Source: Salinispira sp. (lineage in GTDB: Bacteria > Spirochaetota > Spirochaetia > DSM-27196 > Salinispiraceae). Taken from it: a stretch of DNA of 64,000 bases. Below, piece by piece: positions 1 to 64,000 of this stretch. The notes beneath the pieces are model-generated. The model was not told the origin of the DNA. It ran no database searches and was given only the letters and a program-made list of their open reading frames with translations. Location of the stretch: NCBI GenBank assembly GCA_965226555.1, contig CBDDDG010000001.1:96001-160000 (forward strand), written 5' to 3'. A program made the position numbers and the translations under genes. Position 1 is the first letter of the stretch. Every line of letters starts with the position of its first letter.

Positions 1-1
1 C

Positions 2-550
2 AATTGTAAGAACATAGTGGTCAATGGCGGCATCCAACATGGAGAACACAAGGTAATCTGTCCCCATTTGCCGCGCGCGTCCCAAATTATCCCTGAGCCT
101 CCGCCGAATCTGATCGAACACATCGCCCTGAACTTCCTGAATGGTTATGACACATTGCCGGGTAATAATAATGTTGAGCTGCTCCGCGACAATAAGATCG
201 CCATCGAGCGAAAGCATCTTAACAATCATATAGCTGTATTCAGGATGATCCTCATACTTGGGAGCGTGCGCATCGTTGGCAATATCTTCAATGGTGAGCG
301 GATGAATTCCATAGTACGATGCAATACTTTCCAACGCAGTTCTGTTATTCCCGACAATATTGACCCAGTGCAGACACTTCGGATTCAGATTCCACTCTTC
401 CGGCCGGTACGATGCAAGCACCCGCTCCGCGCAGTAATTTTTCGTCCACTCAATACAATTCAGTACCGACACCTGATTCCCCGCAGTCTCCGGTAGAGAC
501 CCGGGAATAGAATCAATATCAATTTGTTTTGTGCTGATATACTTTGCCAT
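2..550 (-). CDS. corA: CorA-family Mg2+/Co2+ transporter, 5' part (runs off the left edge)
   Basis: Manual minus-strand translation from ATG at 550: MAKYISTKQ...LHWVNIVG...YGIHPLTIEDIAN...PKYED...EQLNIII...TIQEVQGDVFDQIRRRL...DYLVFSMLDAAIDHY, the typical CorA N-terminal domain. GAGG SD upstream. Not in the ORF track because there is no stop in the window. Confidence 0.9.
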   Translation of the reverse strand, partial: MAKYISTKQIDIDSIPGSLPETAGNQVSVLNCIEWTKNYCAERVLASYRPEEWNLNPKCLHWVNIVGNNRTALESIASYYGIHPLTIEDIANDAHAPKYEDHPEYSYMIVKMLSLDGDLIVAEQLNIIITRQCVITIQEVQGDVFDQIRRRLRDNLGRARQMGTDYLVFSMLDAAIDHYVLTI

Positions 551-569
551 AAGTCCTCACCAGCCCGCC

Positions 570-3500
570 TCAGAGCGGAGCGTCCGCGGATGTTCCAGCC
601 GCAATCGTTTTCCGGTATTCTATAGCAAAGTTTTGCATTGATATCCGCCTAAGCTGCGGGCATTCGCCGGAGAGGGCGTTCAGGGCTTCGGGGTCGGCAA
701 GCACCGTCCGGTGAGCGCCCGGAAGGGCGCGGACAAGTCGTTCGGCAGCCTGCTGAATGTCGGTTCCGGTGCTTTCAATGAGCCAGCGGCGGCGCTGGCG
801 GCGCAGATCATCGCTTATGCCGCAGGAGAAGCGCCGAAAACTGAGGTCTCCCTTTTCCGCAGGGGAAAGGGGGTGGAGTTCCCTCCCCGCGAGATAAATT
901 TTTGCGAGATCAAGATCCGCTTGGTTAAGAGGAGCGGATGCGAGTATGTTCAGGCTATCGGCACAGGCAGCCCAGCTCCGGCTGATCGCAGGATCACGGT
1001 AGGTAGCAAAGCTGAATGTAGCATTGAGGGGATCTGAGTTGCAGAATGCGCCGTAGGCGCCGCCTTCCGCGCGGATTTTATCGTGGAAAATTCCGGTGCG
1101 CAGAATGTGGCTGAGAATTTGTTCGTGAACCTGTTCCCGTTCGTTCATACCAGATGCGGGGATGGCGAGGGCAGTAAAATTGACCTTGGAGGTATATTCT
1201 ATGCCTTCGGCGCCCTCCTTTGTAGGGGTATCTGTTCTGCGCTGCATGTGGTTGTGGTCCTGAATGAGCAGGGGCCGGGTAATGTCCGACAGCGGAGTGA
1301 GAGATTTCTGAAAAGGCGCATCGTTAACATTCCCGGTAGTCTTTCTGTCAGCCCTTCTATCAGTTTTTTTGGCAGTTTTCAGCGCATTCAGGAACTTTGC
1401 GAGCTGCGTCCGCAGGCGCGGAGCCTGTTGTTCTTCGCAGACAATACTGAGATTAAGCGATTCAGGGCTCCATATCATGCGCATGAGGGCAGAAAGCGCA
1501 GCGGGAGAGAGAAAAATATTCCCATTTTTGCGCGCGCCGCCGCCTTCATCAGCATTCTCTTTCAGGGAATGAGCATACTGGTGAAGAGTTTCAATAAAGC
1601 GGGACTGAATAACCCCCCACCACAGGTCATCACTGAAAGCCGAAGAGGAAAATCCGCGCCGCGCCCGTATGTCGGCGTAGTTGCTGCCGTGGGGTATTAT
1701 GTCTGCGCGGAAATCGTTACGATATTCCCGGTATATCTCCCGAATATAATGCTGATCGGAAAAATCGGCAGATACCAGAATTTCCTGCAACAGAGCGAGC
1801 CCATCTCCGCTCATATCATCCAGAGTTTTGAGGCGGATGCAGATAAATTGCCGCTGCCCGGCGCGGTCTGAGCGTCCGGTACTCAGGCCGGTTTGTCCGG
1901 TACTCAGGCCGGTCTGCCCTGCGGCGCGCCCGGTGCTGCTAAGGTCTGTGTGGTGAACAGGACTGAGTGAGAAGCCGCCCGTTTTCAGTCCCCATTCGGT
2001 GGACATGTGAGAATACGATTTTGTTTTTGTACCGAGCTGCGGGAGGAGGTGGGCGAGGAAGGGAATAAATATCTGCAATTCTTTTTCCATGTCTGTGATG
2101 TCGAAATACACATTAATGTAGCTTACGCTGTTGGTAAAGATTTTATGGATATGAAGCGGGCATCCCTGTACATCGCCTTCCTCTCGGGGAATGGTTCGGA
2201 TATCCCGCGGAATGTCATCCACCGTAAGAACAGGAAATTGTGCGATATCTTCAGGCCGGTCTTCCTGCTGCTGGAACTTCTGAAACATTTCGCTTGTCTG
2301 CCTGAGAATATCAGGAGCATGAGCGCCGAGCGATTGAACCTTACGGGATACGAGCTCGCGTTCAGCCTGTTCCTCGCGGGCGCTCAGTTGGGGGTCGGGA
2401 CTGACCGTGAGGCGGCTGCGGTGCGGATTGCTCAGGATAGCGCGGATTAATTCTCTGAAAAAATCCTGATCGCCGATGTTTTTCAGGTTTTCAAGATGCG
2501 CGGTGAACTGCATGGCCAGTCCTGGTGTTTCGCCATGCAGCCAGCGTTTGAGGGTTCGTAAGAGAAGACGGAGCCCAAAGGGCGCGCCGCCCTTTATTTC
2601 CCTGTTATGAAATTCAAAACGCAGAAATGAGGCCCGAATGAGATCGGGATCAAGCCCTTCGCTAACTACCCGCTCCAGCCCTGAAATAATGAGCTTTTCC
2701 ACTGCTGCAGCATGTTCTGCCTGTGTTCCCCGAATTCCAATGGTGAAGACGGGTTGGCGGAAATCGCTTTCAAAACCGGTACTATCGCTCATGTCCTCCC
2801 CGAGTTCCGATTCAAGAATGAGTTTCTGAATGGGGCTGGCGGGAGTTCCGAAGAGGATGTCGCTCAGGAGCTCCATTTTAATGATGTCGGCTCCGCTTTT
2901 TGGCTCAGGAATGAGCCAGTTGATATCCACAGACGTTCCATCGTTCTTTTCTTTGTCTGCCGGATATTTCACTTCGAAGGTCCGGGGATTGTCCCAGCTC
3001 TGCTGGAGCGGAACAGTTGCGCTGCTGCGCTTTTTCAGTTCATCTTCACTGAATCGTGAAAAAATACATTCATCGAGGAAGGTGAGGTAATCTTCACTTG
3101 CTATGTTGCCGTAAAGAAAAATTCGGCAATTTGAGGGATGATAATATCTGCGGTGAAAGGCGCAAAATTCCTCATAGCTCAGATCAGGAATGTCAGCAGG
3201 ATCACCGCCCGAATCGTAGGCGTAGGGGGTATCGGGAAGGATACTCCGATATGTCCAGTCGCGGGCTATCGATTCCTGGGTTGAATATTGAGCCTTCATC
3301 TCATTGTAGACAATACCCGCAATGCGGGCGCCGGCGCTGTCGGCATCGGTACTGTCGGCATCGGTACTGTGAGCGGCGGCGCTGCCGGCGCTGGCATCCA
3401 TTTCAAGACGATGCCCCTCCTGGAGAAAATGTTCCTTACGGAGCAGGGGAAAAAAGACCGCATCGGCATAGATCGACATGAGATTAAACAGATCCTTCCG

Positions 3501-3890
3501 AACAGGAGAAGCCGCCGGATAGATGGTTTTATCAGGAAAGGTCATCGCATTCAGAAAGGTCTGCATACTTCCCTTGTAGAGCATGAAAAAGGGGTCGCGA
3601 ATCGGATACCGTTCGGAGCCGCATAAGACCGTATGTTCGAGAATGTGGGCAACGCCGGTGGAATTTGCGGGCAGGGTGGTGAAATTGAAACTGAAGAGGT
3701 TTTCATCATCCGTGTTATCAACATGGTATATTTCTGCGCCGCTCAATTCTTCAACGAAAAGAATACCACGGCTTTTATACTCGTCTAAATTGTCAACTGA
3801 TTTTACCCGAAAACGTCCAATTATCTGGCCGGGAGAAAATGCGCTGCTGCCGCTGCCGTTATTGGCGCCGCGGGAAGGAATATGTTTCAT
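570..3890 (-). CDS. Insulinase-family (M16C, PreP/falcilysin-like) zinc metallopeptidase
   Basis: Inverted HXXEH motif GVAHILEHTVLCGS, TFLNAMTFPDKTIYP, GIVYNEMK, YYHPSN, C-terminal IRAEGGAYG and YRDP. Confidence 0.95.
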   Translation of the reverse strand: MKHIPSRGANNGSGSSAFSPGQIIGRFRVKSVDNLDEYKSRGILFVEELSGAEIYHVDNTDDENLFSFNFTTLPANSTGVAHILEHTVLCGSERYPIRDPFFMLYKGSMQTFLNAMTFPDKTIYPAASPVRKDLFNLMSIYADAVFFPLLRKEHFLQEGHRLEMDASAGSAAAHSTDADSTDADSAGARIAGIVYNEMKAQYSTQESIARDWTYRSILPDTPYAYDSGGDPADIPDLSYEEFCAFHRRYYHPSNCRIFLYGNIASEDYLTFLDECIFSRFSEDELKKRSSATVPLQQSWDNPRTFEVKYPADKEKNDGTSVDINWLIPEPKSGADIIKMELLSDILFGTPASPIQKLILESELGEDMSDSTGFESDFRQPVFTIGIRGTQAEHAAAVEKLIISGLERVVSEGLDPDLIRASFLRFEFHNREIKGGAPFGLRLLLRTLKRWLHGETPGLAMQFTAHLENLKNIGDQDFFRELIRAILSNPHRSRLTVSPDPQLSAREEQAERELVSRKVQSLGAHAPDILRQTSEMFQKFQQQEDRPEDIAQFPVLTVDDIPRDIRTIPREEGDVQGCPLHIHKIFTNSVSYINVYFDITDMEKELQIFIPFLAHLLPQLGTKTKSYSHMSTEWGLKTGGFSLSPVHHTDLSSTGRAAGQTGLSTGQTGLSTGRSDRAGQRQFICIRLKTLDDMSGDGLALLQEILVSADFSDQHYIREIYREYRNDFRADIIPHGSNYADIRARRGFSSSAFSDDLWWGVIQSRFIETLHQYAHSLKENADEGGGARKNGNIFLSPAALSALMRMIWSPESLNLSIVCEEQQAPRLRTQLAKFLNALKTAKKTDRRADRKTTGNVNDAPFQKSLTPLSDITRPLLIQDHNHMQRRTDTPTKEGAEGIEYTSKVNFTALAIPASGMNEREQVHEQILSHILRTGIFHDKIRAEGGAYGAFCNSDPLNATFSFATYRDPAISRSWAACADSLNILASAPLNQADLDLAKIYLAGRELHPLSPAEKGDLSFRRFSCGISDDLRRQRRRWLIESTGTDIQQAAERLVRALPGAHRTVLADPEALNALSGECPQLRRISMQNFAIEYRKTIAAGTSADAPL

Positions 3891-3897
3891 AATGTGT

Positions 3898-4572
3898 TCA
3901 CCATTCTGAATCTGTCATAAGAGTCAGTTTGTTTTTTGCCCGCTGATCGTCCGGATTAATTTTCAGAACTTTGCGGAAGGCCTTTATGGCATCAATGTTT
4001 CTATGAAGTCCGTAGTAGGCTTGTCCGAGCATGTAGTGCGCTTCGCTGAGGTTAGGGGTTTCCTCAAGAAGTTCTTCAAGAAGGATGACAGCATCGGAGA
4101 ATTCATTCTGTTTGAGTTTGAGTTGGGCAAGGAAGAAGTTTGCTATGAGAGATTCAGGCGCGTTATTGCGGAAGGCGCTGAAGGCCTGTTGTGAATCATC
4201 TTCCTTACCAAGAAAAAAATTGATGAGACCGACAAAGTAGGCTGCCATGGCATGTCCGTCCTTTTGCATGACCCTGTTAAAGGCTTCCAGCGATTTCACC
4301 AGCTCCCCTCTCCGAAAATACGTGACCCCCAGTTTGTAATAGGCCAGACCCCAATGAGGTTCACACTGCAACGCTTTAAGATACCACTCGATGCTCTGTT
4401 TGAGTTTTCCTGTTGAATAATAAATGTTTCCAATTGTCAAAGGTATAAAGCTGCTTTTCGGATACTTTTTGAGCAGTGTAAGAAATGATTTCTCGGCTGC
4501 ATCCCAGTTGCCGAGCATGAAATCGCTCATGGCTTCAATGTATTCCGGATCGGATTGATTCAGTGCCTTCAT
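3898..4572 (-). CDS. Tetratricopeptide repeat protein
   Basis: TPR-like helices (AYYKLGVTYF, AHYMLGQAYY...ALK/INPDD); 4-bp overlap with the fumC stop. Confidence 0.85.
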   Translation of the reverse strand: MKALNQSDPEYIEAMSDFMLGNWDAAEKSFLTLLKKYPKSSFIPLTIGNIYYSTGKLKQSIEWYLKALQCEPHWGLAYYKLGVTYFRRGELVKSLEAFNRVMQKDGHAMAAYFVGLINFFLGKEDDSQQAFSAFRNNAPESLIANFFLAQLKLKQNEFSDAVILLEELLEETPNLSEAHYMLGQAYYGLHRNIDAIKAFRKVLKINPDDQRAKNKLTLMTDSEW

Positions 4573-5948
4573 ATCATGCTCCTCGGGTCAAGAATTGAAT
4601 TGAGTTCATCTTCACTGATAATTTTCTCTTCAAGAACAAGATCGCGAATTTTTTTCTTCTCCCTGTATGCCCGGTAGGCCAGCGTACTCGCCCGATCATA
4701 GCCGATTTTCACAGCCAGCGGAGTAACCATGGCGAGGCTCCAGTCTATCCAGTAACGGCAGCGTTCGCTGTCGGCCGCGGCGCCGCGAATGGCCTTGTCG
4801 GCCAGTGTGTTGCAGGCCTTTGTGAGTATGGTAATGGAGCTCAGCACTTCATAGGCTATGAGGGGGTTCATCATGTTCAGTTCGAGAGGCGCGTTCTGTC
4901 CTCCCATGGTAACGGAAATGACCTTACCGTGAACATGGGCAGCAACCTGAATGATCATTTCCGGAATAACAGGGTTCACCTTCCCGGGCATAATGGAGCT
5001 GCCGGGCTGAAGGCTGGGAAGAAGAATTTCACCGAGGGCGCCGCGGGGACCGCTGGCAAGAAGGCGCAGATCGTTGGCAATTTTCATAAGCGATGTTGCA
5101 AGAACATTCACTGCCCCCATAAATGCTACCTGAGCGTCTCGGGCGGCAATGCCTTCAAACTTGTTAGCGGCAGGAACAAAGCCTATGCCGGTATCGGCGG
5201 CAATGCCGGAAATTGCGCGGTCGGCAAAGTCCGGGTGAGTGTTCAGACCCGTACCAATTGCCGTACCGCCGAGGGGAAGTTCTTCCATGTCAGCAAAGCT
5301 GTTGCGGATGCGCGCCGCGGCCTTTTGAATTTGCAGGGCGTACACAGCAAATTCCTGACCGAGGGACATGGGTACGGCGTCCTGAAGGTGGGTTCGCCCG
5401 AGTTTGAGTACCTCGGAAAATTCATCGGCCTTTGCCGTGAAGGCATCGGCGAGGTTGGTAAGTGAGGCGAGCAGGCCATCCGCTTCAACGCGGTTGGAAA
5501 TGTGCAGGGCTGCGGGGATAACGTCGTTTGAGCTTTGTCCGCGGTTGACGTGATCATTCGGATGTACGGGTTTCCGCATGCCGATGGGTTCGCCGAGAAT
5601 TTCATTTGCGCGGTTGGCGATGACTTCGTTCGCGTTCATATTGCTGCTGGTGCCGCTGCCGGTCTGAAACACATCAACCGGAAAATGGTCATTCCATTTT
5701 CCCTCATACACCTCTGTTGCGGCCTGTATAATGGCCTCCGCACGTTCCGGCTCCAGAAGTCCGAGCTCCCGGTTCGCAGCGGCGGCATTCTTCTTAATGA
5801 GGGCGATTGCCTGAATCATTGCCGACGGCAGGACAATGCCCGATATCCTGAAATTCTCTACAGCCCGCTGTGTCTGCGCGCCCCAATAGGCCCATGCGGG
5901 AATTTCAATATCTCCCATGCTGTCTGACTCAATTCTTTTTTCATTCAT
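4569..5948 (-). CDS. fumC: Class II fumarate hydratase
   Basis: RIESDSMG, QTGSGTSSNMNANEV, HPNDHVNRGQSSND, GRTHLQDA, GSSIMPGKVNP signature. Confidence 0.93.
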   Translation of the reverse strand: MNEKRIESDSMGDIEIPAWAYWGAQTQRAVENFRISGIVLPSAMIQAIALIKKNAAAANRELGLLEPERAEAIIQAATEVYEGKWNDHFPVDVFQTGSGTSSNMNANEVIANRANEILGEPIGMRKPVHPNDHVNRGQSSNDVIPAALHISNRVEADGLLASLTNLADAFTAKADEFSEVLKLGRTHLQDAVPMSLGQEFAVYALQIQKAAARIRNSFADMEELPLGGTAIGTGLNTHPDFADRAISGIAADTGIGFVPAANKFEGIAARDAQVAFMGAVNVLATSLMKIANDLRLLASGPRGALGEILLPSLQPGSSIMPGKVNPVIPEMIIQVAAHVHGKVISVTMGGQNAPLELNMMNPLIAYEVLSSITILTKACNTLADKAIRGAAADSERCRYWIDWSLAMVTPLAVKIGYDRASTLAYRAYREKKKIRDLVLEEKIISEDELNSILDPRSMI

Positions 5949-6196
5949 AAAAATTTTTGCTCCTGAAAGTTTCCGCTATATGGCAAGCATTTCATATAGT
6001 TCTCCATAAATTCCCAATTCGGGTTGCCATCCTCATTATAAGGATATTTGCCTTCTCCGTACTCCTTTATTTCCTTCTTTGTAAAACTCTTTGAACCTTT
6101 TATTTCAAATAGATCTTTCAAACTAAAATACTGCCACTTATGAAGTGGAATAATGGGTGAGCCATGCCTTCTTAATGCTGTCCCATTTATTATCAT
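5945..6196 (-). pseudogene. Internally deleted restriction-modification specificity (S/beta) subunit remnant
   Basis: WQYFSLKDLFEIKG...GKYPY joined directly to the C-terminal GNPNWEFMENYMKCLPYS typical of type IIB/S subunits; only 83 codons. Confidence 0.7.
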
Positions 6197-6234
6197 AATT
6201 TGCCCTGCCTCCCACTTTCATATTATAAAAACCA

Positions 6235-6863
6235 TCATTTTTCCAGTAGGCAAAATATGACTTGTACCCTTCTCTGTGTGGTTCCTTGGCTTTCATAACA
6301 ATTACACACGTTGTTGTACCTGCCTTTCATTAAATTACTTCTCCCATCGCCATGAATGTACATATTGGAGCATAGGAGCGAATAAATATCGTGTTGGAAT
6401 TCAACACCTACTATTTGACTTTGTTTAATGTGCCTTTCTTTTTCTTCATTGCCACCAGCATCTCTAATCATGTTTTTCATGGCAGATATTAAGAATCCAC
6501 CGGTACCCGTGCAGGTATCTAAAACCACAGAAGCCTTGTTCACATAGGCTATTTCAGAAAATAATTCTGTTATATGGGGAGGAGTCAAAACTATGCCCAA
6601 ACCTTTGTCGTTATTGGCACATCGTAAAAATTCTATATAAAACTGCCCGAGGGCATCGAAGTACTTATATTGTTATCATCGCCGCTAACAGCAATGGCAA
6701 GAACATCGTATTCTTTAGACAAAAAAGAGGCATAGAGCAAAACCCCATCGACAGCATAACTCCCATATTGTTTTCTATTCTGGCTTTCGTGTTGAGTTAC
6801 ACTGGCCTTACATTCAACAACAATGATTACATGTACATTTTCCGTTATTCTCTCGTTAGCCAT
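6235..6863 (-). pseudogene. Fragmented BcgI-like (type IIB/IIG) endonuclease-N6-methyltransferase
   Basis: MANERITEN / IVVECKA / YAVDGVLLYA in one frame. FDALGQFYIEFLR.ANNDKGLGIVLTPPHITELF, VLDTCTGTGGFL (motif I) and NMYIHGDGRSN in another frame. No NPPY motif; frame break and large deletions. Confidence 0.8.
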
Positions 6864-6895
6864 TTATCTCCCTCTGCGCTGAATGGTCCACAAGA

Positions 6896-6935
6896 GAAAC
6901 TTTTGCAAAGCACAATTTTCAGTAGCAAAACTTTC
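6896..6935 (-). repeat. Degenerate copy of the palindromic repeat family (GAAACTTTTGC...GCACAATT...GTAGCAAAACTTT)
   Basis: Shares arms with the 130-bp elements at 37941, 41589 and 42152; a further fragment lies at ~6946-6974. Confidence 0.7.
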
Positions 6936-6973
6936 CAAGAGTATAACAGAAACCTTCATTAATGCAAAAGTTT

Positions 6974-8119
6974 TTATCTGAATTTTATTGATGATAAAAA
7001 CGATGCAGCCGATTCTAATCCTTTCCAGAAAAAGTCATTCTCATTAATATTGTGGAAAATAGTAGAAAAGTTCTTCATTAATTGACGCCTGTGATCTTTT
7101 TCCTTCTCTTTTTGGATGATTTTAACAGCTGGAGGATTATTTCTCAATGATACAGCGCGCAGAAAAATATCGCGAATATCAATATCGGAAACGGGGAGCG
7201 AATAGCCAATAAAGGTAATTTTATGAGCATTTTGAATTGCATGGAGTACCTCCGTTTGTATCGATTGAAAACTCCCAATAAATTTATGCTTATGAAAAGT
7301 TGGCGTTACAATAATCGGCTGCAATGCAACACTGCGCTTCGATAAAATTTGTCGATCCTCATCGGATTCAAAAAGAATTGGAATTTCTGTAGATTGCTGA
7401 GTATTCTGCCCTGTCGATTCTTGCAAAATTTCTTCTGATTTTTTATCTGAAAAACAATAGATGCACGTTTCATATTCTAGGGATTGAGAATCTACTCTGA
7501 ATAAACGCTCGCATGCCGGACACAATCGCCAATCGATGGAGCCATGAGGCTTGAGTACTGTTATTGGTTTTTGATTCGAATCGGTATCTGTTCCATTTTT
7601 CATTACTATTGGGATGGTATCTCCAAAATGAATATCATACTCATAATCTTGCTTGAGAAGCATTTCCAATAGCCAATCCCAATTCATGCTAATAAAGGTT
7701 ACCTGTACATTTTCTTGAATAATCTGACTCATTAATGAATGAAACGGGCTCGGATCAATATCATGGCTCATCTGTTCTGTTAAGAGAATGAGAATGAGTG
7801 AATTTAAAGACGTTTTAATTTCTAATAATTTTTGCGGAGTATAAGTTCCTAAATTTCTTTCTGCTGCAATTGCTGAATCAATACTGCTATAGACATCTTC
7901 CAATAATATCTGCTCCTCAATAGTTTGATTACCGTAAACTGCTCGCAAAAATTTCACAACATCATGTACTAAAGGAGCAGATTCAATGCTTACGCGTTCA
8001 CGAAAATCATCTGCCAGAATTTTAGTAAGCAATTGTTCCTGAAGAGGAAATCCCATCGCGCGGGAGAATCCGGCACCGATAATTACCGTGTGTGTTTTTG
8101 CTGGATGAGTTTTATCCAA
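6974..8119 (-). CDS. SIR2-like (SIR2_2) protein, probable NADase effector, with a CxxC...CxxC insert
   Basis: IIGAGFS, SMNWDWLLE, LKPHGSIDW, CPAC/CIYC, IVTPT, FIGYSLP.SD. Confidence 0.88.
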   Translation of the reverse strand: MDKTHPAKTHTVIIGAGFSRAMGFPLQEQLLTKILADDFRERVSIESAPLVHDVVKFLRAVYGNQTIEEQILLEDVYSSIDSAIAAERNLGTYTPQKLLEIKTSLNSLILILLTEQMSHDIDPSPFHSLMSQIIQENVQVTFISMNWDWLLEMLLKQDYEYDIHFGDTIPIVMKNGTDTDSNQKPITVLKPHGSIDWRLCPACERLFRVDSQSLEYETCIYCFSDKKSEEILQESTGQNTQQSTEIPILFESDEDRQILSKRSVALQPIIVTPTFHKHKFIGSFQSIQTEVLHAIQNAHKITFIGYSLPVSDIDIRDIFLRAVSLRNNPPAVKIIQKEKEKDHRRQLMKNFSTIFHNINENDFFWKGLESAASFLSSIKFR

Positions 8120-9444
8120 ATTTTTAGGTGCTCCGTAGATGTATATTCAGATTTTTTATTCCATTCAATGAAATCATGCAGGTTTTTCATATTGATCTTA
8201 TCCTCTACAATCTCAGAAATTTTATTCAACACAAAATGCACTTGATTATTCCACAATGTTTCAGATGTCGGCATGAGCTTTTCAGTATTGGGGATTGCTT
8301 TTCTCGCCCCATAATGTTCGGCAAAAACTGTTTGAGTAAATTTCCCTGGGGACAATATTTCATGGCATTTCAAGCAGCCGCACACTTTCTTAGTATAGGC
8401 TGAATCAAATTCCTTTCTCATTTGCAGAATTGCATCGACAATTTCAAACCTCATTCGCTGTTGCGCGTACGGCAAATAAAATTTGGCAGTCGGTAGTCCT
8501 CCTCCAACCGGCAATACGCTGCGATATTCTCCATAACCCGGCCCATGAGCAATACCATTCAGTCGTTTTTCTTTTTTCAAAAGCGTAGAAAACCCGCCTC
8601 CATATAAATTAATGACTTTTTTACCTTTATAGTTAAAATGTATGAGCAATTCCCGATACGCTTGCAGGTATTTTTCATTTTGAGAAGTCTCGTCAAAATT
8701 ATTAATCCACAACAGCAATGTGGAAATTTTTGATGTGGAATACACGTCCTTAATCTGCTTCATTTTATCTGGGTCTAATAAAACACTCTTTTCTACAATT
8801 ATCTCCAAAGCAGTCTCTATATCGTCATTTCTTGGATTTTTGTCATACTCTTGAATAATCGTTTTGTTTATTTTTAACGCTTTGTCAAAATCTGCAAGAG
8901 TCATGTATAAGCAGGGCAGTATTATAAATGTTGGTTTAGGAGAAATATCGGATTCTTCTTCGTAATCAGAATAACCTTTTTTTTCCATTGCTTCTTGGGA
9001 CAGGCTGTTTTGAATATAATGTGTTTGAAATTCCAGAACATTTTTCGTGAGGTCACTAATATTGGCTGCTATATCGGAGAATTGGAGGGCTTGCTTGGTT
9101 TTGATAATTTGTTGGCCTAAGCGACCAAAACGCTGCAGTAATTTCTCCATAGATTTCTTTAGAGTCATACTATCTGTGTTCGCGTAGTACTTCAGTGGGT
9201 CTATGGTGAGAACATACGTCATAGGATCAATAAAAAATGAACAGTTTCCGAATGTTATTGTGAGCATTTTGGCAATTGCCGCCGGCGTATGTACGGCAAC
9301 ATTGCCGTTTATTACGATTCCAGTTTTTTTCTGGGAAATATATTGTTTTATTAAAGGTTCCAAGAGAATTTTTTTCTCGTTGTGAGAACCGAATCGGATA
9401 AACTGTTCAGTTTTCATTATGCTGCCTGCATAATTTAATATCAT
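8083..9444 (-). CDS. Hypothetical protein with a C-terminal CxCxxC...H putative Zn site (TGT/beta-protein-like barrel, inferred); alternative start at 9417
   Basis: 453-aa AT-rich ORF overlapping both neighbours; motifs FFIDPMTY, LLWINNFDE, NLYGG, GIAHGPGYGE, VGGGLP..KFYLP, CGCLKC...HF. Confidence 0.75.
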   Translation of the reverse strand: MILNYAGSIMKTEQFIRFGSHNEKKILLEPLIKQYISQKKTGIVINGNVAVHTPAAIAKMLTITFGNCSFFIDPMTYVLTIDPLKYYANTDSMTLKKSMEKLLQRFGRLGQQIIKTKQALQFSDIAANISDLTKNVLEFQTHYIQNSLSQEAMEKKGYSDYEEESDISPKPTFIILPCLYMTLADFDKALKINKTIIQEYDKNPRNDDIETALEIIVEKSVLLDPDKMKQIKDVYSTSKISTLLLWINNFDETSQNEKYLQAYRELLIHFNYKGKKVINLYGGGFSTLLKKEKRLNGIAHGPGYGEYRSVLPVGGGLPTAKFYLPYAQQRMRFEIVDAILQMRKEFDSAYTKKVCGCLKCHEILSPGKFTQTVFAEHYGARKAIPNTEKLMPTSETLWNNQVHFVLNKISEIVEDKINMKNLHDFIEWNKKSEYTSTEHLKIWIKLIQQKHTR

Positions 9445-9847
9445 CGAATATTTCTAAAAAATTCTTTCTTAAAAATTCATTATGCATTCTTGATTTTTTG
9501 TCGACAATCTTTTCTATTTCTTTCTTATCTTGATCCCAAATATAAAATGAGAGATCAAATTTGTTTATTTTTTCTTCAATTGTTGTTGTATTGCGCGGGA
9601 CAGTTGCCTTCGGCATAATGAGAATTGCCTTGTCGACAACACAGCTGTGATCCTTCAATTGTTCAATAGCTCTCTTCCAATTCTTTAGTTTTACTTCAAT
9701 AGAAATTAAGGAATTGTCCTTTTGCAAAAATATGTCTACAATACGCGACATGAGGGGAATTTCCCTATAAACCTTGTACGTTTTTCCGTCCAACGGTTCA
9801 TGGGTAAAATACCTAAGCAATTCCGTTTGAACTTTTGCCTCCGTCAC
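9407..9847 (-). CDS. Small PD-(D/E)XK-fold protein (sce7726/MmcB-like), 146 aa from a GTG start
   Basis: YREIP...IVDI...ISIEVKLKNWKRAIEQ motif; GTG at 9847 overlaps the upstream TGA (GTGA) and follows GGGAGA. Confidence 0.75.
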   Translation of the reverse strand: MTEAKVQTELLRYFTHEPLDGKTYKVYREIPLMSRIVDIFLQKDNSLISIEVKLKNWKRAIEQLKDHSCVVDKAILIMPKATVPRNTTTIEEKINKFDLSFYIWDQDKKEIEKIVDKKSRMHNEFLRKNFLEIFDDIKLCRQHNEN

Positions 9848-10464
9848 AACGTATATTCTCCCAATACTTGGTTTTTTATTAATGAATTTTTCGTAGAATC
9901 GGGATATCGCGTGTAAACATAGTGCAGAATTGTCTGTAAGGTTTTGTGTATAATGCTTGTTTTGAATCGTACGAGAATTTCCCGTTGGGGTTCGGTTAAA
10001 TTTGTCCATGAAAACCATTTCTGAGGCGAGGTAATAACTTTCTTTCCTTCTCCGCTAAGCGTATATTTTTCAATTTCATGCGTATAATCATTAATCCCTA
10101 AATTATCATTTTCAAAACCCCTCATATTCGATTCCCAGACATCATCGGCTCTACCTATTTGAGAATAAGAAATGCTTATAGTAAGCATATGTTTCGCGTT
10201 TAAAAAATCCACTGCTTCCAACACGTCTGTGCTGAATGGTCCAAAATTATAGGCTTCAAAATCAAAAGAAGAAATATTGTCAGACGGATTCAGGAATTTC
10301 TGCTGTACTTCCTGCTCAAAAAGGTACATCATCTTCATTAATCGCGTTCTGCCAGTAATTGGATATGCGATATTTTGATCCAGATCGCCGTATAAGGTGA
10401 GATGCACCGGCGCATAAAGCAGCAGGTGTAAAATATGAACGCATTTATAATTTTTCTTCGGCAT
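9844..10464 (-). CDS. Panacea/SocA (DUF4065)/YwgA-like winged-helix protein, putative antitoxin-like
   Basis: ITGRTRLMKMMYLF, FDFEAYNFGPFSTDV, YTLSGEG, ILHYVYTRYP. Confidence 0.78.
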   Translation of the reverse strand: MPKKNYKCVHILHLLLYAPVHLTLYGDLDQNIAYPITGRTRLMKMMYLFEQEVQQKFLNPSDNISSFDFEAYNFGPFSTDVLEAVDFLNAKHMLTISISYSQIGRADDVWESNMRGFENDNLGINDYTHEIEKYTLSGEGKKVITSPQKWFSWTNLTEPQREILVRFKTSIIHKTLQTILHYVYTRYPDSTKNSLIKNQVLGEYTL

Positions 10465-10654
10465 GACAAGAGTATATCAGAAACCTTTATTTATGCAAAC
10501 CTTTTTGATACAGTCTTCTACCCACATAGCATTCACCCCGCATTCAAGAGCAATCCGACCTTACCATATTGTATTCATCATTAACAATGATAGCACTGGG
10601 ACGATATCGCCATACATGCCTTTTCTTTTGTTTTCCAAATGTATATACTGCGAT

Positions 10655-10724
10655 AAAACTTTGCTACTGAAAACTTTGTTACTGGAAATTGTGCAAGCAC
10701 AATTTTCCAATGCAAACGTTTCTA
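10655..10724 (+). repeat. Palindromic repeat-family copy with a duplicated left arm
   Basis: AAAACTTTGCTACTGAAAACTTTGTTACTGGAAATTGTGC-AA-GCACAATTTTCCAATGCAAACGTTTCTA. Confidence 0.85.
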
Positions 10725-10746
10725 TTACAAAGAATAGGAGATATAT

Positions 10747-11739
10747 ATGGAATATCGTAATCTTGGAAGATCGGGACTGAAGGTTTCGGCGCTTTCCTTC
10801 GGATCGTGGGTGACATTTTCATCGACAGTTGATGTTGATGCTGCGGTCGATATGATGAAAGCCGCCTTCGACGCCGGTGTGAATTTCTTTGATAACGCCG
10901 AGGCCTACGCGCAGGGAGAATCGGAAACTATTATGGGCAAGGCCCTGAAGAAAATTGGATGGAACCGCAGTGAATACACGGCATCCACCAAAATATTCTG
11001 GGGCGGTTCAGGCCCGAATCAGAGCGGTCTCTCGCGCAAGCACATTCTGGAAGGTACGGCAGCGGCGCTTACGCGTCTTCAGCTGGACTATGTGGATATG
11101 GTGTTTTGTCATCGTCCCGATTATGAAACCCCCATTGAAGAAACGGTTCGGGCAATGACCTATCTTGTGAACCAGGGCTATGCTCTGTATTGGGGAACCA
11201 GCGAATGGAGCGCATATCAGCTTCGCGCAGCATACGACATTGCCGAACAGGAACACCTCATTCCGCCTGTTATGGAGCAGCCCGAATACAATATGTTCTT
11301 CCGTGAGCGTTTTGAAGTTGAATATGCTCCCCTGTACAGCGATTTTGGACTTGGTACGACAATTTGGAGTCCGCTCTCTTCCGGAGTTCTCACCGGTAAA
11401 TACGGAAAGGGAATTTCCGATGGACGTCTCACCATGGAAGGATACGAATGGCTCAGGGAACGCTGGGAATCGGATGATGGACGCAGAAAAATTGAAACAG
11501 TGGAAAAGCTCCGTCCGATAGCCGGTGACATCGGCGCAACGCTTGCCCAGCTTGCCATTGCCTGGACCCTCAGAAACCCGCATGTGAGTACCTGTATTAC
11601 CGGTGCCAGCAGGATATCGCAGCTCCATGAAAACCTCAAAGCCATGGATATTCTTCCCAAGCTCACCGATGATGTTATGGAAGAAATAGAAAAGGTTCTG
11701 AATAACAAGCCCGAATTTCCCCGTAACTGGAGGGGCTAG
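10747..11739 (+). CDS. Aldo/keto reductase (Kv-beta/YghZ-like)
   Basis: MEYRNLGRSGLKVSALSFGSWVTF, FFDNAEAY, STKIFWG, CHRPD, YWGTSEW, WSPL.SG.LTGKY. Confidence 0.95.
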   Translation: MEYRNLGRSGLKVSALSFGSWVTFSSTVDVDAAVDMMKAAFDAGVNFFDNAEAYAQGESETIMGKALKKIGWNRSEYTASTKIFWGGSGPNQSGLSRKHILEGTAAALTRLQLDYVDMVFCHRPDYETPIEETVRAMTYLVNQGYALYWGTSEWSAYQLRAAYDIAEQEHLIPPVMEQPEYNMFFRERFEVEYAPLYSDFGLGTTIWSPLSSGVLTGKYGKGISDGRLTMEGYEWLRERWESDDGRRKIETVEKLRPIAGDIGATLAQLAIAWTLRNPHVSTCITGASRISQLHENLKAMDILPKLTDDVMEEIEKVLNNKPEFPRNWRG

Positions 11740-11809
11740 GGGATGCCATAATACCTCATGTTGTTTGATGTGAGTCGATGGATGTGGGAATGATGATGGG
11801 AATGAGTAT

Positions 11810-11959
11810 ATGAAGTCCCTGAATATCCGGGGATTTTCAATTGCGCTTATTGACATAGACGACCTAATCGTTGTAGAAACAGAAGACGCCCTGCTTATAA
11901 GCAGGCGGGGGTCGGGGCAGAAAGTAAAGCAGGTGGTGGAGAACATAGAATTAATATGA
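11810..11959 (+). pseudogene. C-terminal remnant of mannose-1-phosphate guanylyltransferase (ManC-like)
   Basis: Manual translation gives IALIDIDDLIVVETEDALLISRRGSGQKVKQVVE*; its stop overlaps the next ATG; the catalytic N-terminus is absent. Confidence 0.7.
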
Positions 11960-12594
11960 ATTTTTCGAAAATAAGTATGTATTGTATCGGTATATTATCC
12001 GCATTATTCATCCTGTCCTGCGCCAGCATACCGCCCGAAGCAGTTGAGCTTTCAACAGCGGTGGAATCGCGAATTACTGAAACAAAGTCCATGCATCAAT
12101 CGCTGGTGAGAAGCTATTTCGATGCCCGATATGCTCTTGTTGACGATTATATGTATAATGAGTATGTGGACGACTATATTGAAAATATATTCAATAACCC
12201 TGCCATTCACGAAGCATGGAATGAGATCAGAACTGGTGAAAATGAGGAAGACAGAAACATGTTCTTCCGAGTTGTGACCCTGCGGCTCTTTCAGAATGTG
12301 CAGGATCAACGCAAGCAGCTTATATCTCCCATTCAAGAACGGGAAAACGAGTTATTGCAGGCATTAGACCAATACTATGGCGATACTCTGGCAGCTCATA
12401 GATACATTACAGACCTGTTGGCATCGGCGGCAGACCTCAATGCAACTCGTAATGAACTATTCGCCGACATTGTTGGCGAAACCCCCGATTTTTCAGGTAT
12501 TATTGATCAGATTAATCGGGCAAGCAACACGCTACGAGCTGGCGGAGAAAGCGCAGAAGAAGCATTGAACAAGACTTTGGAAATAATCCAGTAA
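11956..12594 (+). CDS. Hypothetical lipoprotein, helical
   Basis: Signal peptide with lipobox ILSC, followed by ASIPPEAVELS. Confidence 0.8.
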   Translation: MNFSKISMYCIGILSALFILSCASIPPEAVELSTAVESRITETKSMHQSLVRSYFDARYALVDDYMYNEYVDDYIENIFNNPAIHEAWNEIRTGENEEDRNMFFRVVTLRLFQNVQDQRKQLISPIQERENELLQALDQYYGDTLAAHRYITDLLASAADLNATRNELFADIVGETPDFSGIIDQINRASNTLRAGGESAEEALNKTLEIIQ

Positions 12595-12599
12595 CCATA

Positions 12600-12656
12600 A
12601 CAAAGTTTTGCTACTGGAAATTGTGCACGCACAATTTTCCAATGCAAAAGTTTCTA
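12600..12656 (+). repeat. 57-bp single-hairpin form of the palindromic repeat family
   Basis: ACAAAGTTTTGCTACTGGAAATTGTGC-AC-GCACAATTTTCCAATGCAAAAGTTTCTA, immediately followed by AGGAGG. Confidence 0.9.
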
Positions 12657-12671
12657 AGGAGGAAAAATTTT

Positions 12672-12932
12672 ATGGCAATTAATTGGAATAACGTAACGAA
12701 GGGAATAGATGAATCAAAACCAGATATTCCCTCCAGGATATCGTCCCTTACCCATTTCACCGACAAAGAGATTAGCTCATTGTTTCCTGCTGCGGGGGAT
12801 CAGAAGAATCTTGCCGATTTAATGGCGACGGTAAAGAATGCCACCAATGAAAATGCAAAGCAGAAGGCGATAATTGACAATGTAACGAAGTTTGCAAAAA
12901 CACTTGTCACCATTATTGATAAGGTGGTGTAA
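12672..12932 (+). CDS. Small hypothetical protein (86 aa)
   Basis: AGGAGG SD before ATG 12672; MAINWNNV...ISSLTHFTDKEISSLFP. Confidence 0.75.
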   Translation: MAINWNNVTKGIDESKPDIPSRISSLTHFTDKEISSLFPAAGDQKNLADLMATVKNATNENAKQKAIIDNVTKFAKTLVTIIDKVV

Positions 12933-12935
12933 TTT

Positions 12936-13292
12936 ATGCTGAGTTTAATTATCGCTGAAGCAATAGTTTTTGTTTCAACAGTACTAATAGTGATTGCGGC
13001 CTACACAAGAGCTGGCAAAATGAATGATGAGCATTTACGAGGACTTGCCCTCCCGAGGGGAAGTGTTCGAGCCATTTTCACATTATGGCTGGTTGGGTCA
13101 TTTGCGGTTTTCACGTTATTTGGCGAGGAAGCAATGTCGAGTGTTGAGGCATATCAGCAGGGGTTATCTGCCCTCTCTGGAGTTACCGGATCGGTATTAG
13201 GTTTCTACTTTGGCGGACGCAGCGCAACCCCGCTCCCCGAGTCTGAAAAGAACCCCGCATCGAAAGCAGAACAGAATTCCATATCAACGTGA
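12936..13292 (+). CDS. Small membrane protein (about 3 TM segments)
   Basis: Hydrophobic segments, GLALPRGSVRA, GSVLGFYFGGR. Confidence 0.75.
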   Translation: MLSLIIAEAIVFVSTVLIVIAAYTRAGKMNDEHLRGLALPRGSVRAIFTLWLVGSFAVFTLFGEEAMSSVEAYQQGLSALSGVTGSVLGFYFGGRSATPLPESEKNPASKAEQNSIST

Positions 13293-13361
13293 TCGTGAGG
13301 TCATCGAAAGGGCATCGCGAACTATGGGAGCCCTCTCTTTTTGGGTGCGAAACGCTGGCTA

Positions 13362-14621
13362 ATGATACAGACAATTTTTAAGTATGGCATGAGTGAATTT
13401 TTTGCGAAGGGCCTGAATGTTATACTCCTATCGCTCGTATTACCCGCGCTGCTCGACATTGAAAGTTACGGACAGGTCGCTATCATTATTGCGATTGAAA
13501 TGATTTTTCTTGTATTACTGACCTGTAATCAAAACACCGTAATGCTCCGCTTATATAGTTCTTTCAAAGGAAAACTATTCCATCTCTATAGTGTTTCATT
13601 TGGAATTGTTCTAATAATGGCTGCTGTTTTACTCATTTTGTACGTTGCGTTGTTTGCAACAAATATATTGAACTTTGAGAATATTAAAAATTATACAATT
13701 CTCTTTATTATTATTGCGGCTGCATTACAAGGACAATTTGCGTTATATCTTGCCTATCTTCGAAAGGAAAACAGGGTCGACGAGTACGGCATTAGTCGAA
13801 TATGTTATCAGATAGTTAAATTCTGTATAGTTGCGGGAGGAGCTGTAATACTCAGAGATGTCACAGCGTACCCCCTCGGCATTTTGGTATCGAATATTGT
13901 CGTATTTGTGTTTATCGGAGTTAGAAATCGGCATCGTTTTACAACTTTCAGAGTACATTTTTCAGAAATTTTCACTAATGTGAAATCGGTTTTTAAAGAC
14001 AATATGCATATTGCGCTTCCTCTGACCATAAGTTCGCTTATTACATCAATGTATACCTTTATTGATCGATTCATACTTCAGTATTTTCTCACTATGCAAC
14101 AGGTAGGAGTCTATAATTTTGCGCTTACCTTAGGAAATACGATCTATTTTTTTGTTTACGTTCTCAGCCTATCCTATGTTCCGGTTATATATGAAAACAA
14201 GGAGTATGATCATCATACCGCTAAGCTCTTACGTACATTTCTTATTGTCGCAATGCTTACTTCCCTGGGCGCAGTCGTTGTAATATATTTTTTCATATTT
14301 CCATTTACGCTGCAATTTGTTCCATCGGACTATGAGGATGGGCGGGTAGTTCTCCTTCTTGCATCCGGTGCAATGGTTATTAATACACTAACCTTGTATG
14401 GCACCTATACCTTGATCAGCCTGCGGAAAGTGATACTAATACCCATTCTTACACTTGGCGCATTAATTATTAAAGTAATTCTGAACTATTTTTTTATTCC
14501 ATTGTATGGAATTAATGGTTCAGGTATGGCAGTCATTCTCAGTGAATTTTTGCATGGGCTTTCGTTTATAATTGTCGCTCGGGTACTTGTAAACAGAAAT
14601 CGAAGCAAGATCAGTTTGTAG
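13362..14621 (+). CDS. wzx: Oligosaccharide flippase (Wzx-like)
   Basis: Multi-TM protein; ESYGQV, FIDRFILQYFL..QQVGVYNFA, LNYFFIPLYGINGSGMA; start uncertain (13341 or 13362). Confidence 0.85.
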   Translation: MIQTIFKYGMSEFFAKGLNVILLSLVLPALLDIESYGQVAIIIAIEMIFLVLLTCNQNTVMLRLYSSFKGKLFHLYSVSFGIVLIMAAVLLILYVALFATNILNFENIKNYTILFIIIAAALQGQFALYLAYLRKENRVDEYGISRICYQIVKFCIVAGGAVILRDVTAYPLGILVSNIVVFVFIGVRNRHRFTTFRVHFSEIFTNVKSVFKDNMHIALPLTISSLITSMYTFIDRFILQYFLTMQQVGVYNFALTLGNTIYFFVYVLSLSYVPVIYENKEYDHHTAKLLRTFLIVAMLTSLGAVVVIYFFIFPFTLQFVPSDYEDGRVVLLLASGAMVINTLTLYGTYTLISLRKVILIPILTLGALIIKVILNYFFIPLYGINGSGMAVILSEFLHGLSFIIVARVLVNRNRSKISL

Positions 14622-14672
14622 TGTGTAATGAAATGAGAAACGATGAATTATTTTCTGGTTGAATTCGCCCGC

Positions 14673-14701
14673 TTGTAAAAAAAATTATGGACAAGTATAA
14701 T
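14673..14701 (+). promoter_or_regulatory. Sigma70-like promoter upstream of neuB
   Basis: TTGTAA-17 bp-TATAAT. Confidence 0.55.
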
Positions 14702-14736
14702 AGAATTATGCAAAAATTTCTACAAGGAGAATCATT

Positions 14737-15612
14737 GTGGTAAAAGTTGTCGGTGAAATTGGGTGCAATCATCAAGGAAAAATGGACATTGCAAAAGAGC
14801 TCATTAAAATAGCGGCTGTTTTTTGCAAATGTGACTACGTTAAGTTCCAGAAGAGATCAAATAAGGAACTTCTAACTGTAGAAGAGTACAATGCTCCCCA
14901 CCCTGTTCCGAAGAACTCTTATGGAAGAACCTATGGTGAGCACAGAGAATTTCTTGAATTCAACTTAGATCAACATAAAAAACTCCAACATTTGTGTAAT
15001 GAATTTAATATCGGATACTCGACATCTGTATGGGATATGACTTCAGCCCGAGAAATGTCTACCCTCAATTGCGATTTTATCAAAATACCTTCTGCCTGTA
15101 ATTTAGACTATACAACCCAAAAATATCTCATTGAAAATTTCCATGGTGACATTCACGTTTCCACAGGAATGACCACAAAAAACGAAATTGAAGCGATTGT
15201 TCGTTTTTATGAAGAAAACAATGCCGCCCATCGACTTGTTTTATATGTATGCACTTCAGGATACCCTGTGAGTTTTGAAGATGTTTGTTTGTTGGAAATT
15301 ACTCGCTTTAAAAAACTTTACGCCGCGAGGGTTAAGGAAATTGCCTTCTCAGGGCATCATCTTGGAATTGCTGCGGATATAGCCGCAGTCACTTTGGGAG
15401 CTGCCTGGATAGAAAGACACTACACGCTTGACAGGGCATGGAAAGGAACTGACCACGCGGCATCCTTAGAACCCGATGGTTTAAGAAAACTCACAAGAGA
15501 CATAAAAGCTGTCGAAAAGACCCTTACCTACAAGAATAAAGATATTCTGGACATCGAAAATGTCCAGCGAAGAAAACTCAAAAGAACCCGGGAGAATTTT
15601 GCCCATGCTTAA
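14737..15612 (+). CDS. neuB: N-acetylneuraminate/KDN-9-phosphate synthase family, short form without the C-terminal AFL/SAF domain
   Basis: GEIGCNHQG, VKFQKR, IKIPSA, SGHHLG, WIERHYTLDR.WKGTDHAASLEP; GTG start after AAGGAG. Confidence 0.92.
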   Translation: MVKVVGEIGCNHQGKMDIAKELIKIAAVFCKCDYVKFQKRSNKELLTVEEYNAPHPVPKNSYGRTYGEHREFLEFNLDQHKKLQHLCNEFNIGYSTSVWDMTSAREMSTLNCDFIKIPSACNLDYTTQKYLIENFHGDIHVSTGMTTKNEIEAIVRFYEENNAAHRLVLYVCTSGYPVSFEDVCLLEITRFKKLYAARVKEIAFSGHHLGIAADIAAVTLGAAWIERHYTLDRAWKGTDHAASLEPDGLRKLTRDIKAVEKTLTYKNKDILDIENVQRRKLKRTRENFAHA

Positions 15613-16777
15613 AAAAATCGTAGCTCTCATTCCACTTAGGGGGGGATCAAAAAGCATTCCTCACAAAAATATCAAAGTAATAGCTGGGAGACCCCTCTTT
15701 TTCTGGACAACGCGAGCCGCTGTTGAATCTAACGTTTTTTCTGATGTTTATATATCCACAGATTCAAACGAAATTACGGAATGTGTTCGCAAATATTTTA
15801 ATGAAACAGAAGTTACCGTGCTAAAGAGAGCCGATTATTTGGCAACCGATGAAGCCTCGACAGAAGCCGTTATGCTCAATTTTGCCAGCAAATACGATTT
15901 TACTGATATATGTCTTATACAGGCAACATCTCCCATCACAAGTGTTCAGGATATAAAAAACGCCTTCCTGTTATATACGCAAAACAAATTCGACTCCCTT
16001 TTTACAGCCGTACAATTTAAACGATTTTTATGGGGGTATGATTCCAACCCCATTACCTATGATTTTCGCAACCGCCCGCGAAGACAGGAATTTAAAGGCT
16101 GTCTTATGGAAAACGGATCGTTTTATTTTACCCGGCGCGAAATTTTGTTGAACGAGAAAAACCGTCTCGGAGGGAAAATTGGCTATTATGTTATGGCTGA
16201 AGAAACAGCCGTTGAAATAGATGAACCGAGCGATTGGGATATTGTTGCTCGCCTCATCCAAAAAAACTCTCTTCTCTATTTTAAACGTTCCCTAGAACAC
16301 ATTAGGGCCATAATTTTCGATGTTGATGGAACCATGACCGATGCGGGAATGTATTATGGCGAAACCGGTGAAACTCTCAAAAAATTTAACACACGCGATG
16401 CTGAGGGAATCGCTTGTTTAAGAGAACAGGGAATAAAAATAGGTGTTATTACGGGAGAGAACAGCCCTTCAGTCACCTCAAGAATGAATAAACTACAAAT
16501 TGAATGCTATGAGAAGGACGTTTCTAACAAATTGCCAGTATTCAATAAAATGATACAGAAATGGGGATTGTTGCCTTCTCAGGTTGGCTATATGGGCGAT
16601 GACATTAGTGACAAATTATGCATGGAAGCTGCGGGTTATAGTTTCTGCCCCCAAGATGCCGTTGAGAATGTAAAACATCTTGCGGGCTTTGTCTGCGCTG
16701 AAAAATCGGGAGAAGGGGCGGTAAGAGAAGTGGCCAATGTAATACTAAAAAACATATCGCCTGCCCAATTGTCATAA
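15605..16777 (+). CDS. neuA: CMP-nonulosonate synthetase fused to a KdsC-like HAD phosphatase
   Basis: ALIPLRGGSKSIPHKNI, IQATSP, ENGSFY, EIDEP.D; C-terminal FDVDGTMTD, KFNTRD, YMGDDISD, GEGAVRE. Confidence 0.92.
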   Translation: MLKKIVALIPLRGGSKSIPHKNIKVIAGRPLFFWTTRAAVESNVFSDVYISTDSNEITECVRKYFNETEVTVLKRADYLATDEASTEAVMLNFASKYDFTDICLIQATSPITSVQDIKNAFLLYTQNKFDSLFTAVQFKRFLWGYDSNPITYDFRNRPRRQEFKGCLMENGSFYFTRREILLNEKNRLGGKIGYYVMAEETAVEIDEPSDWDIVARLIQKNSLLYFKRSLEHIRAIIFDVDGTMTDAGMYYGETGETLKKFNTRDAEGIACLREQGIKIGVITGENSPSVTSRMNKLQIECYEKDVSNKLPVFNKMIQKWGLLPSQVGYMGDDISDKLCMEAAGYSFCPQDAVENVKHLAGFVCAEKSGEGAVREVANVILKNISPAQLS

Positions 16778-16778
16778 C

Positions 16779-18035
16779 ATGAAAAAAATTATCTATTTCG
16801 ATTCCTGGACACTGGGAATTCAGAATTATTGTTCCATTGACAGACTACTGCGAAACGACTGTCAGACTCTCCTTCTCCATGTAGAAAGTCTGGTAGTTCC
16901 CTATTTCGCTTCTCATGTTGACACCTCCTGGTATAGAGCTGAAAAAGAACAAAGAATCTCCGGTATCCATTGTAAGGATATTTCCGCGTACAACGGAATG
17001 ACAATTGCGGACATTCTGAAAACAGAAGCCCCCAATGTTGTTGTGCAGCTAAATGTGTCGCATCTTCAGAACCGAATGGTAACAGCAGCCTGCAAGCGTC
17101 TGGGTATAAAGGTAGTGTTTATGATGCACGGCGCAATCCGCAACCTGAATGAGGCCGAGTCGCTTGCTACCAGCCTGACAGAATCGCATAAACATAATAT
17201 TTCGCTTAAAGTCAAAAAAATCCGTAAATATATCAGGCTTCTGCGTGAATACCACGCGGCTTCAGGGAAAATCAGCGATACCCTAAACATTGCCCGACAA
17301 GTATTTTCTTCACCGTTTAAATTCACATGGAATCCAGAGCCTCATTTTTCATTAAATGTCGACAAATCTTTCGTCTATACAATTGCAGACATTCATTCTC
17401 TGTCGGAAGTATTTGGCATTCCATTAAAAAATAGTATGGCTGTCGGGAATCCAAAACTGGATCCGATATTGTCTGAACCGCATCAGAAAACACAACGGCA
17501 GTCTGATAAACTGAGGCTTTTATATATTGAAGGATCGGTCAATGATCTGAAGATGATGGATGATTCACAGCAAATGAATATTCTTTCATTTCTGAACGAA
17601 GCGGCAAAGCGAAACAAACTTGAATTTGTTATTAGACTCCACCCCGGTACAAACCGAAAGAATTTCATTCAGAAATTTGGTTCCGAGTATCAGTATTCGC
17701 CAGCAGATGAATCGTTGAAAAACTCCCTCCTTAATGCAACAATAATTACCGGGCATCACTCAACAGCAATGCTGGAAAGTATTGCCTACCGCATACCGAC
17801 CATTTCCCTGTTGTGGTTTGGAGGGGCACTCCAGCGCATTGTTGTTAATGAACATGATGTGGGAATTGTCAGACAAAAGAGCTCATTTGAAGAAAAACTG
17901 CGGGAGTTTCTTAAAAACGGCTGGATGCAGGAAGAAACCCGCAAAACATTATTTCCCCGGGGTGACATACCCGCGGCAGAAAATATTGTTGCGGAAATTA
18001 GGAAATTGGCAGACACAGAATCTGCCGTATTATGA
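16779..18035 (+). CDS. Putative GT-B glycosyltransferase (possible nonulosonate transferase)
   Basis: MMHG, VGNPKLD, IRLHP and STAMLESIAYRIP motifs; position immediately after neuA. Confidence 0.6.
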   Translation: MKKIIYFDSWTLGIQNYCSIDRLLRNDCQTLLLHVESLVVPYFASHVDTSWYRAEKEQRISGIHCKDISAYNGMTIADILKTEAPNVVVQLNVSHLQNRMVTAACKRLGIKVVFMMHGAIRNLNEAESLATSLTESHKHNISLKVKKIRKYIRLLREYHAASGKISDTLNIARQVFSSPFKFTWNPEPHFSLNVDKSFVYTIADIHSLSEVFGIPLKNSMAVGNPKLDPILSEPHQKTQRQSDKLRLLYIEGSVNDLKMMDDSQQMNILSFLNEAAKRNKLEFVIRLHPGTNRKNFIQKFGSEYQYSPADESLKNSLLNATIITGHHSTAMLESIAYRIPTISLLWFGGALQRIVVNEHDVGIVRQKSSFEEKLREFLKNGWMQEETRKTLFPRGDIPAAENIVAEIRKLADTESAVL

Positions 18036-18135
18036 AAAAATTAATTCTGGCCTATGGTTTCAGCGAAGGTATAGCGAAAAGCTTGAACATGCGGATAATG
18101 GCGCGCGGAACGCAGAGCATTCCAAAGGAATAAGT

Positions 18136-19374
18136 ATGAAAAAAATACGCGGTCTACCAAAACTAAGGAATAACTTTAACCTTAAACTATTTTACATAGT
18201 GTGTCTGATCCCTGTCAATCTGTTATATAATGTAAATTATCTTTTCGCGTCTTTATATATCCGAAAACGATTCAGAAAAATTAATGATATTATTCTGCGT
18301 TTTTTTGTTGTATATGTTCCAATATGTTATTTGCTTGGATTTCTTACCGCGATATCTTTTAGTGTTTATGCCATAGGGAGGCATTTTATTAGTTTTGGCA
18401 TTTACTTTATCTTCCTGTGCCTGCTGTTTATTGAGTTCAACGAGAAAAAAATACGTATATTACTGGACGCGGTTATTATTATTGCTGTCATGTATGCTTC
18501 ATGGGTGCTATTAGTAATACTGTTTAATCCTCACGTTGCCATGAGTATTAACGATATTCGAAGCCTAAAAGAAATTCTGAGACTTTATCATATCTGGGGA
18601 TGGCCGCAATATAATGTCCCGGTGCTCATTTTTGCCCTGCTCCTGCTCCTGCCAAAGCTTTCGAGGAAAGTTACGCACTATTTTGCAGTTATAGTATTAT
18701 TGACTGTCATTATCTTTACCGGACTACGCGCGGCATATTTGGCACTGTTTGTTGGTTTTTTTTCGTATATCATAGTAAATATCTTAAAAATGGCAATGCT
18801 AAGATCATTTGAGAAACGCTTCCTGCATGTTCTGTCCGGGGTATGTATGTTTGCTCTTATAGCTTTATTATTTCTTTGGAACACAGCATTTTTTGACAGT
18901 GTTCTTTACCTGATTGAACGGGGAATTACTACATTGGAGGATTTTTTTACAAGGGGTCCTCCTACATTAAGATCAGATAACTTGAGATATGAACACTGGA
19001 GATTCGCTCTTAACCAGTTATGGAACACGAACTCCCTTCTCCATGGAAGCGGATTTATCGGAATATATGTATGGAATAATAATACGTTTGGAAGTCTTGA
19101 CAGTCAGTTCATAAATGATCTATTCCGTATGGGGTTAATTGGTACGTGTTTTGTGCTCTATTGTTTTGCCAAAATAATACGGTTTTTTTACCGATATGAT
19201 ACTCGCATTTTTTCATGTATGCTTGCCTTGTTGACGTATGGTTTTTTTCACACAACATATCAATCGCCATACATTGGCTTTATATTTTTCGCGCTATTGA
19301 GTTTTGCAGATTCCCAATCGCCAACGAAAGGAAAACGCAAGCATCGAGTATTACAGCGGGAGGAGAATATATGA
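18136..19374 (+). CDS. O-antigen polymerase/ligase (Wzy/WaaL-like) membrane protein
   Basis: Multi-TM protein; FTGLRAAYL, SDNLRYEHW, LLHGSG, LDSQFINDLFRMGLIG; start after AAGGA at 18136. Confidence 0.78.
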   Translation: MKKIRGLPKLRNNFNLKLFYIVCLIPVNLLYNVNYLFASLYIRKRFRKINDIILRFFVVYVPICYLLGFLTAISFSVYAIGRHFISFGIYFIFLCLLFIEFNEKKIRILLDAVIIIAVMYASWVLLVILFNPHVAMSINDIRSLKEILRLYHIWGWPQYNVPVLIFALLLLLPKLSRKVTHYFAVIVLLTVIIFTGLRAAYLALFVGFFSYIIVNILKMAMLRSFEKRFLHVLSGVCMFALIALLFLWNTAFFDSVLYLIERGITTLEDFFTRGPPTLRSDNLRYEHWRFALNQLWNTNSLLHGSGFIGIYVWNNNTFGSLDSQFINDLFRMGLIGTCFVLYCFAKIIRFFYRYDTRIFSCMLALLTYGFFHTTYQSPYIGFIFFALLSFADSQSPTKGKRKHRVLQREENI

Positions 19375-19405
19375 AAGTACTGTTATCTGTACAGGAGGCA
19401 AGAAG

Positions 19406-20551
19406 GTGAAAAATAGTCATTGCGTGCTCATACATGGTTTGAATTCACGAACGGGCGGAGGCAAGGTAATTCTGTATAATTTTCTTTCATATTTGTACAA
19501 TGAAGAATCCGGCAACACTAAATATATGTGTCTTGTGCCCAACCTCCATGAATATATGAACTTCGAATGCGCGCACATTACTGTCCGGACTCTTCCGGGA
19601 ATACTACGCAGAAATTTTGTATACCCGCTGGTAAATTCCCGCTTTCTGCCAAGGTATATTAGAAAACATAACATTGATGTTGTTTTTAATTTTTCGTCTG
19701 TTCCAATACCAACCCGCGCCAAGCAAATATTTTATTTTGACTGGCCCTATGCCGCATACATTGATTCTCCGGTGTGGAAAACAATGGATTTTAAGAACCG
19801 CATTACAAGACGCGTGAAGCTGTATTTTTTTAGAAAATATATCCCCTATGTTGATCTGCTCATTTGTCAGACTAATGACATAAAACGCTGTTTGAATACT
19901 CATTATACTATAAAACGCATTGAGGTTATTCCGCCAGGAATTTTAAAGGCGCATTTTTCTCAGAATATGAATACCAATATTGCGCTCCCTGCCGGATATA
20001 AACTGTTTTATCCGACACGATACTATCCGCACAAAAACCTGGAAACATTACTTCCTCTTATTCGCTTAATAAAAAATAAAGAATTGGACATAAAAATAAT
20101 TATTACTCTTGAGAATAATCAGCATTCTGGCGCCCGAAAAATACTCCAGACAATTATGGCAGACAAGTTGGATAAGTACATAATTAATATCGGATACCTT
20201 CCGAGTGAAGAAGTATCTGCGCTATTCCAGTTATGCGATGGATTGCTCATGCCGACATTGCTGGAATCGCATAGTTTGGCGTATATTGAAGCCATGGTTC
20301 ACCGGAAACCTATTTTTACCAGCGATTTTGGCTTTGCCCGCGAAGTGTGTAAAAATGCCGCAGTGTATTTTGATCCATACAATCCGTCCGATATTCTTGA
20401 CAAAATACTGTCAGTAAAAAACAATACTACCGAACAGCAGAGAATGATTGAGGCCGGGAGTACCATTCTTAAAACTCGACCGACCGCAGATGAAGTACAC
20501 AAAAAATTTGTTACTGCAATTCATTCAATTCTCAGCGAACGCGCCACGTAA
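19406..20551 (+). CDS. Glycosyltransferase family 4
   Basis: TGGG, FYPTRYYPHKN, LMPTLLESHSLAYIEAM, SDFGFAREVC; GTG start after AGGAGG. Confidence 0.9.
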   Translation: MKNSHCVLIHGLNSRTGGGKVILYNFLSYLYNEESGNTKYMCLVPNLHEYMNFECAHITVRTLPGILRRNFVYPLVNSRFLPRYIRKHNIDVVFNFSSVPIPTRAKQIFYFDWPYAAYIDSPVWKTMDFKNRITRRVKLYFFRKYIPYVDLLICQTNDIKRCLNTHYTIKRIEVIPPGILKAHFSQNMNTNIALPAGYKLFYPTRYYPHKNLETLLPLIRLIKNKELDIKIIITLENNQHSGARKILQTIMADKLDKYIINIGYLPSEEVSALFQLCDGLLMPTLLESHSLAYIEAMVHRKPIFTSDFGFAREVCKNAAVYFDPYNPSDILDKILSVKNNTTEQQRMIEAGSTILKTRPTADEVHKKFVTAIHSILSERAT

Positions 20552-20586
20552 CGTACTACACTCATGTAGAAAACAAGGAAACATAC

Positions 20587-22734
20587 ATGAAACAGATTCT
20601 TCAAAATCTTCAGACCGGTGAAACGGAAGTTGTTAATGTTCCCGCCCCCGAGGTTGCTGCGGGGCATCTGCTTATACGCACCAGCTACAGTCTCATTTCG
20701 GCGGGGACGGAGCGCATGCTGGTAGAATTCGGGAAGGGCAATGTGCTGCAGAAGGCGCGTCAGCAGCCGGATAAGGTGAAACAGGTTCTGGAGAAGATCA
20801 GAACCGATGGTATTATGCCGACCCTGAACAGTGTTCGCAACAAACTTTCGCAGCCGCTTGCGCTGGGCTATGCCAATGCCGGTGAGGTGCTGGCCATTGG
20901 CGCGGGGGTGTCGGGTTTTGCTCCGGGCGACAGGGTGGCGAGTAACGGCAACCATGCCGAAATGGCGCTGGTTCCTTCCATGCTCTGCGCGAAAATTCCC
21001 CCGACGGTTAATGACGAAACCGCAGCCTACACTGTTCTAGCCTCCATTGCTCTGCAGGGCATACGGCTGGCTGGGCCCGCGCTGGGCGAAACAATTGTGG
21101 TTATTGGGCTGGGGCTCATTGGGCTGTTGACGGTTCAGTTGCTCAGGGCGCAGGGCTGCAGGGTCATTGCCTCCGATCTTAATTCAGAGCGGCTTACATT
21201 AGCGGATCATTTCGGCGCGCACGCGGTGAATCCCAATGAGGCAGAGGGAGCGGACGGGATCGTTCCAACGGTGGAAAGCCTGACGCGCGGACAGGGGGCG
21301 GACGCGGTTATTATTGCCGCATCGACAAAGAGCAGCGATCCGGTACGTCAGGCCGCGCGCGCCTGCCGAAAACGCGGGCGAATCGTTCTGGTCGGGGTCG
21401 CCGGGCTTGAGCTTTCCCGTGCCGATTTTTATGAAAAGGAATTGACCTTCCAGGTCTCATGCTCCTATGGACCCGGTCGCTACGATCCGCTCTATGAAGA
21501 AAAGGGGCAGGATTATCCCATTGGCTTTGTCCGCTGGACAGAACAGCGAAACTTTCAGGCCGTACTGGAGATAATGGCTGAGAAAAAACTCAATACCGAA
21601 GCCCTCACAACACACCACTTTCCTATTTCACATGCCGGAGAGGCCTATAAGCTCATAAACAGCGGCGAGCCGTCATTGGGAATAGTGCTGGAGTATCCCC
21701 GGGCACCAGAACAGGCAGAACAGCCAGAACAGCCCGAACAACACACGGCATTGGCTCCGAACGGGCAGTCTCCTGCCCCGCGGAACGGGGGAAAACAGGG
21801 AAAGAGGGTTGCATTTGTCGGCGCTGGTAATTATGCCGGAGCTGTTCTCATTCCTGCCTTCAAGGCGGGCGGGGCGGAGCTCGCTGCGGTGGTATCGCAA
21901 AAGGGAGTGTCGGCCTTTCATGCGGCCCGGAAACATGGCTTTGAACGGGCGGTGAGCACTGCCGATGAGCTGTTGCAGAATGCGGACATTCAGGCGGTGG
22001 TTATTGCCACCCGGCACAATGACCATGCCGAACTGGTGGAGCGCGCCCTGCGCGCGGGCAAGCATGTGTTCGTGGAAAAGCCCTTGTGCTTGCAGGCGCA
22101 TGAACTGAGCAACATTCAGAAACTGTACAAAGCGGCTCGCGAAAACGGCAGCCCTCCGGTGCTCATGGTGGGCTTTAACCGGCGGTTTTCGCCGCTGGTA
22201 CAGAAAATGAAAATGCTGCTCGACAAAATGCCGCAGGCAAAGTCGTTCATTATGACGGTCAATGCCGGATCAATTCCAGCCGATCATTGGACACAGGACA
22301 GGGAAGTTGGCGGGGGGCGAATTATTGGCGAGGCATGCCATTTTATCGATCTCCTCCGCTTTCTCGCTGGATCGGCAATATCGAACTGGAAAAAAAATAC
22401 CATGATGGAGCAGGAAGATACTGTCTCTATTGATCTTGGCTTTGAGGACGGGTCAGTTGGCTCCATTCATTATTTTGCCAATGGTTCCCGCTCTTTCCCG
22501 AAGGAACGGTTGGAGGTCTTTTCCGGAGGCGCAATTCTGCAACTGAATAATTTCCGCAGGTTGACAGGCTACGGCTGGCCGAGATTCTCCCGAATGAACC
22601 TCATGAATCAGAATAAGGGGCAGCTCGCCTGCGCGCGGGCCTTTGTTGAGAGCATTTCCCATGGGGCGCCGCCTCCCATTCCCCCCGAAGAACTCTTTGA
22701 GGTGAGCCGCGTTGCCATTGAATTGGCCCACTAA
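20587..22734 (+). CDS. Bi-domain oxidoreductase (Zn-dependent dehydrogenase plus Gfo/Idh/MocA) of polysaccharide clusters
   Basis: SLISAGTE, GLGLIG, SCSYGPGRYD, GAGNYA, HVFVEKP, VGFNRRF, GEACHFID. Confidence 0.92.
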   Translation: MKQILQNLQTGETEVVNVPAPEVAAGHLLIRTSYSLISAGTERMLVEFGKGNVLQKARQQPDKVKQVLEKIRTDGIMPTLNSVRNKLSQPLALGYANAGEVLAIGAGVSGFAPGDRVASNGNHAEMALVPSMLCAKIPPTVNDETAAYTVLASIALQGIRLAGPALGETIVVIGLGLIGLLTVQLLRAQGCRVIASDLNSERLTLADHFGAHAVNPNEAEGADGIVPTVESLTRGQGADAVIIAASTKSSDPVRQAARACRKRGRIVLVGVAGLELSRADFYEKELTFQVSCSYGPGRYDPLYEEKGQDYPIGFVRWTEQRNFQAVLEIMAEKKLNTEALTTHHFPISHAGEAYKLINSGEPSLGIVLEYPRAPEQAEQPEQPEQHTALAPNGQSPAPRNGGKQGKRVAFVGAGNYAGAVLIPAFKAGGAELAAVVSQKGVSAFHAARKHGFERAVSTADELLQNADIQAVVIATRHNDHAELVERALRAGKHVFVEKPLCLQAHELSNIQKLYKAARENGSPPVLMVGFNRRFSPLVQKMKMLLDKMPQAKSFIMTVNAGSIPADHWTQDREVGGGRIIGEACHFIDLLRFLAGSAISNWKKNTMMEQEDTVSIDLGFEDGSVGSIHYFANGSRSFPKERLEVFSGGAILQLNNFRRLTGYGWPRFSRMNLMNQNKGQLACARAFVESISHGAPPPIPPEELFEVSRVAIELAH

Positions 22735-22747
22735 CAGCGAGAGCGCA

Positions 22748-24511
22748 ATGAATATTTTTAACACCCTGAGAAAGTATTTTTTCACCATCTGCTACCTCAG
22801 GCCAGTTCAAATATTCAACCGCATTCTCCGCCGCCTGCCGAAAAGCCGCCCGGTCATTCGCGGGGTTCCCATTCTGAACCTTGTCCGGGGAACATGGATC
22901 GCTCCTGTGGCGGGCGCGCCCTGCATGACGGCCCCGAACGAGTTTGTGTTCATGGGCGAACGGGGGAGCATTACGGAAATTGGCTGGAATGGCCCGGAGC
23001 GCGAAGCCCTGTGGCGTTATAACCTGCATTACTTCGATTCCCTCACTGCCCGCGGCGCACAGGAACAGGAGAACTGGCATACGAATCTCATTGAGGACTG
23101 GGTCAGGCAGAACCCCCCCTGCGGAGGCGCTGGTTGGGAGCCCTATCCGCTCTCCCGGCGCATTGTGAACATAATAAAATGGTCGCTTGCCGGAAATGAG
23201 CTGACCGCCGCATGGAAGCAGAGCCTCTTTCTTCAGGCTGCCTGGCTGCGCCGGAACATTGAATGGCATCTTCTGGCAAATCATCTGCTTGCCAATGCCA
23301 AAGCGCTTATTTTTGCCGGACTCTTCTTTACCGGCAGGAAACCGCGGAGGTGGCTGAACACAGGGCTTACGATTCTGAAGTCTGAATTGGATGAGCAGAT
23401 ACTCGCGGACGGCGGGCATTTTGAGCGGAGCCCAATGTACCATGCCATTGTTCTGGAAGATATTCTGGACATAATTAATGTTCTCAGTGCATATTATGGA
23501 GCTGATGCTGATGTAACCGCCGCCGGATCAATCTACGCCGCCTGCGCGCGGGCAGCCATAGCCATGCTGCGCTGGTCAGAAGTAATGACGCACCCCGATA
23601 CTCATATTGCCTTCTTCAATGACAGCGCGCTCGGCATTGCCCCAACCCTCAGTCAACTCTCCGACTATGCTGAGCGCGTGCATGTTACGAGTACTGCTCG
23701 CCCGCTCGCCGCCCCGAAGGACGACCCGCAACGGAACGCAGACCCGCAACGGAACACAGACCCGCAGTGCGCGCGTTTACCCCAATCGGGATACATAAAA
23801 ATTGCAACCGGGCCGGCAACCGCCATTTTAGATGTCGCGCCCATTGGCCCGAATTATCAGCCCGGGCACGCTCACGCGGACACCCTGAGCTTTGAACTGT
23901 CGCTGTGGGGGAGTCGGGTACTTGTGAATGGCGGAACATCATGCTATGGTTTAAGCGCTCGCCGGTTGGCCGAACGGCAGACATCGGCGCATAACACGGT
24001 GGAAATTAACGGAGAGAGTTCATCGGAGGTCTGGTCGGGCTTCCGCGTGGGGCGCCGCGCCCGGCCTGTGGGGCTGCGCGTGCTTCGGAATGGGAAAAAA
24101 CTCATGGTTCGCTGTTCTCATACCGGCTACCGGAGAATTGGCGGAGAACATGTCAGAACATGGCGCATGGATCCGCAGAGTCTGACAATAGAGGACATGG
24201 TAACTGGCGAGCACCCGGCAGTGGCACGTTTCCGCTTCCATCCGCGCTGCGTTGTTAAAACCGCAGGAAAAAATATGCTGCTGGTGAATGTTCGGGGAGC
24301 GGCGCGCGCTGCGCGGCTCATTATTCATCGCGGAAGTTGGCGTCTTGCCGGCGGCGCGTATGCCCCACAGTTCGGCGCAGTTCTCCCCGCTCCTGTGCTT
24401 GAGGTCTCCTGCGCTGTCCGTGAACCGGCGCTGCCTCGGCAGCGGGTTCTCAGGGAATCATTGGTGCACATACATTGGGCAGATGAGAACCCGGAGGAGG
24501 AACTGCGGTGA
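22748..24511 (+). CDS. Heparinase II/III family protein
   Basis: LWRYNLHYF, WEPYP.S.R, ANHLLANA, DGGHFERSPMYH, GHAHADTLSFE, AHNTV. Confidence 0.9.
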   Translation: MNIFNTLRKYFFTICYLRPVQIFNRILRRLPKSRPVIRGVPILNLVRGTWIAPVAGAPCMTAPNEFVFMGERGSITEIGWNGPEREALWRYNLHYFDSLTARGAQEQENWHTNLIEDWVRQNPPCGGAGWEPYPLSRRIVNIIKWSLAGNELTAAWKQSLFLQAAWLRRNIEWHLLANHLLANAKALIFAGLFFTGRKPRRWLNTGLTILKSELDEQILADGGHFERSPMYHAIVLEDILDIINVLSAYYGADADVTAAGSIYAACARAAIAMLRWSEVMTHPDTHIAFFNDSALGIAPTLSQLSDYAERVHVTSTARPLAAPKDDPQRNADPQRNTDPQCARLPQSGYIKIATGPATAILDVAPIGPNYQPGHAHADTLSFELSLWGSRVLVNGGTSCYGLSARRLAERQTSAHNTVEINGESSSEVWSGFRVGRRARPVGLRVLRNGKKLMVRCSHTGYRRIGGEHVRTWRMDPQSLTIEDMVTGEHPAVARFRFHPRCVVKTAGKNMLLVNVRGAARAARLIIHRGSWRLAGGAYAPQFGAVLPAPVLEVSCAVREPALPRQRVLRESLVHIHWADENPEEELR

Positions 24512-25734
24512 AAATGAGCATTATCAGTAACTATTTTCCTCCAGAAATTGGCGCGGCATCTTCCCGGGTATTCGCTATGGCAGTACTTTTACAAAATACG
24601 GGCATGGATGTCGAAGTGCTTACAGCTCTGCCGAATCATCCTCTCGGAAAAATCTTTCATACGTACCGCGGCAAATTCATGGTTAAAGAAACCGTGAAGG
24701 GTATTCGGATCCGACGCTTCTGGCTTTTTGCGTCCAATTCATCGCGGGCGCTGCCGAGAATTGTGAGCATGCTGTCATTATCTGTAACAATTTTTGCTGC
24801 GCTGCCGCATCTCATTTTCCGCCGTCCCCGCGTTGTTATTGTTAACAGCCCGCCCCTATTGCTTGGTCTGGCGGGAATCATTTTGTCGGCGCTCTGCGGC
24901 GCCCGAACGGTTCTCAACATTTCCGATATATGGCCACTTTCCGCCTTTGAAATGGGCGCCATGTCGAAGGGCTTTCTGTACAGCAGACTTAAGGGCATTG
25001 AACGATTCATGTACAGGGCATCTCATGGCTTTCTGGGCCAGTCGAATGAGATTCTGGAGCACATTAGGTCCCTTCAGCCCCGAAAATCGGCGCTGCTCTA
25101 TCGGAATCTCGCGCGGGTATCGAAGTTTATTGATAATACGCCCTCCATCAAACAGAAACGCATGAGAATAATTTATGCCGGCTTATTGGGTGTCGCGCAG
25201 GGCATTGCTGATATTTGCCGGAATGTCGATTTTTCCTCGCTACGCGCTGAATTTCATATCTACGGAGACGGGAATGAGCGGGCGCTCATTGAGGACTACA
25301 TAAAAACGCATGCCAACTGTCACATTTTCATTCATAACACGGTGAGTCCCGATGCCCTTCTCGAAGTACTGGCGCAGTTTCACGCAATGCTCGTCCCCCT
25401 CAAAAGCAGCATTCGAGGAGCCATGCCCTCAAAACTCTATACAGCCCTTGCCGCTGGCCTGCCGGTTATTTTCTCCGGCAGTGGCGAGGGTGAGCGTTTT
25501 GTTATACAATACAAATTGGGCTGGGTGAGCGATCCGGTAAACTATAACGCGCTGCAAAAAAATATTGAACAACTGGCAAACATGGAAGAACGCGAGTACC
25601 GTAACCTGCGGAAAAGTATTTCACACATTGCCAAAACACAGTTTAGCATTGAGATGCAGGGAAACGATCTTGTCAACTTCCTGAGGCAGCCCCCCAAAGC
25701 ACACATGGATGCAGATATGGAGAAATTGCCATGA
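24508..25734 (+). CDS. Glycosyltransferase family 4 (WbuB-like)
   Basis: NYFPPEIGAA, PNHPLG, SPPL, DIWP, YAGLLGVAQG, PSKLY. Confidence 0.9.
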   Translation: MKMSIISNYFPPEIGAASSRVFAMAVLLQNTGMDVEVLTALPNHPLGKIFHTYRGKFMVKETVKGIRIRRFWLFASNSSRALPRIVSMLSLSVTIFAALPHLIFRRPRVVIVNSPPLLLGLAGIILSALCGARTVLNISDIWPLSAFEMGAMSKGFLYSRLKGIERFMYRASHGFLGQSNEILEHIRSLQPRKSALLYRNLARVSKFIDNTPSIKQKRMRIIYAGLLGVAQGIADICRNVDFSSLRAEFHIYGDGNERALIEDYIKTHANCHIFIHNTVSPDALLEVLAQFHAMLVPLKSSIRGAMPSKLYTALAAGLPVIFSGSGEGERFVIQYKLGWVSDPVNYNALQKNIEQLANMEEREYRNLRKSISHIAKTQFSIEMQGNDLVNFLRQPPKAHMDADMEKLP

Positions 25735-26870
25735 AAAAAATTATGCTGACCTTCGGAACACGACCCGAGGCCATTAAAATGGCTCCTCTGGTACTGGCAA
25801 TGCGGCAGACAGAGAAATTACAACCCATTGTCTGTGTTAGCGGTCAGCACCGGCAGATGCTGGATCAGGTACTTGAGCTCTTCGATATTCGGCCCGATCT
25901 GGATCTTGCCATAATGCGCGATGGGCAAGACTTAACAGATATTAATGCCAATGTTCTGTTCGGCATGCGCGAGGCCTTCAAAACCTTCGAGCCGAATATG
26001 CTTCTCATTCATGGCGATACCTCAACGGCCATGGCCGCGAGTGTCGCCGCCTTCTACGCGGGCATACCAACTGGCCATGTTGAAGCGGGACTGCGCAGCC
26101 ATAATATGAGCTCTCCCTATCCTGAGGAATTCAACCGCAGGGTCGTGAGTCTGACTGCGGCAGCGCATTTCGCCCCAACCCCCTTGGCGAGGAATCAATT
26201 ACTGGCGGAAGGAATTCCAGACGCGCGCATTACGGTAACGGGCAATACCATTATCGATTCCCTTCATTTCATACTACACCGTCTTGAAAACAATGAAGAA
26301 CGCAGGCAGAAAATTGATACCATGCTCTCAAACTGCCTTCATTTTGACCATTACCATGAAAAATTCATAGTCATTACCGGGCATAGGCGCGAAAGTTTTG
26401 GCGCGGGGTTCAAAAACATGTGCACGGCAATAAAATTTCTCGCGGAAAAGTACCCTCACATACATTTTGTGTATCCGGTACATCTGAACCCCAACGTGAA
26501 GCAGCCGGTATATCAATATCTTTCAAACAGAGAAAACATTCATCTCATTAATCCGCTGGAATATGAATCATTCCTGTGGCTGCTCCGGCACTGCCATTTT
26601 GCGCTGACAGACAGCGGCGGTATTCAGGAAGAGGGGCCGAGTCTCGCCAAGCCCGTGCTTGTTATGCGCGAAATAACCGAGCGTCCCGAAGGTGTGGATG
26701 CAGGGGCTGTGAGCTTAGTCGGCGCGAATTTTGACAAAATAGTGAGCGAAACATCGCGGCTCCTCACCGACAGCGAGGCCTACAACACCATGTCGCAGGC
26801 AGTAAACCCCTATGGCGATGGCAGAGCCTGCGAACGCATTATTCACTTTCTTACAAAGGAACTGCCGTAA
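25731..26870 (+). CDS. wecB: UDP-N-acetylglucosamine 2-epimerase (non-hydrolysing)
   Basis: FGTRPEAIKMAP, GQHRQM, HGDT, HVEAGLR, DSGGIQEE, NPYGDG. Confidence 0.96.
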   Translation: MKKIMLTFGTRPEAIKMAPLVLAMRQTEKLQPIVCVSGQHRQMLDQVLELFDIRPDLDLAIMRDGQDLTDINANVLFGMREAFKTFEPNMLLIHGDTSTAMAASVAAFYAGIPTGHVEAGLRSHNMSSPYPEEFNRRVVSLTAAAHFAPTPLARNQLLAEGIPDARITVTGNTIIDSLHFILHRLENNEERRQKIDTMLSNCLHFDHYHEKFIVITGHRRESFGAGFKNMCTAIKFLAEKYPHIHFVYPVHLNPNVKQPVYQYLSNRENIHLINPLEYESFLWLLRHCHFALTDSGGIQEEGPSLAKPVLVMREITERPEGVDAGAVSLVGANFDKIVSETSRLLTDSEAYNTMSQAVNPYGDGRACERIIHFLTKELP

Positions 26871-28117
26871 TGAATAATGTAATGAACACTGTAATAAACA
26901 AGAAGGTATGTGTTATCGGGCTCGGATACATCGGCCTGCCGACAGCAGTCATTCTGGCCCGCGCCGGGTACTCAGTGCGCGGGGTCGATGTAAAAAATGA
27001 TGTCGTTGAAACCATTAACACAGGCGTTGCCCACATTATTGAACCCGGTTTGAACGATGCCTTACAGCGCGTTGTTTTGGAAGGTCGGTTCACCGCATTC
27101 ACGGAACCTGCTGAGGCGGACATATTCATTATTTGCGTGCCCACCCCCCTTAATACGGACGACACACTTCCCCGTCCGAATGTCAGCCATGTGCTGCGCG
27201 CGGTCAGAACCATTGCCCCCATTGTCCGCCCGGGCAATTACATTATTTTGGAATCGACATCGCCGGTCGGCACCACAAAGAAACTGGCAGAAGCGCTTGC
27301 GGAACATTCTGTTAGCATTGATAACCTACGCATTGCCTACTGCCCGGAACGGGTTATTCCCGGACGCGCTATGATCGAGCTCATAGAAAACGATAGAATT
27401 GTCGGAGGACTAACGCCGGAGGCAGCCGAGTCCTGCGCGGAATTTTACCGTTCGGTTGTTACGGGAACCATTCTCACAACGAACGCGGCAACCGCCGAAA
27501 TGGTTAAGTTAAGCGAAAATAGTTTTCGAGATGTGAACATTGCCTTTGCCAATGAACTTTCCATTCTTGCCGCGAATATGGGGGTACATGTTCAGGAGGT
27601 CATAGCGCTTGCAAACAGGCATCCGCGGGTGAACATTCTCCAGCCCGGTCCCGGAGTCGGCGGTCACTGCATTGCGGTGGATCCCTGGTTTCTCATTTCA
27701 CAGAATCCAGATTCCGCTCGCCTCATACAAACGGCGCGGCAGGTGAACAATGACAAAACAGAATGGGTTATTGAAAACATTAGAGCAGCCGCCGCAAAAC
27801 GTTCAGCGGAATTGAACAGACCGCCCCGCATTGTTCTGCTTGGACTAACATTTAAGCCCGACATTGATGACCTTCGGGAATCTCCCGCCCTGAAGATCGC
27901 TGAAACACTGTACAAGCAGAACTACCGAATACAGTGTGTTGAACCCCACATTACCGAACACGCACGCCTGCCGCTCGTGAGCCTGACGGAAGGCCTCAAA
28001 ATGGCAGACATTGTTGTGGGGCTGGTAAAGCACAGCGCGTTCAGCCATAATACATTGTCCGAACACATTGATACTCGCGCTGGGAACAGCGCATTCTTGA
28101 ACTTTGCGGGGTTATAA
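26870..28117 (+). CDS. wecC: UDP-N-acetyl-D-mannosamine dehydrogenase
   Basis: GLGYIGLPTA, ESTSPVGTT, CPERV.PG, GPGVGGHCIAVDPWF, FKPDIDDLRESP. Confidence 0.94.
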   Translation: MNNVMNTVINKKVCVIGLGYIGLPTAVILARAGYSVRGVDVKNDVVETINTGVAHIIEPGLNDALQRVVLEGRFTAFTEPAEADIFIICVPTPLNTDDTLPRPNVSHVLRAVRTIAPIVRPGNYIILESTSPVGTTKKLAEALAEHSVSIDNLRIAYCPERVIPGRAMIELIENDRIVGGLTPEAAESCAEFYRSVVTGTILTTNAATAEMVKLSENSFRDVNIAFANELSILAANMGVHVQEVIALANRHPRVNILQPGPGVGGHCIAVDPWFLISQNPDSARLIQTARQVNNDKTEWVIENIRAAAAKRSAELNRPPRIVLLGLTFKPDIDDLRESPALKIAETLYKQNYRIQCVEPHITEHARLPLVSLTEGLKMADIVVGLVKHSAFSHNTLSEHIDTRAGNSAFLNFAGL

Positions 28118-28183
28118 TATGAGTGAATTTGGGACAATTGCTACAGTGTTTGTAATTTCCGAAATACAAAGGATTGAGGATCA

Positions 28184-29266
28184 TTGAAAAAAGCATTAAT
28201 TACCGGTGTTACCGGACAAGATGGTTCCTATCTTGCGGAGTTACTGCTGGACAAGGGCTATGAGGTTCATGGGCTGAAGCGCAGGACATCGCTGTTCAAC
28301 ACAGACCGTATTGACCACCTATTTAAAGATCCTCATGCAGATAATGTACGGCTTTATCTGCATTATGGTGATCTGACAGATTCTACAAATCTCATTCGTT
28401 TAATTCAATTAATTCAGCCACATGAAATTTATAATTTGGGTGCTCAGAGCCATGTACAGGTTTCCTTTGAAATTCCCGAGTACACTGCCAATTCCGATGC
28501 TCTTGGAACATTGCGGTTATTGGAGGCAATTCGTCTTCTCGGACTGGAAAAACATACAAAATTCTATCAGGCATCGACAAGTGAACTATATGGATTAGTT
28601 CAGGAAGTCCCGCAAAAAGAAACAACTCCATTTTATCCGCGGAGCCCCTATGCTGTCGCAAAACTCTACGCATATTGGATTGTGAAAAACTACCGGGAAG
28701 CCTATAACATGTACGCGTGTAATGGCATTCTTTTTAATCATGAAAGCCCACGCCGGGGAGAAACCTTTGTTACACGGAAAATTACCCGCGCGGCAGCACG
28801 AATTAAAGCGGGGCTTCAGAAAAAACTGTACATCGGAAACCTCAATGCCCAGCGCGATTGGGGGTATGCCGGCGATTATGTTGAAGGTATGTGGAGAATG
28901 CTCCAACGTAACACGCCGGAAGATTATGTGCTTGCTACCGGAGAAATGCATACCATAAGGGAGTTCGCAGAACTCGCCTTTGCCCGGCTTGGTATTGATA
29001 TTGAATTCCGCGGTGAGGGTGTGGAAGAAAAGGGATATGTTGCCGGTACCGACAAGGTCATTATTGAAATAGATCCAAAATACTTGCGACCCGCAGAAGT
29101 TGAGCAACTCTTAGGCGATCCGACAAAGGCTCATAATGAGTTGGGCTGGAAACCGCGCATTGGTTTTGAACAACTGGTAGACATGATGGTCGATTATGAT
29201 TATAAAATGGCAAAACGCGAAAAAAATCTAAACTTGTCAAATTCCATGGGAGGAATACATGAATAA
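28184..29266 (+). CDS. gmd: GDP-mannose 4,6-dehydratase
   Basis: [51 protein letters not shown]. Confidence 0.97.
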
Positions 29267-30188
29267 AAATGCGAAAATTTATGTGGCAGGCCACAAGGGA
29301 ATGGTTGGATCTGCGATTTTACGGGAACTTACAAAACGCGGATATACAAATATAGTACACAAAACTCATTCGGAATTGGACCTTACCCGTCAGACGGATG
29401 TGGAAAATTTTTTCGATGCTGAAATGCCCGAGTATGTTTTCTTGGGGGCGGGAAAAGTCGGCGGTATTTTGGCAAATAAGTCCGATAAAGCAGGTTTCTG
29501 CTATGAGAATGCCACGATCGGGATCAACGTCATACATTCAGCCTATAAATTCGGGGTTAAAAAATTACTGAACATTGGGTCAGCGTGTTTCTATCCGGTG
29601 CAAGCACCTCTGCCGTTAAAAGAGGAGTATATACTGAGTGGACCATTGGAAGAAACTAACGATGCCTATGCGCTTGCAAAAATATTAGCACTTAAACTAT
29701 GCCAGTATTATAATGAGAACTATAATACCAATTTTCTCTCGGTTATACCTGCAAATATGTTCGGCATACATGATAATTTTAATTTAAAAACGGCACACGT
29801 AATACCTACTATTATACGGAAAATGCACGAGGCGAAGTCATCAAATCGGACAATTACCCTGTGGGGAGATGGATCACCATCCCGTGACTTTCTTTATTTG
29901 GATGATGGAGCACAAGCAATTGTGTTTATAATGGAAAACTATGCCGCATCTGATATTGGTAACTACATAAACATTGGAACCGGAAAAGAGATTATGATAA
30001 AAGACCTTGCTCAGCTAATTGCCAAAATTGTTGGGTTTAAAGGTGAAATTACTTGGGATACTACAAAACCAAATGGAACCCCCCGCAGATGTCTTTCAAT
30101 AGAAAAACTCACCAAACTTGGCTGGGTAAGTACTACATCACTGGAAAAAGGAATTCAGAGAACATATACGTGGTTTCTCGAAAATTGA
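29259..30188 (+). CDS. fcl: GDP-L-fucose synthase
   Basis: [49 protein letters not shown]. Confidence 0.93.
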
Positions 30189-30200
30189 GGGGAGGTATCC

Positions 30201-31283
30201 ATGGATAAAAAAAAACTGGCTGTTTACTGTACAGATGTACACGATATAATGGACGCTTCCTTTTGTTCATTAATTTCTCAATATTATAGGTTATGTATTT
30301 TTGCACCGCCTGAGAAAATTAATTATTTGAAACAAAAAGAAATTGTTGCAGATTTTGTACCATACCCTAAAATGCTTCCTCAATGCTGGCTTTCTTCTGA
30401 TTCTCTGTTATTTTCTCTCGAAAAAAAAATACGTCAATTTTTTCTATTGGGGAAAGCGTTTTTTATTACAATAAAATTGAAACGTAGTCTTGAAACCCGT
30501 GGAATCAAAAATGTTGTTTTTACTACTACAAATCACTTAAGAGCATGGATGGCTCTTATTCCATGCAAGGTTCATTATCATGTATTTTTTCATAATATTC
30601 ACCACTGGTACAAAGTACAGCTGGACCAATACAGAGACAATCATAGCAAAGGGTTTCGTTTATTTTTAAGTTCCCTATTCTTGAAAAAAATAAAGAGTGG
30701 AGTTGTATTAACACAATACTTAAGAGAAGAAATTTCTCACTATACCAATATACCCATAGCAGTGTTTCCATTTGTTACATTTTCAGAGAATAGGTTGAAG
30801 CAAAGAGAGAAAATACTAAAAACAGTAACAATTCCTACTTTTACATTACTTGGGGCGGTAAACAATGAAAAAAAATATTATAAGCAAATTGTTGATGTCT
30901 TTGCAAAAATAACAAAAGAATATACATTAATCTTTCTTGGTCGGGTTATAAGTAATGAAGAAATACTATATGCCAAGCAGAAGCTGGGGAATAAAGTAGT
31001 TAGTTTTTCAGGTTATATAGAAGATGAAGAATATGAAAACACATTGTGCTCAAGCCACTTTATTATAAACAATAATTTAACAAAGCAACCTTATGGACTA
31101 TACAAGGCATCGGGAATGGAATTTGAAAGTGCAGTCTATTGTGTTCCGCTCATAAAAAAAGAAGGTGGGGATGATCAATATGAGGGAAATCTTGAAAAAC
31201 TAATAACAGATGCTATTTCGTCAGTACTAACGGGAAAATATTATGAACAATATGAAAAAATGAATGATCTTGCTTCGATTTAA
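30201..31283 (+). CDS. Putative glycosyltransferase, C-terminus replaced by an IS3 insertion (original end at 32614)
   Basis: AT-rich ORF with GT-B-like LLGAV...YGLYKASG. The last six codons and the stop come from the IS end; the frame resumes after the IS as KEKVLHEISIDSSHEIFMNIESCSQNE*. Confidence 0.65.
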   Translation: MDKKKLAVYCTDVHDIMDASFCSLISQYYRLCIFAPPEKINYLKQKEIVADFVPYPKMLPQCWLSSDSLLFSLEKKIRQFFLLGKAFFITIKLKRSLETRGIKNVVFTTTNHLRAWMALIPCKVHYHVFFHNIHHWYKVQLDQYRDNHSKGFRLFLSSLFLKKIKSGVVLTQYLREEISHYTNIPIAVFPFVTFSENRLKQREKILKTVTIPTFTLLGAVNNEKKYYKQIVDVFAKITKEYTLIFLGRVISNEEILYAKQKLGNKVVSFSGYIEDEEYENTLCSSHFIINNNLTKQPYGLYKASGMEFESAVYCVPLIKKEGGDDQYEGNLEKLITDAISSVLTGKYYEQYEKMNDLASI

Positions 31284-31327
31284 CGGACACTCTTCTAAGC
31301 ACGATACTATAGGGAGAGGAGAGTGTT

Positions 31328-31618
31328 ATGGAAACACGGAAAGTCAGAAAATTCTATGCTGAGGATTTTAAGGAACAGGCTGTGGAGCTTGCCAAAGAAA
31401 TTGGCACGAAGCAGGCGACGGAAAAGCTGGGTATAGCAAGTTATCATACCCTCGCGAAATGGGTTCGGAACGACCAGAAAGGTCCCGAGTTTCGGGAACT
31501 TCAGGAAGCCCTGGCCGAGAACAAACGATTGAGAAAGGAACTGCGCGCCGAGAAAAAGGCGGTGGCAATACTCAATGATGCAATGGTTTTTTTTTGCAGA
31601 AAGGAGAGCCTGAAATGA
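31328..31618 (+). CDS. IS3 transposase OrfA (HTH plus coiled coil)
   Basis: FYAEDFKEQAVEL...LGI...TLAKWV...ENKRLRKEL. Confidence 0.9.
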   Translation: METRKVRKFYAEDFKEQAVELAKEIGTKQATEKLGIASYHTLAKWVRNDQKGPEFRELQEALAENKRLRKELRAEKKAVAILNDAMVFFCRKESLK

Positions 31619-32499
31619 AGTATCGAGGAATTGAGCAGCTGAAGCAGACCGGACATGCTGTTGCACCATGCTGCAAACTTCTGAAGGTGTCCAGCTCGGG
31701 ATTCTATGACTGGCTTAAGAGAGAACCGTCCAAAAACACCCGCAGGGATGATGAGCTTACGGGTAAAATCCTGCGTGTGTATACTGAAAATAAGGGATGC
31801 TACGGTTCGCCCCGAATTCACCGGCTGCTGCATCTTCATGGTGAAGCAATCGGGAGGAACCGAGTCGCCCGGCTTATGAGGGAATCGGGGCTCAATGCGG
31901 GGAGAACGAAGGCATATCGCCCGCGAACAACAATGAGCAATCCATCCCAGAAGAAGTCTCCGCGGGTGTTTCGCATTGAAAGCTCCACGGTTACGAAAGC
32001 GAATGAGGTCTGGGCATCGGACCTCACGTACCTGCCCGCCGGCGCAGGATTTGCGTACCTTGTTGTGGTTCTGGACATCTATACCCGGGAAATTACGGGC
32101 TGGAATGTCAGTGATTCCATGGAGAGCACACAGACGGAAAAGGCTCTGTTACAGGCCGTACGGAGAACTCCCGGGGAGTTGAATAGCTTGGTCTTTCATT
32201 CAGATCAGGGAACGCAGTATTGCGCGCAGAGCATTCGAGACAAACTGGAAATGTTACATATTACCCAGTCGATGTCGAGAAGGGGGAATTGCTACGATAA
32301 TGCCTTTGTGGAAAGTTTTTTCCACACGCTGAAGAATGAGCTTGGTAAGCCGAGGTTTCAGAACCTTCAGGAGGCGCGGAAGATAGTTTTTGAATACATC
32401 AACTGGTATAACCGAGAGAGGCTTCATTCTTCTCTTGACTATATGAGTCCGATGAATTATGCTTTGAAAACAGCAGGAGAATCCTGTTGTGTTGCTTAG
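31615..32499 (+). CDS. IS3 transposase OrfB (DDE integrase core)
   Basis: YGSPRI, WASDLTY, FHSDQGTQY, SMSRRGNCYDNAFVESFFHTLKNE; ATGA overlap with orfA; T9 run at 31587-31595 is a candidate -1 frameshift site. Confidence 0.93.
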   Translation: MKYRGIEQLKQTGHAVAPCCKLLKVSSSGFYDWLKREPSKNTRRDDELTGKILRVYTENKGCYGSPRIHRLLHLHGEAIGRNRVARLMRESGLNAGRTKAYRPRTTMSNPSQKKSPRVFRIESSTVTKANEVWASDLTYLPAGAGFAYLVVVLDIYTREITGWNVSDSMESTQTEKALLQAVRRTPGELNSLVFHSDQGTQYCAQSIRDKLEMLHITQSMSRRGNCYDNAFVESFFHTLKNELGKPRFQNLQEARKIVFEYINWYNRERLHSSLDYMSPMNYALKTAGESCCVA

Positions 32500-32684
32500 C
32501 GGATTGTCCGAATTTTCGAAGCAAGATCAGAAAGAAAAAGTTCTCCATGAAATTTCTATAGATTCTTCGCATGAAATTTTTATGAACATTGAATCATGTT
32601 CTCAAAATGAATAAATTATGACTTCATTGAAAATTTACGAAAAGAATTATCGGTATAAAGCACCCCAAGGAGCAGGATAGTACA

Positions 32685-34502
32685 ATGCTTAAACAACTGT
32701 TATTACTTGCCCGACCCGGACGCGGCAAACAATTCATATTCGTAACCCTCATTATGCTTGCCAGTACAATAAGTGAACTTGCTATGTTAGGATTCTTGGG
32801 GCTTTTTATTACCTCCATACTAAATCCTGACGGAATTGCCGATAATGAATTTTTTCAGTTTCTGGATCAATTATTATCAATAAACATTACACAGAATTCT
32901 CTAACCTACATTATTACCTTTCTTGGTATTCTGGTTATTTTTGCTGCTGTTTTTAAAAGTCTGGTGCGTATATTATCTATCTATGCCATGAGCCGGTACA
33001 GCGAGGCTGTCGCTGGCGATGTTGTGTATGACGTTATACATAATTTACTACATGCCAATTATGAAAAAGTGCTCCTCCTCAATCGTTCTGAAATCATTCA
33101 GAATATTGAATGGAGAATGCATATAAGAGCATACCTACTTTCAATAATTTTTGTCATTGGTGAAATATCCGTGAGCGCGTTAATAATTACCGGCCTCATA
33201 ATAACCAATCCGCTTCCGAGCATGGTTTTACTCGTTCTGTTAGGACTCTTTGCCGTATGGGTATTTACCTTTTTAAAGCGGATAATTGATGTAAAATCTC
33301 AACAGGTTACACAATTGGCAGGGAATATTTTCACCGAACTTCGACATTACATTAATGGTTTCAAAGATTTACTCATTTCGTGTTCCGAAGAAAACATTCT
33401 CAGGGAAATCAAAACTAAATTCACCGTGTTTTCCAGAATTTCGGGCACTCAAATATTCTTTTCACAGTTGCCTGCAATTATTGTTGAAGCATTGGGTTTT
33501 ATTGTTCTTGCGGGACTGAGTATTGTTTTACTCAATACGGAGCTATTTTCAATAACCGACCTCATAACATTACTTACGGTTTTCGCTGTTGCGCTATGGA
33601 GGGTCATACCCGGCATGGTTCGCTCAATGAACCGTTTTGGGCAAATACAGGTGTCCCGTCCCTATATTCAACGAATAATTACTACCATAAACGAGTTGGG
33701 AAAGTACCCCCATGAATGGCAGAGTACGGGAAAAAACATTAGCAAAATACATACTCTTTCTTTTAGTAACGTAACCTACCAATACCAGACCCGACCTGAT
33801 GCTGCCCTCAAAAACATTACCTTTTCGGCAAAGAGAGGAGAAAAAATTGGCATTATTGGTTCTTCTGGATCGGGCAAGAGTACGTTGGTAGATATGTTAA
33901 TAGGTCTCATTTCGCCCCGGAATGGTGAAGTGCGTGTTAATGATACTTCCCTCATGCAGGTTAACCGCGATAACTGGTTAAACCAAATTGGGTATGTTTC
34001 GCAATCTCCCTTTTTTTGCGACAGCAGCATTGCAGAAAATATTATTTTTGGACATAACGGGGCAAACGCTAATGAAAAACACCTGCGGCATGTTTGCGAC
34101 TTGGCGTCCATGAATTATATTAATGACCTGCCCAATGGATTACATACGCGAATTGGTGAGAAGGGTGTTCAGCTCTCAGGAGGGCAACTTCAGCGCATTG
34201 CCATTGCTCGAACACTGTATAGAAACCCCGTTCTCATTATTTTCGATGAAGCCACCAGCGCGCTTGATAACAGTACTGAAAAATCAATTATGAATACCAT
34301 TTACTCCATACAGGGAATAACCATGTTTATTGTTGCTCACCGGCTTAGTACGGTAAAACGTTGCGACAACATTCTCTGGATTGAAAATGGAGAACTGCAA
34401 GACTATGGTCCGCCCGATGTTGTTATTCCGCGGTATGAATTATATACTGCCCAACATACACCGCAATATGAACCGCCCCTGGTTTACGAAAGGGAAATGT
34501 AA
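32685..34502 (+). CDS. ABC exporter with fused TMD and ATPase (PglK/MsbA-like)
   Basis: GSSGSGKST, LSGGQLQRIAIAR, IFDEATSALD, AHRLST. Confidence 0.92.
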   Translation: MLKQLLLLARPGRGKQFIFVTLIMLASTISELAMLGFLGLFITSILNPDGIADNEFFQFLDQLLSINITQNSLTYIITFLGILVIFAAVFKSLVRILSIYAMSRYSEAVAGDVVYDVIHNLLHANYEKVLLLNRSEIIQNIEWRMHIRAYLLSIIFVIGEISVSALIITGLIITNPLPSMVLLVLLGLFAVWVFTFLKRIIDVKSQQVTQLAGNIFTELRHYINGFKDLLISCSEENILREIKTKFTVFSRISGTQIFFSQLPAIIVEALGFIVLAGLSIVLLNTELFSITDLITLLTVFAVALWRVIPGMVRSMNRFGQIQVSRPYIQRIITTINELGKYPHEWQSTGKNISKIHTLSFSNVTYQYQTRPDAALKNITFSAKRGEKIGIIGSSGSGKSTLVDMLIGLISPRNGEVRVNDTSLMQVNRDNWLNQIGYVSQSPFFCDSSIAENIIFGHNGANANEKHLRHVCDLASMNYINDLPNGLHTRIGEKGVQLSGGQLQRIAIARTLYRNPVLIIFDEATSALDNSTEKSIMNTIYSIQGITMFIVAHRLSTVKRCDNILWIENGELQDYGPPDVVIPRYELYTAQHTPQYEPPLVYEREM

Positions 34503-34512
34503 ATCTATAATG

Positions 34513-34746
34513 ATGGGTACTATGGTATACACAAAGAGATACCCGGAGGAGACTCGGGAGAATACCCGGTGGTCGAATATTCGCTGTCGTGTGGAACCTG
34601 TGTTTGCGCAGCGAAAGGGGGCATTGAGATTTCGGCAGGTCAGGCGGAAGGGACTGAAAAGAGCGAGATTTGAGATTGGTTTGGGAAATATGGTCTACAA
34701 CATGCAGAGAATGTGTTTTTTGATCAATCGGTTGCAGTCGGGATAA
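34513..34746 (+). pseudogene. C-terminal fragment of an IS5/IS1182-type DDE transposase
   Basis: RCRVEPVFAQRKG...RRKGLKRARFEIGL.NMVYNM motif; the rest of the gene is absent. Confidence 0.75.
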
Positions 34747-34840
34747 GGCAACACCCCGAAAAAGTATGAAAGAAACAAGCGGAAAACACCGAAAAACGGG
34801 GGCGCAAAACAAAAACCTCTGCAAAAAATGGGCAGAAGTG

Positions 34841-34869
34841 TTGACATATACGTATTTTTTGGTGATACT
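34841..34869 (+). promoter_or_regulatory. Sigma70-like promoter
   Basis: TTGACA-17 bp-GATACT upstream of the Wzz-like gene. Confidence 0.45.
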
Positions 34870-34961
34870 CAGAGTACAGTGGAGCTTAAAAAAACGTTAT
34901 TTCCGCGATGCAGTGTGAAATACCCGCGTTTCCAGAGCTTCCCAAAATAATGGAGGAACCC

Positions 34962-35831
34962 ATGAATGAATCAACGCAGGAAGCCATAAACACTTCCGAG
35001 AATGCCGACTACCTTACAATAGGCGACATAATAGCATTTTTTGCGGCATACCGAAAACTCATTCTCATTCCCACTGTCGTGCTCAGCATACTCCTGTTCA
35101 TTTTCCTTATTTTTACACCGCTACTGACCCGCTTTGTCAATCCAAACACTAGTAATGCCTATGTAACAGTCATATCAGTTCCTTCAAGTGTTCAATCGGC
35201 ATTAATTATGCAGCAGTCAGTACAGCAACAAATTACCACCCTGTTGAACAGCCCCCCATTTCTCTTAGACGTACTTAATAGTTTTGATAGTGAATATCTA
35301 AAAATTGATTCTTATGAGAAAATTTCCGATATTGTGCAGCATAGGTGGATAGGGAGTAACTTGACTATAACGGTACGCTTGGATAATAGTGAAGACTTTC
35401 TGAAACTATTGCTGAACAAGCTAACTATGGAAATTACCGCAGAACTGAATAGCCTATACGAGCTGTACTTAGTCCGAAACGATAGCATTCTGGCGCAGGT
35501 CGAGCAATTGTTAAGTTCGTACTTCGTGGAAGAATGGACTCCCGAATCGCTCATAGGAATTAGCGTGCTGAATTTTGTTAACCAACGTTTATCGGTAATA
35601 GGTTACTTTGGCGATGGAATAATTACTATTTGGGAGAATAATCAAATATTAATAGAAGAGCCGAACGAAAATATCGGCATTAGTACATCCATCATTTTTA
35701 TGATATCTGCCATAGCAGCAAATTTCATTCTATTTTCCGTATTGGCTCTCATCGTCAATTTTTTCAGGAGCATCCAGAACAACCCTGTGGAAAAAGAAAA
35801 AATCCGCAACGCGCTGAGCTCAACGAAATAG
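34962..35831 (+). CDS. Hypothetical 2-TM protein with Wzz/chain-length-regulator-like topology
   Basis: GGAGG SD; YLTIGDIIAFF.AYRKLI followed by N- and C-terminal TM segments. Confidence 0.6.
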   Translation: MNESTQEAINTSENADYLTIGDIIAFFAAYRKLILIPTVVLSILLFIFLIFTPLLTRFVNPNTSNAYVTVISVPSSVQSALIMQQSVQQQITTLLNSPPFLLDVLNSFDSEYLKIDSYEKISDIVQHRWIGSNLTITVRLDNSEDFLKLLLNKLTMEITAELNSLYELYLVRNDSILAQVEQLLSSYFVEEWTPESLIGISVLNFVNQRLSVIGYFGDGIITIWENNQILIEEPNENIGISTSIIFMISAIAANFILFSVLALIVNFFRSIQNNPVEKEKIRNALSSTK

Positions 35832-35927
35832 GAGATAATAGTTGCGAAATGGCGTCCGTCCAAAACTTTCAGTTATTCTGTTCTGCGGATATTTCATCAT
35901 CCTGCTCCCACAGATAAATATGCCGAA

Positions 35928-36938
35928 ATGCTGAAAAAAATGGGTTGTACCGTGCGCGGGCTGCGCTTTTCTCCAGATAGCCTGAACCCCCTAACAGATT
36001 TTTTTCTCGTAGTAAAATTGTTTTTTCATTATCGCTATTACAGACCCGATATAGTTATGCTATATACCGTTAAACTTAATATTTATGGTTCCATAGCAAG
36101 TCAACTCCTTGCAATTCCGCAAATAAGCACTGTAACCGGACTTGGACCAACGTTCGATACAAATAATTGGCTAACCAGTTTTGTGAGCGCATTGTACCGT
36201 ATCGCTTTATGGCCTGCGGAAAAGGTATTTTTTCAGAATGAATCGAATGCCGAGACCTTTGCCTCACGCAAAATAGTGAGAAGAGAACAAATTGTACGCG
36301 TTACTGGTTCTGGAGTAGATCTAACACATTTCACCCCAGAGCGATCTCCCGGTTCCCATCTGTTTCAACAAGGAACAAACTTTCTCCTCATAGCGCGCAT
36401 GCTCTGGACTAAGGGAATTGGAGAATATGTTGAAGCTGCGCGGCTCATAAAACAGGAATATACCAATGTTGAATTTTACCTGTTAGGGCCATCCGGTGCG
36501 GGAAATTCGGCAGCAGTATCTCAGGCGCGCATTGACGAATGGATGAGTGAGGGACTTGTGCAGCACTTGGGAGTTTGCGATGATGTGCGGCCCTACATAG
36601 CCTCCGCAAGCTGTGTGGTACTTCCGTCATACTACCATGAGGGATTATCCCGCGTACTCATGGAAGCAGCCGCCATGGCCGTACCCGTTATTACAACAGA
36701 TTGGGCGGGTTGTCGCGAAACTGTAGAAAATGGCATAACAGGGTATCTCTGTCAGCCGAGGAATGCCGTATCTCTCCACGAACAAATAAAGAAATTTATT
36801 TCCCTCTCTGCCGATGAACAGCAAACAATGGGCGAACAGGGACGGAAAAAAGCCGAGCAGGAATTCGACAAGAAAGTTGTTGCAAAAAAATACATGAGCG
36901 AAATGAAACAAATTCTTTTTCAGGATCATAAACAATAA
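35928..36938 (+). CDS. Glycosyltransferase family 4 (PglA/CapM-like), N-terminus apparently truncated
   Basis: YTVKLNIYG, TGLG, FFQN, GSGVD, ARMLWTKG..EY, LPSYYHEG..RVLMEA, TTDWAGCRE. Confidence 0.85.
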   Translation: MLKKMGCTVRGLRFSPDSLNPLTDFFLVVKLFFHYRYYRPDIVMLYTVKLNIYGSIASQLLAIPQISTVTGLGPTFDTNNWLTSFVSALYRIALWPAEKVFFQNESNAETFASRKIVRREQIVRVTGSGVDLTHFTPERSPGSHLFQQGTNFLLIARMLWTKGIGEYVEAARLIKQEYTNVEFYLLGPSGAGNSAAVSQARIDEWMSEGLVQHLGVCDDVRPYIASASCVVLPSYYHEGLSRVLMEAAAMAVPVITTDWAGCRETVENGITGYLCQPRNAVSLHEQIKKFISLSADEQQTMGEQGRKKAEQEFDKKVVAKKYMSEMKQILFQDHKQ

Positions 36939-37206
36939 TGCAAAATATAAAGCAACCCATATGTTCTCAAATCAAGGAGTTTATAACCAATGACGGTAAT
37001 CGGTAAAGGCACAGTACTGTCTATTCCAAGCGATATCCAGAATGGGCTGTCTTTTAATCTGGTAAATAGAATAAGACGCATTTGAATAGTCCAACATTCA
37101 TTTGGAATGCGCTGAATATCTGAGCATTCCTGAAGGAACTGGCATGTAAGGTTGAGCAAAATGTTGATATCATCCGCTCTGCGCGCAGGCCGAGCGGCGC
37201 CAATTA

Positions 37207-37494
37207 TTAATGCGATCCGTTCCGCACTGTCCGCATTTCCTCATCGCTCAGCCCGGTAATTCTCTGAACAGCCTCTGTCGACAAGCCTTCCAAAAACATA
37301 CTGCGGGCGTTTTTTCTCCGCTCCTCAATATGCCCCTCAGCGCGACCTTTCAGAATACCCTTTTCCATACCCTTCGCAATGCCCTCAGCCCGGCCCTTTG
37401 TGATACCCTGCTCAAGACCCTCAACACGGCCTTTCAGAATACCCTTCTCCATGCCTTCCCTGACGAAGGCGTTGGTTATGTTATATGTCCGCAT
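37207..37494 (-). CDS. Internal small C-terminal protein (RpnS-like), 95 aa
   Basis: GAAGGAGAAAACAGT-ATG internal SD and start; EG/KG tetrapeptide repeats. Confidence 0.65.
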   Translation of the reverse strand: MRTYNITNAFVREGMEKGILKGRVEGLEQGITKGRAEGIAKGMEKGILKGRAEGHIEERRKNARSMFLEGLSTEAVQRITGLSDEEMRTVRNGSH

Positions 37495-37940
37495 ACTGTT
37501 TTCTCCTTCAGGATATAGTTTCCTGTTAATTTTCTCAAACTGTTCATACAGTCCCAAGTCCTTCAGGTAGCCCAGCACACTCTCTGCCAGATCAGTAAAG
37601 TCTTGTGAAGACAGACCGTTCAGGAGCTGCGCAATTTCTTTCAGCCCCTCAGTGTCCATTTCATTATCTCGCATTATATACCACAATGCAGTCGATGTAT
37701 ATCGGTTTTCATCGGAACGCCATGCCAACTGTTTCTTTGTCATTCTACAAAGATCGCGCACAATGTACGACACTTTCACCCTGACATCTACCGTGCCTTC
37801 AATCATAGATTCGAAAGCAGCATTTCCATGCGAACTGTAAAATGTGAGTGGGAGGTTCCATTCCTTTTTTCCATGGTAGAGCAGCAGTATATAGATAGCA
37901 TCATTTTCATTGTACACATTGCTGTTTCTGAGGGCATGCT

Positions 37941-38071
37941 ACAGAAACTTTTGCTACTGGAAATTGTGCAGAGCACAATTTCCAGTAGCAAAAGTTTCAA
38001 ATTCGGAATGCTTTCTTTGTGCTTAGCATTCTCCTATTTCATAGAAAGTTTTGCCTGTGGCAAAACTTTGT
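37941..38071 (-). mobile_element. 131-bp MITE/REPIN-like hairpin element inserted in Rpn copy 1
   Basis: Absent from intact copy 2 (GCATGCT|GATAATT). Perfect 26-bp stem with AGA loop and an 11-bp stem with TGT loop; ACA...TGT ends; no clear TSD. Confidence 0.85.
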
Positions 38072-38641
38072 GATAATTATCGATTTGAGTGAGCGCATGT
38101 TTATGCTGGTAGCTTTTGTGTTCAATAATGAACAGGGCTTTCCGGTCGGGGTCTGACAGGAAGGGGGCGCTGACAACGAGATCGCAGTGAATGTTCTTTT
38201 TTCCCGCAATGTAGCTGGGGTTTTCAATGCGGATTTTGTCCATGTCCAGCTTGGCAAGAGTTGTATCCTCACAGAACAGCCGCAGCAGGTCGAGAATCAT
38301 ACGGGGGGTTCTGTAGTAGGCGATCTTGAAGGCTATGTCGTGGATGTTGCCTGTGCTATGGGATGATTTTTTCATATTCTTCCTCCTACATCTGTGACGG
38401 GAGAAAAACGAGATATGAATGACAAAATGAGAAATTTTTGTGAAATTTTGTAATTATTTTTTTAGAAGGGTATGTTCCCGGAAACATCCGAGCATGATGA
38501 ACAGGCAGTTCAGGATCTGGCGCGAGAGTTTATGCAGACAGGAGCTGCAACGCGGGTCGCGCTGCAACTCCTGTTTAATTTAATCTGTTCCAGACGCATG
38601 GGTGAGCCGGATGCGTGGTCGAGCAGGCCGAGCGGCGATAA

Positions 38642-38917
38642 TTAATGCGATCCATTCCGCACTGTCCGCATTTCCTCATCGCTCAGCCCGGTAATTCTCT
38701 GAACGGCCTCTGTCGACAAGCCTTCCAAAAACATACTGCGGGCGTTTTTTCTCCGCTCCTCAATATGCCCCTCAGCACGACCTGTTCGCAGACCTTTCAG
38801 AATGCCTTTCTCCATGCCCTGCTCAAGACCCTCAGCGCGACCTTTCAGAATACCCTTTTCCATACCTTTCTCCATACCTTCCCTGACGAAGGCGTTGGTT
38901 ATGTTATATGTCCGCAT
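38642..38917 (-). CDS. Internal small C-terminal protein (RpnS-like), 91 aa
   Basis: Same internal AGGAG SD and ATG. Confidence 0.65.
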   Translation of the reverse strand: MRTYNITNAFVREGMEKGMEKGILKGRAEGLEQGMEKGILKGLRTGRAEGHIEERRKNARSMFLEGLSTEAVQRITGLSDEEMRTVRNGSH

Positions 38918-39667
38918 ACTGTTTTCTCCTTCAGGGTACAGTTCCCTGTTAATTTTCTCAAACTGTTCATACAGTCCCAAATCTTTTAGATAACCCAGCA
39001 CACTCTCTGCCAGATCAGTAAAGTCTTGTGAAGACAGACCGTTCAGGAGCTGCGCAATCTCTTTCAGCCCCTCAGCATCAATCTCATTATCTCGCATTAT
39101 ATACCACAACGCAGTCGATGTATATCGTTTTTCATCAGAACGCCATGCCAACTGTTTCTTTGTCATTCTACAAAGATCGCGCACAATGTACGACACTTTC
39201 ACCCTGACATCTACCGTGCCTTCAATCATAGATTCGAAAGCAGCATTTCCATGCGAACTGTAAAATTCGCGCTGGAGGTTCCATTCCTTTTTTCCATGGT
39301 AGAGCAGCAGTATATAGATAGCATCTTTTTCATTGTACACATTGCTGTTTCTGAGGGCATGCTGATAATTATCGATTTGAGTGAGCGCATGTTTATGCTG
39401 GTAGCTTTTGTGTTCAATAATGAACAGGGCTTTCCGGTCGGGGTCTGATAAGAAGGGGGCGCTGACAACGAGATCGCAGTGAAGGTTCTTTTTTCCCGCA
39501 ATGTAGCTGGGGTTTTCAATGCGGATTTTGTCCATGTCCAGCTTGGAAAGCGTTGTATCCTCACAGAACAGCCGCAGCAGGTCGGGAATCATACGGGGGG
39601 TTCTGTAGTAGGCGATCTTGAAGGCTATGTCGTGGATATGGCCTGTGCTGTGGGATGATTTTTTCAT
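38642..39667 (-). CDS. Rpn/YhgA-family PD-(D/E)XK nuclease copy 2 (341 aa)
   Basis: AGGAGG SD before MKKSSH; HDIAFK, CDLVV, IEHKS, LLYHG, C-terminal EG/KG repeats and ITGLS. Confidence 0.9.
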   Translation of the reverse strand: MKKSSHSTGHIHDIAFKIAYYRTPRMIPDLLRLFCEDTTLSKLDMDKIRIENPSYIAGKKNLHCDLVVSAPFLSDPDRKALFIIEHKSYQHKHALTQIDNYQHALRNSNVYNEKDAIYILLLYHGKKEWNLQREFYSSHGNAAFESMIEGTVDVRVKVSYIVRDLCRMTKKQLAWRSDEKRYTSTALWYIMRDNEIDAEGLKEIAQLLNGLSSQDFTDLAESVLGYLKDLGLYEQFEKINRELYPEGENSMRTYNITNAFVREGMEKGMEKGILKGRAEGLEQGMEKGILKGLRTGRAEGHIEERRKNARSMFLEGLSTEAVQRITGLSDEEMRTVRNGSH

Positions 39668-39925
39668 AAACATTCCTCCTACATCTGTGACGGGAGAAAA
39701 ACGAGATATGAATGACAAAATAAGAAATTTTTGTGAAATTTTGTAATTATTTTTTTTAGAAGGGTATGTTCCCGGAAACATCCGAGCATGATGAACAGGC
39801 AGTTCAGGATCTGGCGCGAGAGTTTATGCAGACAGAGCTGCAACGCGGGTCGCGCTGCAACTCCTGTTTAATTTAATCTGTTCCAGACGCATGGGTGAGC
39901 CGGATGCGTGGTCGAGCGCCAATTA

Positions 39926-40153
39926 TTAATGCGATCCGTTCCGCACTGTCCGCATTTCCTCATCGCTCAGCCCGGTAACCTTCCGAACGTCATCTGCTGA
40001 AAGTCCTATGGAAAACATACTGCGGGCGTTTTTTCTCCGCTCCTCAATATGCCCCTCAGCGCGACCTTTCAGAATGCCCTTCTCCATTCCTTTCAGAATA
40101 CCTTTCGCAATGCCTTCCCTGACGAAGGCGTTGGTTATGTTATATGTCCGCAT
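39926..40153 (-). CDS. Internal small C-terminal protein (RpnS-like), 75 aa
   Basis: Same internal AGGAG SD and ATG. Confidence 0.65.
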   Translation of the reverse strand: MRTYNITNAFVREGIAKGILKGMEKGILKGRAEGHIEERRKNARSMFSIGLSADDVRKVTGLSDEEMRTVRNGSH

Positions 40154-40903
40154 ACTGTTTTCTCCTTCAGGGTACAGTTCCCTGTTAATTTTCTCAAACT
40201 GTTCATACAGTCCCAAATCTTTTAGATAACCCAGCACACTCTCTGCCAGATCAGTAAAGTCTTGTGAAGACAGACCGTTCAGGAGCTGCGCAATCTCTTT
40301 CAGCCCCTCAGCATCCATCTCATTATCTCGCATTATATACCACAACGCAGTCGATGTATATCGTTTTTCATCGGAACGCCATGCCAACTGCTTCTTTGTC
40401 ATTCTACAAAGATCGCGCACAATGTACGACACTTTCACCTTGACATCTACCGTGCCTTCGGTAAGGGATTCGGAAGCAGCATTTCCATGTGAACTGTAAA
40501 ATGTGAGTGGGAGGTTCCATTCCTTTTTTCCATGGTAGAGCAGCAGTATATAGATAGCATCATTTTCATTGTACACATTGCTGTTTCTGAGGGCATATTG
40601 ATAGTTATCGATTTGAATGAGAGCATGTTTATGCTGGTAGCTTTTGTGCTCAATAATGAATAGAGCCTTCCGCTCGGGGTCTGACAGGAAGGGGGCGCTG
40701 ACAACGAGATCGCAGTGAAGATTCTTTTTTCCTGCAATGTAGCTGGGGGTTTCAATGCGGATTTTGTCCATGTCCAGCTTGGCAAGAGTTGTATCCTCAC
40801 AGAACAGGCGCAGCAGGTCGGGAATCATACGGGGGGTTCTGTAGTAGGCGATCTTGAAGGCTATGTCGTGGATATGGCCTGTGCTCTGGGATGATTTTTT
40901 CAT
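39926..40903 (-). CDS. Rpn/YhgA-family PD-(D/E)XK nuclease copy 3 (325 aa)
   Basis: Same motifs; divergent C-terminal MFSIGLSADDVRKVTG. Confidence 0.9.
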   Translation of the reverse strand: MKKSSQSTGHIHDIAFKIAYYRTPRMIPDLLRLFCEDTTLAKLDMDKIRIETPSYIAGKKNLHCDLVVSAPFLSDPERKALFIIEHKSYQHKHALIQIDNYQYALRNSNVYNENDAIYILLLYHGKKEWNLPLTFYSSHGNAASESLTEGTVDVKVKVSYIVRDLCRMTKKQLAWRSDEKRYTSTALWYIMRDNEMDAEGLKEIAQLLNGLSSQDFTDLAESVLGYLKDLGLYEQFEKINRELYPEGENSMRTYNITNAFVREGIAKGILKGMEKGILKGRAEGHIEERRKNARSMFSIGLSADDVRKVTGLSDEEMRTVRNGSH

Positions 40904-41263
40904 AAACATTCCTCCTACATCTGTGACAGGAGAAAAACGAGATATGAATGACAAAATGAGAAATTTTTTCAAAAAAGTGAAAGTTTCTTCCTGAAGAGGT
41001 AAGTTCCCATACCATATAGACGGGCTACATTGAATGGTAAATGATACAATGAGAAATTTTTGTGAAATTTTGTAATTATTTTTTTTAGAAGGGTATGTTC
41101 CCGGAAACATCCGAGCATGATGAACAGGCAGTTCAGGATCTGGCGCGAGAGTTTATGCAGACAGAGCTGCAACGCGGGTCGCGCTGCAACTCCTGTTTAA
41201 TTTAATCTGTTCCAGACGCATGGGTGAGCCGGATGCGTGGTCGAGCAGGCCGAGCGCCAATTA

Positions 41264-41575
41264 TTAATGCGATCCGTTCCGCACTGTCCGCATTTCCTCA
41301 TCGCTCAGCCCGGTAATTCTCTGAACGGCCTCTGTCGACAAGCCTTCCAAAAACATACTGCGGGCGTTTTTTCTCCGCTCCTCAATATGCCCCTCAGCGC
41401 GACCTGTTCGCAGTCCTTCCTGCCGACCTGTCTGCAATCCTGTCTGAAGTCCTTCCTGCCGACCCTTTGTGATACCCTGCTCAAGACCTTCAACACGACC
41501 TTTCAGAATACCCTTCTCCATACCCTTCGCAATGCCTTCCCTCACGAAGGCGTTGGTTATGTTATATGTCCGCAT
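41264..41575 (-). CDS. Internal small C-terminal protein (RpnS-like), 103 aa
   Basis: AGGAG SD retained immediately next to the insert; ORF intact. Confidence 0.65.
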   Translation of the reverse strand: MRTYNITNAFVREGIAKGMEKGILKGRVEGLEQGITKGRQEGLQTGLQTGRQEGLRTGRAEGHIEERRKNARSMFLEGLSTEAVQRITGLSDEEMRTVRNGSH

Positions 41576-41588
41576 ACTGTTTTCTCCT

Positions 41589-41718
41589 ACTGAAACTTTT
41601 GCATTGGAAAATTGTGCTTCGCACAATTTCCAGTAGCAAAAGTTTCACATTTGGCAGACCTCGTTGCGCTTGGCATTCTCTCATTTTGTAGAAAGTTTTG
41701 CCTGCGGCAAAACTTTGT
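41589..41718 (-). mobile_element. 130-bp hairpin element with a variant middle, inserted just upstream of the internal SD in copy 4
   Basis: Same terminal hairpins as 37941-38071, different central ~45 bp; absent from the other copies. Confidence 0.85.
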
Positions 41719-42151
41719 CTAGGATATAATTTCCTGTTAATTTTCTCAAACTGTTCATACAGTCCCAAGTCCTTCAGGTAGCCCAGCACACTCTCTGCCA
41801 GATCAGTAAAGTCTTGTGAAGACAGACCGTTCAGGAGCTGCGCAATTTCTTTCAGCCCCTCAGTGTCCATTTCATTATCTCGCATTATATACCACAATGC
41901 AGTCGATGTATATCGTTTTTCATCAGAACGCCATGCCAACTGTTTCTTTGTCATTCTACAAAGATCGCGCACAATGTACGACACTTTCACCCTGACATCT
42001 ACCGTGCCTTCAATCATAGATTCGAAAGCAGCATTTCCATGCGAACTGTAAAATGTGAGTGGGAGGTTCCATTCCTTTTTTCCATGGTAGAGCAGCAGTA
42101 TATAGATAGCATCTTTTTCATTGTACACATTGCTGTTTCTGAGGGCATGCT

Positions 42152-42281
42152 ACAGAAACTTTTGCATTGGAAAATTGTGCAAGCACAATTTCCAGTAGCA
42201 AAAGTTTCAAATTCGGAATGCTTTCTTTGTGCTTAGCATTCTCCTATTTCATAGAAAGTTTTGCCTGTGGCAAAACTTTGT
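42152..42281 (-). mobile_element. 130-bp hairpin element at the same codon position as the copy-1 insert
   Basis: Identical flanks and middle to 37941-38071; the left hairpin arm and loop differ. Confidence 0.85.
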
Positions 42282-42944
42282 GATAATTATCGATTTGAGT
42301 GAGAGCATGTTTATGCAGGTAGCTTTTATGCTCAATAATGAATAGAGCTTTTCGGTCGGGGTCTGACAGGAAGGGGGCGCTGACAACGAGATCGCAGTGA
42401 ATGTTCTTTTTTCCCGCAATGTAGCTGGGGTTTTCAATGCGGATTTTGTCCATGTCCAGCTTGGCAAGAGTTGTATCCTCACAGAACAGGCGCAGCAGGT
42501 CGGGAATCATACGGGGGGTTCTGTAGTAGGCGATCTTGAAGGCTATGTCGTGGATATGGCCTGTGCTGTGGGATGATTTTTTCATATTCTTCCTCCTACA
42601 TCTGTGACGGGAGAAAAACGAGATATGAATGACAAAATGAGAAATTTTTTCAAAAAAGTGAAAGTTTCTTCCTGAAGAGGTAAGTTCCCATACCATATAG
42701 ACGGGCTACATTGAATGGTAAATGATACAATGAGAAATTTTTGTGAAATTTTGTAATTATTTTTTTTAGAAGGGTATGTTCCCGGAAACATCCGAGCATG
42801 ATGAACAGGCAGTTCAGGATCTGGCGCGAGAGTTTATGCAGACAGAGCTGCAACGCGGGTCGCGCTGCAACTCCTGTTTAATTTAATCTGTTCCAGACGC
42901 ATGGGTGAGCCGGATGCGTGGTCGAGCAGGCCGAGCGGCGATAA

Positions 42945-43160
42945 TTAATGCGATCCATTCCGCACTGTCCGCATTTCCTCATCGCTCAGCCCGGTAATTC
43001 TCTGAACAGCCTCGGTCGACAACCCTTCCAAAAACATACTGCGGGCGTTTTTTCTCCGCTCCTCAATATGCCCCTCAGCGCGACCTTTCAGAATACCCTT
43101 TTCCATACCTTTCTCCATACCTTCCCTGACGAAGGCGTTGGTTATGTTATATGTCCGCAT
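42945..43160 (-). CDS. Internal small C-terminal protein (RpnS-like), 71 aa
   Basis: Same internal AGGAG SD and ATG. Confidence 0.65.
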   Translation of the reverse strand: MRTYNITNAFVREGMEKGMEKGILKGRAEGHIEERRKNARSMFLEGLSTEAVQRITGLSDEEMRTVRNGSH

Positions 43161-43916
43161 ACTGTTTTCTCCTTCAGGGTACAGTTCCCTGTTAATTTTC
43201 TCAAACTGTTCATACAGTTTTGGATCTAGATCTTTGATATAGCCTAACACACTTTCTGCCAGATCAGTAAAGTCTTGTGATGACAGACCGTTCAGGAGCT
43301 GCGCAATCTCTTTCAGCCCCTCAGTGTCCATCTCATTATCTCGCATTATATACCACAACGCAGTCGATGTATATCGTTTTTCATCGGAACGCCATGCCAA
43401 CTGCTTTTTGTCCATTCGCCTCAGATCGCGCACAATGTACGACACTTTCACCCTGACATCTACCGTGCCTTCAATCATAGATTCGAAAGCAGCATTTCCA
43501 TGCGAACTATAAAATTCGCGCTGGAGGTTCCATTCCTTTTTTCCATGGTAGAGCAGCAGTATATAGATAGCATCATTTTCATTGTACACATTGCTGTTTC
43601 TGAGGGCATATTGATAGTTATCGATTTGAATGAGAGCATGTTTATGCTGGTAGCTTTTGTGTTCAATAATAAAAAGAGCTTTCCGCTCGGGGTCTGACAG
43701 GAAGGGGGCGCTGACAACGAGATCGCAGTGAAGATTCTTTTTTCCCGCAATGTAGCTGGGGTTTTCAATGCGGATTTTGTCCATGTCCAGCTTGGCAAGA
43801 GTTGTATCCTCACAGAACAGCCGCAGCAGGTCGAGAATCATACGGGGGGTTCTGTAGTAGGCGATCTTGAAGGCTATGTCGTGGATGTTGCCTGTGCTAT
43901 GGGATGATTTTTTCAT
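42945..43916 (-). CDS. Rpn/YhgA-family PD-(D/E)XK nuclease copy 5 (323 aa)
   Basis: Same motifs; variant blocks LRRMDKK and IKDLDPKLY. Confidence 0.9.
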   Translation of the reverse strand: MKKSSHSTGNIHDIAFKIAYYRTPRMILDLLRLFCEDTTLAKLDMDKIRIENPSYIAGKKNLHCDLVVSAPFLSDPERKALFIIEHKSYQHKHALIQIDNYQYALRNSNVYNENDAIYILLLYHGKKEWNLQREFYSSHGNAAFESMIEGTVDVRVKVSYIVRDLRRMDKKQLAWRSDEKRYTSTALWYIMRDNEMDTEGLKEIAQLLNGLSSQDFTDLAESVLGYIKDLDPKLYEQFEKINRELYPEGENSMRTYNITNAFVREGMEKGMEKGILKGRAEGHIEERRKNARSMFLEGLSTEAVQRITGLSDEEMRTVRNGSH

Positions 43917-43996
43917 AAATACTCCTCCTACATCTGTGACAGGAGAAAAACGAGATATGAATGACAAAATGAGAAATTTTTTCAAAAAAGTGAAAG

Positions 43997-45284
43997 GGTG
44001 GATTTTGTTTTGAAATTGGGATATAAACCTTTGGACAGACCCCTCCTCCCCAGTGTAAAACGAAGGTTATTCGTATACACTGGGGGTTGTATAAAACATA
44101 AAAGGAGGGAAACAGTGAACAGTAGTATCACATATTCTCAGTATCATCTCAAGTCTCGGAAGTATCAGGCGGCTTCGATGTATGATTGGCGGTTGCGGAT
44201 GGTTCGGTATGCCCAGGAGCATTCGATCAAGGCGGCTGCTCGGGAGTTCGAGGTGTCGCGCAACACGGTGCGGCGGTGGGTTCGGCGCTTTGAATCCGGC
44301 GAGGGGCTTGAAGACAAGAAGCGGGGCACGACCAATCATCCGATGAAGATGAAATTCGGGCACCGGTGTCATCTCGAGAGTCTTGTCCAGACCAAGAATC
44401 GGAATCACAACAAAATCATTGGAACTCAGGTGCAAAAGCAGTTGCAGACGGAAGTTGGCGGGAAGTACAGCCTGCCGACGATTATCAAGACGCTAAAGCA
44501 GATAGGGGCGCGGAAAACAAAGAAGCCGAAGGCGCTACCCAAGAGAGATTTGCGGGAGGTAACCGACAGGATGAAGTTCGGCGAGTGCATTCAGATTGAT
44601 ATCAAGTATCTGACGGACATTCCCGCTATGCGGTTTTCTCAGAAGTGTTTAGACGTTCCGAAGTACCAGATAACCGCCCGGGATCGGGCGACAGGGGCTC
44701 TGTGGTACGCCTTCGCCAATGAGAAGAGCAGTATGGTAACAACCTTGTTCGCCGAGTACCTGCTGGAGCACCTGCGGAATCGCGGCGGAGACCTTGTCAA
44801 CGGCATAACGGTTCAGACCGATAACGGGGCAGAGTTCACCGTTCGGCATCTGAGCAAGACCCGAACGTCGGGGTTTGAGCAGGCGCTCATACAGGCGGGT
44901 GTCGAGTATCGGCGTATTCCGCCCGGGCATTGCACATGGAACAGTTCTGTCGAGTCCTCGCACCGGCTCATTGAGGATGAGTTCTACAGTCAGGTGATGA
45001 ATCCAAAGCTCAATGAGTTTCTTAAGGAAGCCGAGGAGTATCAGATAGATTTCAATTACCGGCGGTTCAACACCTACCGCAAAGGGACTCCGCTGGATCT
45101 TTTGAGGCAGCGGAATACCAATGTGGATAGTGATATTCTCCGGCTCAAGCCGATCATAATGGAGCAACGGTTCACACGGCCGACGCTTGAGCGATGGAGG
45201 GCTTGGCACTCGGAAGAAATGATCGCATAATAGGTCAAAGTGGGGTCTGTTCAAACCTTAATATCCCACTTTTATAAATGCACA
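43997..45284 (+). mobile_element. IS481-family insertion sequence
   Basis: Imperfect IRs: TGGGATATAAACCTTTGGACAGACCCC (44017-44043) versus the reverse complement of 45242-45268. Right end ...GCACA; left end coincides with loss of Rpn-leader homology; no TSD. Confidence 0.8.
44115..45230 (+). CDS. IS481-family DDE transposase
   Basis: HTH SIKAAAREFEVSRNTVRRWVRRF; IQIDIKY, VQTDNGAEF, NSSVESSHR..EDEFY; GTG start after AGGAGG. Confidence 0.9.
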   Translation: MNSSITYSQYHLKSRKYQAASMYDWRLRMVRYAQEHSIKAAAREFEVSRNTVRRWVRRFESGEGLEDKKRGTTNHPMKMKFGHRCHLESLVQTKNRNHNKIIGTQVQKQLQTEVGGKYSLPTIIKTLKQIGARKTKKPKALPKRDLREVTDRMKFGECIQIDIKYLTDIPAMRFSQKCLDVPKYQITARDRATGALWYAFANEKSSMVTTLFAEYLLEHLRNRGGDLVNGITVQTDNGAEFTVRHLSKTRTSGFEQALIQAGVEYRRIPPGHCTWNSSVESSHRLIEDEFYSQVMNPKLNEFLKEAEEYQIDFNYRRFNTYRKGTPLDLLRQRNTNVDSDILRLKPIIMEQRFTRPTLERWRAWHSEEMIA

Positions 45285-45301
45285 ATACTTTCGAAATGTT
45301 T

Positions 45302-45366
45302 GCCCCATGGCAGTAAGTCACATTCCTCGTAATTGCGAATGTGGCCGATCCCATGGGCCTTTTTTT
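45302..45366 (+). ncRNA. Structured leader (nested stem-loop plus U-tract) upstream of a NYN-domain gene
   Basis: CCCATGG/CCATGGG outer stem, CACATTC/GAATGTG inner stem, followed by a T-run. Confidence 0.45.
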
Positions 45367-45406
45367 ATAACAAGAAGAAATTTTTTGCTTTATGGGAGGT
45401 ATCATT

Positions 45407-45532
45407 ATGGAAACAAAAATTGCTATTTTAGTAGATGGTGGGTATTTCTACAAAAGATTACCATCGGTACGGAAAGATATTCTCGATCCGCTCTGTCTCA
45501 TGTATGCCAATCGCCGCTTGAAAAAACCATAA
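45407..45532 (+). pseudogene. Truncated NYN (LabA/DUF88, PIN-like) domain gene, 41 aa
   Basis: GGAGG SD; METKIAILVDGGYFYKRL matches the NYN N-terminal strand and first catalytic Asp; early stop. Confidence 0.7.
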
Positions 45533-45556
45533 TTATTTAGTACAGTAATAGTACGA

Positions 45557-47032
45557 ATGTCCGCATCCATATCTTTTCGAAATATAACAAGGAACATAGC
45601 GCGCAACAAGTTCATTCTGACCTTTATTTTTGTTATATTTGCGCTGTTGCTTATGGTCAACAGCTTTGTGAGCACAATATCCGATTCCTTTTATAAGCTA
45701 TACACAACATCGCTTACGGCCGATCTTTCCATATCGGCCAGCGGGGAAGATTTCACCCTCTTTGGAAACTCTGCCCTCCTTGTTGGTGAATTTCTGCCGG
45801 TGCCCCTTATCGCGGATATTGAAAACATTATTGAATTTCTGAATGCGCATGAGGCGGTGAATAACTGGGCGGGGGTGCTTACCCTTCCCGTTCATTTGAG
45901 AACAGGCAGCGCATCGGGTACCTACATTGCTTTTGGGGTCGATTTTGACGCATACCGGAATGTGTTGCCGGGCATCCACCTGCATTCCGGCGCATGGCCG
46001 GAGCGGGGCAACGGGCAGCGCGATGGGCTGGCCTACACAATGCTGCAGCAGCATCAGTATGAAAAGCTTGGAGAACCTGCAATAGGATCGCAATTACTTC
46101 TCACAATGAGTGACGGCAGTAGTTTTACCATTCGGGAGACCACATTATCGGGGACCTACAGCTATTCGGCTGAAGATGCGCTTATGCAGAACATTATTCT
46201 CACAGATGCCGATATTATCCGCTCGCTTGCCGGGTATGTTTCTTTCCCGCAGAATGGTACTATATCAACAGAGCAGCAGGAAGGTGCGGAGGTAGATGTG
46301 GATGACCTGTTTTCAGAATTACCGCAGGAAAGCGCTCCTCAGAATTCATTGTCCGCTGAATCGGCACTTGAATCGGCCATTGAATCGGAGGGCTTGCAGC
46401 TCAGCGATGTTGAGGATATTTTGAGTCTCACCCCAGAGAGGCTGGCGGGCAGGCAGATTAAAGAATCGGCATGGCATTTCATTCTCATTGCGCGTGACGA
46501 GGCACATTCATTTAATAGGGCAAAATTTGAGCAATTCGGAATTACTCAGGAGCACCGGCTTCTCAACTGGCGTAATACCGCCGGCGGCGATGCCCTCATT
46601 ACCTTTTTTCTGCAGATTCTTGTAAACGGGGGAGTGGGACTGGTTTTAATGTGCATAGCCTTTGTTACAATGAATATGATATCGCTCTCAATTCTGGAAC
46701 GAAAAAGGGAATTTGGCACCATGAGGGCGCTTGGAGCCACAAGAATGAGAATTGCCGGATACATGGCGGGCGAAGTATTTTTTATGATAGTTCCGGTAAT
46801 TGTACTGGGGCTTCTTTGCGGATCATTGTGTACCGCCATTATTAATTCCCGCGCTATTGTTTTGAATGATAGGTACATCAGCCTCTTATTCGGCAGTAAT
46901 ACCCTCAGGGGGAGCATTGATATGCGGCTTATTGTTTCCCATATTGTTTTGGGTATGGTGTTTATTCTCCTGTGTATTCCGTATCCGCTTACAAAGATTC
47001 TAAATATACAGCCGTTCAAAGCGATGTCATGA
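45557..47032 (+). CDS. ABC transporter permease (FtsX/LolE-like)
   Basis: SFRNITRN..., ILERKREFGTMRALG. Confidence 0.88.
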   Translation: MSASISFRNITRNIARNKFILTFIFVIFALLLMVNSFVSTISDSFYKLYTTSLTADLSISASGEDFTLFGNSALLVGEFLPVPLIADIENIIEFLNAHEAVNNWAGVLTLPVHLRTGSASGTYIAFGVDFDAYRNVLPGIHLHSGAWPERGNGQRDGLAYTMLQQHQYEKLGEPAIGSQLLLTMSDGSSFTIRETTLSGTYSYSAEDALMQNIILTDADIIRSLAGYVSFPQNGTISTEQQEGAEVDVDDLFSELPQESAPQNSLSAESALESAIESEGLQLSDVEDILSLTPERLAGRQIKESAWHFILIARDEAHSFNRAKFEQFGITQEHRLLNWRNTAGGDALITFFLQILVNGGVGLVLMCIAFVTMNMISLSILERKREFGTMRALGATRMRIAGYMAGEVFFMIVPVIVLGLLCGSLCTAIINSRAIVLNDRYISLLFGSNTLRGSIDMRLIVSHIVLGMVFILLCIPYPLTKILNIQPFKAMS

Positions 47033-48345
47033 GCCCTGTACTGTATTTGTCTTTCAGGAATTTTTTCCGGCATAATAGCCGCTACATCATCATATTGTAC
47101 TCGCTCATTACCGTAACCGTTGTGTTTGTTATACAATTTGCCGTTATGTCCGGGCTGCGGCAGAGTGTTTTGTCGAAAACATCGAGGTATTTTGCCGGAG
47201 ATGTTGTTATACAGGCCTATAGGTTTACCAATGGCAATGGAGCGAGAATTTTAATGCCCGATCTTTCGGAGCTCTACCAGTCCACCGAAGCCGATAAAAG
47301 AATTGAAACATGGGCGCAGCGAACCCTGTATTTGAGTACCCCGCGCATATTCTTTAACGGCAGTAGTGTTAAACAGCGCAGAATCATTGGCGCAGAATGG
47401 GGGAGCGAAGCTCATGTTCTGCGGGAAATGTCATTCGTTGATGGAACTGTTCCCGAAGAAGATGATCGCAATGGAATTCTCATATCAACGGCAGTATCGG
47501 AATTGCTCGGAGCGCGGACGGGCGATCAGGTGCTTCTCAAGGGCGCCAGAGGTAACAATCAACAGAACACCCGCCTATTCATTGTGCGGGGTATTTTTGA
47601 TGAGGGGAGTTTTTTTGGTTATGCGAGTTATGTTCCCCGTCAGGCATTGAACGAATTTCTTGGCTACTCTGATCATGTTGCCAACGAAGTAGGGGTGTTT
47701 TTGAACAGACCCCATAGCAAAGGGGCGCGTGAGACCTTCGCGCAGGATATCCGTGAGAAACTTGAAGCGGAAACCGCATATACTGTTTTTCCGGTGCTGA
47801 ACTCCCAGACCGAACGAGATCAATACCTGCGTGGAAAAACAGATAAAGACGGTATTTTTCTGGCAGTGCTCACGGTCGATGCGCAGGCATCTGAAATTAC
47901 CGAGTTACTGAGAGCGCTCATAATTATCGCGGTAAGCATTATTAGTATATTCGGCATACTCATTGCCATTGGTGTTTCAAATGCCTTCTCCACTATTGTA
48001 TATGAGCGGCGTACCGAAATTGGCATGCTCCGAGCTCTGGGAATGCTTCCCGGGCGGGTGGTCGGTCTTTTTCTCGGCGAAATTATATTTCTGGTTATTA
48101 TCGGCTGTACTATTGGCATTGTGCTGGGGATAATGATACTTTATATTGCAGGCAGTCTTATCGATGTTTCTCACAGCGCATTTATGTCCCTGTTTTTACA
48201 AAACGGAAAAATCCCATGGCACATTTCTGTGGGCGCTGTGCTGGGTATTTTTGCCCTGAGTTTTGGCGCCTGCCTTTTCGGCGGTTTACAGGCCGTGTAT
48301 AAAACATCTACCATTTCCCCCGTGGAAGCCCTGCGGCAGGAATGA
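47029..48345 (+). CDS. ABC transporter permease (FtsX/LolE-like)
   Basis: LSFRNFFRH..., VYERRTEIGMLRALG, SPVEALR; ATGA overlap with the upstream gene. Confidence 0.9.
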   Translation: MSPVLYLSFRNFFRHNSRYIIILYSLITVTVVFVIQFAVMSGLRQSVLSKTSRYFAGDVVIQAYRFTNGNGARILMPDLSELYQSTEADKRIETWAQRTLYLSTPRIFFNGSSVKQRRIIGAEWGSEAHVLREMSFVDGTVPEEDDRNGILISTAVSELLGARTGDQVLLKGARGNNQQNTRLFIVRGIFDEGSFFGYASYVPRQALNEFLGYSDHVANEVGVFLNRPHSKGARETFAQDIREKLEAETAYTVFPVLNSQTERDQYLRGKTDKDGIFLAVLTVDAQASEITELLRALIIIAVSIISIFGILIAIGVSNAFSTIVYERRTEIGMLRALGMLPGRVVGLFLGEIIFLVIIGCTIGIVLGIMILYIAGSLIDVSHSAFMSLFLQNGKIPWHISVGAVLGIFALSFGACLFGGLQAVYKTSTISPVEALRQE

Positions 48346-48369
48346 GGTTGGCGAGAATCGGAGGTATCC

Positions 48370-49134
48370 ATGAACATACGAATTGTGTTTTTCATTTTGA
48401 TATGCCTGATATGCGCGGGAGGAATGGCAGCGGCAGAAGATAATGCGGTGCTTGCCGGTATTGATGCGCAGGTTTTCTATACGAGCGACTTTTCCGCAGA
48501 GTATACCATTACCCAGTATAAACCCAACCAAGGGAGCAGCGTGACCACTGCCGCTCTGTTTCGGCGCGATCCTGCCGATAAATACCTCATTCTCATTCTT
48601 GAGCCTGAAATTGATAAGGGAAAGGGATATCTGAAAATTGCGAATAATCTCTGGCTCTATGACCCGGTGAGCCGCCGTTTTAATGTTACCAGTGCCCGAG
48701 ACCGATTTGAAAATTCGAACGCAGCCAATGCCGATTTTACCCGTTCCACGCTGGCTGCCGATTATACCATTGTTAATGAAACCCGGGAGCAGCTGGGGGT
48801 GTATACCACCCGCGTATACATGCTTGAGGCGCGGCATAACGAAGTTACCTATCCGAAAATGAAAATATGGGTAGATGAAAATGAGTTGGTACGGAAATTT
48901 GAAGACTATAGCCTCTCAGGTCAGCTTCTGCGTACAACAGCAATTCCCCGCTATCTGATAGTAGGAGACCGCTACGTGCCTGTTCACATTGTCATTGTCG
49001 ATGCTCTCAGGGGAGCGGAGGTCAATGGAAAATTTCAGAATGAGAGAACAATTATAACAGTAGAAAAACCAGGCTTCAGCCCCCTCCCCGATCTTTTGTT
49101 TACCAAAGCATATCTGGAACGAGTGAGCCGATAA
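48370..49134 (+). CDS. Outer-membrane lipoprotein-sorting (LolA-like) protein
   Basis: Signal peptide; LEPEIDKGKGYLK..NNLWLYDP, YSLSGQLLRT, LFTKAYLE. Confidence 0.85.
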   Translation: MNIRIVFFILICLICAGGMAAAEDNAVLAGIDAQVFYTSDFSAEYTITQYKPNQGSSVTTAALFRRDPADKYLILILEPEIDKGKGYLKIANNLWLYDPVSRRFNVTSARDRFENSNAANADFTRSTLAADYTIVNETREQLGVYTTRVYMLEARHNEVTYPKMKIWVDENELVRKFEDYSLSGQLLRTTAIPRYLIVGDRYVPVHIVIVDALRGAEVNGKFQNERTIITVEKPGFSPLPDLLFTKAYLERVSR

Positions 49135-49140
49135 AAACAG

Positions 49141-50439
49141 ATGAGCAGAAAAATGAGCCGCTATATTCATGGCAAAAATTTCGTATGTCTTTTTCTGTTG
49201 ATGTTGATGCTGCCGGTGATGTATGTGTTCCCGCAGGATGCCCTTGATGATCTTTTTTCTTCACCGGATGAAACCCTGAGCGATGACGGTGGCGGGGGCG
49301 AGGACGATGGCGATGGCAGCGGCGCTGAGGGCAGCGAGGACAGTGGCGCTGAGGGCAGCGAGGACAGTGGCGCGGACGGTGCTCTCGATGTTCTTGCCGG
49401 TATCAACACCGGCACCACTGTTAAAGGTTCTGTTTCCATGAGCGGCTCCGTGGTTGCCGGTTTTCACAACTGGGATTTTAGCACCGCCGGCGAAACGGTT
49501 TCAGCGTATTATGAACTACAATCGGGTGTTTCGCTCGATGTCCGCCCAACAAAGGAGCTTCGCTTCTTTTCATCTCTGAGCGTTGGGCTCGATGCGGATG
49601 ACGTAAACATTACCGCCCCGGCAATAGGCGCGCTCTTTGTCGATTATACCCTCGCAGATACCGTGTTTTTCAGCTTCGGCAAGCAGGGGCTTACCTGGGG
49701 GCAGGGAAATGTAATTGCGAACCCCGGTAATCTTGTGGACGGCATATCTAATGGAATATCATTAAAAGCCTTCATTCCGCTGGGAAACAACGGCCTGAGC
49801 GTGGTGATATATCCGGGCGGAACAAGCAGCAGCCCCAGGAATTTTGCCTATGCTGCCCTCTTCGAATTTTCGGCGGGGCCGCTCAATTTCGGCCTGTCCG
49901 GAAAGTTTCAGCGGGAGCTGGATCAGGCGCTCAGTGTCAATGCCTATCTCAAAACGGTTATCGCTGGCATCGATGTTGCCCTCGAAAGCCGGGTTGATTT
50001 TGACACCTACCCCGAACGCGAGGGCTATGTGCCGCCGAAAGTGCAGGCGGTCAGTAATGTGTTCTGGGAATCGGATATTGGGATCCGTCTGTTTGGTGAG
50101 TATTTTTTTGCATACGGCCCGCAGGAGGTCATACACATATCGGAAACGGAGACGGTTCCAGCCGAAGCGGGTACGCACATTGGGGGCGTCGGCATGCTCT
50201 TTCCAGATTTGTTTGGAGGCGATTGGAGCCCGGGCCTCCGATGGTTTCATAACTTCAGCGATGGTTCCGGGCAGGTAGCCGCGGGAATAACAGGCACAAT
50301 TGCGCCGAATCTTCGGCTTAACATCGCTATTCCAGCGGTATACGGCGCGTCATACGGACATTATCAGCGAAACAATGCAGACCCTGAAGGGCGCAGATTA
50401 TCCGTAGTAACCCAGCTTACGCTCAGCGCATCATTTTGA
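49141..50439 (+). CDS. Hypothetical exported, probably outer-membrane beta-barrel protein
   Basis: Signal peptide, acidic linker, GKQGLTWG, C-terminal Phe. Confidence 0.7.
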   Translation: MSRKMSRYIHGKNFVCLFLLMLMLPVMYVFPQDALDDLFSSPDETLSDDGGGGEDDGDGSGAEGSEDSGAEGSEDSGADGALDVLAGINTGTTVKGSVSMSGSVVAGFHNWDFSTAGETVSAYYELQSGVSLDVRPTKELRFFSSLSVGLDADDVNITAPAIGALFVDYTLADTVFFSFGKQGLTWGQGNVIANPGNLVDGISNGISLKAFIPLGNNGLSVVIYPGGTSSSPRNFAYAALFEFSAGPLNFGLSGKFQRELDQALSVNAYLKTVIAGIDVALESRVDFDTYPEREGYVPPKVQAVSNVFWESDIGIRLFGEYFFAYGPQEVIHISETETVPAEAGTHIGGVGMLFPDLFGGDWSPGLRWFHNFSDGSGQVAAGITGTIAPNLRLNIAIPAVYGASYGHYQRNNADPEGRRLSVVTQLTLSASF

Positions 50440-50481
50440 CTTTCTGTACAGAACCCTTTATCATGCAGGTTCAGGAGTACC

Positions 50482-51378
50482 ATGATTATACGTGAAGAAC
50501 TCATCCAGGAAATAATGAAAATTATCCTGCAGGCGGGAGATGCGGTGCTTGCCGTGTATAATGACGATTATTCTGTTGAGTATAAGGAGGACAGGTCACC
50601 GGTAACCGAAGCCGATCGGATGTCCGATGAAATTATCCGGCGCAGGCTTGAAAATCTCCAAAAAAACATACCCATTGTTTCCGAAGAAAGCGAACAGCCC
50701 CCAACGAAGGAACGGCAGCAGTGGGAAGAATTTTGGCTTGTTGATCCTCTTGACGGTACACGGGAATTTATGAAGAGAAACGGAGAGTTCACGGTAAACA
50801 TTGCTCTGGTGCGGAAGGAAGAGAATGATTCGGTATGGCTTCCGGTTTTCGGCATTGTGTATGCTCCCATAATGGATGAAGCCTATTTGGGCTGGATATA
50901 TGGCGATTCGCATAATACTGATGTTCTGCCCGGGCAGGCCTATAAAATAATGAATATGAGAAATACCCATGCCTATTGGCGGGAAAATGCACAGCGGCTG
51001 GTTCCACTACGGCGAATGGATCGTGTGAACCTGCCTCTGCACATTGTGAGGAGCAGGAGCCATCGCAATGAGGAAACATCAACATTCATCCGGAAACTGA
51101 AAAATACTATGGGTGAGGTTAAAATAATGCAGCGCGGAAGTTGTCTGAAAATGTGCGAAGTCGCATCTGGAGCGGCGCATGCATACCCCCGATTTTTCCC
51201 GACCATGGAATGGGATACTGCTGCTGCCCATGCCGTATGCAGGGCGGTGGGTGTTTCTGTCATCGATACAGAACACTGCAGGACGCTTACCTATAATAAG
51301 GACGAGCTCCGCAACCCTGGCATTCTCGTTACCGGTATCCGGCAGATTGAGGAATTTTTATGCGGCCATATCAGCTGA
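50482..51378 (+). CDS. cysQ: 3'(2'),5'-bisphosphate nucleotidase
   Basis: SPVTEAD, SEE, WLVDPLDGTREF, EFTVNIALV, PTMEWDTAA. Confidence 0.93.
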   Translation: MIIREELIQEIMKIILQAGDAVLAVYNDDYSVEYKEDRSPVTEADRMSDEIIRRRLENLQKNIPIVSEESEQPPTKERQQWEEFWLVDPLDGTREFMKRNGEFTVNIALVRKEENDSVWLPVFGIVYAPIMDEAYLGWIYGDSHNTDVLPGQAYKIMNMRNTHAYWRENAQRLVPLRRMDRVNLPLHIVRSRSHRNEETSTFIRKLKNTMGEVKIMQRGSCLKMCEVASGAAHAYPRFFPTMEWDTAAAHAVCRAVGVSVIDTEHCRTLTYNKDELRNPGILVTGIRQIEEFLCGHIS

Positions 51379-52265
51379 ATCATCTGCGAACCCTCGAATC
51401 GGAGGCCATATATGTTCTCAGAGAAGTTGCATCGGAGTTTGAACGTCCGGTTATGCTTTTTTCCGGCGGCAAGGACTCAATCTGCATGGCGCATTTGGCG
51501 CGCAAGGCATTTTACCCCGGAAAAATTCCATTCCCGCTTTTGCATGTCGATACCGGACATAATTTTCCTGAAACCATAGAATTTCGCGACCGTTTTATTA
51601 CAGAAATTGATGTGCGGCTTATTGTTGCCCATGTTCAGAATTCTATTGATGCCGGGCGGGTCGTTGAAGAACACGGTCCGCATGCCAGCAGAAATGCTCT
51701 TCAAACGGTTACCCTGCTGGATGCCCTCAGAGAACATAATTATGATGCGGCAATGGGAGGCGCGCGCCGCGATGAGGAAAAAGCCCGCGCGAAGGAACGG
51801 TTTTTTTCCTTTCGCAACCGTTTCGGTCAGTGGGATCCGAAAAATCAACGCCCGGAATTGTGGAATATCTTCAATACGCAGAAACACAAAGACGAACATT
51901 TCCGCGTGTTCCCCATTTCCAACTGGACTGAGCTTGATATTTGGAGCTACATCGCGCTTGAAAATATATCCATACCATCGCTCTATTTCACGCACCGTCG
52001 GGAGGTTCTTTTCCGTAACGGAACAATACTTGCAAACAGCGATGCTATTGAAAAACTTCCCGGTGAACATGCTGCCACTATCAGGGTTCGTTTCAGAACC
52101 ATCGGCGACATGACCTGTACCGGCGCCGTACGAAGTTCGGCGACCAGTGTGGAGGAAATTATATGTGAGCTTGCTTCAACCCGCACGACCGAACGGGGAA
52201 ACCGTACCGACGATAAGCGCAGCGAGACCGCTATGGAAGACCGTAAAAAACAGGGATACTTCTGA
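51360..52265 (+). CDS. cysD: Sulfate adenylyltransferase subunit 2
   Basis: LFSGGKDS, HVDTG, GGARRDEEKARAKER, RFRTIGD, MEDRKKQGYF. Confidence 0.96.
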   Translation: MRPYQLNHLRTLESEAIYVLREVASEFERPVMLFSGGKDSICMAHLARKAFYPGKIPFPLLHVDTGHNFPETIEFRDRFITEIDVRLIVAHVQNSIDAGRVVEEHGPHASRNALQTVTLLDALREHNYDAAMGGARRDEEKARAKERFFSFRNRFGQWDPKNQRPELWNIFNTQKHKDEHFRVFPISNWTELDIWSYIALENISIPSLYFTHRREVLFRNGTILANSDAIEKLPGEHAATIRVRFRTIGDMTCTGAVRSSATSVEEIICELASTRTTERGNRTDDKRSETAMEDRKKQGYF

Positions 52266-52439
52266 CCGCAGCTTTGCCCGCCGCAGATGCGCGCGCTGTG
52301 AACAGGAGCTTTGCTGACCGCAACTTTGCAAAAGTTTCTGATATTGTGTAATATATTGAAAAATGACGGTGGAAATGTGAGAATGTATTGATGTTTCCCT
52401 GAAACATCTTATCAAAACTAACTTTTTTAGGAGAGTAAA

Positions 52440-54590
52440 ATGATACTTTTCAATACACGTACTAAAACAGGGAAGTACTCCCTGTTTGTCGTATTCTTAG
52501 TGGTGCTTGCCGTGCTGCTTGCTGGGTGTCCAATGCCGGAACCAAGCCCTGAACCCGATCCAATGACGGAACCGGAACCAATGACGCCGGGCACCATGGA
52601 CGCCCCAACCCTTGAAGCGGGGAATGGTCAACTAACGGTTAACTGGACTCCGCCCGCTGATAACGGTGGCAGCCCCATTACCGCGTATGAACTTCGCCAT
52701 AGCGATGACGGCGGGAGCAACTGGTCGGAGGATATTACTACAGCCGACGCGCCAGCCGCAAGCGCCGCCATCACGAACCTGACAAACGGCACCCCCTACG
52801 TCGCGCAGGTGCGCGCACGGAACAGCGCGGGCGCAGGCGACTGGTCGGGATCGAGCGATGGAGCAATACCTATTACCGTTCCCCTCGCGCCGAATGCGTT
52901 TACGCTCGCAGTGAGTATGCAAACAATTACCGCGTCATGGGCTGCTCCGACCGATACTGGAGGCAGCGCCATTATTCGCTATGAACTACAATATCGCGTA
53001 GTCGGAACACGCGCGTGGGAATCTGCCACCGCCGATGCCGACACCTACACCCTCACCATCCCCAACCTGACAAAAGGTGCAGAGTATGAGGCGCAGGTCT
53101 ACGCTGTCAATGGTCAGGGCAATGGCAACCCAACGGAAATTATGAAAATAACAATTCCGGCTACCAAACCCGCAGCGCTGTCCGCTCCTACGCTCACAGG
53201 CGGAAACGCCCAGATCACCGCAGCATGGACGGCGCCCGATGACGGCGGCAGCCCCATTACCGAGTACCATGTGCAGCACAGAACAAGCGCCGCTAGCACA
53301 TGGTCAACGACCGATACAGATAACATCGCCACTATTACTGATGGTACCACGAGCCACCCCATTACCGGGCTGACAAACGGTGCCTCCTACCACGTACGGG
53401 TGCGCGCGGTCAACGATATCGGCACTAGCGACTGGTCTACACCTGCAACGGGAACAACGGTAATTTCTGCGACACAGACTACTTCTTCGGGTACGGCAGC
53501 GACGGTAGACCTTTCGGCTGCCGCTATGACCATTATTGCCGATGAGACCCCAACCGTTGCTTTGACCGTGGTGGAACCGGGCACTCTCGCGGTTAGTGGA
53601 TCAGGAGACATTACAGTCACCGCCGCAACTGCGCCCGGTACGGTCACCCCTCCGACAGTTGATTCGGGTACCGGAGCTGTTACGGTTACCGCGACGACAA
53701 CGGCAGGAACATATCTGGTATATGGCAGCAAAGCCGGAGACATACTGTTTGCCGAATATTTTTACGTTACCGTGAGTCCTGCTGATAACGCTGCACTGGA
53801 CACAGCGGTAGCTGCGGGAATAAGTAATTGGGGCAATACTGCCGATCTCAACTACATTGTTACCACGGCAGTAACGGATATGACCGATATTTTCAAGGGT
53901 ACACTTGGCGATCCAAACATGTTCAATGGCGATATCTCCGGTTGGGATGTCAGTAAGGTAACGACTATGGAAAATATGTTCAATTATGCAAGCGCATTCA
54001 ATGGCGATATCTCCGGCTGGGATACCAGCGCGGTAACGAGTATGAACTATATGTTCAGTTACGCATTCGCATTCAATGGCGATATCTCCGGCTGGGATGT
54101 CAGCGCGGTAACGAATATGTTCCATATGTTCGATGGCGCAAGAGTATTTAATGGCGATATCTCACTCTGGGATGTCAGTAAGGTAACGAATATGATCTTT
54201 ATGTTCAGTTACGCAAGCGCATTCAATGGCGATATTTCCGGCTGGAATACTCGCGCGGTAACGAATATGAACTATATGTTCTGGGATGCATTCGCATTCA
54301 ATGCCGATATTTCCGGCTGGGATGTCAGCAATGTAACGGGTATGGGTTATATGTTCAATAGCGCAAGAGCATTCAATGCCGATATCTCGGGCTGGGATGT
54401 CAGTTCGGTAGCGATTACGAGCAATATGTTCAATGGAGCAAGGGCATTCAATCAAAATCTTGAGGAGTGGAAGGATCATTGGTCGACTGCTGCCGGGACG
54501 CTTGATGCCGCTGGCACATACACCGGAAACAAAGCAGATATGTTTACGGATTCCGGCGTAACAGGTAATCTGATTCCGTCATGGTTTTAG
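52440..54590 (+). CDS. Surface lipoprotein with three fibronectin type III domains and BspA/DUF285 repeats
   Basis: Lipobox LAGC; three W..P.D.GGS.I..Y...V.A.N..G FN3 units; FNGDISGWDVS..T.M..MF repeats. Confidence 0.9.
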   Translation: MILFNTRTKTGKYSLFVVFLVVLAVLLAGCPMPEPSPEPDPMTEPEPMTPGTMDAPTLEAGNGQLTVNWTPPADNGGSPITAYELRHSDDGGSNWSEDITTADAPAASAAITNLTNGTPYVAQVRARNSAGAGDWSGSSDGAIPITVPLAPNAFTLAVSMQTITASWAAPTDTGGSAIIRYELQYRVVGTRAWESATADADTYTLTIPNLTKGAEYEAQVYAVNGQGNGNPTEIMKITIPATKPAALSAPTLTGGNAQITAAWTAPDDGGSPITEYHVQHRTSAASTWSTTDTDNIATITDGTTSHPITGLTNGASYHVRVRAVNDIGTSDWSTPATGTTVISATQTTSSGTAATVDLSAAAMTIIADETPTVALTVVEPGTLAVSGSGDITVTAATAPGTVTPPTVDSGTGAVTVTATTTAGTYLVYGSKAGDILFAEYFYVTVSPADNAALDTAVAAGISNWGNTADLNYIVTTAVTDMTDIFKGTLGDPNMFNGDISGWDVSKVTTMENMFNYASAFNGDISGWDTSAVTSMNYMFSYAFAFNGDISGWDVSAVTNMFHMFDGARVFNGDISLWDVSKVTNMIFMFSYASAFNGDISGWNTRAVTNMNYMFWDAFAFNADISGWDVSNVTGMGYMFNSARAFNADISGWDVSSVAITSNMFNGARAFNQNLEEWKDHWSTAAGTLDAAGTYTGNKADMFTDSGVTGNLIPSWF
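53922..54446 (+). repeat. Seven tandem 75-bp (25-aa) DUF285 repeats
   Basis: Each unit starts TT(C/T)AATG(G/C)CGATAT. Confidence 0.92.
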
Positions 54591-54592
54591 TA

Positions 54593-54621
54593 GTTTCATA
54601 GCCCGCAGGGGCTATTGAAAC
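54593..54621 (+). terminator. Hairpin after the lipoprotein gene (terminator or REP-like)
   Basis: GTTTCATAGCCC-GCAG-GGGCTATTGAAAC; a partial second copy TTCATAGCCCGCA lies near 54653; no U-tract. Confidence 0.35.
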
Positions 54622-54708
54622 CCTGCAACTCCGGCAGGCGCGGGTTGGGGTGTTCATAGCCCGCAATGGCCATGAGAAAATTTCTCACCTACTTTCAGGA
54701 ATTGTTAC

Positions 54709-55797
54709 ATGTTTGTATCGACCATTACCTACATTGCGCTTGCCTTTGGCATTAACCTTATGTTAACTCCCATCATCATTCGAATAAGCCATAAATATAA
54801 CTGGTACGATACTCCCGACAACCGGAAAATTCATACCGAAAAAACTCCCCGCATTGGCGGAATAGGCTTATTCCTTTCCTTTAGCCTCTCCGTCCTCGTT
54901 CTTGCCCTCTTCCGCCGCTTCACCGATCAGTTCATACCCATGCAGTTTTTTACAAGCAGAAATCTGCTTCTTTTCCTTGGTTTCATTCTTGTTCATGTCA
55001 TTGGCCTCGTGGACGATTTCCATAACATTCCCGCCTTGTACAAGCTGGGCGGGCAGATTCTTGCGGGCGCCTTCGTTGCGCTCGGGGGAGCGCTTATCGA
55101 TGGAATATATCTGCCGATAGCAGGCATTACTATTCCCCTCGGTCCCATGAGCGGTGTGGTAACAATTTTCTGGCTCATTTCCATTTCAAATGCGGTTAAT
55201 CTCATTGATGGTATGGATGGCCTTGCCGGCAGCACGGTGCTCATTGCCTCCGGGGCAATAGGGCTGGTACACCTGCTTGCGGGAAACAATGCCGGTGCGC
55301 TGTATAGTTTCATACTTTGCGGGTCGGTTCTGGCATTTCTGTTTTTCAATAAACCGCGAGCGCATATATTCATGGGCGATTCCGGTTCGCTGTTTCTGGG
55401 TTTTGTGCTTGGTTCGCTGGCATTTATCGGCCCGGGCGATTCATCGGTTCCTTTACGGCATTTCGAAGAGGGATTTATTATTACTTCAACAGTTTTGATC
55501 ATTCCTATTGCCGATATGTTTGCTTCAATACTGCGGCGTATTAGAATGAAGAAGCCAATTTATGCTCCAGACAAGGCGCACATCCACCATAAACTTTTAT
55601 CGCTCGGTATGTCGCCGAAGGCAATTCTGGCAGTTGTTACTGTCGTCAATCTTCTTATGGCTGGAGCAGTTATTGCTCGGGAGTTTTACATATTGAGGAA
55701 TGAGACAGTTGCGGGAGACATTCTCCTGCTCGCTGCTTGGCTGGCGGTCATTATATTGTTTCTCATACTACATTACGTACATCAACGGCGTGGATAA
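54709..55797 (+). CDS. wecA: Undecaprenyl-phosphate alpha-GlcNAc-1-phosphate transferase (WecA/TagO, MraY family)
   Basis: RKIH..KTPRIGG, GLVDD, NAVNLIDGMDGLA, IFMGDSGS, DKAHIHH. Confidence 0.9.
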   Translation: MFVSTITYIALAFGINLMLTPIIIRISHKYNWYDTPDNRKIHTEKTPRIGGIGLFLSFSLSVLVLALFRRFTDQFIPMQFFTSRNLLLFLGFILVHVIGLVDDFHNIPALYKLGGQILAGAFVALGGALIDGIYLPIAGITIPLGPMSGVVTIFWLISISNAVNLIDGMDGLAGSTVLIASGAIGLVHLLAGNNAGALYSFILCGSVLAFLFFNKPRAHIFMGDSGSLFLGFVLGSLAFIGPGDSSVPLRHFEEGFIITSTVLIIPIADMFASILRRIRMKKPIYAPDKAHIHHKLLSLGMSPKAILAVVTVVNLLMAGAVIAREFYILRNETVAGDILLLAAWLAVIILFLILHYVHQRRG

Positions 55798-55876
55798 GCG
55801 CGCAGACGCCGCAGGCAGGGGCGCAGATAGCTTAGCTCGCGCCCGGATGGATAAATGCCGCTCGCGTATGCACTAT

Positions 55877-57628
55877 TCAAATTGACAATCCCAGAAGAAT
55901 GTTCAGATAGTTTGCGCTCTTGCGGGCATCTTCAACAAGTTCTGCATTCCATACCTCTTCATGGGTGTATCCTATGCCGAGGTCTATACGAAAATCGGGA
56001 GAGATGAGGAATGCAGCATGTATGTCGATGTTGAATTGCAGATTATGCTCAATAAGGTTCTGGGTGAGAAAACGGGTGTAGGGTTGTCCGGTGGGATCCT
56101 CATATGGAGCCTGAAAGGTGGGCGTACTGCCAATGTACCCCGGGTCAAAAAGATCTCCGGCGCTCCCCTGAATAATGCCCTCGCTGGCGTTGCCGTGGCG
56201 TATGAGCTGGATGCCCGCCCCAAGGCGCAGAGTATGGAACCAGTCCGGCAGCTCCCCCGCAAAGGGTCTCGCCGACCAGTTAAGCCGCCAGCGGTCGCTG
56301 TTCGGCTCAAGCCCGGGACCAATGTTTGTTCCCTTATGGGTATAGTTGCTGTAATTCGCTTCACCCCCGCGCTCATTGCCGCTGCCAAACATCTGCGGCC
56401 GTTCATCCCAATGTGTGTACATGTAGGGCATAACAGCCGTGTAGTCGGCAGTTATCTGATCCAGCCACGGGAGAAGGGGAGACCATGATACTCCGCCCTC
56501 GGCTGCGAATTTATATTTGGTGTCGAACTCAAAGCGGTAAATATCATCGGCGCCAATGTCATCAATAAAAATCACCAGAGGAATGCGAAGGCTTTCAACG
56601 GGGCGAAACAGAAGCTCTATGCCCAGCAGCCCGTTATCGCCGTACCCGCTGATCCCCTGCGAGAACTGCAGAATACCCGGAAGGGGGATGAGATACAGCG
56701 GTTCTATCCGCCCGCCCCAGATAATTGTTTCAATAAAGCCGAAGCCGAACCAGGGCAGAAGGTCGGCATATATACTGTGATAGGCGAGAAATTTCTCGCT
56801 GTACACCCCGCGCCCTTCATCATCGCTGGCAACGAGGGCGCTGAACTGCGAACTGAACAAAATGCGCGATGTGAAATTGTTATTGCTGCCGAGGAAATGC
56901 TCATAGCCGAGGATAAAATGCCCCGCTGCAGGCGCCTGAGACGATATAAGTATGCCATCGTCATAAAAGGGGCCGGCATTCGCCCGGTGAATTCCCACAC
57001 TGAAACTGAAGGAGGAGCGTTCATCGCTGCTGGAGAATGACACAATACTATCCAGAAAGCCGACCGGATATAGTAAGCTGTCAAACAGCGGAATGCTGGC
57101 ATCGCCGACCGCAAACCAGTCCTCTGTTTCCCGTTCCCCCGCCGGGAGCGCGGTACTATTCTGCGAATCGAGTAGCAGGCTGATCTGCGGCAGGGTTTCC
57201 AGCCAGAGTCGGGCGGAATCGGAATCACTCAAAAGCCAATGAACACCCGGCCGAATAATGAGGTTTGTGTGAGTTCCTTCCTCAGTGAAGCGGGCTGTGG
57301 GCAGTGCCGTGAAGGAGATTGCGGGACCCTTTCTGAATGTTTCTTTTGTTTCAGAACCAATGAGTCGATCCAAATAGTCCCGCGCCTGTTTTCGCGCGGT
57401 TTCAGGCAGATCGTTACGCGCCAGCATTTCCCGAAGACGTTCGGTAACAATTCCATGCGCATAGGGCTGAATTTTCGGCAGGGAAGCAAGATAGGCGCCT
57501 GCCTCCCATCGTTCAAGGTCCCGGTAGATATCCGACTCAAGATCGGTAAGCGATATGCTTTGCGCGGTAATAAAAAACGGAAGGAATGTGCATATCAACA
57601 GGAAAATACACAGAAAAATATGTTTCAT
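55877..57628 (-). CDS. Wzi-like (capsule assembly) outer-membrane protein
   Basis: Signal peptide; KFLAYH, GFIETIIWGGR, DNGLLG, FIDD, PYMYTH, IGPGLEPNSD. Confidence 0.65.
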   Translation of the reverse strand: MKHIFLCIFLLICTFLPFFITAQSISLTDLESDIYRDLERWEAGAYLASLPKIQPYAHGIVTERLREMLARNDLPETARKQARDYLDRLIGSETKETFRKGPAISFTALPTARFTEEGTHTNLIIRPGVHWLLSDSDSARLWLETLPQISLLLDSQNSTALPAGERETEDWFAVGDASIPLFDSLLYPVGFLDSIVSFSSSDERSSFSFSVGIHRANAGPFYDDGILISSQAPAAGHFILGYEHFLGSNNNFTSRILFSSQFSALVASDDEGRGVYSEKFLAYHSIYADLLPWFGFGFIETIIWGGRIEPLYLIPLPGILQFSQGISGYGDNGLLGIELLFRPVESLRIPLVIFIDDIGADDIYRFEFDTKYKFAAEGGVSWSPLLPWLDQITADYTAVMPYMYTHWDERPQMFGSGNERGGEANYSNYTHKGTNIGPGLEPNSDRWRLNWSARPFAGELPDWFHTLRLGAGIQLIRHGNASEGIIQGSAGDLFDPGYIGSTPTFQAPYEDPTGQPYTRFLTQNLIEHNLQFNIDIHAAFLISPDFRIDLGIGYTHEEVWNAELVEDARKSANYLNILLGLSI

Positions 57629-57631
57629 ACG

Positions 57632-57967
57632 TTATGCATCCCCTTCCCTGACAGCATCTTCTATCTCTTCGATGAGAATTCCATCTTCGTCCGATTTTAT
57701 GTCGATATACTTTAAAACATCCGTGCCAAATTCATCTGATAGTTTGCCAAAGGCACTGGAGATGAAGGAAGATGGATACCCCCACGTACCGTCAAAATCA
57801 ATCCAGACCTTTTTCTTTTCTGCTATTGCCTTTTTTACATTATGCTTTAAATAATCTTCAAAAAACTCCTGCCCGGAAAACTTACCATCGCTTCGTTCCC
57901 GGGCGCCAACAGAATCGCTGAAGTCAGTGGCAACAATAATTTCTATTCTATCCTTTTGATCCTTCAT
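57632..57967 (-). CDS. STAS-like (DUF4325) protein
   Basis: DFSDSVGAR..DGKFSGQEF, IDFDGTWGYPSSFISSAFGKL. Confidence 0.85.
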   Translation of the reverse strand: MKDQKDRIEIIVATDFSDSVGARERSDGKFSGQEFFEDYLKHNVKKAIAEKKKVWIDFDGTWGYPSSFISSAFGKLSDEFGTDVLKYIDIKSDEDGILIEEIEDAVREGDA

Positions 57968-58001
57968 TGCTCCAAACCCTCACTTTGGGATAATATATAG
58001 C

Positions 58002-58031
58002 ACAAAGTTTTGCAAAATGCAAAAGTTTCAG
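58002..58031 (+). repeat. Minimal 30-bp form of the palindromic repeat family
   Basis: ACAAAGTTTTGC-AAAAT-GCAAAAGTTTCAG: both termini of the 130-bp element with the interior removed. Confidence 0.7.
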
Positions 58032-58046
58032 CATATACATCATTTA

Positions 58047-58074
58047 TTGACAGTGTTTCATGAAAATTCATACT
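58047..58074 (+). promoter_or_regulatory. Candidate sigma70 promoter for the rib operon
   Basis: TTGACA-16 bp-CATACT. Confidence 0.45.
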
Positions 58075-58174
58075 GGGGATGATGGGGTCTGCTCAAAGGT
58101 TTATATCCCATATATCCCACGAGTTCTTTTTTTTCCGCTTGATATCATACAGATATTCTGATATATTTCTCGTA

Positions 58175-58316
58175 TTGATTTTCAGGGCAGGGTGATTCTG
58201 GGCAATGTATTGTTCAGAAAATTCCTGACCGGCGGTGAAAGCCCGCGACTCCCTTAGGGGATTGAACCGGTGAAATTCCGGTGCCGACGGTATAGTCCGG
58301 ATGGAAGAAAATCGAC
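58175..58316 (+). ncRNA. FMN riboswitch (RFN element)
   Basis: TTCAGGGCAGGGTGA...AATTCCTGACCGGCGGT.AAAGCCCGCGA...CCGGTGAAATTCCGGTGCCGACGGTATAGTCCGGATGGAAGAA upstream of ribD. Confidence 0.95.
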
Positions 58317-58442
58317 AATTCATGCCGTGCTCATGCTCCGCGTGTTCATTACCTCTGTCATTGATGGTACATTAATTGACGGAGGCAGATTGTTCCTTTC
58401 ATGCCCTCCCTGTTTTTCTATCCTTATTTCAGGAGAGCTGAC

Positions 58443-59636
58443 ATGAGTGATGAACAGTGGATGGACAGGGCTATTGCTCATGCGCGGAAGGGGCGGGTTT
58501 CTCCCAATCCGCAGGTCGGCGCCGTTCTGGTTGAGGATGGGCGGGTTCTCGGGGAGGGCTTCCATGAAGTGCACGGCGGAGCTCATGCCGAGCGTAATGC
58601 CATTGATGATGCCGTCCGCCGCAGCGGTACAAGCACATTCCCGAATGCAACACTCTATTGCACCTTGGAACCCTGCTGTTATACTCATCCATCAAAGCGC
58701 CAACCGCCCTGTACCTCCGCAATTATTGAAGCGGGTATTTCACGTGTTGTTCTTGCCCATCGCGACCCCAATCCGCATGTCCGCGGAAGGGGCTGCGATC
58801 TTCTGCGGAAGCAGGGGATCGTTGTTGAAACAGGCTGCAGAAGACAGGCTGCGCAGGAACTCAACTCCGGCTTTATTACCCGCATGCTGAGCGGAAAACC
58901 TCATGTGCGCATAAAGCTTGCGCAGTCTGTCGATGGCCGTATTGCGAGCATAACAGGAGATTCCCGCTGGATCAGCGATGAACAGGCACGGCGCCGTGTT
59001 CATGAGATGCGGGCAGCCTCCGATGCTCTTATGGTCGGTGCAGGAACCATCCGCGCCGATGATCCCCGCCTCGATGTTCGGCATGTTGAAGGAGCAAACC
59101 CCCGCATTATTATTCCCGATCCGCTGCTCTCTGTTTCTCCCGAATCTCGGGCAGTGAAGGAGGGGACAATTATTTTTCACACCGCAGCTGCTCCCGGGGA
59201 GCGCCGCCGCATCTTTACGGAGAGCGGCGCCGAGTTATGCGAGCTTCCGCATCAAAATCGGCAGGCAAATCAACAGAACGATCAGCAGGCAAATCAACAG
59301 AACGATAAGCAGGCAAATCAACAGAAAAATCAGCAGACCGAGCACATTTCACTGAATGATCTGCTTCTGGAATTGGGCAGGCGGCAGATAAATACCCTTC
59401 TCGTTGAGGGCGGGGCAGGCATTGTTACCTCGCTTATACGGGAGGGTCTGTTTGATGAGCTTATTCTGTTTATTGCGCCCATGGTGATCGGGAGGGGATT
59501 GGCAGGCATTGGGGAGCTGGGAATACGGAATGTTGAGGAATCTGAGCGCCTGAACCATGTGAGCTGGGAAGTGATCGGAGATCAGGTAATGTTCAGAGGA
59601 AGAAGACGGGGAGCAGTATGTTTACAGGAATTATAG
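58443..59636 (+). CDS. ribD: Bifunctional diaminohydroxyphosphoribosylaminopyrimidine deaminase/reductase
   Basis: PNPQVGAV, HAE, TLEPC...PPC, KLAQSVDG, LLVEGGA; AGGAGA SD. Confidence 0.95.
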   Translation: MSDEQWMDRAIAHARKGRVSPNPQVGAVLVEDGRVLGEGFHEVHGGAHAERNAIDDAVRRSGTSTFPNATLYCTLEPCCYTHPSKRQPPCTSAIIEAGISRVVLAHRDPNPHVRGRGCDLLRKQGIVVETGCRRQAAQELNSGFITRMLSGKPHVRIKLAQSVDGRIASITGDSRWISDEQARRRVHEMRAASDALMVGAGTIRADDPRLDVRHVEGANPRIIIPDPLLSVSPESRAVKEGTIIFHTAAAPGERRRIFTESGAELCELPHQNRQANQQNDQQANQQNDKQANQQKNQQTEHISLNDLLLELGRRQINTLLVEGGAGIVTSLIREGLFDELILFIAPMVIGRGLAGIGELGIRNVEESERLNHVSWEVIGDQVMFRGRRRGAVCLQEL

Positions 59637-60238
59637 AAGAAATTGGAGTAGTGAAGAGTGTGCAGACTATGTCGGGGGGGCGCCGCCTGCGCATTGAGGC
59701 GCCCGGGTCGCTAGGTAAAATTGGGAGTTCCATTTCGGTGGATGGCGTATGTCAGACTGTTGTCAGACACGATACGCGCTGTTTTACGGTGGAATGTCTG
59801 GAGGTAAGTCTGCAGAAGACGACCCTTGGAAATCTGCGTGAGCATTCCCGTGTTAACCTGGAGCGCGCGCTGCCTGCCAATGGAAGACTGGACGGACACA
59901 TTGTGCAGGGGCATGTGAACGGCAGGGGAAAAATTGAGGATATTGAGCAGCGGGGAGACAACCGATATATTTCCATTTCACTGTCTCCCTCATTGGCGTC
60001 TTCATTGGCACCGCAGCTCATGTCTGCCTGCATTCCTGAAGGATCCATTGCGGTTAACGGTGTGAGCCTTACCATTGCGGAGATGAGGAAGGAATCAATA
60101 CTCATTAATATCATTCCCCATACCTGGGAACATACAACATTCCATTTTTCTCAGGTCGATGATGATGTCAATGTTGAAACCGATATTTTTGCCCGTTATA
60201 TTGAGCATTTTTTTAATGTAGTGAGGGAACGCAGATGA
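59618..60238 (+). CDS. ribE: Riboflavin synthase (alpha subunit)
   Basis: MFTGIIEE, SISVDGVCQTV, VNLERAL, GHIVQGHV, NGVSLT. Confidence 0.95.
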   Translation: MFTGIIEEIGVVKSVQTMSGGRRLRIEAPGSLGKIGSSISVDGVCQTVVRHDTRCFTVECLEVSLQKTTLGNLREHSRVNLERALPANGRLDGHIVQGHVNGRGKIEDIEQRGDNRYISISLSPSLASSLAPQLMSACIPEGSIAVNGVSLTIAEMRKESILINIIPHTWEHTTFHFSQVDDDVNVETDIFARYIEHFFNVVRERR

Positions 60239-61524
60239 TTGATAAGACTGATAAGACTGATATGAAGGCTGTTCTGAATGAACTGAAAGACGGCAGGATG
60301 ATTATTGTTACTGATGATGAGGACAGGGAAAATGAGGGCGATTTGCTCATGGCAGCTTCCTGTGTCCGTGCCCGAGATGTCAATTTCATGGCAAAATACG
60401 GCAGGGGACTGATATGTCAGTCCATAACCGCTGAACGGGCGCGCACTCTGGGGCTTCATGCCATGGCGCCGGATAACAATGCTGCTCTCAGCACTGCCTT
60501 CACGGTGAGTGTCGATGCCCGCGGCACGACAAGCACCGGTATTTCTGCCGCCGACCGCGCTGCCACAGTGCGCACCATTATCCACCCCAATACGAAACCC
60601 GATGATCTCCTGCGCCCCGGGCATATTTTTCCGCTTATTGCGCATGAAAAGGGAGTTCTCGGCCGCAGGGGGCATACTGAAGCCGGGGTTGATCTGGCGC
60701 GAATGGCCGGACTCCAGCCCTCAGCGCTTATCTGTGAAATTATGGATGACGATGGGACAATGGCGCGGGGAGACCGGCTTAAGGAATTGGCGGCTAAGTG
60801 GGGCGTAGCTATGGTTACTATTCAGGATATTATCGATTTTCGCCTGCGGAATGAATTGAAGCGTGTTGCCGAAACCAGATTACCCACCGATTATGGCGAT
60901 TTTCACCTCATTGCCTATGAACCCGAGGCCTTTGCCCTTATAAAAAAGACTCCCGCGAGCGCGCCGAGCGCGCCGCAAAACCCCGCTGGCGCTGCGGACT
61001 CATCCCCGAAAGGCGCTGCGAAGGGCAGCCGGGGCGTTGCGGGCGCGCCGGGAGCTCATCCGCGTCCGCGTCCGCTGGTGCGCATTCATTCCGAGTGCCT
61101 CACCGGTGAATCCTGGGGTTCTCGGCGCTGCGATTGCGGCTTTCAGCTTCACCATGCCATGAGCCTCATGGAAGAGGAGGGGGCTGGGGTCATTGTGTAT
61201 CTGCGCCAGGAGGGGAGGGGAATTGGGCTCGTGAACAAAATCAGGGCCTATGTTCTTCAGGATGAGGGTATGGATACTGAAGAGGCTAATCGGCATCTGC
61301 ATTTACCGATAGATGACAGAGATTATCGTCTGGCCGCTGCAATTCTGTCGGACCTTGATATCGGCAGCTGCAGACTGCTCACAAACAATCCTGAAAAAAT
61401 TAATGCCCTTGAAGGCTTCGATATGCAGCGTGTGAGTCTGGAGGCTGAACAAAATGCCGATAATCGGTATTATCTTAAAACAAAGAAAGAAAAATTCGGA
61501 CATTTATTATCACTCCGTAAGTGA
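60235..61524 (+). CDS. ribBA: Bifunctional DHBP synthase / GTP cyclohydrolase II
   Basis: [34 protein letters not shown]...[18 protein letters not shown]. Confidence 0.96.
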
Positions 61525-61536
61525 GAGGAGAAATGT

Positions 61537-61998
61537 ATGACTATCACAGAGGGTATGCTTGATGCCCGGGGCAAAAAATTTGCTATTGTACAGAGCCAAT
61601 GTAATGGTATGATCACATCCAGCCTTGTTGAGGGAGCGGTGAGCTGTATTATCCGCCACAATGGGCAGGATGAGAATATCAGCGTGGTGAAGGTGCCGGG
61701 AGCATTCGAAATTCCGCTCATCACCAAAAAACTGGCCCGTAGCGGACAGTATGATGCTGTTATCTGTCTCGGAGCGATCATTCGGGGGGCAACGCCTCAT
61801 TTTGAGTATTTAGCAGCGCAGGTCACCAGGGATGTGAGCGCCATTGCGCTGGAAACATTGGTACCGGCGGCTTTCGGTATTCTGACAACCGACAGTATTG
61901 AACAGGCCATAGAACGGGCCGGCACAAAGTCGGGCAACAAGGGCTGGGAGGCAGCTGCGGCAGCCATTGAAATGGCATCTCTCATTGAAAAACTGTAA
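61537..61998 (+). CDS. ribH: 6,7-dimethyl-8-ribityllumazine synthase
   Basis: VPGAFEIP, LGAIIRGATPHFEY, QAIERAGTKSGNKG. Confidence 0.96.
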   Translation: MTITEGMLDARGKKFAIVQSQCNGMITSSLVEGAVSCIIRHNGQDENISVVKVPGAFEIPLITKKLARSGQYDAVICLGAIIRGATPHFEYLAAQVTRDVSAIALETLVPAAFGILTTDSIEQAIERAGTKSGNKGWEAAAAAIEMASLIEKL

Positions 61999-61999
61999 T

Positions 62000-62056
62000 C
62001 CGCATCAATCCGCCAGCCCCCGCATCAATCTGCCAGCCCCCGCATCAATCCGCCAG
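62000..62056. repeat. Three tandem 20-bp repeats between the convergent ribH and trkH genes
   Basis: CCGCATCAATC(C/T)GCCAGCCC twice plus a third near-copy. Confidence 0.8.
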
Positions 62057-62066
62057 ACCTCCCGCA

Positions 62067-63518
62067 TCATTTCTGCCAGAACTTCGGAAGAAACAGCACC
62101 AGCACCGTGTAAATTTCCAAGCGTCCGAGCATCATCATGGCGCTGAGGTACCACTTTATGGGATCGGAGAAAAAGGCATAGTTCCTGCTCGGTCCAATGA
62201 GGCTGAAGCCCGGGCCGATGTTTCCGAGAGTTGCCAGAGCCGTGGTGAGGCTTGTAAGCAGATCATGGCCGTCGCTGCTCACGACGATGGTGGTGAGTAT
62301 GATGAAAAAAAGATAGAGAATAACAAAACCGGAAATGGTATGCAGGGTTGTTTTCCGTAAGCGGCGCTTATCTATGTGTACGGTAAAGACTCCCCGAGGG
62401 CGGATGAGGTAGTACATTTCCGTGAAGCTCTTTTTGAGAAGGGCGGCAATTCGTATGACTTTTACCCCGCCGCCTGTGGATCCGGCGCAGCCGCCGATGA
62501 ACATAAGCGCAAACAGCAGGGCCTGACTGAGTCCGGGCCAGAGCGCAAAATCGGCTGTGGCATAGCCGGTGGTCGTAAGAATACTGGCTGTCTGAAAACC
62601 CGCATGGCGGAGGCTGGTAGAAAAATGCGCGTAGGTTCCCGAGCGTTGAAGATTGACTGCCATTATGAGTCCCGCAACAAAAAATATACTGAGATACACC
62701 TTCAGTTCGCTATTTTGCCGGAGAATACGGAATTGTCCGGTAAGCAGCCGATAATGCATAATGAAATTCATTCCGGCAAGTATCATGAACAGGGTAATAA
62801 CGTTCTGAATGTAGGGGCTGGTGTAATGGCCGACACTGGCATTCTTCGGACTGAAGCCTCCGGTTGCAAGTGTACCGAAGGTGTGCGTGAGGGCATCGAA
62901 GAGGTCCATGCCGCCAATCATGAGGAGCGATGTCTCCAGCACTGTCATACCAAGATAGATCATCCACAGAATTTTCGCCGTTCCTGCGATGCGGTTGGTA
63001 AGGCGATCAACATCGGGGCCGGGAGCCTCCGCCTTCATGAGCTGCAGCCCGCCAATTCCGAGAAGAGGGGAAAGGGCAACTGCGAGTACCACAATTCCCA
63101 TGCCGCCGAGCCAGTGCGTGAGGCTCCGCCAGAACAGGAGAGGGCGCGGGAGAGCTTCAATGTTACTGAGAATTGATGCTCCTGTTGTTGTGAAACCGCT
63201 CATCGTTTCAAAAAACGCATCGGTATATGCGGGAATGCTGCCGTCAATAACAAAGGGAAGGGCGCCGATGGCGCTCATCAGAATCCATGCAAGGCTTACA
63301 AGAAGAAAGCCATCGCGCGGGGTCATTAGTTCCTTATGCCGGTGAGTAAAAATCAAGATAACAAGAGAAAGCGATATGCCGACGAAGAAGGGAAGAATAA
63401 AGGGCATCATGAATTCCGGGTTGCCTTCAATGAGCGCCACCATCATCGGAGCCAGCATGAATATACTGACCATGAAAATAATTACTCCCAGCGCCCGGAA
63501 AATTGCCTGCCAGTTCAT
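62067..63518 (-). CDS. trkH: Trk potassium uptake permease
   Basis: FFETMSGFTTTGAS, WLGGMGI, ATGGFS, TTTGY, GGCAGSTGGG.K..R, GNIGPG, GRLEI. Confidence 0.95.
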   Translation of the reverse strand: MNWQAIFRALGVIIFMVSIFMLAPMMVALIEGNPEFMMPFILPFFVGISLSLVILIFTHRHKELMTPRDGFLLVSLAWILMSAIGALPFVIDGSIPAYTDAFFETMSGFTTTGASILSNIEALPRPLLFWRSLTHWLGGMGIVVLAVALSPLLGIGGLQLMKAEAPGPDVDRLTNRIAGTAKILWMIYLGMTVLETSLLMIGGMDLFDALTHTFGTLATGGFSPKNASVGHYTSPYIQNVITLFMILAGMNFIMHYRLLTGQFRILRQNSELKVYLSIFFVAGLIMAVNLQRSGTYAHFSTSLRHAGFQTASILTTTGYATADFALWPGLSQALLFALMFIGGCAGSTGGGVKVIRIAALLKKSFTEMYYLIRPRGVFTVHIDKRRLRKTTLHTISGFVILYLFFIILTTIVVSSDGHDLLTSLTTALATLGNIGPGFSLIGPSRNYAFFSDPIKWYLSAMMMLGRLEIYTVLVLFLPKFWQK

Positions 63519-64000
63519 ATAATTGATGGTTCTCCGCTGTTTACCAGTTCTTCAATGCGGGGAACGTGCTCCTTTCTGGCAAGAATGATAATGTGATCCT
63601 CCGCCTCAATAAGCGATTCGCCAACAGGAATAAAGGTTTCATTCTGCCGTTTGATGTAGAGGATGATGGTTTCCGGCGGTAAATAGATATCTTTGAGCTG
63701 ATTTCCGATAATTTCACTCCCCGGGTCAACCTGAAGTTCCAGGAAGTCGATAATTCCCTGAGCTGCGCTCTGAATTGAGGTAATGTTTCCCTTGAGCAGA
63801 TAGCGGACAATGGAATTTACCACGGTGTTTTTCAGGCTTATCGTAATGCCGAGGCCCAGTTCATTCGCTATACGGGTGTAGTTTTCAGTCCGTACAAGTG
63901 TTATGGCCCGTTCAATGCCGATTGTTCGGGCATAGAGGCTGGTAACAATGTTCAATTCCGGGTTTTCGGTGGCGGTAACGAGCAAATTACATTCATTTAA
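63515..64000 (-). CDS. trkA: Trk potassium uptake NAD-binding subunit, 3' part (runs off the right edge)
   Basis: ATENPELN, TrkA-C/RCK_C domain (GSEIIG..LKDI.LP...IKRQ..FIP.G); the frame is open to the window end. Confidence 0.85.
   Translation of the reverse strand, partial: LNECNLLVTATENPELNIVTSLYARTIGIERAITLVRTENYTRIANELGLGITISLKNTVVNSIVRYLLKGNITSIQSAAQGIIDFLELQVDPGSEIIGNQLKDIYLPPETIILYIKRQNETFIPVGESLIEAEDHIIILARKEHVPRIEELVNSGEPSII

Follow-up and report, generated by a model that had tools for sequence, protein, structure and literature searches.

Four genes on the minus strand, each overlapping the next, lie between an aldo-keto reductase gene and the fragments of a restriction-modification (R-M) locus in the 64,000 nucleotides of Salinispira sp. 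DNA analysed here (the window). Gene A (9844-10464) encodes a winged-helix protein of 206 residues, of the Panacea/SocA or DarG-C-terminal type with an acidic wing insertion, which we predict to be a regulator. Gene B (9407-9847) encodes, from a GTG start, a 146-residue protein with a PD-(D/E)XK nuclease fold. Gene C (8083-9444, 453 aa) encodes a Zn-binding TIM barrel of the TGT superfamily that belongs to an uncatalogued family, and gene S (6974-8119, 381 aa from a TTG start) encodes a SIR2-family protein with a CxxC...CxxC insertion, the predicted NADase effector. A, B and C are core components, C being the signature. The database protein for gene C starts at the second ATG and has 444 residues, and residues of C are numbered here in that form.

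The sequence-only reading of this DNA had described four intact, AT-rich frames beside shattered R-M genes, and both observations stand. All four frames are open, with overlaps at 9844-9847 (A/B, GTGA), 9407-9444 (B/C) and 8083-8119 (C/S), and the block has a GC content of 36.2% compared with 47.2% for the genome. The R-M locus (5945-6863, minus strand) consists of an N6_Mtase piece (6235-6600) and a Methylase_S piece (5945-6196) with stop codons between them. Contigs from two runs of one sample span 5963-10704 unbroken with zero letter differences; as this is possibly the source sample, they do not lend the assembly independent support.

A 40-bp direct repeat on the minus strand brackets the cassette exactly. 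Copy 1 (10467-10506) and copy 2 (6936-6975, upstream of the broken R-M genes) are 88% identical, and a genome search with copy 2 found copy 1 as its sole other match longer than 24 bp. Each copy carries a sigma-70-like promoter match with an extended -10, although across the promoter scan as a whole such sites were no more numerous than in shuffled sequence. The match in copy 1 (10499-10471) ends 6 nt ahead of the ATG of gene A, and we infer a leaderless gene A transcript. The layout of the repeats looks as if the cassette had arrived with a duplication of the R-M promoter. A REP-like palindrome is also present on either side of the cassette, as a full copy upstream (10669-10722) and a half copy at 6897-6935, and these copies may have aided insertion. 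This palindromic repeat of roughly 55 bp recurs in the window at 12602-12655, 37945-38000, 41593-41650 and 42156-42210 and has hundreds of copies genome-wide; one of its 13-mers occurs 249 times, with 48 of the 249 inside open reading frames of at least 150 aa, which make up 84% of the genome. At 53925-54235 lie 75-bp tandem units of another repeat that is abundant throughout the genome (one 13-mer has 238 copies); it is probably a coding repeat of a surface protein.

The domain assignments for all four genes are supported, and all predicted catalytic and Zn residues are present in the Salinispira copy, including the motifs SMNWD and KPHGS, IEVK and CGCLKC...H. Protein A scores 20.2 and 24.7 bits against PF13274 (Panacea), for which the gathering score is 25.7, and its G75-P76 pair is invariant; at ∼200 residues it matches only the non-macro part of DarG, and there is no DarT in the cassette. 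Protein B has E3, D38, E51, K53 and Q63 invariant in 86 sequences, giving the PD-(D/E)XK catalytic set E...D...(D/E)xK, and members of its family show weak Pfam matches to MTES_1575, UPF0102, Hjc, NERD, HSDR_N and PDDEXK_4. Protein S matches Pfam SIR2_2 above cut-off (E 6e-7) and the PADLOC SIR2 model (E 3.5e-13), and the conserved residues GAG15-17, N146, D148 and H192 supply the GAG, N-x-D and HGS motifs of SIR2 NADases; the domain scans gave no sensor-domain match in S.

Protein C has the fold features of the TGT superfamily, namely a (beta/alpha)8 barrel and a C-terminal CxCxxC...H Zn subdomain; compared by profile, C and TGT show no significant similarity. Mapping by strand order, rather than by residue-level superposition, against TDSGG of TGT places D64 (142 of 144 sequences) at the end of strand 3 as the general acid/base Asp. 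The end of strand 8 (columns 288-293) reads G-V-(C/S/A)-H-G-x, Asp being absent from the five commonest residues there, and thus has no TGT nucleophile; the end of strand 4 (columns 164-171) reads F-L-I-A-P-Y-F-Y, and thus has no base-reading Asp. E297 (142/144) could stand in for the missing nucleophile; together with D64, E243, H291 and R299 it is kept at 87-99%. Since Asp is missing at both positions, C is probably not a base-exchange enzyme, and the earlier proposal that it is a modifier like DpdA probably fails. According to passages of PMC10164549, Asp at both the nucleophile and base-reading positions is invariant in TGT and DpdA. DpdA needs Asp95, Asp130 and Asp256, and C has a counterpart of the first only; DpdA also works with DpdB and DpdC, while the cassette has no Dpd gene, with no PADLOC Dpd match for C or any window gene (the flanks of other loci were scanned with Pfam).

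These absences bear on a Dpd-like scheme of self-modification, in which C would place 7-deazaguanine or some other base in the DNA or RNA of the host, with B restricting unmodified DNA. Counting further against it, no QueC, QueD, QueE or FolE is found among 146 flanking genes, and a crude regular expression over all neighbour ORFs returned 2 QueC-like motif matches. We regard this scheme as highly improbable.

To describe the family we used loci anchored on C, 175 in number (94 from genomes, comprising 14 of 14 matches in one set and the best 80 of 109 in another, 77 from metagenomes and 4 from viral contigs), or 176 with the window. The C family comprises 979 clusters in many bacterial phyla and in Thor-, Heimdall- and Bathyarchaeota, and goes undetected in the Pfam, NCBIfam and PADLOC scans made here. 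Its distribution is patchy, and none of the 40 relatives of the host that were examined has C. Among the 86 loci with enough flank on both sides of C, A is present in all 86 and B in 84, a clustering far above chance. Gene order in the first 95 loci is A-X-B-C in 44 (X being a membrane protein gene), A-B-C-S in 23 (including the window and the Moorella mulderi locus L040), C-S-A-B in 16, A-PIN-B-C in 2, A-B-C in 2, and partial or odd in 8. A further arrangement is C-S with an inverted A-B pair; the four genes stay together despite this reordering, and A-B and C-S are able to sit in separate transcription units. Our conclusion is that the conserved unit is a three-gene core of A, B and C, and not four genes. 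The four-gene unit first proposed is right for A and B with C (84/86), whereas SIR2 is only one of three mutually exclusive occupants of the fourth slot.

Genes of these families also occur in other combinations. L010:4294-7176 (likewise L157) has a sigma-70 gene and, after it, an A with an N-terminal extension and a divergent C, but lacks both B and an effector. At L040:10784-12743 and L084:1880-3419 additional genes of the A family come immediately 3' of HD-domain genes, a separate two-gene pairing that adjoins the cassette.

The fourth slot was counted in the 114 of 176 loci that have A, B and enough downstream sequence, merged at 90% identity to 104 non-redundant loci. It holds SIR2 in 46, a membrane protein in 51, a PIN protein in 5 and nothing in 2, and no locus has two of these occupants. 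An effector is thus present in 102 of 104 loci, and one of the two core-only loci (L003 and L073), L003, has a broken C. The slot is interchangeable, its occupants are mutually exclusive, and the original four-gene description covers one of three forms of the cassette. The membrane protein X has 150-230 residues with 2-3 predicted membrane helices and no invariant column, and no Pfam match was found in the five proteins tested; the PIN assignment was borne out in all 7 proteins tested, and the PIN proteins are bare domains of 131-157 residues. Position is fixed for each type: X and PIN genes are always directly 3' of A, so that A immediately precedes a membrane or PIN gene in 56 of the 104 loci, and S is always directly 3' of C. 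SIR2-bearing loci form several separate groups: parsimony needs 4 steps on the A tree and 5 each on the B and C trees (FastTree, midpoint root, with weak deep support and related loci that are not independent). Their scatter over all three trees indicates that the slot has been refilled more than once.

S is a recruited module: of its 308 relatives the best 80 were examined, and just 12 of these sit beside the core, the other 68 being alone or in other settings. Over 41 loci, divergence of S correlates with that of C (0.69) and B (0.67), and least with that of A (0.43, the lowest pair). It had been suggested that A restrains the SIR2 protein. Given this lowest correlation, and given that A-B is separable from C-S in transcription, A is probably not a direct SIR2 inhibitor, and S lies always after C. 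Close relatives of S stand alone at L197, L203, L217, L220, L227, L230-L232, L244 and L268, mostly in Bacteroidota, and are possibly a single-gene SIR2 defence family. At the Moorella mulderi locus an 831-residue TPR plus SIR2 protein is encoded upstream of the cassette (L040:2443-4938).

Compared with its relatives, the Salinispira copy is divergent. Its C departs from consensus at 19 of the 72 columns conserved in 40 SIR2-type loci (median 2), among them Y169, F170, W180, F70 and Q71, and its S departs at 11 of 46 conserved columns. The nearest intact relatives, L111 and L112, are 40% identical and share the A-B-C-S order of the window; L111 departs at 9 columns of C and retains the five residues named. 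Part of this divergence is explained by clade distance. The number of deviating columns in C and S makes early decay of the Salinispira copy possible, and the adjacent R-M locus is itself broken.

We scanned the genes flanking the cassette at 86 loci against Pfam, covering 146 of the 162 nearest flanking ORFs (leaving out 16 short ORFs and two duplicate loci, and cutting long proteins to 600 residues). As raw counts without a random-gene background, a defence-type gene (R-M, HNH, Abi, Cas6, Shedu, GmrSD or OLD) adjoins 20 of 86 loci, one of them, L056, being included on the strength of its clustering by BLAST with R-M proteins; 13 loci adjoin an integrase, resolvase or transposase, and 54 have neither kind. 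Four viral contigs carry the cassette, three as C-S plus inverted A-B after a repressor-like gene and the fourth as A-X-B-C. An integrase- or recombinase-like gene lies 3' of the cassette in L188 and L190, and the genome locus L090 has the same sequence as L188. At L055:1626-10840 the cassette has a DUF6079 gene on one side and a gene for a large N6/N4 methylase on the other, a setting that resembles the interior of a BREX-type cluster.

We think it very likely that the cassette is an anti-phage system. The alternative is that it has no role in defence and is an addiction cassette, a toxin-antitoxin set of several genes that keeps mobile elements stable, as the Panacea-like A directly 5' of a membrane or PIN gene and the 13 loci adjoining recombinases or transposases could suggest. 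Addiction, however, does not explain why bacteria and archaea alike keep B and C, a plasmid search gave no match to the cassette, and the cassette sits among defence genes and in prophage accessory slots. We therefore consider addiction improbable.

Within a defensive role, the cassette could be a restriction system first, C reading or excising a modified phage base, B cutting, and the effector serving as a mere backup. The TGT fold and Zn subdomain beside an intact-looking nuclease in 84 of 86 loci would fit such a role, as would the R-M genes that often adjoin the cassette and the two loci with a core and no effector. Yet the effector is retained everywhere else in the counted set, the guanine-reading Asp is missing from C by strand mapping, and the broken C of L003 devalues one of the two core-only examples; we find modification-dependent restriction of this kind doubtful.

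Abortive-infection systems typically show this pattern, in which an invariable core is joined by an NADase, a membrane protein or an RNase, one excluding the others. Our preferred reading, to which we give about an even chance, is that the cassette is a guard complex acting by abortive infection, in which contact between proteins governs the effector, the core sensing infection and releasing or switching on the effector. First, C would use a remodelled TGT pocket to bind a nucleobase or a nucleotide, with no base exchange; B would then nick or cut nucleic acid. A would act through its acidic wing as a DNA-mimicking, antitoxin-like brake until infection, DNA mimicry being known for DarG. Finally the effector would halt the cell, SIR2 by depleting NAD+, the membrane protein by damaging the membrane and PIN by cleaving RNA. 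We favour contact because none of the three partner types shows a ligand-sensing domain: the membrane proteins lack an invariant column, the PIN proteins are bare domains and S gave no sensor-domain match. Panacea antitoxins are described in passages of PMC8832971 as neutralising membrane and nuclease toxins by binding them; there and in passages of PMC10440598 the toxin gene is placed after that of the antitoxin, as X and PIN follow A. The many S relatives found away from the core count against a strictly guarded toxin.

Contact control has a competitor in which B and C would respond to infection by making a small signal, a nucleotide or a derivative of a base, and this signal would activate the effector, as happens in CBASS, Thoeris or Kongming. 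Swapping of NADase and membrane effectors is typical of signalling systems. The interchange seen here, the enzyme-like conservation of the five residues of C, and the separate transcription units open to C-S and A-B are all in keeping with a messenger. Effector swapping is exemplified by the Thoeris types in passages of 10.64898/2025.12.03.692087. On the other side, the effectors showed no ligand-binding domain, the membrane proteins as a family lack any conserved residue, and the core contains no cyclase, TIR or synthetase; we judge a second messenger unlikely.

The view that this combination matches no named system is supported by PADLOC 2.0 and by the literature searched. PADLOC 2.0 reported no full system, no match for window B and none that was consistent for C; in the case of PDC-M19 it is A alone that matches, its residues 39-106 aligning with positions 21-79 of the 294 in PDC-M19A. 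The literature searched contained no description of the gene set, nor did passages of PMC10164549, 10.1101/2025.04.06.647259, 10.64898/2025.12.03.692087, PMC8832971, PMC10440598 and PMC13434031, and supplementary tables, subscription papers or DefenseFinder models after 2023 might hold one. Several known systems share single features with the cassette. Type IV CBASS pairs Cap9 (QueC) with the TGT-like Cap10, but the cassette and its 146 flanking genes contain neither CD-NTase nor QueC; Cap10 has the catalytic and base-reading Asp and no Zn site, whereas in C the Zn ligands are present and strand mapping finds neither Asp. With PanAT and DarTG the cassette shares the GP motif and DarG-type winged helix of A, and membrane and PIN toxin classes are known for PanA; A is nevertheless below the Pfam cut-off, there is no macrodomain, and B and C are obligatory, whereas passages of Kurata et al. 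describe third genes in only a small fraction of PanAT loci. Thoeris I, DSR, SIR2-HerA, SPARSA and Kongming have a SIR2 domain with the same three motifs, but the cassette lacks SLOG, TIR, HerA, pAgo and KomAB, and S is short, with its CxxC-CxxC insertion. The P4 Beta and sce7725-sce7726 modules combine a TIM barrel, a PD-(D/E)XK protein and a variable toxin, an architecture similar to that of the cassette. One Beta protein has the strand-3 motif of C and adjoins a PD-(D/E)XK-like gene; it lacks CxCxxC, however, no C member matches PF14350, and neither the comparison of its barrel with C (probability 4.3%, a single Beta sequence) nor that of B (0.45%) was significant. The cassette is a real, widespread and modular system, and apparently one not described before.

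If this is right, the cassette would show prokaryotic immunity using the TGT fold in a third way, besides DpdA and Cap10, with the pocket remodelled, and would offer a test case for the way in which three unrelated effectors, an NADase, a membrane protein and a PIN protein, are driven by a single core. At ∼3.5 kb, and being found in cultured named strains, it is directly testable. Such strains include Moorella mulderi DSM 14980 (L040, A-B-C-S) and Pseudomonas cuatrocienegasensis CIP 109853 (L063, with a membrane protein gene between A and B-C). A modular abortive-infection system is of a known kind; what would be categorically new is a role for C as a reader rather than a writer of bases, recognising a phage-specific modified base (for example one of the 7-deazaguanines that phages use against restriction) or a product of nucleotide damage, licensing B and triggering the effector. 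We put this forward tentatively, as a possibility with the chances against it. Were it true, a fold that installs such modifications would have become an immune sensor for phage DNA modification, present in bacteria, in Asgard and other archaea, and in prophages.
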